A stretch of DNA of 40,994 bases from a virus. Lineage: Duplodnaviria > Caudoviricetes. The position numbers and the translations under genes are program-made. The notes below the pieces were generated by a model that saw only the letters and a program-made list of their open reading frames with translations, ran no database searches and was not told the DNA's origin. The DNA lies in the IMG/VR virus record IMGVR_UViG_3300037515_000096, positions 1 to 40,994 of that record. One strand, written 5' to 3'. Each line of letters opens with the position of its first letter. Position 1 is the first letter of the stretch. Positions 1 to 40,994 of the stretch are shown here, in pieces.

Positions 1-100
1 TCTGTGCTTGTGGCCGGATCATCCGCATGGCTCCGAGCAACTTCTACACAGCGGGTGTCGTCTGCGGAAACTGCAAGCAACCCTTCAAGGAGGAAACAAC

Positions 101-253
101 GTGATCGTAAACGTCCATACCACCAACCCAACCGAGATCCAGGCAACCGAGATAGCCGAAGTTCTAGACGAAGCCGGTTACTCCGTTGATCTGGTCAACG
201 TGCGGGACTTCGGCACAGACGAGATCACTGACATCTGGAGAGCAGGGCCATGA
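101..253 (+). CDS. small hypothetical protein (50 aa)
   Basis: GTG at 101 follows AAGGAGG RBS; stop overlaps next ATG (ATGA). Confidence 0.7.
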   Translation: MIVNVHTTNPTEIQATEIAEVLDEAGYSVDLVNVRDFGTDEITDIWRAGP

Positions 254-429
254 AAATCAACATCAACATCACGGTCGAGATCGACCCCGAGGACTGGACC
301 ACCACATTCGGAGTCGATACCCCCGAAGAGATCCGATCGGATGTCAAGAACTACATCGGAGCTGGCATCCAGGGCTGGGGGGTCTTCGGCTCAGGCGAGG
401 TAGAAGCGAGGGAGTGGAACTGGAAATGA
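250..429 (+). CDS. small hypothetical protein MKININITVEIDPEDW...WNWK (59 aa, not in ORF track)
   Basis: Hand-translated; ATGA overlaps at both ends. Confidence 0.75.
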   Translation: MKININITVEIDPEDWTTTFGVDTPEEIRSDVKNYIGAGIQGWGVFGSGEVEAREWNWK

Positions 430-677
430 ATCAGACTGAAGCACGCCGCGTAGCGCGGGATCTTCGCGAGCGAGGCGTTGACGCCATCGCAACAACCGCT
501 GACGCTCAAGCAGGGAAGTGGGAGACCACCGAAGTGTGGCTGGTGAAAGGAAACACCATCGGAACCGTCTACAACCTGGATGAGGCTCTTACCTTGCTCG
601 AAGAGGAAGATCCTTGCCCACGATGCGGCGGCGAGCACGACCGTATCGACAGACGCGAACCCTGCCCGACTACCTAG
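426..677 (+). CDS. hypothetical protein with C-terminal CxxC/H/C motif
   Basis: ATG at 426 coupled to upstream stop; CPRCGGEH...C. Confidence 0.7.
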   Translation: MNQTEARRVARDLRERGVDAIATTADAQAGKWETTEVWLVKGNTIGTVYNLDEALTLLEEEDPCPRCGGEHDRIDRREPCPTT

Positions 678-686
678 GAGGAAGAC

Positions 687-956
687 ATGACGACGATGAA
701 GTTCGGGCTAGAGGTTTGGAACGCAAATAAGCCCAGATACGAGGACCGACACGAGAAGCACCGCGAGAAAGGTATTGACTGCGGTTCGGTGCGCGCTGTG
801 GGCCGTCTGTTCCGCCGAGAGTACCTGAAGCGGTCCTCGGTTAACCGTGCGGTACCGAACCTCCGTCGCCGGTTCCCCGGAGCGGTATTCGAGCTTCGCA
901 CGTACGAGTTCGATGGGTTCTTCTGGATGCAGCGCGGAGAGACGGAGAAGCTATGA
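687..956 (+). CDS. hypothetical protein
   Basis: AGGAGG RBS, ATGA overlap with next gene. Confidence 0.75.
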   Translation: MTTMKFGLEVWNANKPRYEDRHEKHREKGIDCGSVRAVGRLFRREYLKRSSVNRAVPNLRRRFPGAVFELRTYEFDGFFWMQRGETEKL

Positions 957-1273
957 GAGTCGAAGCAAGCTCTGGTGGTCGGCGGCTCACACTCGACCCG
1001 ATCATGGATACCCCGACCGAGGTGAAGCTACCGAGGCGGCGAGTCGAGTCATTGATCGCTGCCGGGTTACGACAGCACTGGTCAGACGGCAGCTACGGCG
1101 ACCTGGAGTTCGAGGTGTCCAGCGGGGCCGGTCTCGGCTCGCCGTGGCTGACGCTACTGGTGAAGCGTGACGGAAAGACGATCGCACAAGAAGTAGTGGA
1201 TCTGCGAGATCTTGTTCCGGCCTGGCTGGACGCGATCCTCGCGGACGGACCAACACCAGAGAGGAAGACATGA
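953..1273 (+). CDS. hypothetical protein
   Basis: GGAG RBS, coupled at both ends. Confidence 0.75.
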   Translation: MRVEASSGGRRLTLDPIMDTPTEVKLPRRRVESLIAAGLRQHWSDGSYGDLEFEVSSGAGLGSPWLTLLVKRDGKTIAQEVVDLRDLVPAWLDAILADGPTPERKT

Positions 1274-1437
1274 TCATAGTACTGGTTACTGCATCCGATG
1301 GCACCGAATACGCCTACGGACCATTCATCTCCGAGGGCAAGGCACAAGAGATCGAGGACGCCATCGACAGCCATGACCGACACGTTCGACAAGTGGTGCT
1401 TACCAAGTTCCACGCCGAGGATTGGAAGAAGGTGTGA
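1270..1437 (+). CDS. small hypothetical protein MIIVLVTASDGTEYAYGPF... (55 aa, not in ORF track)
   Basis: GAGGA RBS, ATGA overlap, ends just before a terminator. Confidence 0.7.
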   Translation: MIIVLVTASDGTEYAYGPFISEGKAQEIEDAIDSHDRHVRQVVLTKFHAEDWKKV

Positions 1438-1447
1438 ATCAACCCAG

Positions 1448-1483
1448 AGCCCTGGGCTGCTTTCGAGCAGCCTGGGGCTTTTT
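1448..1483 (+). terminator. intrinsic terminator
   Basis: AGCCCTGGGCTGCT-TTCG-AGCAGCCTGGGGCT stem followed by T run. Confidence 0.85.
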
Positions 1484-1496
1484 CATGCCCAAAAAT

Positions 1497-1524
1497 GTGA
1501 CCGATTTGACACATGTGTCATAAT
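1497..1524 (+). promoter_or_regulatory. putative promoter for the tRNA region overlapped by a perfect 14-bp palindrome
   Basis: Extended -10 TGtCATAAT (1516-1524); palindrome TGACACATGTGTCA at 1507-1520. Confidence 0.45.
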
Positions 1525-1633
1525 TAGAGTGAGGAAAGGGGAACCTTCACTCATAAGCCCCGCATAGTGGTTCTGTAATCCCTTCGTGCTCGCTACCTTA
1601 GAGACCCATGGAACCGCTGTCACGGGCTTACGT

Positions 1634-1710
1634 CGCGGGATGGACTGGAGCTTGGTTTCCAGCTCGGCCTCATAAGCCGTACGACGTGGGTTCGAATCCC
1701 ACTCCCGCCA
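1634..1710 (+). tRNA. tRNA-Met(CAT), initiator-like
   Basis: Acceptor CGCGGGA/TCCCGCC, anticodon arm TCGGC-CTCATAA-GCCGT, T arm GTGGG-TTCGAAT-CCCAC. Confidence 0.85.
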
Positions 1711-1772
1711 CCCAACCCGACTTGGCAAGGCCAACGTCGGTTCAAGAGGCAGCCGTTCCGGCTAGCCGTCAA

Positions 1773-1845
1773 TGGCTTCTAGCTCAATCGGCAGAGCGTC
1801 TGGCTGTTAACCAGAGGGTTTCAGGTTCGAGTCCTGAGTAGCCAG
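1773..1845 (+). tRNA. tRNA-Asn(GTT)
   Basis: Cloverleaf: GCTC/GAGC D stem, TCTGG-CTGTTAA-CCAGA, TCAGG-TTCGAGT-CCTGA, discriminator G. Confidence 0.92.
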
Positions 1846-1906
1846 CACAGTTCGGCATCGGCGTTTCCCGCCGTGCCTCGCGTACGTACACGTGCGCGTA
1901 CGGAAC

Positions 1907-2039
1907 CGCGCAGGCGTGCGGTACATGTAACAACAAACATACATACAAGCAATCCCCTTAAAGGGATTGCGTTGTTACTATACATACACCCTCCAACATA
2001 AGTACACACAGGGCGCGTGTGCGGAATTCCGCCTGCGCG
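1907..2039. repeat. nested long inverted repeat in non-coding DNA
   Basis: CGCGCAGGCG/CGCCTGCGCG, GTAACAAC/GTTGTTAC and GCAATCCC/GGGATTGC are nested complementary pairs. Confidence 0.75.
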
Positions 2040-2052
2040 TAGGAGCGATCGA

Positions 2053-2340
2053 ATGGGTTTGATGTTCTTCTTTGCGTTCCTCCTGGTTGGCGCGGCAGTG
2101 ATAATCAAGCACTGGGACAAGATCCGCTATCACCTGGATTTAAGAACCAGTCTGCCGGGAACTGTCTCCCTCACCAGCTCTAGGAAACGCAGAACGCCGG
2201 ACACCGGTCCGATCAGCGTAGACGAGTTCTACACCTTCCGCTGGAGAGTTCACCAATGCAAAGACCTGGTTTACCAGACGGAGTTTGAGGGAGGACCGCC
2301 ATGCGACTACTGCGGGAGTTCTGGAGTTGGATCTTTCTAG
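2053..2340 (+). CDS. membrane-anchored hypothetical protein, C-terminal HxC...CxxC
   Basis: AGGAG RBS before ATG 2053; hydrophobic N-terminus. Confidence 0.65.
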   Translation: MGLMFFFAFLLVGAAVIIKHWDKIRYHLDLRTSLPGTVSLTSSRKRRTPDTGPISVDEFYTFRWRVHQCKDLVYQTEFEGGPPCDYCGSSGVGSF

Positions 2341-2654
2341 GACTCACCAGTCTGGTGCTTGGTCTAGAGATCTTCGCAGCGGTCGGTCCTGAGTGGGCGA
2401 CCACCTGGACTGAGTACATCGTCACGTACATCCCGGTTGAGGCCGCTGTAGCGGTCTGGGGTGCTAGCGCATCCTGGACCTTCATCCACTTCTGGTTTGC
2501 GTACCGGAGGAAGAAGAACCAAGTGCGATATGCAGAGGAAGATCACGAGTGGAACTGTCCATGGTGTGACCTACTGCCCTCCGAGCGCACGGACTGTCGA
2601 TGTACGTCCTCCTGCGGCGATCCGTGGTGTCCACAGTCCGAGATTTCGCCCTGA
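2301..2654 (+). CDS. two-TM membrane protein with Cys-rich tail
   Basis: GGGAGG RBS; two hydrophobic segments; CPWC..CRC...C...WC. Confidence 0.7.
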   Translation: MRLLREFWSWIFLGLTSLVLGLEIFAAVGPEWATTWTEYIVTYIPVEAAVAVWGASASWTFIHFWFAYRRKKNQVRYAEEDHEWNCPWCDLLPSERTDCRCTSSCGDPWCPQSEISP

Positions 2655-2678
2655 GCGGCCCAGAATCGCCTCCTGAGC

Positions 2679-2703
2679 GCCTCGAAGGTGCTACTTGGGC
2701 TCC
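2679..2703 (+). repeat. 25-bp intergenic motif, copy A
   Basis: GCCTCGAAGGTGCTACTTGGGCTCC matches the reverse complement of 32083-32107 at 22/25, with a 15-bp identical core. Confidence 0.7.
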
Positions 2704-2766
2704 GACCACCAGACAGAGACATCGATCTTGTCCAGGAGGCTCCTAGCTAATGGATCTTGAATCCGC

Positions 2767-2964
2767 ATGACTAGCCACAGGAAGAGAGTTGTCGATCTTG
2801 ACCCTGGCGAGCTAGTGATCATCAACAAACACACCATGAGGGTCACCCGGATATCCAAGGAGTCTTGCCGTCACTGGGTCAAGGCATCCGGTGAAGGAGT
2901 CTCCGCGATGTGGTTCTTCTCCGATGACGATGAGATCTCGGTACCCGAAAGGAACCCCAACTGA
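2767..2964 (+). CDS. hypothetical protein
   Basis: 65-aa ORF abutting the protease gene. Confidence 0.6.
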   Translation: MTSHRKRVVDLDPGELVIINKHTMRVTRISKESCRHWVKASGEGVSAMWFFSDDDEISVPERNPN

Positions 2965-3902
2965 TTATCTCCCAAGCGGCAGAGCGAGATCTGCTCAGCC
3001 GAGCCAATGTGGTTGGCGTAGGCGTCGGACTGAAAAACAGCACTGGCCCACTGAGTGTCATCGTCAATGTGACCAAAAAGCTTCCCGAAGATGCACTAGC
3101 GGCGCCGGATGTCATCCCCTATGCGGTTGAGGGTTTCCCCACCGACGTAGTTGAGACCGGCATTATCCGAGCCCTGTCTCGTCCCGCTTTCGGCGGCGAC
3201 AGCATCGGGCACTACGCCATCACAGCCGGAACCCTAGGTTGCGTGGTCCGCAGGAACGGCCAGCGAGTCATCCTGTCGAACAACCACGTGCTGGCTAATT
3301 CCAACGACGCTGAGATAGGCGACCCTATTCTTGCTCCTGGACCATACGACGGCGGCGAATACCCAGAAGACCTTATCGGTGAGCTGGAGGACTTCCAGCC
3401 CATCTACTTTGGTGATGTCGAGCCCTCCGAGTGCCCTATCGCCAACAGGTTGGCCGACGCGCTGAACCTGGCATCTCGTCTGCTGGGTCGGAAGACGCGG
3501 CTGGTCCCGATCATCGACAGCCCGGACAACCTCGTGGATGCTGCGGTAGCGACACCGCTGGATGACGACCAGGTGTCGGACGAGATCCGAGTCATCGGTC
3601 CTCCGACCGGCTTGGAAGATCCGAAGCTCGGTCAGTTGGTCTCCAAGAGCGGTCGTACCACCGGCTACACGACCGGAGTTGTGTTGCAGATCGAAACCAC
3701 CATTCAGGTCCAGTACGGAGCTGGCAAGGTTGCCACCTTCCGAGACCAGGTGTTGGCGTCCGGCATGTCCCAGCCTGGGGACTCTGGGTCGGCTGTGCTG
3801 AGTGGAACCAAGCTCGTGGGGCTCCTGTTCGCAGGCAGCGACCTAGTGACTGTCTTCAACAGGATAGATCACGTCTTCGAGGCTCTGAACCTAGAGCTGT
3901 GA
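2961..3902 (+). CDS. trypsin-like (S1 / Nal1-like) serine protease; probable CTG start at 2961 (first canonical start GTG 3009)
   Basis: Catalytic triad motifs SNNHV, VDAA, GDSGS; GTLG and KSGRTTG; N-terminal NVVGVGVG..K prodomain. Confidence 0.85.
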   Translation: MIISQAAERDLLSRANVVGVGVGLKNSTGPLSVIVNVTKKLPEDALAAPDVIPYAVEGFPTDVVETGIIRALSRPAFGGDSIGHYAITAGTLGCVVRRNGQRVILSNNHVLANSNDAEIGDPILAPGPYDGGEYPEDLIGELEDFQPIYFGDVEPSECPIANRLADALNLASRLLGRKTRLVPIIDSPDNLVDAAVATPLDDDQVSDEIRVIGPPTGLEDPKLGQLVSKSGRTTGYTTGVVLQIETTIQVQYGAGKVATFRDQVLASGMSQPGDSGSAVLSGTKLVGLLFAGSDLVTVFNRIDHVFEALNLEL

Positions 3903-3903
3903 G

Positions 3904-4596
3904 ATGGATGTCGTCTATCTCGTCAAGCACAAGGAGAACAACGAGGAGCTGAGGCATTCGCTGAGGTCACTAACCAACCTGAAGCACGATCGTGTGTGGA
4001 TGGCCGGTCACCGACCGAAGTGGGTGACGAACGTAGGTCTGATCCCTGTTCGCCCACAGGCCAACAAGAACCGGGCTACCACGATGAACCTCCAAGCCGC
4101 CAGTCGGCGGAAGGAAGTCTCAGATCCGTTCATCTTGTTCAACGACGACTTTTTCGTGCTGCATCTACTGGATGAGATCCTTCCTCACCACCGAGGCTCT
4201 TTATCGCAATGGATAACCACCTCCGGTGTAGTTTCGGGATACATGCAGGGAGCACTAAAGACTCTGAAGAAGCTTCGTGAGCTTGGGATCGAAGATCCTC
4301 TTTCTTATGATCTCCATCTCCCGATGATTGTCCACAAGAAGATGATGCTCAAAGCCATCGATCACTGCGAGGGGATCAGAGCCGTACATAAACGATCGAT
4401 GTATGGAAACCTAGCCGATCTCGGTGGAGAGCTTGTTGGGGACTGCAAAATTCGTGACCAGAACACCGTTCCTGGCGCTGACTGGCTTTTCACATCCACT
4501 GAGGATGGGTCGTTTGCTAACGGCAGCGTCGGTGACTACCTACGCGCCAGGTTCTCCGAACCAGGACCATACGAGGAGGCTGGAGAGAACATATGA
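3904..4596 (+). CDS. Stealth-family-like sugar-phosphate transferase
   Basis: DVVY, ELRHSLRSL and SDPFILFNDDFF resemble Stealth CR1/CR2 motifs; HLPM resembles CR3. Confidence 0.7.
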   Translation: MDVVYLVKHKENNEELRHSLRSLTNLKHDRVWMAGHRPKWVTNVGLIPVRPQANKNRATTMNLQAASRRKEVSDPFILFNDDFFVLHLLDEILPHHRGSLSQWITTSGVVSGYMQGALKTLKKLRELGIEDPLSYDLHLPMIVHKKMMLKAIDHCEGIRAVHKRSMYGNLADLGGELVGDCKIRDQNTVPGADWLFTSTEDGSFANGSVGDYLRARFSEPGPYEEAGENI

Positions 4597-4736
4597 GCTT
4601 CGGTGAGTCATTGTGTTGTGACGACCTGTGTCCTCATTGCGGAGCACCGGAACCAGAGATCTATGTCCATGGCCACACGCAATGCCGCGAGTGCGGGAGC
4701 GTGCTGGACCCCTGTTGTGAAGGTAGCCCTCAGTGA
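4593..4736 (+). CDS. 47-aa Cys-rich zinc-ribbon protein (not in ORF track)
   Basis: MSFGESLCCDDLCPHCGAPEPEIYVHGHTQCRECGSVLDPCCEGSPQ; ATGA/GTGA overlaps at both ends, GGAG RBS. Confidence 0.75.
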   Translation: MSFGESLCCDDLCPHCGAPEPEIYVHGHTQCRECGSVLDPCCEGSPQ

Positions 4737-5335
4737 GACTAGATAGAGTACCAGGACTTACATCTAAACGAGCATGCTCTTATCTCAGAGAACTCGCTCG
4801 TATCATCCCGAGCGATCTGGCCATTGTCGAAGTAGGCGTCTTTAAGGGCCGAACCGCGTGCTGGTTGGGTGTTGGAGCCGATGAGGGTCATGGTGCCCAT
4901 GTGTGGGCGATTGATCCATGGGATCTCCCAGGAGAACGGTACCCATTCAAATGGTTGAATGACCCAGCTAAGAAGAACCGCAAGTTGTTCACTATACCGG
5001 ACACCCGTGAAGCAGCTAAGTTTCACATCCAGGAACTCGGCTTAGAAGACACAGTTACCTTAGTTCAGGACTTCTCGGTGAATGCAGCTAACAACTGGTC
5101 TGGTCCAGAGGTCGGTTTGCTTTTCATAGATGGAGATCACCGCGAGGAGAAGGTTCTAGAGGATTGGGAAGCCTGGCTACCACATTTGGCCTCAGAGGCA
5201 ATCGTGGCGTGGGATGACTATGATCCGGAGTTCACCGGAGTTGTCGGTGCCGTGGACAGCATCATAGAAGATGGTTTGCTGGACATGTTCACGGTCGTAG
5301 ACCACCGACTAGCTGTAACGAAACTTCTGCTGTGA
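4733..5335 (+). CDS. class I SAM-dependent methyltransferase (Methyltransf_24-like)
   Basis: VEVGVFKGRT motif I, IDPW, LFIDGDH, WDDY. Confidence 0.88.
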   Translation: MRLDRVPGLTSKRACSYLRELARIIPSDLAIVEVGVFKGRTACWLGVGADEGHGAHVWAIDPWDLPGERYPFKWLNDPAKKNRKLFTIPDTREAAKFHIQELGLEDTVTLVQDFSVNAANNWSGPEVGLLFIDGDHREEKVLEDWEAWLPHLASEAIVAWDDYDPEFTGVVGAVDSIIEDGLLDMFTVVDHRLAVTKLLL

Positions 5336-5979
5336 TCCCAAAGATAATCCACGTAGTATGGATTGGACCCCGGCGTTTACCCGTGAAGTACAAGTCATAT
5401 TTGTCTTCGTGGTCGAAACTTAACCCAGAATGGGAAGTCAGGTTTTGGACGAACGACAACCTTCCGGTGATTGAACATAAGGAAATCTTCAATAGAATTC
5501 CCCACTATTCCGGGAAAGTCAATCTGCTACGGCTAGAGATCTTGGCGAAGTATGGTGGAGTGTACTCTGATGCGGATTCCGAATGTCTACGTCCACTCGA
5601 TGACTTACCTGTTGTTGGAAGATCGTGGGGTTGGCCGTCCCGAAATGGCTTTATCCAGAATGCCACGTTGGCCTGTGAACCAGGAGACGCTACGTTCACC
5701 GCGATGGTGGATGGTATTCCTGACTACTATGAGTTTTTACTCGGCAAGTCCCGAATGCTGTTCACTTATGTGTTTGGATCACATTACATCACACCGCTTC
5801 TTAGGTCTGATGCTGAATTTCAGGAATTCGACAAAGACTGTGGTATAGGCAATTATCGTTATGGTTCCCGCGTAGTCATATGTGAAAGAGCAGAACAAAC
5901 ACCAGAAACATTCATCGTCCATGATTGTGACCGCTCATGGCGTCGTGAGCTTAAAGGAAACACAGTGGTGTTGCAATGA
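5332..5979 (+). CDS. GT32 (OCH1-like) glycosyltransferase
   Basis: MIPKIIHVVWIG, WSKLNPEW, LRLEILAKYGGVYSDAD (DxD). Confidence 0.9.
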   Translation: MIPKIIHVVWIGPRRLPVKYKSYLSSWSKLNPEWEVRFWTNDNLPVIEHKEIFNRIPHYSGKVNLLRLEILAKYGGVYSDADSECLRPLDDLPVVGRSWGWPSRNGFIQNATLACEPGDATFTAMVDGIPDYYEFLLGKSRMLFTYVFGSHYITPLLRSDAEFQEFDKDCGIGNYRYGSRVVICERAEQTPETFIVHDCDRSWRRELKGNTVVLQ

Positions 5980-5994
5980 CTCTGGAGGCACACA

Positions 5995-6264
5995 TTGGCT
6001 CGTGACAGATCTGTAGTGACCGCTGTTCGTCAAGAGATAGCTTCGCTCCCTAAAGACCTACAAGATTCCGGCCTCGCTGCGTCCGCTCTGACCCTCGCCA
6101 AGCGACTACAAGATGCAGGACCACGAGACACCGCCGCGATAGCGCGTGAGCTTCGCACAACCCTAGCTGAACTCCATCTGATAGCGAATAGAGTCCCGGA
6201 GGAGAACGATCCAGTTGACGACATTCTTCGGGAGGCGGCAGCCGAGCTATCGAAACGTACCTGA
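5995..6264 (+). CDS. terminase small subunit
   Basis: GGAGG RBS plus TTG; helical ARELRTTLAEL and DPVDDI pattern; overlaps the large subunit gene. Confidence 0.7.
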   Translation: MARDRSVVTAVRQEIASLPKDLQDSGLAASALTLAKRLQDAGPRDTAAIARELRTTLAELHLIANRVPEENDPVDDILREAAAELSKRT

Positions 6265-7735
6265 TTATGCCAAGACCCATGGCACCCAAGCGATCAGACT
6301 GGCGGCCCAAGCCGGTCTTATCCTGGACCCCTGGCAGCAGGATTGTCTAGTCGATGCTATGGGAGTCACTGAGAATGGCTCCTGGGCTGCCACAGAGGTC
6401 GGCATAATCGTCCCTCGCCAGAACGGCAAAGGCGCGATCCTCGAAGCTCTCGTGATCTGGTGGCTACTCACACAGAAGAGTGCGTTGATCCTCTGGAGCG
6501 CACATGAGTTCAAGACCGCCCGCGAAGCGTTCCTTCGAGTCAAGGCTCTGTTTGAGAACTCATCCCTGATCAAGCACGTCAAGCCCAACGGCATCCGAGT
6601 CGGAAAAGGCGAGGAAGCTATCGAGATGGGTACCTGTTGTGAATCACACAGAGATACCCGTCTCCGGTTCGTAGCACGATCCCAGATCTCTGGCCGTGGG
6701 TTCTCTGGAGACCTGATCGTCCTGGATGAGGCGTTCGCTCTCACCGATGACCAGATGGCTTCGCTGATGCCAACCCTATCGGCTCGCAAGCACATGCAGA
6801 TCTGGTACACATCTTCGGCTCCTCTGCTTATTTCGACCGTCTTGAAGAGGCTCTGTATTCAGGGCCGTGCTGGTGCGTCAGAGCTGGCTTACCTGGAATG
6901 GTGTGCTGACAAGCACGATGCTCTGGACGACAAAGAAGCCTGGCGCAAAGCCAACCCAGCGATGGGTTATCGAATCACGGAGTCTTTCACCCAGAAGGAA
7001 CTAGACCGTCTGGATGACGAAGATTTCCAGCGGGAACGTCTCGGTGTCTGGTTAGAGGATGAATTCGAGACCGTCATCGACTTGCAGATTTGGAAGAGCC
7101 TCATCACCACCGACGAATCTCCTGGTGAACCAGTAGCTCTGGCGATCGATGTAGAACCTGATCGGAGGTTCTCCGCGATCTGCGCTGCAAGTCGGCAGGA
7201 TGACGGAACCATGTTGCTTGAGGTTATCGATGTTCTTCCTGGTACAGCATGGGTGGTCCCTCGCCTTGAGAAGCTTATTGAGAAACACGAACCATGTGTC
7301 GTGGTTATCGACTCCAGCAGCCCCGCTACATCTCTGATCCCTGCTCTTGAGGAAGCCGGTCTGAAGGTAACCAAGGAGCCTGAACCAGGCGACGAAGAGA
7401 TCATCGTGAAGACCACACTTCCGGAGCTTGTTCAGGCGTGTGGTCTGTTCTACGACGCGGTGATCGGAATTGACCCCGGAACTGTTGTTACCGAAGACGG
7501 CGACGAAATTGAAATCAGCATCCAGGGTGTAAGACATATGGATGACTCGGATTTGAATGTTGCTGTAGAGGGTGCGGCTAAAAGACCGCTTGGGGATGCC
7601 TGGGCGTGGAGCCGCAAATCCTCAGAAGCCAACATCGCTCCTTTGGTGGCTGTCACTTTGGCTGTTTATGGACTAGCTGTCTACGGACATGAAGAAGACC
7701 CGGAACCCTTTGTTGGGTTCCTCGGAGGATCATGA
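6215..7735 (+). CDS. terL: terminase large subunit
   Basis: LDPWQ, Walker A VPRQNGKG, GRGFSGD, Walker B LIVLDEA, ANPAMG, nuclease LAID. Confidence 0.95.
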   Translation: MTTFFGRRQPSYRNVPDYAKTHGTQAIRLAAQAGLILDPWQQDCLVDAMGVTENGSWAATEVGIIVPRQNGKGAILEALVIWWLLTQKSALILWSAHEFKTAREAFLRVKALFENSSLIKHVKPNGIRVGKGEEAIEMGTCCESHRDTRLRFVARSQISGRGFSGDLIVLDEAFALTDDQMASLMPTLSARKHMQIWYTSSAPLLISTVLKRLCIQGRAGASELAYLEWCADKHDALDDKEAWRKANPAMGYRITESFTQKELDRLDDEDFQRERLGVWLEDEFETVIDLQIWKSLITTDESPGEPVALAIDVEPDRRFSAICAASRQDDGTMLLEVIDVLPGTAWVVPRLEKLIEKHEPCVVVIDSSSPATSLIPALEEAGLKVTKEPEPGDEEIIVKTTLPELVQACGLFYDAVIGIDPGTVVTEDGDEIEISIQGVRHMDDSDLNVAVEGAAKRPLGDAWAWSRKSSEANIAPLVAVTLAVYGLAVYGHEEDPEPFVGFLGGS

Positions 7736-7983
7736 AGCCAAACTCAAACCGACGAGGATACGACTACACCCACAAGCAGCTCCGCAAGGCTCTTCTTCCT
7801 CTGGCTTATGGACAACCCTGTTCGATTTGTGGCGAGACCATGGAGAAAGGTCAGGAACTTCATCTTGACCATACCTCAGACCGAACTGGATACCGAGGCT
7901 TTGCTCATGCCGAATGCAACACAAGGGACGGTGCGTACAAAGTCAACAACAAGCGTAAGCGCAAGAATTCGCGGGAGTGGTGA
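7732..7983 (+). CDS. HNH endonuclease
   Basis: RGY, CSIC, HLDH, HAECN. Confidence 0.85.
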   Translation: MKPNSNRRGYDYTHKQLRKALLPLAYGQPCSICGETMEKGQELHLDHTSDRTGYRGFAHAECNTRDGAYKVNNKRKRKNSREW

Positions 7984-9350
7984 TGGGAACAACACGAGAT
8001 CTCCTGCGAAGGATGTTCGGTGTTAGAGATAGTACACAACGATCTGTCGGCTCGCTCTCATGGGAGCAGTGGCTACAGCAATTGCAGTCCCCTCTCTCCA
8101 CGTGGGGTAACGCACAGCCGGATATCGAAGAGGTAATCAGAAACCTCGGTGGCCCGATCAAGGCCAACGGTCCGGTGTTCAGCCTTGTGGCTGCACGAGC
8201 CATGGTGTTCAGCGAAGCAAGGTTCCTGTGGAGACGGTTTGAGAACGGTCGCCCACAAGACCTGTTCAGCACAGCCGAGCTTAGTCTACTTGATCGGCCC
8301 TGGCCGGGAGGCACTACTGCCAACCTGTTGGCTCGTATCGAGTTCGACGTGTCTTCTGCTGGTAACGCTTACGTCCGGCGACTTCGAGATGAGGATCGTC
8401 TGACGCTGCTCCGTCCGGAGTGGGTTCAGATCGTGCTGGCTTCCAACGAGGATGCTGATCACCCGAATGAAGCTGGCGACGTGATTGTGTTCGGGTACAT
8501 CTACGACCCACCGAACTCTGATCCCGTTCTTCTTCTCCCCGATGAGGTAGCGCATATCGCTCCGATTCCTGATCCTGATTACCGATTCCTTGGTATGTCC
8601 TGGATCTCCCCTGTACTGAGAGAGATACATGGGGATTCGGCTGGAATCGAGCACAAGAACAGTTTCTTCCAGAACGCCGCTACGCCTCAGATCATTCTCA
8701 AGTTCCCAGAAAAAATGAAGGCTGACAAGGTTGAGGAATACGGGAAGCTGATCGATGCTCGGCACCAAGGCGTCGAGAACAGTTACAAGATCATGTACCT
8801 CGGCGGTGGTGCTGACCCGATGGTGGTCGGCAAGGACTTCCGGGAGATGGACTTCACCCGTCTCCAAGGTCGAGCTGAGAGCCGTCTAGCTAGTGCTGCT
8901 GGAGTACCACCCTCGTGGGTTGGATTTGCTGAGGGCCTTCAGGGCTCCGCACTAAACCAAGGAAACTTCACCGCTGCCAGGCGTCGATTCGCGGATGGAA
9001 CGGTCAGACCTTACTGGCGTGAAGTAGCCGGATCACTGGAAGTGCTCCTTTCTCGTCCAGGTGGTGAGAACAGCAGCGCACAGCTCTGGTACGACGACCG
9101 AGACATTCCTTTCCTCCGTGAAGACAAACAGGTTGCGGCGACAATCCAAGCAGAAGAAGCCGCGACAATCATGAAGCTAGTCCGAGAGGGTTTCATATGG
9201 GAGTCCGTCTTGGAGGCAGTGAAGAAGCACGACTGGGATTTGCTCGAATTCGATGAGCGATTCGTCTCCGTCCAGCTACAAGCTGTCGCTGGTGCTAAGA
9301 CCCAGTTGACGGAAGTCAAAGAGGTAGATGACAGTTCCAGCGATGACTGA
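7983..9350 (+). CDS. portal protein (HK97 family)
   Basis: Position, size, GNAY, GMSWI, FFQNAATP, AAGVPPSWVG; TGATG coupling (alternative GTG 7977). Confidence 0.92.
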   Translation: MGTTRDLLRRMFGVRDSTQRSVGSLSWEQWLQQLQSPLSTWGNAQPDIEEVIRNLGGPIKANGPVFSLVAARAMVFSEARFLWRRFENGRPQDLFSTAELSLLDRPWPGGTTANLLARIEFDVSSAGNAYVRRLRDEDRLTLLRPEWVQIVLASNEDADHPNEAGDVIVFGYIYDPPNSDPVLLLPDEVAHIAPIPDPDYRFLGMSWISPVLREIHGDSAGIEHKNSFFQNAATPQIILKFPEKMKADKVEEYGKLIDARHQGVENSYKIMYLGGGADPMVVGKDFREMDFTRLQGRAESRLASAAGVPPSWVGFAEGLQGSALNQGNFTAARRRFADGTVRPYWREVAGSLEVLLSRPGGENSSAQLWYDDRDIPFLREDKQVAATIQAEEAATIMKLVREGFIWESVLEAVKKHDWDLLEFDERFVSVQLQAVAGAKTQLTEVKEVDDSSSDD

Positions 9351-10383
9351 GAAAGGGACACCAAAGGGAGAAATACGTATGACAGAGATTACTGAGGGCA
9401 CGGTCCAACTTCTAGAGGACGCCGCCCCAGCGCGACTAGAGCTAGATGTCTGTAGGACCACGACCCCCAATATCTCCGTGCGTGCCTCCGACGATGATGA
9501 TGACGATACGCCGGTCCTGGAGGGCCACTTTTCAACCTTCAACGACTGGTACGAGATTAACTCCTGGTTTGAGGGACACTTCATGGAGCGAATTGCTCCA
9601 GGTGCTTTCAAGAGGACGTTCAACGCTGCCAAGAGTGCCAAGGACAAGCACCGAATTCAGGTGCTCCTGGAACATGGGTTTGATCCTACCGTTGGTGACA
9701 AGCCACTTGGTGTTCATACCGCTCTGGAAGAGGACGACGAAGGCGCTCGCTACGAGGTCGATCTGTTCGATTCCAGCTACGTCCGCGACCTGCTTCCAGC
9801 GCTGAAGGCCGGTGTGTACGGAAGTTCTTTCCGGTTCCAGGTCTTGAAGGACGAGTGGGACGAAGAGCCAGAAACCTCCGATGGTAACCCTAAGGGTCTC
9901 CCCGAACGGACCATCAAGGAAGTACGTGTGGCTGAGTTCGGCCCGACCGTATTCCCTGCAAACCCCAATGCAACTGCTGGTACTCGTTCGACCACGGACG
10001 AGTTCTACGAAAGACTTCGCACGAAGAACGAAAAGAACTACCAAGAGGTAGTGGCACGTGCGGCCAAAGCCCGTGGCGTTGATCCGAATGCAAAGGACGA
10101 CGACCACGAAGCGGCTCTCGAAGAAGAAGTAGAGAACCGTGATGGATCGCTAACTGAGGACTCGCTCTCTGAGCACTCCGAAGACTCGCGTAGTGAGGAA
10201 TCGGCCGATTCCCCTATGCACTCTGAGGACTCGCAAGAAGACAGCACTCCTTCTGGTGAAAGCGATGCCGAGTCTCGTGATGAGACAAACGAGGATTCGG
10301 AAACCAGAACGACCTGTGCCCATGCATTTTGTGAGAAACGACGCACAGGCGAGAACTCAGAAAGAGAGTGTTTCTTTAAGTAA
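9328..10383 (+). CDS. prohead maturation protease (HK97 type) with acidic C-terminal extension
   Basis: LEGHFSTFN, FMERIAPGAF, LLEHG, SSFRF, EFGPTVFPA; alternative start 9379 has a better RBS. Confidence 0.9.
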   Translation: MTVPAMTEKGTPKGEIRMTEITEGTVQLLEDAAPARLELDVCRTTTPNISVRASDDDDDDTPVLEGHFSTFNDWYEINSWFEGHFMERIAPGAFKRTFNAAKSAKDKHRIQVLLEHGFDPTVGDKPLGVHTALEEDDEGARYEVDLFDSSYVRDLLPALKAGVYGSSFRFQVLKDEWDEEPETSDGNPKGLPERTIKEVRVAEFGPTVFPANPNATAGTRSTTDEFYERLRTKNEKNYQEVVARAAKARGVDPNAKDDDHEAALEEEVENRDGSLTEDSLSEHSEDSRSEESADSPMHSEDSQEDSTPSGESDAESRDETNEDSETRTTCAHAFCEKRRTGENSERECFFK

Positions 10384-11858
10384 TGGAACGAATGACGATT
10401 GCCGACCGTAAGCGTCGGCGTGATGAGATCGACCTTCGTCTTGCAGAGATCGACACCGAGTTCAACGGCGGTAAGCTGTCGGATGAGGCTCGGTCCGAGT
10501 GGGACGACCTGAAGACCGAGCGTGTTGACCATGTTGACGCTATCGAGGACGCCGAGCGCCGTGAGGCTGAGCTGGCTGAGATTGCCGCTGAGCGCGGTGG
10601 CGAGGATGCTCCTGAGGTTGAGCGTGCAACCCCGGTCAAGAACAAGCGAGTTCAGGTCCGGACGAATAGCCAGCGACGGGTCAGTGACCCTTACGACTTC
10701 GAGTCGTACTCGCGGAACGCTCGCAGCCTTGAGGACATGGCTAGCCTCTATCGGGACGGTGCCAAGCAGGTTCTTGAGAACGTTGAGATCCCTGGTCGGA
10801 ACGTCGATGAGGACAAGGCCAAGGCTCAGGTTGAGCGTCTTCTGAAGACGATTGACAGTGATGGTTCGCTTGCACGCCGGGTTGTCACCACGACTCACCC
10901 GGATTACATGCGGGCCTTTGGTAAGGCAGTCCTTCAGGGCCACACCATGGGTCTGTCCACTGTTGAGCAGGCTGCGCTTGCTCGTACCCACGGTGGTCAG
11001 CTCTCGGGTACCGGAGATTCCGGTGGTTTCGCTGTTCCGGTCACCCTTGACCCTTCGGTCATCCTGACTTCGGATGGTTCGGTCAATCCGCTTCGGCAGA
11101 TTGCTCGGGTTGTCCAGATCACGACCGCCAAGTGGCAGGGTGTGACTTCGGCAGGTATCACGGTCAGCCGTTCGGCTGAGGCAGCCGAGCAAGCCGGTAC
11201 GAAGGCCACGCTGGCTCAGCCAGAGGTCGAGCCGACTCGGGTCGCCGCCTTCATTCCGTTCTCGATCGAGGCTCAGCAGGATTGGACCGCCATGCAGTCC
11301 GAGCTTGCTGTCATGCTTCAGGACGCCAAGGACGATGAAGAGGTTGACTCGTTCGTCAACGGTGACGGCACCGGCCAGGACCCTTCGGGTGTTGTTGCAA
11401 CGCTGGACACAACCGCTCTGGTCCCAGACGGCGGAACGTTTACTGCCGAGGATGTCTACGGCCTGGAAACCTCGCTTCCTCCACGTTGGCGGCAGCGGGC
11501 TAGGTTTGTTGCTGCTAAGGGTGCTTACAACAAGATCCGTGCTCTGGCGGATTCCGATGGTCACGACCTGTGGGTCCGCATCGGTGCTGGCCAGCCTCCG
11601 GAGGTTCTGGGCTACCAGGCTCACGAGCTGTCTTCGATGGATGATGGCGGGACTGCCGACGACCGGTACCTTCTGCTTGGTGACTTCAACCAGTTCATCA
11701 TCGTGGACCGGGTTGGTATGAGCGTCGAGTTGATTCCTCACCTGTTTGATGCCACTACTGGTAACCCGACTGGTGAGCGTGGGATCTTCGCGCTCTGGCG
11801 GAACAGTTCGCAGGTTCTGGTCAACAACGCATTCCGCGTTCTGGTCAACGGTAGCTGA
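10383..11858 (+). CDS. major capsid protein, HK97 fold with N-terminal delta domain
   Basis: Coiled N-terminus, GGFAVP, NPLRQIA, NGDGTG.PSG, LLGDF. Confidence 0.95.
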   Translation: MERMTIADRKRRRDEIDLRLAEIDTEFNGGKLSDEARSEWDDLKTERVDHVDAIEDAERREAELAEIAAERGGEDAPEVERATPVKNKRVQVRTNSQRRVSDPYDFESYSRNARSLEDMASLYRDGAKQVLENVEIPGRNVDEDKAKAQVERLLKTIDSDGSLARRVVTTTHPDYMRAFGKAVLQGHTMGLSTVEQAALARTHGGQLSGTGDSGGFAVPVTLDPSVILTSDGSVNPLRQIARVVQITTAKWQGVTSAGITVSRSAEAAEQAGTKATLAQPEVEPTRVAAFIPFSIEAQQDWTAMQSELAVMLQDAKDDEEVDSFVNGDGTGQDPSGVVATLDTTALVPDGGTFTAEDVYGLETSLPPRWRQRARFVAAKGAYNKIRALADSDGHDLWVRIGAGQPPEVLGYQAHELSSMDDGGTADDRYLLLGDFNQFIIVDRVGMSVELIPHLFDATTGNPTGERGIFALWRNSSQVLVNNAFRVLVNGS

Positions 11859-11889
11859 TCTATCTCCTAACTGAGGAACCTTTGGGGAC

Positions 11890-11920
11890 GGGAGCCTGTG
11901 TATGAGCAGGCTCCCTTTCC
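11890..11920 (+). terminator. hairpin / terminator after capsid gene
   Basis: GGGAGCCTG-8nt-CAGGCTCCC-TTT. Confidence 0.7.
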
Positions 11921-11954
11921 CTGCCAACGTACCTACATAAGGAGGTAGATAGTT

Positions 11955-12257
11955 TTGGCTACCAAAACCAATATCCTAGTCGCCCGAGTCTCGTATTACA
12001 CCACTATCGATGGGAAGCGGTTTCTAGTGCATCGTGGCAAGACCACTGCACATGCTAACCACCCCATCGTTCGTGGTAACGAGGACAAGTGGCGATCCCT
12101 GACCGTGGACTACGCAGTCGATGGTGAACCGGACGAGAAGCCTGAGCCGCCGAAAAAGCGGAGTCCTGGCCGTCCGAAAAAGCAGGCAGAAACCCCTCCG
12201 GTGGAGACCAGGGTTGAGCAGCCTGCTCTTGATGAAGTAGATAAGGAGGGTGAGTAA
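11955..12257 (+). CDS. hypothetical protein (head region)
   Basis: AAGGAGG RBS plus TTG; Pro/Lys-rich tail. Confidence 0.75.
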   Translation: MATKTNILVARVSYYTTIDGKRFLVHRGKTTAHANHPIVRGNEDKWRSLTVDYAVDGEPDEKPEPPKKRSPGRPKKQAETPPVETRVEQPALDEVDKEGE

Positions 12258-12260
12258 TAG

Positions 12261-12677
12261 ATGGGTAAGCTTGTCCTCCGGGACTGCTTCATTAGTGTCG
12301 ATTCCGTGGATCTATCCGACCATGTTTCGTCTGTGACGATTACCATGGAGAAAGACCAGGTAGAGGCCACTGCTTTTACCGGTCAGGGTCGTGACTTCGT
12401 ACATGGACTCAACAACGACTCGTTCGAGCTGAACTTCCAGCAGGACTTTGATGCCACATCTGTCGATGCGACTCTATTCCCTCTGTGGAGTGATGAGGAC
12501 GAATTCGAGGTTATCGTCCGTCCCACCAGCGGGGTGGTTTCTGCGACCAACCCTGAGTACACAGGGACTTGCAAGCTCTTCAATTACCAACCCCTCGCAG
12601 GATCGGTTGGGGACTTGAGCGAAACGAGCACTACGATCCCCGTCCTCAGAACAGGTATTACTCGTTCCGAGAGCTGA
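12261..12677 (+). CDS. major tail (tube) protein
   Basis: Strong RBS; beta-rich acidic 138 aa with DLSDHVSSVT..TAF..GL..NPEYTG pattern; followed by terminator. Confidence 0.75.
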   Translation: MGKLVLRDCFISVDSVDLSDHVSSVTITMEKDQVEATAFTGQGRDFVHGLNNDSFELNFQQDFDATSVDATLFPLWSDEDEFEVIVRPTSGVVSATNPEYTGTCKLFNYQPLAGSVGDLSETSTTIPVLRTGITRSES

Positions 12678-12690
12678 TTAGTGCCTCTTA

Positions 12691-12737
12691 AAAGGGAGCT
12701 GCCATTATCACAGTTGATGGTGGCGGTTCCCTTTTTC
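12691..12737 (+). terminator. intrinsic terminator
   Basis: AAGGGAGCTGCCATTATCA-CAGT-TGATGGTGGCGGTTCCCTT then T run. Confidence 0.85.
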
Positions 12738-12762
12738 TCTTATGTGAGAGAGGAGAAGGATT

Positions 12763-13341
12763 GTGACGCATCAGCCGCTATATGTGACTGTCGGAGAACT
12801 GAAGTCCGCGATCCAGCTCGAAACCAACACAGCGGATGCTGATGTGGCACGCGCACTACACGCAGCCTCTAGAGCTATTGAGAAGGTTACTTCACGTCGG
12901 TTCTGGCTGGATGATGAGCCAACAGTAGAACGCTACACAGCTTTGTCTACGGACATGGTTATCATCAACGACGCTGCGGAAATCGACTCGGTATCGATTA
13001 ACGGCGTAGAGATGGATGCGGGAAATTGGTTCGCAGAGCCAACGAATAACCCTGCTGCTATTGGAGAACCATACCTCTGGATCGAGTCTGATTCAAGATT
13101 CCCTCTGAACCGTCAGGCGATTGAAGTCACCGGAAAGTTTGGGTGGCCCGAGGTTCCTGATGCAGTCAAGCAAATCGTAATCGTGACCGCCAACAAAGCA
13201 CTCAAGCGAACCAGAGAAGCACCATGGGGAATTGTCGGAAGTCAGTTTGATGGTCTGTCTCTTCGGATTACCCGAGATGACCCTGATCTCCAGCTCTACG
13301 TCGAACCCTTGATGCGTGCTGAAACCAGACGGAGCCGCTGA
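12763..13341 (+). CDS. head-to-tail adaptor
   Basis: YVTVGELK, AASRAIE..T.RRF, VTGKFGWPEVPDAVKQ. Confidence 0.85.
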   Translation: MTHQPLYVTVGELKSAIQLETNTADADVARALHAASRAIEKVTSRRFWLDDEPTVERYTALSTDMVIINDAAEIDSVSINGVEMDAGNWFAEPTNNPAAIGEPYLWIESDSRFPLNRQAIEVTGKFGWPEVPDAVKQIVIVTANKALKRTREAPWGIVGSQFDGLSLRITRDDPDLQLYVEPLMRAETRRSR

Positions 13342-13346
13342 ACTAT

Positions 13347-13748
13347 ATGGCTGAACTGTCCAAGATCCTCGATGAGATGAAGATAGCTCTAGAAACCATC
13401 GACGGTCTGAACGTCTACAAGGTAACTGAAAACATAAGCACACCCGCTGCTCAGATTGAACCCAGCAAGGTTTCGTTTGACGGCGCTATGAAGCGTGGAC
13501 ACGAGAGATGGGAATTCATTGTTCGTGTTCTAGTGTCCCAGGCATCTGCGCTCGCAGCGCAAGAGGAAGTATTCAAATACTTTGGCCAGGCCAAGGACAT
13601 CAAGGATGCAATCGAATCCCACATAGGTCTTCGGGATGGATCGGTATCTCATGATGTCTTTGTTCGCGGTGCCGAAGACTTCGGTGTCTGGGAAACAGCA
13701 GGCGTGGCCTACCGTGGTGTGCAATTCAGAGTCGAGGTACATGCATAA
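13347..13748 (+). CDS. tail terminator-like protein
   Basis: Size, position, TIDGLNVY...PAA and C-terminal F.VEV. Confidence 0.65.
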   Translation: MAELSKILDEMKIALETIDGLNVYKVTENISTPAAQIEPSKVSFDGAMKRGHERWEFIVRVLVSQASALAAQEEVFKYFGQAKDIKDAIESHIGLRDGSVSHDVFVRGAEDFGVWETAGVAYRGVQFRVEVHA

Positions 13749-14852
13749 ATGGCCTGGTACCCAAAGGCCATACGCAAGGAGATCACTAAGCACCGGACTT
13801 CAATTTCCGGTCCGAACCGGATCATCAACCACATCGCGGTTTCTAATAGTGACAGCCTGTATGGCTATTTCAATAGCCCAAGTGTGGGAGTCTGCTCCCA
13901 CTTCTACGTTCGGTTCGATGGAACTGTCGAGCAGTATGTAGATACCAAGTACCGTGCTCCAGCTAATCTGGAAGCCAACCCAGACAGCATCAGCATCGAG
14001 ACAGCCGGTGGTGTCACCAACGCCAATACCGAGCCTTGGACATCAGCACAGGTGAAGTCCCTGATCGAGCTGAATCGCTGGATCTGTGACACACACAACA
14101 TCCCCAAAACCCTTCTACCCGATTCCAAAGCTGGACGCCGAGGAATCGGATATCACCGCCTGGGAGTAGATCCCTGGCGCTGCTCTGGCTGTCAGAAATG
14201 GAGCAACGCCTACGGAAAGATCTGTCCGGGTCAGGGGAAGATTAACCAAATGCCAGGCATCGTCAAGGCCGTGGCTGAAGGAGAAGAAGTGAGCAAAGAA
14301 GACGTACGCATAGGCGTTATGGAGATCCTCAAAGAGGCTTTCGACGCCGCGACACTCCCCCTCGCAGAACGCACCAGCACCGGGATGGCAGCCCGCAAGT
14401 ACCTCCGCACCATCTTGCTGGGAGTTGACAACATAGTTCCCTATGTTGTGTGGAAGACCGATGACATCGTTGCCGCTCCGGGATCGGCTGCCTCTTCTGA
14501 CACCAACACTCACTGGCAAGCTGCCAGCCATTTGACATCTCAGACTGAATACGTACGCTATCAGATCCCGCAGCGGTTGGATGAATTGGAAGCCAAGCTG
14601 GATGCTGCTCTAGCGGTGGCTGCGGGTGAAGATTTGCAAACTATTCTAGACCGGATAGATCAACGAGCCGATGAGGCGGCAGTCGAACGCCAGGAGCTTG
14701 AGGACGCACTGGTGGGTACAACCACCAAGCTTCTGTCGATCGAAGACCTACTCGTCAACTTCGAAGCAGGAGATATCGATGAGGCAGCCCTCGCCCGCGA
14801 GCTTGTAAATCTGGTTAAGCAGATCCCAGACCCGGAGCCTGAGGGAAACTGA
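13749..14852 (+). CDS. endolysin, N-acetylmuramoyl-L-alanine amidase (Amidase_2) with acidic helical C-terminus
   Basis: IINHIA, SHFYV..DG..EQYV, SISIET, GYHR, KICPG zinc-amidase motifs. Confidence 0.88.
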   Translation: MAWYPKAIRKEITKHRTSISGPNRIINHIAVSNSDSLYGYFNSPSVGVCSHFYVRFDGTVEQYVDTKYRAPANLEANPDSISIETAGGVTNANTEPWTSAQVKSLIELNRWICDTHNIPKTLLPDSKAGRRGIGYHRLGVDPWRCSGCQKWSNAYGKICPGQGKINQMPGIVKAVAEGEEVSKEDVRIGVMEILKEAFDAATLPLAERTSTGMAARKYLRTILLGVDNIVPYVVWKTDDIVAAPGSAASSDTNTHWQAASHLTSQTEYVRYQIPQRLDELEAKLDAALAVAAGEDLQTILDRIDQRADEAAVERQELEDALVGTTTKLLSIEDLLVNFEAGDIDEAALARELVNLVKQIPDPEPEGN

Positions 14853-15238
14853 TGTCGGCTCGTGCCACTATGGCGCGGGCCGGATTCGAGGGAGAAGCCT
14901 TAGATATCGCACTAGGTGTCTCCTGGGCTGAATCTGGTGGGTACACCGACGCTGTTGGCGATGTAGGGCTTGTAGATGACAAGTGGGGACCGAGCGTTGG
15001 ACTATTCCAGATTAGGTCGCTGCGGAACCCACTCGGGTTCTCTGCTGCGGACCGATACAGGTATGCCTGGGCTCTGCGGCACTTTGACTACAACGCCACA
15101 GCAGCCTATGTGATTAGCAAAGGTGGAACCGACTGGTCTCCCTGGTCTGTCTTCCGTTCGGGCTCCTATGAGGAGCACGTAGGTAAGGACTACGAACTGA
15201 GGATAGGACACATCAGAGCGGATCAGTGGAACGCCTGA
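14852..15238 (+). CDS. stand-alone lytic transglycosylase (SLT-like)
   Basis: AESGG catalytic Glu, SVGLFQI, NATAA, DWSPWS. Confidence 0.85.
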   Translation: MSARATMARAGFEGEALDIALGVSWAESGGYTDAVGDVGLVDDKWGPSVGLFQIRSLRNPLGFSAADRYRYAWALRHFDYNATAAYVISKGGTDWSPWSVFRSGSYEEHVGKDYELRIGHIRADQWNA

Positions 15239-15260
15239 TCACTGAATAGGAGAACACAAC

Positions 15261-15779
15261 ATGGCTAAGCGCTCTCCCAACATTCTATCCATTACGCTCG
15301 CCAAGCAATCACAGAAGACTCTGAATGTTGTTCCTCCTCTGATTAAACAACACGTGAGCCGAGAAGCTTGGCGAAAGCAGGTTAGTCGAGCACTTGAGCG
15401 TGGTGCTAGCTCTCCTTTGAAAGCCGCTAGGAACGCGGCTCTTAGTCTACCCTCCAAAGAGACAAAAAGCCCTGTTTCTGGACGCAGATATATGCGTCGG
15501 AGGATTGCTGACTCGCTGGGTGTCAGCATCCGAACTACTCGTGATCCTGCCGTCTCCATCGTCTCTCGCCGTGATCGGATGGGAGATGCTCCCACCCTGC
15601 CAAAGCGGACCAACGAAGGCCGCTGGCGACACAAGGTATTCGGCAATGAGGGTGTCTGGGTAACTCAGTATTCCCGTCAGGGCTGGTTTGATAACACCGT
15701 AAGTAGCGCCGCCAATGTCACAGTTCGAACCGAACTGGTGAAGGTGCTCTCACTCCTAGAAAGTCGTTGGACTGTATGA
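15261..15779 (+). CDS. basic neck / tail-completion protein (HK97 gp10-like)
   Basis: Very basic; GRWRHKVFGN..WVTQ..GWF motif; position. Confidence 0.6.
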   Translation: MAKRSPNILSITLAKQSQKTLNVVPPLIKQHVSREAWRKQVSRALERGASSPLKAARNAALSLPSKETKSPVSGRRYMRRRIADSLGVSIRTTRDPAVSIVSRRDRMGDAPTLPKRTNEGRWRHKVFGNEGVWVTQYSRQGWFDNTVSSAANVTVRTELVKVLSLLESRWTV

Positions 15780-16096
15780 AGGTCGTTGCTCAATACAAGG
15801 ATGGCAAGAAGCTGGAAGGCGTTGCCACCCCCCGTGCTCAGGTCGCTGCTGAACGTAAATTCAATGAGCCTCTGTCGGTTCTGTTTGCTGTTGACGCTGA
15901 GCAGAATCGTCTGCCCCGCGTAGAGGTCATCTACTACCTCACTTGGGCAGCTCTGCACTATTCCGATCAGGAACCGGAGACAGACTGGGAGAAGTGGCTT
16001 GATCTTGTAGCCGAGGCCGGTATCGAACCTGGAGAAGATGATGCTGGGGGAAAAGCTACCCCAAGGGCTCGGTCGCGGAAGAAATCGTCCACATAA
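15776..16096 (+). CDS. tail assembly chaperone (short form)
   Basis: Precedes tape measure; ATGA overlap; slippery GGGAAAA near the 3' end. Confidence 0.8.
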   Translation: MKVVAQYKDGKKLEGVATPRAQVAAERKFNEPLSVLFAVDAEQNRLPRVEVIYYLTWAALHYSDQEPETDWEKWLDLVAEAGIEPGEDDAGGKATPRARSRKKSST

Positions 16097-16191
16097 GCCT
16101 GCGTACAGGAATCCCGTTCTCCACTCTTGTGGCTGAGGATGAGGTAACACTAAACACCTACGCGAAGATTCTTGCGGAACGACAGAAATAG
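16048..16191 (+). other. programmed -1 frameshift site and extension of the tail assembly chaperone
   Basis: In-frame G GGA AAA at 16048-16054; -1 frame reads SYPKGSVAEEIVHISLRTGIPFSTLVAEDEVTLNTYAKILAERQK to TAG 16191. Confidence 0.85.
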
Positions 16192-16208
16192 AGAGGCGGT
16201 TACACTAA

Positions 16209-19200
16209 ATGGCCCAGCGCGGTAACGCCCTCATATTCTCTTTTGTAGCCCAAGATAAGTTCACCCAGGTTGCTGCTGCGATTAGCAACAAGCTGTCCAA
16301 ATTCGGCAAAGTAGCAGCAGTCGGGGTCGCGGCAGTTTCAGTAGTCGCGGCTAAGGGAGCACAGGCGTTCCTCGAATTTGATGACGCCATGAACGAATCC
16401 CTAGCGATTATGGGCCAAGTCGCTGGTCCGATGCGCCATAAGATGGAAGAAGCTGCTAAAGCTGTTGGTCGGACTACACGTTTCTCGGCGACCGAGGCCG
16501 CTGAAGGGTTCTTCTTCCTGGCCTCGGCGGGTTTTGACGCGCAAAAGACGCTTAGTGCCCTCCCAGTTGTAGCCAGATTCGCCCAGGCCGGGTTGATCGA
16601 TATGGCAACCGCCACAGAGTTGCTTGTTGATGCCCAGAACGCCATGGGATTGAAGTCTGCGGACACAGTTCAGAACATCAAGAACCTGACCCGAGTCAGT
16701 GACGTTCTGACGAAGGCCAACGTTGTGTCTAACGCGACCATCGAAGAGATGGCGCAAGCTCTTACCAACAAAGCCGCTCCTGCTCTTCGAGTCATGAATA
16801 AAGATGTCGAAGAGGGTGTGGCTGTCCTAGCGGCTCTGGCTAGCCAGGGTTTGAAGGGTAAGGCTGCTGGTCTTTCTCTGTCCATCGTTCTGCGTGAGCT
16901 TTCCCGAAGGGCAATCACACACGCGGATGCCTTCGAGGAAGCCAACATCGCGGTCTTTGATTCCCAGGGTAAAATGCGTAACCTCGGTGTCATCATCGGA
17001 GAACTGGAAACCCGATTCGCGGGTATGTCTGATGAACAGCTCCGGGCTGACCTTATGATGCTTGGATTCACCGACCGGTCGATCCAGGTAATCCTGAACC
17101 TGCTAGGCACGTCTGAAGCTATCAAGCAGTATGAGAAGGACTTACGTGATGCAGGTGGCACGACTGAGGATATAGCTAATAACCAGCTCAAGTCTTTCCA
17201 AGCCAAGCTGGATATTATCAAGTCTCATGCCGAGCAAGCCGCAATGGTGATAGGCGAGTCTCTAGTTACGTCAATCTTCGGTCTCGGTGAGGTCGTTGTA
17301 GAAGCGGTCAGGATGTTCGGTGATCTACCCGAGGGCATCCAGACTGCGGTCAAGTGGGTTACAGCACTGTCGCTGGGAATCCCCATCATGGTTGGTGTAC
17401 TCAAGGGTGCAACAAGCGCTGTAGAGACTCTCTACATAAAGTTCTTGCTTCTCAGCCGAGGTGCTCAACTGGCTGTCGCCACCATGGGTGCTATTGGTGC
17501 AGTTCTGGCTGCCGGTGCCATCATCCTCGGAATCTATGCCAAGAAGAACGTTGACGCTAAGCACCGAGTCGATCAACTAGCTGAATCTCTGGACCGAAAG
17601 ACCGGAGCACTAACCGACAGCACCCGCGAGACCGCTGTCGCGATCGCACAGGACCGTGGGCTGCTGGACGCAGCAGACGAGCTTGGAATCAGCACCGAGC
17701 GGGTTATCGACGCCATGCTTGGTGACGCCGATGCTAAGCGTGAGGTGGCTGACGCAGCACAGCAGGCGGTTCAGGAAAACATAGGTCTTACCGAAGAGGG
17801 TAAGGAGCTTGCGGACCAGTACGACGTAACAGCGGGTGCCGGTGAAAGCCTGGCGTTCGCTACGGAGAATCTGGGCTCCGCATCCACCGACACCAAAGCC
17901 GCCGCAGACAAGCTTACCGGTGGCCTTAACGATCAGTCCGAAGAGCTGGATGAAGCTCAAAGAAAGACCCGTCAGGCTTCGGATGCTCTCGGAGAGACTG
18001 AAGAAGCTGAAGACGATCTGGAAACTCAGCTCGCAGAGACCACTGGTGCTGTCGAAGACCAGACTGATGTAATTCAAGATCTCATCGATGATCTTGATGA
18101 TATGGTCACATCTGTTTACGCCGTCAGAGACGCGGATCGAGACTGGGAAGAGCAGCTAGATAACACCAGAGAAGCAATTAAGGAAAATGGCGCGACCCTC
18201 GACATCACGACCGAAAAGGGCCGTGCCAACGAGGAGCAGCTCGACCAGCTAGCTCAGTCCGCACTCGACCAGGCCAAAGCCAACCTCGAAAACGGCGAAA
18301 GCCATGAAGACGTTCGGGCCAAGATGGAGAAGGCTCGAAAGAAGTTCATCGAACTCGGCATAGAGATGGGCCTCGAAGAAGAGCAAGCCGAGGCTCTTGC
18401 CGACGAGCTTGGTCTCATCCCTGGTAACTACGAAGCCGTAGTAGAAGTCGAGACCACCAAAGCCAACCAGAAAATCGCGGCCTTCCTAACTAAGATTCGC
18501 GAGATCCCTAAGACAGTACCCGTCGAGTTCGCTGGCTCTGTTACCTGGAGCGGTGGTTTCGGTGGAATGGGCGGCGCTGGCGGAATGGATGCCGGTAAGG
18601 GCGGGGTTGGGTTCCCTCTACCCCGAGGCTCATATCGCGTTGGTTCTCCATATGGTCCACGCGCTGGTGGGTTCCACACCGGTCAGGACTTCCCGGCTCC
18701 TATAGGCACCCCTGTGTTCGCACCGTTCTCTGGATCGATGTTCAAAGCAGACCAGGGGAACAGGTCTTACGGTAAGTACGTCGGGATCAGCTCTGGGAAC
18801 ATGACATTTATCGGTGCCCACCTGTCCAGGTTTGGCAGGACAGCAGGAAGCGTAAGAGCTGGCCAGGTAGTTGGGTATGTGGGTTCCACCGGAAGGTCAA
18901 CTGGACCACACCTTCACGCTGAGTTCCGTAGAAACGGTCAGCACTTCAACCCACGGCAAGTGATGGCTTTTGCTAAGGGTGGTTTTGCCAAAGCTGGTCA
19001 GCTTGCCCTCGTGGGCGAGCAGGGTCCGGAGTTGGTCAAGTTCCCAACCCGAGCACGTGTTATCACCAACCGGGATAGCCAAAGGATGGTGTCAGAAGCA
19101 GATACCCGCCCGATCATCATCGAGAACCACATCGAGATCGGCGGCGAGGTCGTTCGGGTTGTTCGTACCGAGATCGAGACTGATCACCGTAACTTGAAGC

Positions 19201-19238
19201 GGAAGGTTGGATTCAGAACAGGAGGTCCAAGGCTGTGA
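16209..19238 (+). CDS. tape measure protein (TP901-type core) with C-terminal M23 peptidase
   Basis: 1009 aa Ala-rich helical; FSATEAAEG..LASAG; HTGQDF and STGPHLHAE. Confidence 0.95.
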   Translation: MAQRGNALIFSFVAQDKFTQVAAAISNKLSKFGKVAAVGVAAVSVVAAKGAQAFLEFDDAMNESLAIMGQVAGPMRHKMEEAAKAVGRTTRFSATEAAEGFFFLASAGFDAQKTLSALPVVARFAQAGLIDMATATELLVDAQNAMGLKSADTVQNIKNLTRVSDVLTKANVVSNATIEEMAQALTNKAAPALRVMNKDVEEGVAVLAALASQGLKGKAAGLSLSIVLRELSRRAITHADAFEEANIAVFDSQGKMRNLGVIIGELETRFAGMSDEQLRADLMMLGFTDRSIQVILNLLGTSEAIKQYEKDLRDAGGTTEDIANNQLKSFQAKLDIIKSHAEQAAMVIGESLVTSIFGLGEVVVEAVRMFGDLPEGIQTAVKWVTALSLGIPIMVGVLKGATSAVETLYIKFLLLSRGAQLAVATMGAIGAVLAAGAIILGIYAKKNVDAKHRVDQLAESLDRKTGALTDSTRETAVAIAQDRGLLDAADELGISTERVIDAMLGDADAKREVADAAQQAVQENIGLTEEGKELADQYDVTAGAGESLAFATENLGSASTDTKAAADKLTGGLNDQSEELDEAQRKTRQASDALGETEEAEDDLETQLAETTGAVEDQTDVIQDLIDDLDDMVTSVYAVRDADRDWEEQLDNTREAIKENGATLDITTEKGRANEEQLDQLAQSALDQAKANLENGESHEDVRAKMEKARKKFIELGIEMGLEEEQAEALADELGLIPGNYEAVVEVETTKANQKIAAFLTKIREIPKTVPVEFAGSVTWSGGFGGMGGAGGMDAGKGGVGFPLPRGSYRVGSPYGPRAGGFHTGQDFPAPIGTPVFAPFSGSMFKADQGNRSYGKYVGISSGNMTFIGAHLSRFGRTAGSVRAGQVVGYVGSTGRSTGPHLHAEFRRNGQHFNPRQVMAFAKGGFAKAGQLALVGEQGPELVKFPTRARVITNRDSQRMVSEADTRPIIIENHIEIGGEVVRVVRTEIETDHRNLKRKVGFRTGGPRL

Positions 19239-20674
19239 CCATAGGACTAGCCTATGATGACACGCTATCTCGTGTTGAGATCTCTTTATCCAGCCTGGCA
19301 GCAGTCAGCGTGGTAACCGTAGAGCGTTCAACCAACGAACTGTTCTGGGAGACAGTACGCGGTGGGGTAGCGCTGCCTATTTCTGGCGGTGCTGCCCTGC
19401 TCAACGATTACGAGTTTTCGGATGAAGTGGAGAACTTCTACCGAGTTCTCCCCGTAGATCCAATTGCTGGACTTATGTTGGATGGTGTGTCAGGCAGTCA
19501 TGCCTCTACTCCTGACCATGCGAGTTTGGACATCACCAGTGACATCGACCTGCGTGCAGAAGCTACATTAGACGACTGGGCATCGGGCAGCATCCAAAAT
19601 CTAATCGGAAAGAGCAATGCAGCAGCTACACAGAACTCGTATCGGCTGCGCGTAAGTGCGACAGGCTTTCTGGAAATATCGTGGACCGAAGATGGCTCCA
19701 CGGTAGAGACCGCAACCTCAACAGTAGCTCTACCGGTGTCCAACGGTGAACGGTTAGCTGTGCGGGCGACACTCGACGTGAACAACTTAGCGTTTGGCCG
19801 GACCATTCGATTCTATACATCTACTGCGATTGATGGTCAGTGGACTCAGCTTGGTACAGACGTGGTTCAAGCAGGTACAACGTCAATTTTCTCTGGCACG
19901 GCTGGACTATCTGTTGGTTCTGCCGCAGATGATGGTTCTCTGCATAGGACCACTGGAATAGTGTTCGCCGCTGAGGTCCGAAGTGGCGTGGGTGGGACTG
20001 TCGTAGCTGATCCTCGGTTCGACCTACAGACCCATGGAGCAACGTCGTTCGATGACGATGCTGGTAGAACTTGGACTATCAATGGTGGTGCCGAGATTAT
20101 CGGAGCCATACTTGAAGAGGACTCGATCACCCCAAGCCTAGAGGGCAAAATCTGGTTGAAGTCCATCAGGTACCCATTCCTAAATCGTCCAGTTAACCTA
20201 CTGGATCGTGGACAATCAGAAGGGCGCGAGAATAGATCTGCGGTCTTCCCGGTTTCTGGACGTTCCAACCCAACTGCCGTTCATGACTTGATGGGCGGAA
20301 AGCAGTTTGTTCACTACATCAAGACAAGCGGTTTGAACCATCTAGCTGAGGCTAGAGATGTCGATCTGACACTAGCGGCAGGAGACGTGTTCTTTCTGCA
20401 TATCCCACAGGGTGTTAGAGCACCTGGTGGATATGTAACCATCACAGGAAGTTCCCAAGAACGGATGTTCGAAGGATCAGATAATGCTCCTCAGGTATTC
20501 GAGCTGAACTGTAGTGTCGTAAACCCCCCTGGACCCAGCGTGGTTGGAACCGTTCTGACTTGGGGGACGATCTTCAATATCTATGGTTCTTGGAATGCAT
20601 TGCTTACAGCCAACCCAACTTGGGCGGATCTTCTTTCGACGGTCGGCAGCCCAGATGATGTCTTCACTGGATAA
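19235..20674 (+). CDS. minor tail protein (Dit-like) with internal LamG/ConA-like domain
   Basis: First gene after TMP; VRGG..DYEF N-part, ASTPDHASLDITSDIDLR insert, WLKS..PFLN C-part. Confidence 0.75.
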   Translation: MTIGLAYDDTLSRVEISLSSLAAVSVVTVERSTNELFWETVRGGVALPISGGAALLNDYEFSDEVENFYRVLPVDPIAGLMLDGVSGSHASTPDHASLDITSDIDLRAEATLDDWASGSIQNLIGKSNAAATQNSYRLRVSATGFLEISWTEDGSTVETATSTVALPVSNGERLAVRATLDVNNLAFGRTIRFYTSTAIDGQWTQLGTDVVQAGTTSIFSGTAGLSVGSAADDGSLHRTTGIVFAAEVRSGVGGTVVADPRFDLQTHGATSFDDDAGRTWTINGGAEIIGAILEEDSITPSLEGKIWLKSIRYPFLNRPVNLLDRGQSEGRENRSAVFPVSGRSNPTAVHDLMGGKQFVHYIKTSGLNHLAEARDVDLTLAAGDVFFLHIPQGVRAPGGYVTITGSSQERMFEGSDNAPQVFELNCSVVNPPGPSVVGTVLTWGTIFNIYGSWNALLTANPTWADLLSTVGSPDDVFTG

Positions 20675-20677
20675 CAT

Positions 20678-21430
20678 ATGCCTTCTACTCCGAAGTATGG
20701 ATTCCCCTTTGAATCCCCGCCTTTCGCAAGCCCAAGTACAGAGCCAGGTGAGACCCTCCACGGTGGCTCTACAGGAACATCCGACATCCTCGCTGAGAAG
20801 GTTGAGGAAGAGCTAGACCGAGTAGATATCGATGTTCAAGATCTACTGGCTCGTGTCGAAGCCATTGAGAACGGCCTGATTGTTCCAGGATGGACACATA
20901 TCCAGAGTGGAAGCAACATCGGACCCAATTTCGATATAGATCTAACCGATGATGGGAAGTTTTCAATCGGTGAGTTCGTCCTGTTGCGTTTGCACATGCG
21001 CTATGACCTTACCGCCGAAGGTTTCATTCGGCTGTTGGTCAACAACGATGGCGGTCCGAGTGCCTACAACGGCGGTATGCGTGTGCTCGACGCCGCTAAC
21101 GCCGATCCGACCGGTGCGACTCCCGCCAGCATCGGCGTTGACGTACTCAACCACTGGACCAGCATTAACTGGTGGAACATCGGGTGGGGTGCGACGGTCA
21201 GCACCAACAATCTGATCTGCACGATCTTACACACGGACGCCACCAACTTACATAACTTCCATAGCGTCGGTGGTCGAATGTCCACCTCTGCGACCACGCA
21301 CGCCGAGGTCACCGCATGGGGCAACCTCTTATCTAGCCTGTCTGCTGCACCATCGTCGCTACGGATCGCGCCCGATGGAGTGGAGTTCTCCAACTCCTGG
21401 TGGTGGGTTGAGGGTTATCGAGTTCCTTAG
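20678..21430 (+). CDS. minor tail protein
   Basis: TPKYGFPF start, short coiled coil, beta-rich C-domain. Confidence 0.7.
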   Translation: MPSTPKYGFPFESPPFASPSTEPGETLHGGSTGTSDILAEKVEEELDRVDIDVQDLLARVEAIENGLIVPGWTHIQSGSNIGPNFDIDLTDDGKFSIGEFVLLRLHMRYDLTAEGFIRLLVNNDGGPSAYNGGMRVLDAANADPTGATPASIGVDVLNHWTSINWWNIGWGATVSTNNLICTILHTDATNLHNFHSVGGRMSTSATTHAEVTAWGNLLSSLSAAPSSLRIAPDGVEFSNSWWWVEGYRVP

Positions 21431-21442
21431 TTTGGAGGTTAA

Positions 21443-23839
21443 GTGGCTGTCGTAAATATGGTTGTTGGAGCCACAACTCCAGACGGAGCTACATTCGTTG
21501 CCAAAGTAGACGGCGGCGGTCCAGTCCGGGTTGCAGTTGCAGACAACGAGAACATGACAAGTCCTGTGTTCACCAGCTCTCAAGCTGTGGACGCACAAGG
21601 CGTAGCTAAGGTCTCGATCACCGGTCTCGATCCTGACACGGCTTATTGGTGGCAGGTCGAGGACAATAGCACCCTAGATACAAGCGTCACGGGTCGTCTT
21701 AGAACACACCCATTGCTTAATCTCCCAGCTAGCTTCACTATCGCTGCTGCGTCTTGTGCCGGGTTGAACTCCGCGTTCCCTGGTGACGGCTCAGAGCTGG
21801 CTGATAACAGGCTGAGCAACCATCCTGTGTTCGATACCATCCGTGGGCAAGACCCACTGATGTTTGTTCACTTGGGAGACCTGCACTACTACGACCTTGG
21901 CAGTGATAACCACGGCATCGTAGGTGGTGGGTCGCTAGCCAACTACCGCAGCGGTTATGACGATGTGCTGAACCAGGACAGGCAGCACCAGATTTACCGA
22001 GAGGTAGCTTGGTCATACATCTGGGACGATCACGACTTTGGTCCGAATGACTCGGATGGAACCCATGTAGACAAAGCCAACGCTGCAACGGTATATCGTG
22101 AGAGAGTACCTCACTACCCATTGGATGATGCCAATGGAATCTGGCAGGAATGGCAGATCGGTAGAGTCCAGTTCATAGCCTCTGATGCTAGGTACTACAG
22201 AGACCCCAACAGCGATCCCCAAGGTTCTACCAAGACCATGTTGGGTTCTGCTCAGAAGACATGGATGGAAGACGTTCTAACCAACAGCACAGCGAAGGTG
22301 CTGGTTTGGTTCATGTCCTCACAATGGATTCATCCTTCTGGATCTGACACATGGGCTAGCTTTGTCCATGAACGGGACGAGCTGGTCGAGATGCTCCGCG
22401 ACACCGGCTGGCTTGGTCGGATGGTCATGGTTTACGGAGACCGACATGCTCTTGGTCTTACCGGTGGTCTGAAGAATTCCTGGGGAAGCTTTCCGATTCT
22501 CCAGGCGGCATCCCTGGATTCAAGCTTTGGCGGGTCGTCCTCCAGTCTCTTCGACATAGGGACAGATACCCCCGGTCGGGATCAGTATGGGACCGTTTCG
22601 GTAACTGATCTCGGCAACTTGATCACAGTAAAGCTAACCGGTTGGCAGGGATCTTCGGAATGGGGCAGCTATACCTTTGGTATATCCACGGGTTCTGGTT
22701 CTCCAATCCTCCCTATCGACATCTCCAACACGCTAGCTGGGTCACACCGAGCGGTATTCGAAGCACGTGTCCTGGAAGACTTCCAGACCGGATCAGATCC
22801 GGTTGGAGTCACTATCCCGATTATGGATGGTGACGTTATGTTCGATGGCTCCGCTGGTTCTGAGTTCTTTGCATCATCCGAGATTCAGACAGCAGCCACG
22901 GACGAATCAACAGGCAGGGATCTGTTCCCGCGTAGAGCCAGTGACCTTCTATCTCCATATGGAAACGAGTTCTTCGTTCGTCGCGGTATCGACTTCGGCA
23001 ACGAGATAAAGTGGTTTCCGCTTGGATACTTTCGGATCAATGACGCCGAGCAAGACGATGATCCGGACCAGCCGATCAGATTGACTGGAACTGATCGCAT
23101 GGCTGGAATCATCGATAGCAGGCTGCTAGAGCCGGTTCAGTTCTTGAAAGACAAAACTATCACTTCGGTTGTGTCAGAGCTGGTTCACGATGTGTATCCA
23201 GATGCTCTCATTCTGTTTGATGACAGCAGCGGGTCAAACAAGCTCGGTAGACAACTGGTGGTTGAGGAATCCAGACACGCCGCTCTGCTGGATATAGCGA
23301 ACTCGCTCGGAAAAGTCATCTACTGGGATGGTGAAGGCTTCCTCAGGATCGAAGACCCACCGGACACAAGTGTAGTCAAGTGGCACATCAGGGCTATTAG
23401 AGATGGTGTTCTCACCGAATCCAGCCGTCGAGTTACCCGAGATGGTATGGCGAATGCTGTTGTCGCCACGGGCGAGGGTTCAACTGAAGAAGCGGTCAGA
23501 GGTTTGGCGTTGGATGTAGGCCCAAACAGCCCCACTAGATGGGGCGGGAAGTTTGGCAAGGTTCCACTGTTCTACTCGTCTCCGCTTCTCACGACAGCGG
23601 TACAGGCTAGGAAAGCAGCCAGGACTCTTCTTTTCCAGCGCATTGGAAAACCTTACTCGGTGGACTTTGGTGTAATCCCCAACCCATCTATCCGACCACG
23701 GGACACGGTTCGGATCACACAGAAGAACGGTGAGCGGGAGAAACACATCATCGAAACATGCACACTCCCATTAGTAGCTGGTCGGAACATGACCGGCACC
23801 ACAAGGGAACAGACCACAGTAGAAATCGAAGAGAGCTGA
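21443..23839 (+). CDS. PhoD-family phosphatase fused to minor tail (baseplate hub-like) protein
   Basis: ASC, HLGDLHY, WDDHD, DARYYRD, MLGSAQ, GDRH in the N-half; LSPYGNE, PLGYFRI, NAVVATGE, FYSSPLL in the C-half; one open frame. Confidence 0.85.
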   Translation: MAVVNMVVGATTPDGATFVAKVDGGGPVRVAVADNENMTSPVFTSSQAVDAQGVAKVSITGLDPDTAYWWQVEDNSTLDTSVTGRLRTHPLLNLPASFTIAAASCAGLNSAFPGDGSELADNRLSNHPVFDTIRGQDPLMFVHLGDLHYYDLGSDNHGIVGGGSLANYRSGYDDVLNQDRQHQIYREVAWSYIWDDHDFGPNDSDGTHVDKANAATVYRERVPHYPLDDANGIWQEWQIGRVQFIASDARYYRDPNSDPQGSTKTMLGSAQKTWMEDVLTNSTAKVLVWFMSSQWIHPSGSDTWASFVHERDELVEMLRDTGWLGRMVMVYGDRHALGLTGGLKNSWGSFPILQAASLDSSFGGSSSSLFDIGTDTPGRDQYGTVSVTDLGNLITVKLTGWQGSSEWGSYTFGISTGSGSPILPIDISNTLAGSHRAVFEARVLEDFQTGSDPVGVTIPIMDGDVMFDGSAGSEFFASSEIQTAATDESTGRDLFPRRASDLLSPYGNEFFVRRGIDFGNEIKWFPLGYFRINDAEQDDDPDQPIRLTGTDRMAGIIDSRLLEPVQFLKDKTITSVVSELVHDVYPDALILFDDSSGSNKLGRQLVVEESRHAALLDIANSLGKVIYWDGEGFLRIEDPPDTSVVKWHIRAIRDGVLTESSRRVTRDGMANAVVATGEGSTEEAVRGLALDVGPNSPTRWGGKFGKVPLFYSSPLLTTAVQARKAARTLLFQRIGKPYSVDFGVIPNPSIRPRDTVRITQKNGEREKHIIETCTLPLVAGRNMTGTTREQTTVEIEES

Positions 23840-23842
23840 GAC

Positions 23843-24799
23843 ATGACCCACGGCGGTACTCATGATCTGACAGATCTGTTAGCTCCTCATCCGGAGTCTG
23901 CTGTCCGCTATGGACAAGGCGAGATCATCTCTTGGGACCCAGACACGTTTGAGAACAGAATAGACTGGAACGGTGTCCTCCTTGAGGATCTCCCCGTCAT
24001 CGCTGGTCTTGAGTCCTTTGGATTTCGTACCGGTCAAACAGTCGGTCTGCTCGGATGGGATTCGGCTGGAAACAAAGGGATGACCACCTGGTGGATTCTC
24101 GGTCGGTTGATTGTTCCAGGAAGCTCGGAATTCGGTGTAGAGATCCCAGATCTCTTGAAAGCCAAAGTCATCAACGTTGATGAACTCAACGCAGACGTGA
24201 TCAACATCGATGGTAAGGATCTTTCGACATTCATCTCCGAGGGGATCACCGAGCAGGTTCCTGACAGCGACCCTGATCCTCCACCAGGTGGGTCTGTCAA
24301 GAAGTCCAAGATATACAACGCTAGCTGGTCGCAGGCTTATCAAGGAGACAACAGCAAGAACACCTTCAACGACAAACCAAGGCAGGGGTTCTGGTCATCC
24401 ACCAACGGAAACCAGCGAAGCCTAATCGGATTCCCGTCTAGCACCATTCAGTCTGATCTTTCTGCGGCTACTTCGGTCACCAAGGTCCGTGTCTACATGT
24501 ATTTCGACCACTGGTACTTCAACTCAGGTGGTACCGCGATCATCGGTCACCATGGACACACCAACGAGCCCAGCACTTTCTCTGCTACGACCGATGTGGT
24601 TCGGTCTTCAAACTGGCCTAAGCCAGGTGGTCGATGGGTTACGTACAGCGATGACCGATCCGAATGGAAGACCGGAGTAAAGAAGGGGATCTCGATCGGT
24701 CCCGGCCCGTCTACTAACAGGCTCTACTACGGATCTATCCGTGGTTCCGACGAGTCCAGTAAACCACGTCTTGAAATCACCTGGGAAGAGCCCGCGTGA
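23843..24799 (+). CDS. minor tail protein, possible receptor-binding tip
   Basis: OB-like N-domain ending WWILGR; basic aromatic C-domain ending PRLEITW. Confidence 0.7.
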   Translation: MTHGGTHDLTDLLAPHPESAVRYGQGEIISWDPDTFENRIDWNGVLLEDLPVIAGLESFGFRTGQTVGLLGWDSAGNKGMTTWWILGRLIVPGSSEFGVEIPDLLKAKVINVDELNADVINIDGKDLSTFISEGITEQVPDSDPDPPPGGSVKKSKIYNASWSQAYQGDNSKNTFNDKPRQGFWSSTNGNQRSLIGFPSSTIQSDLSAATSVTKVRVYMYFDHWYFNSGGTAIIGHHGHTNEPSTFSATTDVVRSSNWPKPGGRWVTYSDDRSEWKTGVKKGISIGPGPSTNRLYYGSIRGSDESSKPRLEITWEEPA

Positions 24800-24882
24800 T
24801 ACTCCGTCTTCCACCGAAGGGGTGTTGACGGATCACTGAATCAAGGTCTTCGACCACTGATTCTGCTACTTGGAGAACACCA

Positions 24883-25116
24883 ATGATACTAACGAAGTAC
24901 CTATCTGAGCAGGTCCGTGCATGGATCTACCGAGTTATTCTGTCCGCACAGCCGTTGGTTGTGTTCTACGGTCTACTCGCTGAGCAAGAGGCAGCTCTAT
25001 GGGTTGCCGTCATCTCTTCCATTCTGGGTGTCTCGCTGGCTGCGGCCAACACATCCACCGCTCCTTCAATCGAGGGTGAGTACGACTACCTAGATGATGA
25101 CGTAGAGGACGAGTGA
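24883..25116 (+). CDS. holin
   Basis: 77 aa, two TMs, VRAWIY..YG..ALW..LAAANT, acidic tail. Confidence 0.75.
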   Translation: MILTKYLSEQVRAWIYRVILSAQPLVVFYGLLAEQEAALWVAVISSILGVSLAAANTSTAPSIEGEYDYLDDDVEDE

Positions 25117-25190
25117 TTCAATGCCTGCTCCAGTTAAGGGGCTGAAGGTTACCACGTGCTGCTCTATTCCGAAAGGATTATGGGTAAGCC

Positions 25191-25394
25191 GTGGCTGACG
25201 AACTTAGATTCACAGTAGGAGCCCGTGAGATATATGACGAAGTTAAAGAGCTTCGTCTAGAAGTAAAGTATGCAATTGATGACTATTCGGGTCTACAGAC
25301 ACGAGTCGGCAGACTCGAAAAGATTGTTTACGGCCTCGTCCCGATAGCCGGATTAGTCGGCTACTTAATAAATACCTTCACCGGGGCCGCGTGA
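25191..25394 (+). CDS. small coiled-coil plus C-terminal TM protein (lysis cassette)
   Basis: RVGRLEK coil then hydrophobic helix; next to holin. Confidence 0.65.
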   Translation: MADELRFTVGAREIYDEVKELRLEVKYAIDDYSGLQTRVGRLEKIVYGLVPIAGLVGYLINTFTGAA

Positions 25395-25408
25395 GAGGAA
25401 TAAGATAA

Positions 25409-25756
25409 ATGCCATTTGATAACGCAGGTAAGAACCTGATGCTGGACGAGCTTGCTGCTGTGGCAGTTAGTATCCACATCCACTCGGCTGACCCTGGTGC
25501 TGGAGACGCTAACGCAGAAGGATCTCCAGAGACCATCGCTTGGGACGCTGCTGCTGCTGGAGCCGTCGTTCCAACTGCCAACGTGTCCTTTACTGGGCTG
25601 ACCGCCAGCGTGGACGTTCTGTTCTTCACCCTTTGGGATGTCACGGACACGACTCGATATGCCAAGGGTTCGATCGACACTGGTGACACCGCAGCCAACG
25701 CTGCCGGTGAGTACGAGATCACCACGGCAACCACGCTACAGATCACAGACGCCTGA
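25409..25756 (+). CDS. virion structural protein heading the fibre module
   Basis: GAGGA RBS; HSADPG...IAW...F..LWD pattern; Ala/Thr-rich. Confidence 0.7.
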   Translation: MPFDNAGKNLMLDELAAVAVSIHIHSADPGAGDANAEGSPETIAWDAAAAGAVVPTANVSFTGLTASVDVLFFTLWDVTDTTRYAKGSIDTGDTAANAAGEYEITTATTLQITDA

Positions 25757-25787
25757 TCGTAAGCGAAAGAAGAAGGGAAGGCGCGGC

Positions 25788-26399
25788 ATGCGGGTACTTA
25801 TCCAGTGGGCGAAGGCCACACCGGACGGCTGGACCGAACACGAGATCAGCCGAGTGCAGGACTGGCGGTCGCTGCCGTCCAAACCGCTGCCCGCCTCTCC
25901 GGACGAGCCAGTAGACAACAATCCTGGCTGGATCAACGCCATGTGTATCCAGGGTGTCGTTTTCACGAAGGCGGACCGATACTCGATTCAAGGCATGCCG
26001 GGCGGGGGTTTGCAAGTTTGGATGTGGTACGACTCACCTGTTGATTATCCACCGGGAGAGCGCGCTGGAGCGGTCTGGACATTTCTCGATCCTGCTCCTG
26101 ATGTAACCTTGCCAATTACTGCGGAGTGGGCGCTGGAGCATCCTGATATACCTACTGGTCAGATCGGTGACTTGTGGTACAGGATCAACACCAGGCAGTC
26201 GTGCCAGTGGTATGCGGAAGCTGGCTCAATTGTAGCGGCAAACATGGACGAAGCCGAAGTGCTATATCTGCCATGGTCGCAATTTCCAGTTCCAGCGGCT
26301 AACACGCAACGGTTCGGGAAGTGGTTGACGTACGAGCAGTTCGATGAGCACGTCAACAACATATTGCCGCTACCAGGCTGGCGGGAGTGGGTTGTATGA
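25788..26399 (+). CDS. Trp/Pro-rich hypothetical protein
   Basis: Purine-rich RBS before ATG 25788; ATGA coupling to next gene. Confidence 0.7.
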   Translation: MRVLIQWAKATPDGWTEHEISRVQDWRSLPSKPLPASPDEPVDNNPGWINAMCIQGVVFTKADRYSIQGMPGGGLQVWMWYDSPVDYPPGERAGAVWTFLDPAPDVTLPITAEWALEHPDIPTGQIGDLWYRINTRQSCQWYAEAGSIVAANMDEAEVLYLPWSQFPVPAANTQRFGKWLTYEQFDEHVNNILPLPGWREWVV

Positions 26400-27778
26400 C
26401 ACGCTTCTACCACACTGATGTTGATGCCGCTGCTAGCTGGGCAACGTATGCTATAGAGAAGCAGGGCTCTTCTTCTCATACACCACAGGACACTGGTGGC
26501 AATTCGCACACTGATTCCATTCCGGCTGCGACAACTAACCAGGAGTCATTTCATTATTGGGCTGACGCTGAACAGCCGCACGATAACCTAGACTGGCCGA
26601 CGACCGGGTATGGCGCGTCGTTTGAAGTCTCGGCGATGGGGGCAAACTTAGTTTTCGGCCAGCCCTTCATGCTTAGGCTTACCCAGGACGGCAGCATCGC
26701 CCGTTCGTCGCTGCCGCTGTTCTCCCCGAGCGCCGGGACCGGGATCAAGACCCACACCGGCCAGAGTTGGGTGACCGTCAACGGCAACGGCAGCCGCCTG
26801 GTCACTGACACTTTGGCTTTCGCTATTAGAGTCACCAACTCAATAACCATGATGAACCCAGAAGACGTTTCAGTCTTCTTCAGCGATAGTCAATCATGGT
26901 TTGAGAACGTCAACTTCACCCCACCAGGTGGGACGCCGCAGGGGTCAGGAACCATTGGTGGAGTTGGGTCACTGTCAGGTGACGGGTTCACGGCCAAATC
27001 AGGATCAGGGAACATCACCGGCATCGGTGCAGTCTCGGGTGATGGACTGACCCAGCACAGCGGCTCTGGCTCTGTCTCCGCAGTTGGCTCGATCGACGGA
27101 GCTGGCGAGGTAACCAAATCCGGTTCAGGAGACGTGTCCGGCCTCGGCTCGGTAGCGGGTGACGGCTTTGCTGAGTCCTTTGTACCCAAGGGATCTGGTG
27201 TAATCACGGCTGTAGGGCTCCAGGAGGGCGCTGGAGCCACGAACACAGCAGGCTCGGGCTCTGTGTCCGGTGTCGGCCAGGTAACGGCTCAGGGAGCCGT
27301 ACAGCACGCCGGATCGGGCAGCCTGGTCTCTGTCGGCTCGCTTGTTGGTGACGGTTCCGCAGATCACTCTGGTTCAGGGTCGATCAACGGAGTAGGAGCT
27401 ACAACCGGCGAAGGCTTCATTGTCGCAACAGGTTCCGGTCAGGTCACCGGTATCGGTGCGGTACTTGGTGCTGGCCTTGCTCCTGGAGGGTTTGACCCTG
27501 CCAATCTGAGCGTCAATATCGTCTCAACCACGGCTCAGCTCTCTTGGGATGCCTCACCCACACCGGGTGTGGTGGATTACCTGGTCTTCCGGAGAACACC
27601 ACAGACAGGTCAGCCGTTCGATCCGAAGGTGGATACACCTGTAGCCACCGGTATCACAGTTACTTCTTATGATGACGAAAGCCTAGACACTGGAAATTAC
27701 GACTGGCAAGTGTTCGGTCGCATTCCTGGATCGGACGGTGATGATGCCTATGTGGGCGTTTATGAGAGTACGTATTAG
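26396..27778 (+). CDS. Gly/Ser 20-aa repeat fibre protein with C-terminal FN3-like domain
   Basis: About 9 xGSGxhxGhGxhxGxG repeats; PANLSV..LSWDAS..Y.V.R..Y.D..Y.WQV. Confidence 0.75.
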   Translation: MTRFYHTDVDAAASWATYAIEKQGSSSHTPQDTGGNSHTDSIPAATTNQESFHYWADAEQPHDNLDWPTTGYGASFEVSAMGANLVFGQPFMLRLTQDGSIARSSLPLFSPSAGTGIKTHTGQSWVTVNGNGSRLVTDTLAFAIRVTNSITMMNPEDVSVFFSDSQSWFENVNFTPPGGTPQGSGTIGGVGSLSGDGFTAKSGSGNITGIGAVSGDGLTQHSGSGSVSAVGSIDGAGEVTKSGSGDVSGLGSVAGDGFAESFVPKGSGVITAVGLQEGAGATNTAGSGSVSGVGQVTAQGAVQHAGSGSLVSVGSLVGDGSADHSGSGSINGVGATTGEGFIVATGSGQVTGIGAVLGAGLAPGGFDPANLSVNIVSTTAQLSWDASPTPGVVDYLVFRRTPQTGQPFDPKVDTPVATGITVTSYDDESLDTGNYDWQVFGRIPGSDGDDAYVGVYESTY

Positions 27779-27790
27779 GAGATAACCCAT

Positions 27791-28999
27791 ATGGCATATC
27801 CACTTCCGACAACTATCGAGGCAGATGTAACCACCGGCCACGCCGAAGACAGTGAAGCGGTCAACAAGAGATACAACTTCGAGGGACCAAAGGTACATGC
27901 CGACTTCGGTGCTGTAGGAGATTCAAACCATAACAACGGCGGCGGCACCGATGACACAACCGCAATCCAGAACGCGATTAATGCCGCCCACAGTAGCGGC
28001 GTTGGCCGGGTGATTATCGACAAGCCCGGCACGTACCGGATCACGAGCCCGCTCAAGATGCACACCGCAGCAGGAACAGGTGGGTCGATCAAACTGCTCG
28101 GCCTGGTCAAGCGGCAGGCTGATGGGCAGTGGGGTCCGTCGCTGGTGTGGGACGGTCCAACCGATGGCACACCACGGGCAATGCTGGACTATGACACAAC
28201 CAGCAGCAACGTTGGTGCTTCTCCAATCGATGGTGTTCGGCTGTTCGGGCAGTGGATTCAGAATGCATCTGCGATCCGCTACCGTAAGAAAGCGGATCTG
28301 GGCACGTTCCTGCATAACGTGTGGTTCGCTCGATGGCATGGCGACTCGATTATCTATGATGCTGGTACAACCAACGCCTATATCTACCACTGCCGGTGGG
28401 ACTCATGTATCGGCTACGCGATTCGGCTCACCTTCACATCTGGTGTTATCTTTGGCGTTAGCGATAGCACCTGGGTCTGCGACGATCTGGGCGGTTCTCC
28501 AGCCAGGGGATTTTTCCTCGCCGAACGAAGCGGCGCTGATGTCAACCTGTGTGGGTTCTTCAACTTCCACAACATCAACACCGAGGTACAGGCTGATCTT
28601 GCTGAAGAGGAAGCCGGTGGTACCGACCCTGCTGACCGAAGAGGAATCATTCATCTGCTGACCAATTCGTCGCATAACACCACGCAGCAGTTTGTGGAGT
28701 TCAGTGGTATGAAGATGGATACAGCCTCAAACCGTGCTTCTTACTCGCTGTTCCTGGCTCGGGGTGATGGTACCTCTGCTCAACGTGGACGACGGATTAT
28801 CTTGGTTGGAAATCAACTGCGAGGTACCAACGGAGATGGTAGCGCCGCCACGGGGCACCGAATTCCACTAGGAAACATCGCGTCGGCAATGAAGTCGGCT
28901 GCGGGTGACAACTTCGCTGTGTTCGAGCACAAACCACAGAACACCGAGATAGCTGCAAATCAGCGGGCGATCACCCACGTCTACACTGGCACCGACTAG
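27791..28999 (+). CDS. pectate-lyase-like beta-helix protein (tailspike / depolymerase candidate)
   Basis: DFGAVGD..TDDTTAIQNAINAA..PGTYRITSPL. Confidence 0.82.
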   Translation: MAYPLPTTIEADVTTGHAEDSEAVNKRYNFEGPKVHADFGAVGDSNHNNGGGTDDTTAIQNAINAAHSSGVGRVIIDKPGTYRITSPLKMHTAAGTGGSIKLLGLVKRQADGQWGPSLVWDGPTDGTPRAMLDYDTTSSNVGASPIDGVRLFGQWIQNASAIRYRKKADLGTFLHNVWFARWHGDSIIYDAGTTNAYIYHCRWDSCIGYAIRLTFTSGVIFGVSDSTWVCDDLGGSPARGFFLAERSGADVNLCGFFNFHNINTEVQADLAEEEAGGTDPADRRGIIHLLTNSSHNTTQQFVEFSGMKMDTASNRASYSLFLARGDGTSAQRGRRIILVGNQLRGTNGDGSAATGHRIPLGNIASAMKSAAGDNFAVFEHKPQNTEIAANQRAITHVYTGTD

Positions 29000-29002
29000 C
29001 TA

Positions 29003-29275
29003 ATGCTGGAGATCAAGTCCTGGCGGATCTACTATGCAGATGGTAGTACGTTCACATCCCAAGATGGGTCATGGGCGGATGCTCCTGCATTTGGAGTTGA
29101 GTGTGTCGTCTACTACCACATCCCACCGTACAAAACGTTGCAGATCGAAGCCAACGACCCTGGCGTCTATGTGTACCAAGGATCGGAAGACTACGAGGGC
29201 ATCAAGATGGGGTTGTGGATGGACTCGGAGGGCTATTACCGGATCATAGATTCCGCAGGTAGGAGTGAGCCATGA
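29003..29275 (+). CDS. hypothetical protein
   Basis: Aromatic-rich 90 aa; ATGA coupling to next gene. Confidence 0.75.
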   Translation: MLEIKSWRIYYADGSTFTSQDGSWADAPAFGVECVVYYHIPPYKTLQIEANDPGVYVYQGSEDYEGIKMGLWMDSEGYYRIIDSAGRSEP

Positions 29276-30954
29276 CCACCACTTACAGGCGCACTAATAC
29301 TAACTCGGAACTGCCTGCTGGTCAGGACTTCACCAAAGCGATCCTTGATCCTGCGGAAGACACAACCGGAAGCGCGGATGTAACCCTCGCGGCTGAGGAG
29401 ACCAGGAACTCCTTCGGTTACACCGCAGCAGGAGACCCCGGTGCTAATGGTGTTACCGGCGATTACACCGTCGAGATGGAAGTCATCACAGGTGACACCA
29501 ACGTCCAGTTGTCGTGTGCGGTGGCACGAGTCAATTCGTCTGGCACTGAGCAGGCTATCTCCGCGTTCGCTGCCGAGATACCGGCATCAGCCGGGACGCA
29601 TGTTTTCAACTTCACGGCAGAAAATCTAGGAACCTGGGCTGCCGGTGACCGGCTACGTGTCACCTACCGTTACCGCAACTCCCACACGCACTCCGGGCGA
29701 GTTATCAGCGTCAACCACGGTGGTGCCAACAACGAAGTTATAGCTCCATGGGAGGCCGCAGCACCACCCAATTCCGGCTCCGGAACTGTCTCCGGTATCG
29801 GCTCGGGATTAGGTGATGGACTGGCACTCCGGTCCGGATCAGGTGACATCACATCCGTAGCACAGCTCAGCGCTGATGGACTTGTGTCAACATCTGGCTC
29901 CGGTCAAGCTTCGGGCATCGGCCAAGCTATTGGTTCTGGTCTCACACCAGATACATACACGTCCGGCTCTGATGTCGTACAGGCATCAGTCGGCACGGTG
30001 GTGCCTTCCGGTTCTGGAACGGTATCCGGCATCGGATCGGTCGCAGCCGATGGCTCGATTGTCACATCCGGTTCCGGCGACGTGTCGGCTATCGGATCGT
30101 TGATCGGTGACGGCCTTGCCGTTCATTCTGGCTCCAGTGACGTTACGGGAGTCGGCTCACTATCCGGCCAGGGGTTTGCACCCACAGTCGGTGGCGCTGC
30201 CGGTTCCGGCTCAGTCACAGGCGTCGGTGCTGTAGACGGCTCAGGAGCGACGAACAAAGCCGGATCAGGTGACGTTACCGGCGTAGCTACCACAGACGCT
30301 CAGGGAGCTACACAGCGCTCCGGAGCGGGCCACGTATCCGCACTCGGAATACTGTCCGGCCAAGGTAACTCCTCCGGTGGCGGATCAGGAACGATCTCTG
30401 CGATCGGCACCGTAACAGGTGATGGCCAAATCTCCGTAGCAGGCTCCGGAGACATCACCGGTGTCGGACTCGTGTCCGGCGACGGTTCGATCGATGTCGC
30501 AGGGTTTGGATCGATCACAGCGGTCGGCACCGTCCAAGGCGACGGGTTCACACCCGAGGTTGCTGGCGCAGGTGGCTCTGGATCAATCGGTGCTGTCGGC
30601 ACCCTGAGTGGTGAGGGTTACACCCTTCCTCTCGGATCTCCAGTCCTAACTGGTCTGGGCTTGGTCGAAGGCGATGCTTTCGTTATCAGGTCGGGTTCCG
30701 GCGATGTTATCGGAGTCGGTGTTGTCACCGGAGAAGCACACACCACGCACAGCGGCTCTGGATCGATATCCGGAGTTTCGATCATCCAGGGTGACGGGCT
30801 TGAGATCGGTCTTCCAACTATCCTCCTGGAGCCAGTGATCACAAGGATCACGTCATCCCCTGTTATAACCAAGGCGAATGTCGAGGTTGTTACAAGAATT
30901 CCCGAGCTTGGGATAGAGACCCAAGTCGTGCTGCTTGGTGGTGAGGAGAGCTGA
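29272..30954 (+). CDS. second Gly/Ser 20-aa repeat fibre protein
   Basis: AGGAG RBS; about 16 repeats of the same unit after a 160-aa head domain. Confidence 0.78.
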   Translation: MTTTYRRTNTNSELPAGQDFTKAILDPAEDTTGSADVTLAAEETRNSFGYTAAGDPGANGVTGDYTVEMEVITGDTNVQLSCAVARVNSSGTEQAISAFAAEIPASAGTHVFNFTAENLGTWAAGDRLRVTYRYRNSHTHSGRVISVNHGGANNEVIAPWEAAAPPNSGSGTVSGIGSGLGDGLALRSGSGDITSVAQLSADGLVSTSGSGQASGIGQAIGSGLTPDTYTSGSDVVQASVGTVVPSGSGTVSGIGSVAADGSIVTSGSGDVSAIGSLIGDGLAVHSGSSDVTGVGSLSGQGFAPTVGGAAGSGSVTGVGAVDGSGATNKAGSGDVTGVATTDAQGATQRSGAGHVSALGILSGQGNSSGGGSGTISAIGTVTGDGQISVAGSGDITGVGLVSGDGSIDVAGFGSITAVGTVQGDGFTPEVAGAGGSGSIGAVGTLSGEGYTLPLGSPVLTGLGLVEGDAFVIRSGSGDVIGVGVVTGEAHTTHSGSGSISGVSIIQGDGLEIGLPTILLEPVITRITSSPVITKANVEVVTRIPELGIETQVVLLGGEES

Positions 30955-31322
30955 TGGCGCACAGTCTACATTTGACCACTCAGAAATATCCCCGAATCCT
31001 AGGACGACATACCAGGGTTCGAGTCCCTTTCTCGTGGGAGATCAATAGTGAAGTGGTGGACCTTGAATCCGATGGCTACACAGTTCGTGTGTGGGTAGGT
31101 CAGGTCGATGGAACTACTTCAGGACCGTTCTCAACAACGGTCAACGGAACGATAGCTGAGTACAACCTGAAACTGGCAGATCTGGAAACAGCCTCTCCGA
31201 CGCAAGTCGAGAACGTGCTTATCACAGCGGTAGCCGAGAACGGCACCCACACGCTGGTCTCTGACTCCCGTGAGATCAAAGTAGGCGATTGGCCAGGCGC
31301 TGACGACTACGAACCTCTGTAA
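30954..31322 (+). CDS. beta-sandwich-like virion accessory protein
   Basis: GAGGAG RBS, TGATG coupling; last gene of the + arm. Confidence 0.65.
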   Translation: MAHSLHLTTQKYPRILGRHTRVRVPFSWEINSEVVDLESDGYTVRVWVGQVDGTTSGPFSTTVNGTIAEYNLKLADLETASPTQVENVLITAVAENGTHTLVSDSREIKVGDWPGADDYEPL

Positions 31323-31353
31323 GCAAACCTACGAAGATCAATTTCTAGACAAC

Positions 31354-31412
31354 AAAAAACCCCCAGACTTGGGCGGGACCGTTATGGTCCTACTCAGGTC
31401 TGGGGGCTCTTT
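31354..31412. terminator. bidirectional terminator between the convergent arms
   Basis: A run, CCCCCAGACTTGGGCGGGACC-GTTAT-GGTCCTACTCAGGTCTGGGGG, CTCTTT. Confidence 0.85.
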
Positions 31413-31427
31413 GCGTTGCGCCGTCGA

Positions 31428-31760
31428 TCAGGACGGATGAGCTGCTTCGAACTTCGAGACGATCTCGTTGGGCACACGGCCACGGTCTGGGACCGAGAAG
31501 CCATGGCTCCGTGCCCACTCGCGGATGGCTTTGGTGCTCGGGCCAGCCGGACGGACGCTGGTGCGCCGGACTCCACGACCACGGGTGGCTGTCTTGCGAG
31601 CCGCCTCGGTGTACTTGGACAGAGCCTTCCGAAAGGCTGTCCCCTCCTTCTTCGTCAGGTCGATCTCGTAGTCGGCTCCGTCGAGGGCGAACGAAACGGT
31701 CTCCGCGTCCTCATCGCCGGACAGATCCGAGACAAACTTGACGATCTCCTGTCGCGCCAT
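31428..31760 (-). CDS. lsr2: Lsr2 nucleoid-associated protein
   Basis: SDLSG, TVSFALDGADYEIDL, IREWARSHG..V..RGRVP; GAAGGGAG RBS before ATG 31760. Confidence 0.95.
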   Translation of the reverse strand: MARQEIVKFVSDLSGDEDAETVSFALDGADYEIDLTKKEGTAFRKALSKYTEAARKTATRGRGVRRTSVRPAGPSTKAIREWARSHGFSVPDRGRVPNEIVSKFEAAHPS

Positions 31761-31951
31761 TGTTGCTCCCTTCGTAGACGGCACGATCATCAACAGTTGC
31801 TTCTCGACTTCACTCAGCTGGGTAGAGCCCTCGGCTACTACCCAGTGCGAGTGAGGTTCCGTCGATCCACAACACTTCCTCACGCCGTCAAGGAAAGCAT
31901 AGTTCCAAGTGACAAGTCAAATCGAACGGCCTATCGATTGGAGTTTCTTTG

Positions 31952-32024
31952 TTCCCCCGGTGGGACTCGAACCCACGACTCTCCGGTTAAAAGCCGGAAG
32001 CTCTGCCAACTGAGCTACGGAGGA
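31952..32024 (-). tRNA. tRNA-Lys(TTT)
   Basis: Reverse complement TCCTCCG TA GCTC AGTTGGCA GAGC T TCCGG CTTTTAA CCGGA GAGTC GTGGG TTCGAGT CCCAC CGGGGGA A. Confidence 0.92.
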
Positions 32025-32082
32025 GAGCCACTGAGAAGCCACAGAATGGCTCAGGACGGCCTGACAGCGCTCGCCGGTACTA

Positions 32083-32107
32083 GGTGTCCAAGTAGCACCT
32101 TCAAGGC
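32083..32107 (-). repeat. 25-bp intergenic motif, copy B
   Basis: Reverse complement GCCTTGAAGGTGCTACTTGGACACC. Confidence 0.7.
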
Positions 32108-32118
32108 CGCAGAGAGCC

Positions 32119-32349
32119 CTACAGGATTGGCTCAGGGTTTCGCGGGTCCAGCACGTATACGCCTTTGCCCTGGAGTGGCTGGACCCAGCCTCCGATCCGA
32201 AGCTCTACGATCGCACGCCGGACGGTCTGATGAGTGACGCCGTACTTCTTTGTCATCTCAGACTCGCTCGGCAGCGTGCTCCCAGGAGGGAACACACCGC
32301 TGATGATCTGATCCTTCAGGTCGTTGTAGATGTGCTGCCACTTGTGCAT
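32119..32349 (-). CDS. GntR-family winged HTH protein (DNA-binding domain only)
   Basis: I..G...PGSTLPSESEM...YGV...TVRRAI..L......QGKGVYV; TGATG coupling. Confidence 0.9.
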   Translation of the reverse strand: MHKWQHIYNDLKDQIISGVFPPGSTLPSESEMTKKYGVTHQTVRRAIVELRIGGWVQPLQGKGVYVLDPRNPEPIL

Positions 32350-32852
32350 CACTCCGACAACCTCCAGTCGCCACACCCATCGGTCTCGAAAGCCCGGTCG
32401 CCGTTCTTGATCTCCACGGATGTTGCAGCGGAACCTAGGTAGTTGGCTATGACATCTTCGGACTCCCCACCCAGGCCGGACAGCCTAGCCCAGTAGCAGT
32501 CATCCTCGGACTCGCCCTGTGCTCGGTAGGTTCCCGGAGCTATGTCCTCGCCCACCAACCAGATCCCGTTACCGGGGATGGAGCCCTCTTCGATCTCTCG
32601 CTCAACCTCTCGGATCTCAGAGGCACGATCATCCAGACGGTCCTTCCGACTGGATAGACGATCTGCCTCTTCCTGTAGGGCTTCCTCGCGAGCGTCGAAG
32701 GCTGCCATAGGTACGCCTGTACCGGCATCCGGCGTGGCCGAATCCCGACCATCGTAGAACCCAACGGCGTAGCTGACGATAAGAGTAGCTAAGAGTCCAG
32801 CTACCCAGAACCGGTTGTGGTTGGCTTCTCTCCAATGCTGCATGGTTATCAC
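32349..32852 (-). CDS. membrane-anchored exported protein
   Basis: N-terminal TM, coiled coil, GIWLVGEDIAPGTY..CYWARL..GCGDW domain. Confidence 0.8.
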   Translation of the reverse strand: MITMQHWREANHNRFWVAGLLATLIVSYAVGFYDGRDSATPDAGTGVPMAAFDAREEALQEEADRLSSRKDRLDDRASEIREVEREIEEGSIPGNGIWLVGEDIAPGTYRAQGESEDDCYWARLSGLGGESEDVIANYLGSAATSVEIKNGDRAFETDGCGDWRLSE

Positions 32853-33262
32853 TCAGCTATCCCCTCACATGTGACTATGGCGTAGCCACCCTTTGATTCG
32901 TTCTCCGAGATCACTACGCCATCTACAGTGATACGGCATGAGATCGTTCCATGGCTACGATTGTTCTGTGCCAGAATGTAAACGAACTCGCCACGAGAGA
33001 AGAGAACTTCGAGGCCAGCCTCACCTGTCTTGCGTGCCATGGGGATATCAGGGCTGACCTGCTCAGTCCCCGTAGGGGTAGCGACCGTGACATCAGCATA
33101 GTCGGTTGTGCCTTCGACCTCGTACAGCACTTGGGCCTTCGATGGCGTACTGAACGGTAGCTCGGATGTCTCGTTAGCAACAACATCGGTCGGCGTGCTG
33201 GTGTTACAAGCCGCGACAAACACAACCGCAAGGATGGCTGTCAGTACAGCTTTGGCTCTCAT
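32849..33262 (-). CDS. lipoprotein, MmpS-like domain
   Basis: Lipobox VAAC; VLYEVEG...ISCRITVDG...VTC. Confidence 0.78.
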   Translation of the reverse strand: MRAKAVLTAILAVVFVAACNTSTPTDVVANETSELPFSTPSKAQVLYEVEGTTDYADVTVATPTGTEQVSPDIPMARKTGEAGLEVLFSRGEFVYILAQNNRSHGTISCRITVDGVVISENESKGGYAIVTCEGIAE

Positions 33263-33370
33263 CGGTGTTCTCCTCCCTTTTTACTCGTTTCCGTTTAGGT
33301 TAGCAGTTTTCCGAAACGTAGTCACTTCCAGCCGCGCTCGGCGATCTTTACTGCTCTGGTCATATAAGGG

Positions 33371-33407
33371 AAACGGGGTGCCACTCCCCTTAAGAAGCGA
33401 CACCCCG
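33371..33407 (-). terminator. intrinsic terminator after the nuclease gene
   Basis: Minus strand CGGGGTGTCGCTTCT...GGGAGTGGCACCCCG then TTT. Confidence 0.75.
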
Positions 33408-33430
33408 CACCTCCCCGGCTTGTGTTGTTG

Positions 33431-34231
33431 CTAGAACTGCATGCGGCGGCGTAGCCAGAACAAACCGGCACCGGCTGTGGTCAGCAGGATGCCGATGATC
33501 CCGACCGGAAGCAGTGGGCTGCCGCTTTCTGTCTTGGGAGCGGATCCCAGCCCTGCCGGAAGGGAGGTTGGAACTGCGACTACGGACTCCAGATCCTCCT
33601 TGACTTCTGCGTCATCGCACACATGCGCTGTGGACTCATCGGCGGCGATGTACTCGGTCTCTCGGTCGTGCTCTCCGTAACCGTCTCGGGAGTCATATCG
33701 TGCGACCGCTAGCCCCTCATCGATCAAGGCCAGTCCTGTGTCCGTTCCGTTCTCCAAATCAACGTAGCGGAGCAGCCGGTCGTACTTATCCTGATCATCC
33801 CTTGCGCCTGCGGTGAGTGTGACTTCCTCGCCCTCAGCCAGATCGGTCAAGAAGTCGGTGGCTCGGTTGAATCCGCACTCCCCGCGCTCGGGTGTGTCGA
33901 TGCCGATGTAGCGAATCCGTTCTTCCACGTCGCCGCGAGTTACGTCGATCGTGTCGCCATCTACGACGTTGGTGACGGTCCACGTCTCGGTTTCATCCTT
34001 CGGTGTCTCGGCCTCGAAGATGTCCTTCTGGGTGAAGTTGTGCGTGGACTGGCAGGCGAAGCCGTCGTCATTAGCATCGTAGACGTTCCACTCGTCTAGG
34101 TTCTCTACGAGGAACGCCTTGATCTCCTCGAATGGCTCAGTGCAGTTCGGACCGTGATTCGCACTAGCAATGGGAGTGCTTACGAGAAGAAACCCGAGGA
34201 TCGATAGTGCGCTTACGATGATCCGTCTCAT
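33431..34231 (-). CDS. secreted thermonuclease (SNase) with Excalibur-like N-domain and C-terminal sorting signal / TM anchor
   Basis: Signal peptide ending ASA; PNC..DANDDGFAC; VVDGDTI, RYIGIDTPE, DKYDRLLRYV; PTSLPAG, TM, RRR. Confidence 0.9.
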   Translation of the reverse strand: MRRIIVSALSILGFLLVSTPIASANHGPNCTEPFEEIKAFLVENLDEWNVYDANDDGFACQSTHNFTQKDIFEAETPKDETETWTVTNVVDGDTIDVTRGDVEERIRYIGIDTPERGECGFNRATDFLTDLAEGEEVTLTAGARDDQDKYDRLLRYVDLENGTDTGLALIDEGLAVARYDSRDGYGEHDRETEYIAADESTAHVCDDAEVKEDLESVVAVPTSLPAGLGSAPKTESGSPLLPVGIIGILLTTAGAGLFWLRRRMQF

Positions 34232-34232
34232 G

Positions 34233-35528
34233 TCATGCTCCTTCCGTGATTAGTTTGTGCCTTGGTTGCCAGCGGTACTTCCCTTGTACTTTCTGGCCTC
34301 GCGTATCCCAACCTGTCTTTCGGACTTGAGTAACCGCGTAGTACATAGCTGGCCGGATCAGTGTCGCCTGGTAGATCACCAAAAGTGGTGTGAGCAACAA
34401 CCAAGCAATCAGTCTGGACGGAATTGGAATACCAGGCCGCTGAAGGTAGAGCGCTGTCTGTGTGTAGAGCAGAGCCACCCAGTAGGGGATCATCTGCCAG
34501 TATGCAACTCCACCGGTTAGCGGAACTGCTACGAACACAAATCCTAGGATCAACGGATACAGAGCTAGCAGAGTCAGGTTCCAGCAGCGAAGCCAGAGCG
34601 ACCAACCCGTGAAGTTTCTCAGCTCCCAGGGCATGTACCTAATGTACCCCTTGAACCAACGAGTGCGCTGCCGGAATGTGCCCTTGTAAGTCTCGGGCAT
34701 CTCGAACTCGACTATAGCTTCATCAACAGCCACAACCTTGCCATGCTGGAGTGAGTAGTGACACAACCTACGGTCATCGCCGTATGTACCCTCGGTAAGG
34801 TAGTCCTCGGCGTTGTCCACCAAGATCTCTGTTAGGTAGATGGCGAGTGGACCAGAGGTAGGTGCTACAGCACCCACAGAGCTTCTGGCTCGCCGCATGA
34901 CCATGTTCCCGAGACTGATTTCTAGATCCTGTAGTCGAGTCCATATGGACTGCGTTCGGTTCCGAACTAGGCAGGTTCCAGTTGCGGCCTTGTTGTCAGG
35001 ATCGGACATCGCTCGTAGCAGTTGTTCAATACCGTCTGGATTGACAACTGAGTCTGAGTCAACAGTGACAACGAAGTCAGCCCACTCGGCAGCACCAGAT
35101 AGGCGTAAGCCCTCCATCTGTGCCCAACGCTTACCTCTGTTTTTCTGATGGAACCAGACAACCCCAGGAGCATCGAATGGAACCACAGGGTCTTCAGACC
35201 CGTCATCCATCACGACGATCAGATCGGGTGGATGAGTTTGGAGCACCAAGGATAGAACACAAGCGTGGAGGAGTTCTGTCTTCTCGTTGTAGGTAGGTAC
35301 GATTACGACGACCTTACCGGGCGCTACTGGAAGATGACTCCAGCTCGGGCGAGTAGCTGAGGCAGACAGCATCCAAATCAGCATGCCTGCCACCGCTACA
35401 TAGAACAGAACCGCGACATTCCAGGTAGCACCCCACTGCTCCCAGTGAAAGCTAGTGATCAGTGCAGCAGTTATGGCGACGACGGCCCAGGCGGCTGCCT
35501 TATCCCGTCTCACTATGGCGACCCCCAT
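34233..35528 (-). CDS. processive membrane GT2 (hyaluronan/chitin synthase-like); start ATG 35528 or GTG 35513
   Basis: PTYNE, MDDGS, NRGKR, VDSD, SGPL, GDDRRL, QRTRW; TMs at both ends. Confidence 0.92.
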   Translation of the reverse strand: MGVAIVRRDKAAAWAVVAITAALITSFHWEQWGATWNVAVLFYVAVAGMLIWMLSASATRPSWSHLPVAPGKVVVIVPTYNEKTELLHACVLSLVLQTHPPDLIVVMDDGSEDPVVPFDAPGVVWFHQKNRGKRWAQMEGLRLSGAAEWADFVVTVDSDSVVNPDGIEQLLRAMSDPDNKAATGTCLVRNRTQSIWTRLQDLEISLGNMVMRRARSSVGAVAPTSGPLAIYLTEILVDNAEDYLTEGTYGDDRRLCHYSLQHGKVVAVDEAIVEFEMPETYKGTFRQRTRWFKGYIRYMPWELRNFTGWSLWLRCWNLTLLALYPLILGFVFVAVPLTGGVAYWQMIPYWVALLYTQTALYLQRPGIPIPSRLIAWLLLTPLLVIYQATLIRPAMYYAVTQVRKTGWDTRGQKVQGKYRWQPRHKLITEGA

Positions 35529-35652
35529 AGCGAACGAGTAGCACACCGACCACCAGCAGCAGCAGTGCAATTCCGATGATCCAGGACAGACCGAACGAAA
35601 CGCCAGCTACTCCGACAGCCAGGCCAGTCTTCGGTAGTGCTCCTTCGTACAT
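35500..35652 (-). CDS. 50-aa LPxTG micro-protein (not in ORF track)
   Basis: GGGGAGGAAGG RBS; MYEGALPKTGLAVGVAGVSFGLSWIIGIALLLLVVGVLLVRYGGRHSETG; overlaps the GT2 start. Confidence 0.85.
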   Translation of the reverse strand: MYEGALPKTGLAVGVAGVSFGLSWIIGIALLLLVVGVLLVRYGGRHSETG

Positions 35653-35738
35653 AACCTTCCTCCCCCTTATTGGGATCTTGAACGACGACAGGACGCTAAC
35701 ACTTGGAAGACGCCATGGCTACTACTTGGGTTGACAGA

Positions 35739-35846
35739 CTACCTAGCGACTCCAAGAGCGATCAGGACGAACGCCAGCATGGCGATCACCACCAGGGCGA
35801 GTAACCCCACTCCCGCGACGATGCGGTCCGGCTGCTTCCTGATCAT
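35739..35846 (-). CDS. 35-aa single-TM peptide, probably leaderless
   Basis: MIRKQPDRIVAGVGLLALVVIAMLAFVLIALGVAR; TTGTGC-17-TACAGT lies 8 nt before ATG. Confidence 0.6.
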   Translation of the reverse strand: MIRKQPDRIVAGVGLLALVVIAMLAFVLIALGVAR

Positions 35847-35941
35847 GGTTGGCTACTGTACAGCAGTTCGCAGTACAGCACAACGATGCAGCTCAGCGAC
35901 ACTCCTACACACAGGTCGCAGCTTGCTCTAGGATTCCTCGT

Positions 35942-36157
35942 GTGCCAGGTGAGGATGATGAACCGACGCCGGATGCCCTGTGGGATCTGCCCACGGTCGC
36001 TGAGTACCTCGGTGTCCGGCCAGGGACCGTGCGGAGCTACCTAGCTCGTGGACAGATGCCATTACCCGACATGCGGTTCGGTAGGTCATCGGTCTGGAGG
36101 GCTAAGACGATCAAGGACTGGCACGAGGGACGACCGAGCCAACAGGGGGAAGACTGA
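35942..36157 (+). CDS. AlpA/excisionase-like HTH regulator, probably leaderless
   Basis: VAEYLGVRPGTVRSYLARGQMPLPD..GRSSVW...I..W; TAGGAT lies 7 nt before GTG 35942. Confidence 0.82.
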   Translation: MPGEDDEPTPDALWDLPTVAEYLGVRPGTVRSYLARGQMPLPDMRFGRSSVWRAKTIKDWHEGRPSQQGED

Positions 36158-36161
36158 TGGC

Positions 36162-36650
36162 TCATACGTCCGGTACAACGAAGGTCCGCTGTCGCTTGAC
36201 GTGGCGGTCCCACATGACGAGCGAGCCAGCCACCGCCACGTTCAAGCACATGTATCGCGGCGACTCGACTTGTATCAGCGAATGGCAGCGTTCGATCACG
36301 TCCGGAGGTAGTCCATAGTCCTCGGCTCCGAGCAGGTATGCGGCGCGCTCGGGGTGGACGTACTCCGCAAGGTTCCGTGCGGACGGGTCGATCTCGATCC
36401 CAACCAACATGCAGCTATGCGGTAGATGCTCCACTAGATCATCCATATCGGTGAAGTGCATCAGAGGGATGTGGTTCGCTGTCCGGATGGTGTCGCTGGC
36501 TTGACGCCTGTACCGCCGACCGATCGTGAAGATCAGTGAGGCTCCCATCACGAAAGCCGAGCGCCACAGGGTTCCAACGTTATCTTCGGTCTTCGGGTGG
36601 TAGACACCAACGGCGTAGTACCCACGGTCAGGTTGGGTCGGATTTCTCAC
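36162..36650 (-). CDS. SpoU/TrmH-family RNA 2'-O-methyltransferase
   Basis: NVGTLWRSA, LLGAEDYGL, CLNVAVAG SPOUT motifs; GTGA coupling at 36650. Confidence 0.92.
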   Translation of the reverse strand: MRNPTQPDRGYYAVGVYHPKTEDNVGTLWRSAFVMGASLIFTIGRRYRRQASDTIRTANHIPLMHFTDMDDLVEHLPHSCMLVGIEIDPSARNLAEYVHPERAAYLLGAEDYGLPPDVIERCHSLIQVESPRYMCLNVAVAGSLVMWDRHVKRQRTFVVPDV

Positions 36651-36985
36651 TCCCACAGTGCGATCACCACTCGACCTGTGACGGTCCAGCCGAGCATGAT
36701 GGTCCAGCGGTCCCACTCATCTCCACCGAGGACGATAGGGCTCAGCGTCTTCCAGCCGAACCAGTGCAGTTGTGGTCGGTAGAACCAGATCCGAGGCTTG
36801 CGCCACCAGTGCCTCTCTGTGATGTCTGGCTCAATACCCAGAGCCTCCTCGGCATCGCTCAGTGAATCACACAGAACGCACCCTGGGTTCCTGTTGATAT
36901 GGCAGTCCCCTGATTGCGCCGCACCTCGGTAGGCGTACTCCAGGATGATCCCCAACTGGTCTCTGTCGAGAAATGCGTCACTCAC
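36647..36985 (-). CDS. hypothetical protein, Trp-rich C-terminus
   Basis: Coupled overlaps at both ends; start uncertain (TTG 37036 possible). Confidence 0.6.
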   Translation of the reverse strand: MSDAFLDRDQLGIILEYAYRGAAQSGDCHINRNPGCVLCDSLSDAEEALGIEPDITERHWWRKPRIWFYRPQLHWFGWKTLSPIVLGGDEWDRWTIMLGWTVTGRVVIALWE

Positions 36986-37043
36986 AGCGCATTCCGATCG
37001 TAGATCGGTGCTTCCGGAAGACGTAGGCTTTGCCAAGTCTTCA

Positions 37044-37166
37044 TTAATCCACCCCTTCGTCAGGAATGATCCAGCGCTGATCAGAGTCAGCCTTGGACTT
37101 CCTTTCTCTCACGCGGGATACAACCAGCTTCCAGAGGACAAACAGAAGGACTCGGATTTTTCTCAT
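37044..37166 (-). CDS. 40-aa hypothetical protein
   Basis: MRKIRVLLFVLWKLVV...EGVD; ATGA overlap with upstream gene. Confidence 0.55.
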   Translation of the reverse strand: MRKIRVLLFVLWKLVVSRVRERKSKADSDQRWIIPDEGVD

Positions 37167-37546
37167 AACCAGCCCTTCGGTCGCACTACGTTTTCTGGGA
37201 CGTTGAAGAACAGCGATATGATCTCTTGCTCGTTGTATCCGGCCAGACCGGTACCGACCTTGGTGAGCAGGAACCAGAGGTGAGGGTTTTCCCTGGCCGT
37301 CATGACGAACCTGTTCCTAGCCAGCTCCAGCCGTTCCCACGGGAGTTGCTGAAGCTTCTCGTCCAGAGTAGGGAAGGCATAGCACATCCCCGTCAGACCC
37401 TCACCTACGCCGTACTGAGCACCGAACTGCTCCGCTGCCTGTTTGGCAGCACCGGCTCCATGCCTGCCCGCGAGGTTGGACCCGAACACGAAGATATCTG
37501 TTGGGTCCAGCTCGACAATGAATCCTTGCTCGTTGTACCTAACCAC
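37163..37546 (-). CDS. macro-domain-like phage protein (A1S_2505-type)
   Basis: IFVFGSNLAGRHGAGAA..FGA.YG.GEG..YAFPT, TKVGTGLAGY. Confidence 0.8.
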   Translation of the reverse strand: MVRYNEQGFIVELDPTDIFVFGSNLAGRHGAGAAKQAAEQFGAQYGVGEGLTGMCYAFPTLDEKLQQLPWERLELARNRFVMTARENPHLWFLLTKVGTGLAGYNEQEIISLFFNVPENVVRPKGWL

Positions 37547-37656
37547 TAGAGGAACACCGCCAGTCCGATAGCGAAACCAAGGAGGACGCCAGCTCCAAGA
37601 GTGAGAAGGAGCAGCACCGTAAATGCTTTCTCGAAGTTGTATCCACTAGGGTCCAT
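37546..37656 (-). CDS. 36-aa single-TM peptide
   Basis: GAGGA RBS; MDPSGYNFEKAFTVLLLLTLGAGVLLGFAIGLAVFL. Confidence 0.65.
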   Translation of the reverse strand: MDPSGYNFEKAFTVLLLLTLGAGVLLGFAIGLAVFL

Positions 37657-37668
37657 TAGTCCTCTAAT

Positions 37669-37986
37669 CTAGTCGTAGATCTTCTCGCCACACTTGCGGC
37701 AGGTCTTGGAACCGGCTGGGCTGTAGGTGTAGTTCCACTCGTCCGGATAGTCGTGCTCGCAGCCTTCCATGTCTTCAGGATTCCTCTCGACCACCCAGGC
37801 ACAGTCACCTTCTAGCGAGTAGGTGCAGTGGAAAACCCACCCTGGGTAATCATTGATCTCGACATCATCGTCGCCACGAGCGCTCTCGGTAGCTTGTTGG
37901 TAGGCGAACTTGACCGCTTCGCTCATATCGTTGAACAGATGGACTTCGACATCGGTGTGTCGATCTTCGATTACGACGATGAACAC
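37669..37986 (-). CDS. hypothetical protein with CxH...CxxC tail
   Basis: In operon; CEH and CRKCG. Confidence 0.7.
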   Translation of the reverse strand: MFIVVIEDRHTDVEVHLFNDMSEAVKFAYQQATESARGDDDVEINDYPGWVFHCTYSLEGDCAWVVERNPEDMEGCEHDYPDEWNYTYSPAGSKTCRKCGEKIYD

Positions 37987-38004
37987 CTATCTCACCCTCA
38001 CATG

Positions 38005-38919
38005 CTAGAAGTTTCCGTCTGCTACCTGGAGGCAGATCAGTCCGAGATTCCGCCAAGCTCGGACAACACGGTTCCGGTCGTCCAGGACCGCGACTACGTT
38101 GTACTGATGTCGGACGTACTTGTCGAACAGCTCGACTTTGATAACGGCATCGTTCCGCTGGTCACCTTCGGTACGCATGAACGGACCGTCGAAGGGACCG
38201 TCACCGATGTAGAGCTTCAACCAGCGCTCGGTGTCCTCACGGCAGGAGTCCGGTCGGCCAGACAGAAACACGATCCGATAGCCGACCGCTCGAAGACCAC
38301 GGACAATCGACACCACGTTCCAGTTCGGGGTGTCGTCAAGAACCTTGGAGTAGTCGTAGGGGCTCCTGTCGCCGTGGAGAGCCACGGTCCCGTCGATGTC
38401 CACCAGGATTGCTTTGTCCTGGCTTGTGTCAGGGACGTAGGGCTCTCCCCCGGTGTCCTGGTCTAGCTCCGGGACAGGAGGTAGCTGCCAACCTCCCTTG
38501 AGGTACCGGCTGGCGAAGCTCCGGATGACATCCTCTCCAACGCCCCGCTGGCCACGTGTGGCTCGCAGCAGATCCCGTTGGATAGCCTCATCGACCGGAA
38601 TCCCAAAGTCCTGGAACCGAACCTCAGCGCTGTGCCGGTGTGCGATCTCCATGTACTGCCGGACGTACTTCGAGCGGAGGTTGACGCTATCCACCACGAC
38701 CGACTTACCAGCCCGGAGCAAGGCTTCGATCATCGCGTGCTCGGCGGTAGTGACAGCCTCCTCTTGTGGATACAGGTACGTAGCCTGAGTGTGCAGAAGC
38801 AACCGGATGTCGTCTCGGTTCACCCGAGCCCGGTTGTCGAGATCCTCGATCACCCACTGTTTAGCGAAGGTGGTTTTCCCCGAAGCTGGGAGACCTCTGA
38901 GAATCAACAGTTCAGTCAT
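38005..38919 (-). CDS. pnk: polynucleotide 5'-kinase / 3'-phosphatase (T4 PseT-like)
   Basis: GLPASGKTT P-loop, NRDDIR; HAD DIDGT, LSGR, DDR; start at MTELLIL. Confidence 0.93.
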   Translation of the reverse strand: MTELLILRGLPASGKTTFAKQWVIEDLDNRARVNRDDIRLLLHTQATYLYPQEEAVTTAEHAMIEALLRAGKSVVVDSVNLRSKYVRQYMEIAHRHSAEVRFQDFGIPVDEAIQRDLLRATRGQRGVGEDVIRSFASRYLKGGWQLPPVPELDQDTGGEPYVPDTSQDKAILVDIDGTVALHGDRSPYDYSKVLDDTPNWNVVSIVRGLRAVGYRIVFLSGRPDSCREDTERWLKLYIGDGPFDGPFMRTEGDQRNDAVIKVELFDKYVRHQYNVVAVLDDRNRVVRAWRNLGLICLQVADGNF

Positions 38920-39118
38920 GGCAGGGGCACTCGCATTCATCTCCATATTGGTCGCTGCATTCCTCGTGCCAACCGATAGAGCACTGTCGGAACCTACGGT
39001 GGTCATAAGGAACACGATTAGTTCGGTCGGCTCCGGTGAGCCGGTCTGTATACTGATACCCTGTCTCGCCTTCTAGCTTCGGCGGCAACTCCGGATACCA
39101 ACGGCCCTTCTCAATCAT
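38912..39118 (-). CDS. hypothetical protein, C..H..C..CECPCH
   Basis: Coupled overlaps; zinc-binding motif. Confidence 0.7.
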   Translation of the reverse strand: MIEKGRWYPELPPKLEGETGYQYTDRLTGADRTNRVPYDHRRFRQCSIGWHEECSDQYGDECECPCHD

Positions 39119-39387
39119 GTTCCCTCTGGAATCTCTTCATCATCCGTCACCAAACGGATGGAGTGGATCTCGTTGGCTGGAGCAGACAGGATCAACTTCC
39201 ACTGACCATTGATCTCGCCATGTATCCTTACATGTGTCTCACGAGCGGGCTCGCCCGGTGAGCCGATCACTGAACCAAACATGTCCGGGTGAGGCAGCAG
39301 AACTTGATGAGCCTGAATCCGCTCGACGTGTCCGGATGTCCATTGGATCTCGTATGTGTCCAGTGGTCCATGGTCGTAGTCAGTCAC
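39115..39387 (-). CDS. hypothetical protein
   Basis: GTGA coupling at 39387. Confidence 0.7.
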   Translation of the reverse strand: MTDYDHGPLDTYEIQWTSGHVERIQAHQVLLPHPDMFGSVIGSPGEPARETHVRIHGEINGQWKLILSAPANEIHSIRLVTDDEEIPEGT

Positions 39388-39620
39388 CGAATCACCCAAG
39401 GCAGTTGCTTTCGATCGGTTCCACCTTTGATTTCCCAGAGCAGAACCCATTCACCGTTGTCCCACTCAAAGATTCTCCCGCCTCTGGCTCCCAGAAACCA
39501 TGGGCTTTGACCAACAGCGTTCTTGGCGTGTCCCAGGTTTGTGTGGAACTTCCATGCCGGTCGTCGGCCTGGAACGTGTGTCGCGTACTTGGGCTGTGGG
39601 ACATCAGGTACTTCAGTCAT
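39384..39620 (-). CDS. hypothetical protein
   Basis: GGAG RBS; overlaps both neighbours. Confidence 0.7.
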   Translation of the reverse strand: MTEVPDVPQPKYATHVPGRRPAWKFHTNLGHAKNAVGQSPWFLGARGGRIFEWDNGEWVLLWEIKGGTDRKQLPWVIR

Positions 39621-39963
39621 CTATTCTCTCCAAATACCGACCATGTTTGGTCCGGTACTTCCCTGGTGTAACTCCTACCTGAGAAGACATTGTGTCCCCT
39701 ACCTCACACTCCAGAAGTTCACCAAGGACTCTCTCCCTAAGTGGGTGCTTCATATTCCACCGACCGAACCTATCGACATTGACGATGTGCTCGGTCTCCG
39801 CATCAGACAGGATCAGCGAGACCGCATATGGCTGCGGGCACTCATCGTCGGTCTCTTCGTTGTAGTAAGTGCAGCGGATTTCTCCGGACCTGATACTCAA
39901 CTCCAAGGTTTCGCCGCACCCCATTGGACAAAATCCCTTGACTCTGACATCAACGCTCATCAT
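39613..39963 (-). CDS. hypothetical zinc-binding protein
   Basis: GGGAG RBS before ATG 39963; GFCPMGCG..C..CP, HPLRER. Confidence 0.75.
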   Translation of the reverse strand: MMSVDVRVKGFCPMGCGETLELSIRSGEIRCTYYNEETDDECPQPYAVSLILSDAETEHIVNVDRFGRWNMKHPLRERVLGELLECEVGDTMSSQVGVTPGKYRTKHGRYLERIDD

Positions 39964-40195
39964 TCTCCCTAACTGGCCAGTTGTAGTTCCAAGCCTGCTC
40001 ATCCGGTTCGTCAAACTCAGCGAGGCACCCGTTCAGATGAGACAGAGAGGATTTACTGGTGTCGATCCAATTCCTGGTCGGGTTGTTCTGTCCAGGTACT
40101 CGACCGCCTCGTAGGTGCATCGACTCAGTAAGGTCAGCGTTTCCGCCACACTCCGAGCATTCAGTCCACCAAGCGTGAATGATCTTACGAGCCAA
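39950..40195 (-). CDS. hypothetical protein with CxxC
   Basis: CSECGG..H; likely TTG start 40195 (ATG 40243 possible). Confidence 0.6.
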   Translation of the reverse strand: MARKIIHAWWTECSECGGNADLTESMHLRGGRVPGQNNPTRNWIDTSKSSLSHLNGCLAEFDEPDEQAWNYNWPVRENDER

Positions 40196-40340
40196 TGTGC
40201 TCTCGCCTGTATGCAGCTCTCCGCTCCGGAGGTGTGGTTGCATTCCGCACCTTGGCTTCGATCCGCTTCTGCTTCCGCCATGTCTTCATCGATTGGAGAT
40301 GTGGTGGTCGTTCGCGTCTTGGACCAGAGAACCTACTCAC
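40185..40340 (-). CDS. 51-aa basic protein (not in ORF track)
   Basis: MSRFSGPRRERPPHLQSMKTWRKQKRIEAKVRNATTPPERRAAYRREHIGS fills the gap with overlaps. Confidence 0.6.
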   Translation of the reverse strand: MSRFSGPRRERPPHLQSMKTWRKQKRIEAKVRNATTPPERRAAYRREHIGS

Positions 40341-40554
40341 TCTTGATCCCGCTCCCGATTGGCACCAGGAGGCTGATCAGCATGACCACAAGGAATGAAG
40401 CCTCCCAGCCCAGCGCTGGAACCCAGTCGATATGAGAGTGGGCTCCTCCGAACACAACCATCGTCGGCCAGAACAGAATAGTCGCCCGAACCACAGCCCC
40501 GGCCAGAGCCAGTATCGGTGATGCGAGCAACAGCAGGATTAGCGCGGCTACCAT
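40333..40554 (-). CDS. small membrane protein
   Basis: Hydrophobic 73 aa; GAGGAG RBS, TGATG coupling. Confidence 0.72.
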   Translation of the reverse strand: MVAALILLLLASPILALAGAVVRATILFWPTMVVFGGAHSHIDWVPALGWEASFLVVMLISLLVPIGSGIKSE

Positions 40555-40931
40555 CAGAGTTGCTCCTCAATGATTTTGGCTATCCGGGAGAAAGGAACAC
40601 CGCCATCGTTGGCTCCAGCGAGCGAACGTCTGGTCACGTCCTCGGGGTGGTCGTAGTACAGGATGTTCGGGTTGTCGGCTTCCAGTTCTGCCCATTCCAT
40701 CACGAATGAAGGAAGGTAGTTAAGAGACCGCCTGCTCCCATCTGAGGAGACAGCTACCCAACCACCGGTAGGATGCTCTTCCCACTTAGCTATCCCGGCT
40801 TTGGAGGCCAGATCGCAGAGCACGCCCAGGCAGCAGTACTCGTTGTTCTTCGTCTTGAGCTGGCCTGTCCCTTGGTCGTATTCACCGGATCGAAGTGCCT
40901 CAATCCACTTCTGCTTGATGTCATCTTTCAT
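40554..40931 (-). CDS. conserved phage hypothetical protein
   Basis: KWIEALRSGEYDQG..L....YCCLGVLC ... ND.G..F..IA..I. Confidence 0.85.
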   Translation of the reverse strand: MKDDIKQKWIEALRSGEYDQGTGQLKTKNNEYCCLGVLCDLASKAGIAKWEEHPTGGWVAVSSDGSRRSLNYLPSFVMEWAELEADNPNILYYDHPEDVTRRSLAGANDGGVPFSRIAKIIEEQL

Positions 40932-40934
40932 GAG

Positions 40935-40994
40935 CTACAGGTGCTCCTTGATTCGATCCGCGATCTTGGTGAAGGGAACTCCGTCGTCGTTCAA
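40935..40994 (-). CDS. C-terminal end of a paralog of 40554-40931 (truncated by window)
   Basis: LNDDGVPFTKIADRIKEHL* versus ANDGGVPFSRIAKIIEEQL*. Confidence 0.75.
   Translation of the reverse strand: MNDDGVPFTKIADRIKEHL

Follow-up and report, generated by a model that had tools for sequence, protein, structure and literature searches.

The known covalent anchoring of polysaccharides on Gram-positive cells relies on lipid carriers and LCP enzymes, and the retention of synthase-made polysaccharides on these cells is poorly defined. Glycogenin is primed on Tyr and the pneumococcal type 3 synthase on a lipid; HasA acts alone, and the BcsB anchor, PgaD and IcaD are small membrane partners of synthases. 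To our knowledge, peptide priming and a sortase tag are found together in none of these primer-dependent or small-subunit systems. BcsA–BcsB is covered in section 8.2.2 of a 2026 review, a section that deals with synthase-dependent polymers and mentions no anchoring by sortase (PMC13721041). According to the parts of PMC11750622 available to us, hyaluronan synthases (HAS) prime on free sugar and have no known peptide partner, R287 is the channel arginine contacting GlcA, C307 is the switch-loop cysteine, and the substitution G455A inactivates the viral enzyme. Excerpts of two further papers describe GspA of Actinomyces oris as a sortase-anchored wall protein glycosylated by the LCP phosphotransferase LcpA (PMC6381275), and report that actinobacterial class E sortases accept LAXTG (PMC5148588). 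In the literature surveyed at the level of titles and abstract openings, subscription journals and supplements aside, we found no description of a module made of peptide, synthase and sortase. The sequence comparisons presented here indicate that such a module is real, undescribed within that survey and widespread, and that the peptide likely works as a carrier.

The window, by which we mean the whole stretch of DNA analysed, is a 40,994-base virus record whose completeness is estimated at 45%. Its plus strand carries terminase, portal, capsid, tape-measure and amidase genes and its minus strand Lsr2, GntR and other small genes, a gene content pointing to an actinophage-like tailed phage. The pair of genes considered here (Table 1) consists of a micro-peptide gene and a GT2 synthase gene, which overlap by 29 nt if the synthase starts at ATG 35528 or by 14 nt if it starts at GTG 35513, the latter fitting the GT2 start of relatives better. 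No sigma-70-type promoter was found in 31000-37000. One 8-kb contig from run X1 has zero differences from the window over 33096-36600, a match that is not independent because that run is possibly the source sample. The closest cellular GT2 homologs are those of Streptomyces (70%) and Jiangella (~62%).

Table 1. Coordinates of the peptide–synthase cassette in the window
Feature	Position	Strand	Remarks
Micro-peptide gene	35500..35652	-	50 aa; starts Met-Tyr, followed by LPKTG, a hydrophobic run and a basic tail
Ribosome-binding site of micro-peptide gene	35659..35666	-	G-rich, contains GGAGG; 6-10 nt upstream of start
Tyr2 codon, proposed glycan acceptor (putative)	35647..35649	-	
LPKTG sortase motif, residues 6-10	35623..35637	-	
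Residues 11-41: small/hydrophobic spacer, transmembrane helix (~22-40), conserved Arg41	35530..35622	-	
Processive GT2 synthase, class I hyaluronan-synthase fold	34233..35528	-	431 aa (426 from GTG 35513)
GDDR motif (catalytic base), residues 250-253	34770..34781	-	
QxxRW motif (QRTRW), residues 287-291	34656..34670	-	
Gating-loop-like WDTRG, residues 407-411	34296..34310	-	HAS has WGT; DNA similarity to related cassettes ends here

The initial annotation had singled out a 50-aa ORF with a strong ribosome-binding site, LPKTG near its start, a long hydrophobic stretch and an overlap with the GT2 gene, and all of these are present, the hydrophobic run measuring 30 residues. That the peptide has neither a signal peptide nor a passenger domain is likewise borne out, five residues preceding the motif. 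Its layout is that of a sorting signal, with motif, hydrophobic stretch and basic tail; Arg41 is there, but the tail is weak in the window copy, with two basic residues counting His. The distance from motif to Arg is 30 in the window against about 20–24 in ordinary host sorting signals, as counted by eye. G17 and R41 are at least 90% conserved among 51 aligned peptides, and purine-rich sites precede the starts of homologous peptide genes. The peptide has no Pfam or PHROGs match. In the structural model a helix spans residues 22-49 with a core pLDDT of 84-95, residues 1-20 being of low confidence; a beta-hairpin after the motif, suspected from the sequence, is not seen in the model, which has a low-confidence helix at 9-19 instead. 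LPxTG arises in 0.17% of shuffles of the window peptide, and L[PA]xTG in 0.7% of family shuffles, whereas 64 of the 107 unique peptides actually found have it. In three clades, relatives differ mainly at third codon positions (605/438/907, 943/630/1696 and 283/193/1099). Because of this bias and because the motif appears in less than 1% of shuffles, the ORF is taken to be a real gene under coding selection.

Pfam assigns the downstream product to GT2. The D, DxD, GDDR and QxxRW motifs on which the first description of this enzyme was based are all present (D108-D109, D157-x-D159, G250-D-D-R, Q287-R-T-R-W) and show little or no variation across 59 homologs, and in the model (pLDDT 91.6) a GT-A domain is joined to interface and transmembrane channel helices, as in processive membrane GT2 enzymes. 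The best sequence and fold matches are class I HAS (Chlorella virus HAS and Xenopus HAS1; streptococcal HasA, with HasB, belongs to the same class). Against Chlorella virus HAS, the model gives a Z score of 31.2 and an rmsd of 2.7 over 356 aligned residues, in a range ending at chain residue 452; it extends no further than the gating loop, so that HAS helices 5-6, the final two, are without a counterpart. Beyond the shared motifs, Lys133 (K218 in HAS) and Arg212 (R296) are kept, whereas R287 is replaced by Glu203 and C307 by Pro223, the WGT of the gating loop reads WDT with the essential Gly replaced by Asp408 (a position that is variable in this GT2 family), and the priming loop is shorter. 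The enzyme scores 110.6 of the 550 bits required by the NCBIfam equivalog for NodC and 78.5 of the 422.3 bits required for PgaC-IcaA. Judged by its residues, it would work like HAS but falls outside class I HAS.

The polymer, too, probably differs from that of HAS, which makes hyaluronan from UDP-GlcA and UDP-GlcNAc. As in the HasA-HasB pairing, a nucleotide-sugar dehydrogenase gene is the commonest neighbour of window-type GT2 genes (42 of 169 loci; 33 of the 108 with 2 kb on both sides). In 10 of 10 cases tested, UDP-ManNAc/TviB models fit these dehydrogenases better than Ugd models do, though none passes an equivalog cut-off. These scores point to UDP-HexNAcA as the sugar donor, and because of them the polymer likely contains an N-acetyl-hexosaminuronic acid. 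Since three HAS residues are missing and the usual neighbour is a dehydrogenase of UDP-HexNAc type, the product is probably not hyaluronan. The window and its closest phage relatives have no dehydrogenase gene nearby; none was found in the 45% complete record, from which its absence from the phage does not follow, and the phage would draw on its host or on genes in the part of its genome that is missing.

To gauge how general the pairing is, 200 loci were collected by GT2 alignment (the best 80 of 226, all 40 viral ones and the best 80 of at least 157), of which 160 with a GT2 of at least 85 bits and enough upstream DNA were kept, 9 incomplete loci and low scorers being dropped. A scan of viral contigs with a single protein gave no match, but the alignment-based scan did, and four upstream peptides within the 160-locus set were recovered by eye. 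A peptide upstream, or a homologous helix fused to the upstream gene, was present at 120 of the 160 loci and lacking at 40. The short M(G)Y...L[PA]xTG-TM ORF, whose occurrence upstream of GT2 homologs the initial annotation had proposed as a sign of a two-gene system, is thus conserved. At GT2 identities of at least 60% the peptide or fused helix was found in all eight loci, and among viral loci in 20 of 23; no peptide of this type stood alongside low-GC or low-scoring GT2 loci. All profile matches of at least 10 bits in 201 loci lay directly upstream of the GT2, the profile seeds coming from the same loci. In the reverse direction, a search of 401 sampled Actinomycetota genomes with the family profile gave short matches which, where examined, were directly upstream of the window's GT2 family (L246, L247 and the centre). 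Peptide and GT2 form a conserved cassette that is widespread in actinobacteria and their phages.

Among 107 unique stand-alone peptides, 58 have Tyr plus L[PA]xTG, 18 Tyr only, 6 the motif only and 25 neither. On a midpoint-rooted tree of 151 GT2 sequences, peptides with Tyr plus motif are scattered over 17 of the 61 lineages, to either side of the midpoint, and 23 lineages have GT2s without a peptide; the motif, Tyr or the whole gene was lost repeatedly, in an order that the tree does not fix. Five peptide-less genomes yielded no stand-alone peptide copies elsewhere. With kinship ignored, the peptide is absent in 20 of 31 GT2s having the canonical HAS signature versus 15 of 114 without it; in other words, 20 of 35 peptide-less enzymes are canonical HAS-like, and these may prime themselves, and 15 are not. 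In six loci the helix is fused to a polysaccharide deacetylase. An additional helix with a basic tail is found at the N-terminus of three GT2s (P0080, P0126 of Actinomyces oris and L168); as these helices give no significant score against the peptide profiles, a fusion of GT2 and helix is argued from topology. Such a fusion cannot account for most peptide-less enzymes, because extra helices occur in only 5 of 39 peptide-less loci, as compared with 8 of 120 peptide-bearing ones. Fusions of the whole peptide to larger proteins were not found at E 0.01 among 7999 longer candidates, which is weak evidence. The 25 peptides that keep the helix only and the six deacetylase fusions suggest that the helix has a role of its own without Tyr or motif.

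An association with sortase, likewise proposed at the outset, gains from the conservation of the motif upstream of GT2 homologs and from gene order. A class E-like sortase gene directly follows the GT2 in seven loci from two clades, six in one clade and one in Nocardioides (L062), where the peptide reads LAAAG; among loci with 2 kb on each side, a sortase gene is present in only 4 of 108. At least one sortase is encoded in 46 of 48 host genomes, genome completeness not being given. Both sortase-free genomes (L012, L014) carry motif-less Tyr peptides, as do both Chloroflexota with only weak sortase matches. Motif loss is also seen in sortase-rich genomes (L010, L039, L081, L029-L034), which speaks against a tight link between motif and host sortase, and the clade of phage Kromp keeps LAxTG without Tyr, its GT2 having MYxRW for QxxRW. 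In four of five genomes the peptide motifs resemble the host's sorting signals, the examples being few (no signal was recovered in one genome and a single one in another). The peptide motif varies exactly as sortase signals do. The conserved upstream ORF, the sortase genes in seven loci and the minimum distance kept by Tyr (see below) make the two-gene system and its link to sortase well supported.

A search with the family profile produced 282 clusters at 50% identity. Among the best 150 of the 282 cluster representatives, 130 have L[PA]xTG and 129 a Tyr head; the motif takes the form of 25 different pentapeptides, both LP and LA, and lies 30-31 residues before Arg in 115 of the 130 representatives bearing it. 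All family members looked up are 'hypothetical protein' or unnamed, and matches in the ESM Atlas were unnamed clusters only. Searching 301 genomes with the NCBIfam profile NF058583 ('LAXTG motif-containing small protein') gave no match above its 65-bit cut-off. Of its sub-threshold matches, eight of those with the shortest frames were fetched regardless of their neighbours, and seven were peptides with Met-Tyr, a Gly/Ala linker, L[AP]xTG and a helix. All seven adjoin QxxRW GT2s, five of them PgaC-like and two belonging to NF053846 ('XrtP-associated glycosyltransferase') with exosortase S-like genes, and these PgaC-like and XrtP-associated enzymes are 22-26% identical to the window GT2. A profile built from these long-linker peptides had seven matches in a second sample of 401 Actinomycetota, five beside QxxRW GT2s and two in ordinary surface proteins. 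It matched partially, in a 325-aa frame, just once among 251 genomes from the phylum to which G001 belongs, and in a large library it found 183 proteins, of which the best 120 were used.

In 221 proteins of both types, window-like and long-linker, Tyr and motif are 2-28 residues apart and motif and Arg 21-35, and the distance from Tyr to Arg is never below 38 (median 42). This floor is in part open to ascertainment bias, as the profiles favour Tyr and lengths of about 50 residues and the proteins fall into two groups of related sequences. Among GT2-found peptides, 75 of 76 with a Tyr head have at least 40 residues before Arg and 21 of 31 Tyr-less ones have fewer, the starts of the latter being less certain. 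The linker is 28% Gly, 26% Ala and 13% Thr. A Tyr head occurs in 239 of 265 unique family proteins versus 52 of 946 background ORFs, where Phe or Trp is found at 110 of 946 starts. A true Phe head occurs only in motif-less peptides (L037/P0152, L174, L185), and Tyr-less heads that retain the motif mostly start Met-Ser. Selection therefore acts on Tyr and on L[PA]xTG, and what these unrelated synthases have in common is a hydroxylated aromatic on a tether of minimum length together with a sortase tag.

We propose, with a probability of about one half, that the helix docks on the synthase, that Tyr primes the glycan and that sortase anchors the resulting glycopeptide to the wall. The peptide would insert without a signal peptide, its basic tail inside, a mode of export that we infer from its architecture. 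At least 17 residues separate Tyr from the point where the helix ends on the outside, which would let the head get to the acceptor site in the cytosol by way of the synthase channel or along it; we know of no case in which a peptide is passed through a glycan channel in this manner. As the chain grew at its non-reducing end, the end linked to Tyr would be pushed outward, and in the short-headed type LPKTG would become exposed only after priming. The host sortase would cut LPKT|G and link a nine-residue glycopeptide to peptidoglycan, and in hosts without sortase the peptide would remain uncut and serve as an anchor in the membrane. Co-folding of peptide and GT2, suggested in the initial annotation, gave 0.54 versus 0.00 for the best control (the runs sharing at least 59% of contacts, with the pLDDT of the partner no lower than 59), a mark reached by 116 of 157 solved pairs and 2 of 215 mismatched ones, with only 18 of the 157 solved pairs and both mismatches at or below 0.60; it lends weak support to docking. 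A wider claim, which we put forward tentatively, is that Tyr-headed ribosomal micro-peptides form a superfamily of primers and carriers for several processive GT2 lineages, being threaded, glycosylated, extruded and handed to sortase in a route free of lipid carriers and LCP enzymes, which phages would use as a 1.4-kb surface-conversion cassette. Against a carrier count the 40 of 160 loci without a peptide, the loss of the motif in sortase-rich hosts and the Kromp-type peptides with LAxTG and no Tyr.

It could also be that the peptide is an accessory subunit whose helix completes or seals a short four-helix synthase, as the BcsB anchor, PgaD or IcaD do; the head would contact the polymer without a covalent bond, and the tag for sortase would do no more than mature or position the subunit. 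The missing counterpart of HAS helices 5-6 would be consistent with this, as would the lateral opening in viral HAS, which has been linked to early chain release (PMC11750622, in part), the extra N-terminal helices of the three GT2s and the co-folding result. A small synthase subunit had been listed as an alternative from the start, and the persistence of the helix alone or fused to the deacetylase makes it partly true for the helix; yet a subunit leaves unexplained why GT2 lineages no more than 22-26% identical should be accompanied by the same Tyr head and minimum length, and why Phe does not substitute for Tyr. The fused helices, moreover, score non-significantly against the peptide profile and are scarce in peptide-less loci, and on balance we consider this explanation unlikely. 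It is less probable still that the peptide is a plug or gate. In that case the Tyr head would sit in the acceptor site or the channel and keep the synthase shut; sortase would release it by drawing it onto lipid II, so that export would be coupled to sites of wall growth and no glycan would be bound covalently. Such a plug predicts the same distance floor, small-residue linker and need for a sortase motif. A motif-less plug could not be removed, however, and 18 of the 107 peptides keep Tyr without the motif, those of both sortase-free genomes included; aromatic stacking alone should in addition tolerate Phe, which makes a plug improbable.

The initial annotation had also raised the possibility of a sortase decoy. 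Such a decoy, or a competitor for the cross-bridge, would block the anchoring of host surface proteins serving as phage receptors and would be merely co-located with the synthase. The minimal substrate architecture and the frequency of the peptide in phages would suit a decoy, but it fits poorly with a position that was directly upstream of a GT2 for every profile match of at least 10 bits in the 201 loci (from which the seeds came), with cassettes that are mostly chromosomal and several of which bring their own sortase, and with peptides that persist without the motif; we regard it as very improbable. Taking these explanations together, priming on Tyr appears to be the best single explanation of the sequence data.

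The cassette is common in actinophage contigs and is also carried by Streptomyces strains. DNA similarity between the window and four related loci (L082, L083, L002, L003) starts at the start codon of the peptide and stops near the end of the GT2, so that the two genes have moved together, and in three phage contigs (L082, L083, L085) the cassette adjoins an integrase gene. No integrase was found in the 45% complete record, from which its absence from the phage does not follow. In the isolated phage Kromp the cassette corresponds to gp78-gp79, a Tyr-less variant; Kromp grows on S. coelicolor M145, as stated in the part of the preprint consulted (bioRxiv 10.1101/2025.09.03.674096). The phage would likely use the polymer to remodel the surface of its host, and a surface conversion that hinders other phages, as the initial annotation had imagined, would be a plausible role. 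For phage biology, the cassette would point to host-surface conversion by actinophages. If priming on Tyr is correct, two machines that are each well studied would be linked in a novel manner through a peptide primer that sortase recognises. A function could then be named for hundreds of small proteins that lack annotation, and the two genes would provide a tool with which defined glycans could be displayed on cells or conjugates of glycan and peptide produced.

Compared with known systems, the peptide resembles in build the substrates of class A and class E sortases with LPXTG or LAXTG, chaplins among them, with which it shares motif, hydrophobic stretch and basic tail (as described in part in PMC5148588). 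It differs from them in being a micro-peptide without signal peptide or passenger domain, whose anchored product would have about nine residues, and in the fixed motif-to-Arg spacing of its family. Like the members of NF058583 (LAXTG_small_WW), it is a small stand-alone protein, but membership can be rejected, the best score being 35.9 bits and that of the window peptide 9.3 against the cut-off of 65, with none of 90 representatives reaching it. The sub-threshold matches of that profile lead to NF053846 enzymes, from which the window GT2 differs with a score of 15 versus 520; the NCBIfam curators' descriptions of the two families may already link them to GT2 genes. Primer-dependent synthases and synthases having small subunits offer parallels for the proposed Tyr or membrane-bound acceptor and for a small membrane partner. 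No LCP or ligase gene recurs among the scanned neighbour families of the cassette. The GspA/LcpA system resembles it in that an actinobacterial protein anchored to the wall carries a glycopolymer; there, according to the part of PMC6381275 consulted, the LCP enzyme acts outside the cell and adds an already completed polymer to a secreted protein of full size, whereas here a peptide of 50 aa is encoded beside a processive synthase.

The 3′ neighbour of the GT2 synthase gene in the window encodes a thermonuclease (SNase) with a signal-like stretch at its N-terminus and a sorting-signal-like tail at its C-terminus. Against a GVDTG-type model this tail scored 21.5 bits, below the cut-off of 29; the nuclease is possibly a second wall-anchored protein encoded by the phage. 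No recurrence of an SNase gene beside GT2 homologs was found at the compared loci. The run beyond it comprises genes for a lipoprotein-like protein of 137 aa, an Rv1352/Rv1906c-domain protein, a GntR regulator and Lsr2. On the other side, SpoU methylase and polynucleotide kinase genes come after the excisionase-like HTH region.

Features of the window and of fetched loci (L-numbers; coordinates locus-internal)
Feature	Location	Strand	Remark
Hydrophobic ORF, 35-46 aa	within window 35743-36157	-	upstream of the LPKTG micro-peptide
Excisionase-like HTH gene	within window 35743-36157	+	
SNase gene	window 33431-34231	-	1 nt between GT2 stop and SNase start
Envelope and regulatory gene run	window 31428-33262	-	beyond SNase
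Stealth-like protein, methyltransferase, DXD glycosyltransferase	window 3904-5979	+	immediately upstream of terminase
PhoD-like phosphatase fused to DUF5047	window 21443-23839	+	tail-region protein
Tyr-less LAxTG peptide and GT2	L242:3166-4844		phage Kromp gp78-gp79
Met-Tyr LAxTG micro-peptide, NF053846 GT2, exosortase S-like gene, large surface protein	L264:1999-5777		
Same four genes	L265:2553-6285		surface protein PVV-CTERM
Short ORF, Met-Tyr start, LAHTG and helix	L106/L107 near 5895-6005		viral contigs (n=2)
GT2 homolog, extra N-terminal helix and basic tail	L243:4638-6188		Actinomyces oris WP_271289494.1

Loci L096-L100, like Kromp, pair a Tyr-less LAxTG peptide with a GT2, and in all of these partners MYxRW replaces QxxRW, while in the L096-L100 clade SDDS also replaces GDDR. 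The LAHTG ORF of L106/L107 sits upstream of a low-scoring GT2.

In L043, L090 (4905-5939), L141, L143, L148 and L187, the gene directly upstream of the GT2 codes for a polysaccharide deacetylase that ends C-terminally in a peptide-like helix and basic tail; a deacetylase gene is likewise found upstream of the A. oris homolog.

Elsewhere in the window, the gene group preceding the terminase resembles the virion-glycosylation modules of actinophages.
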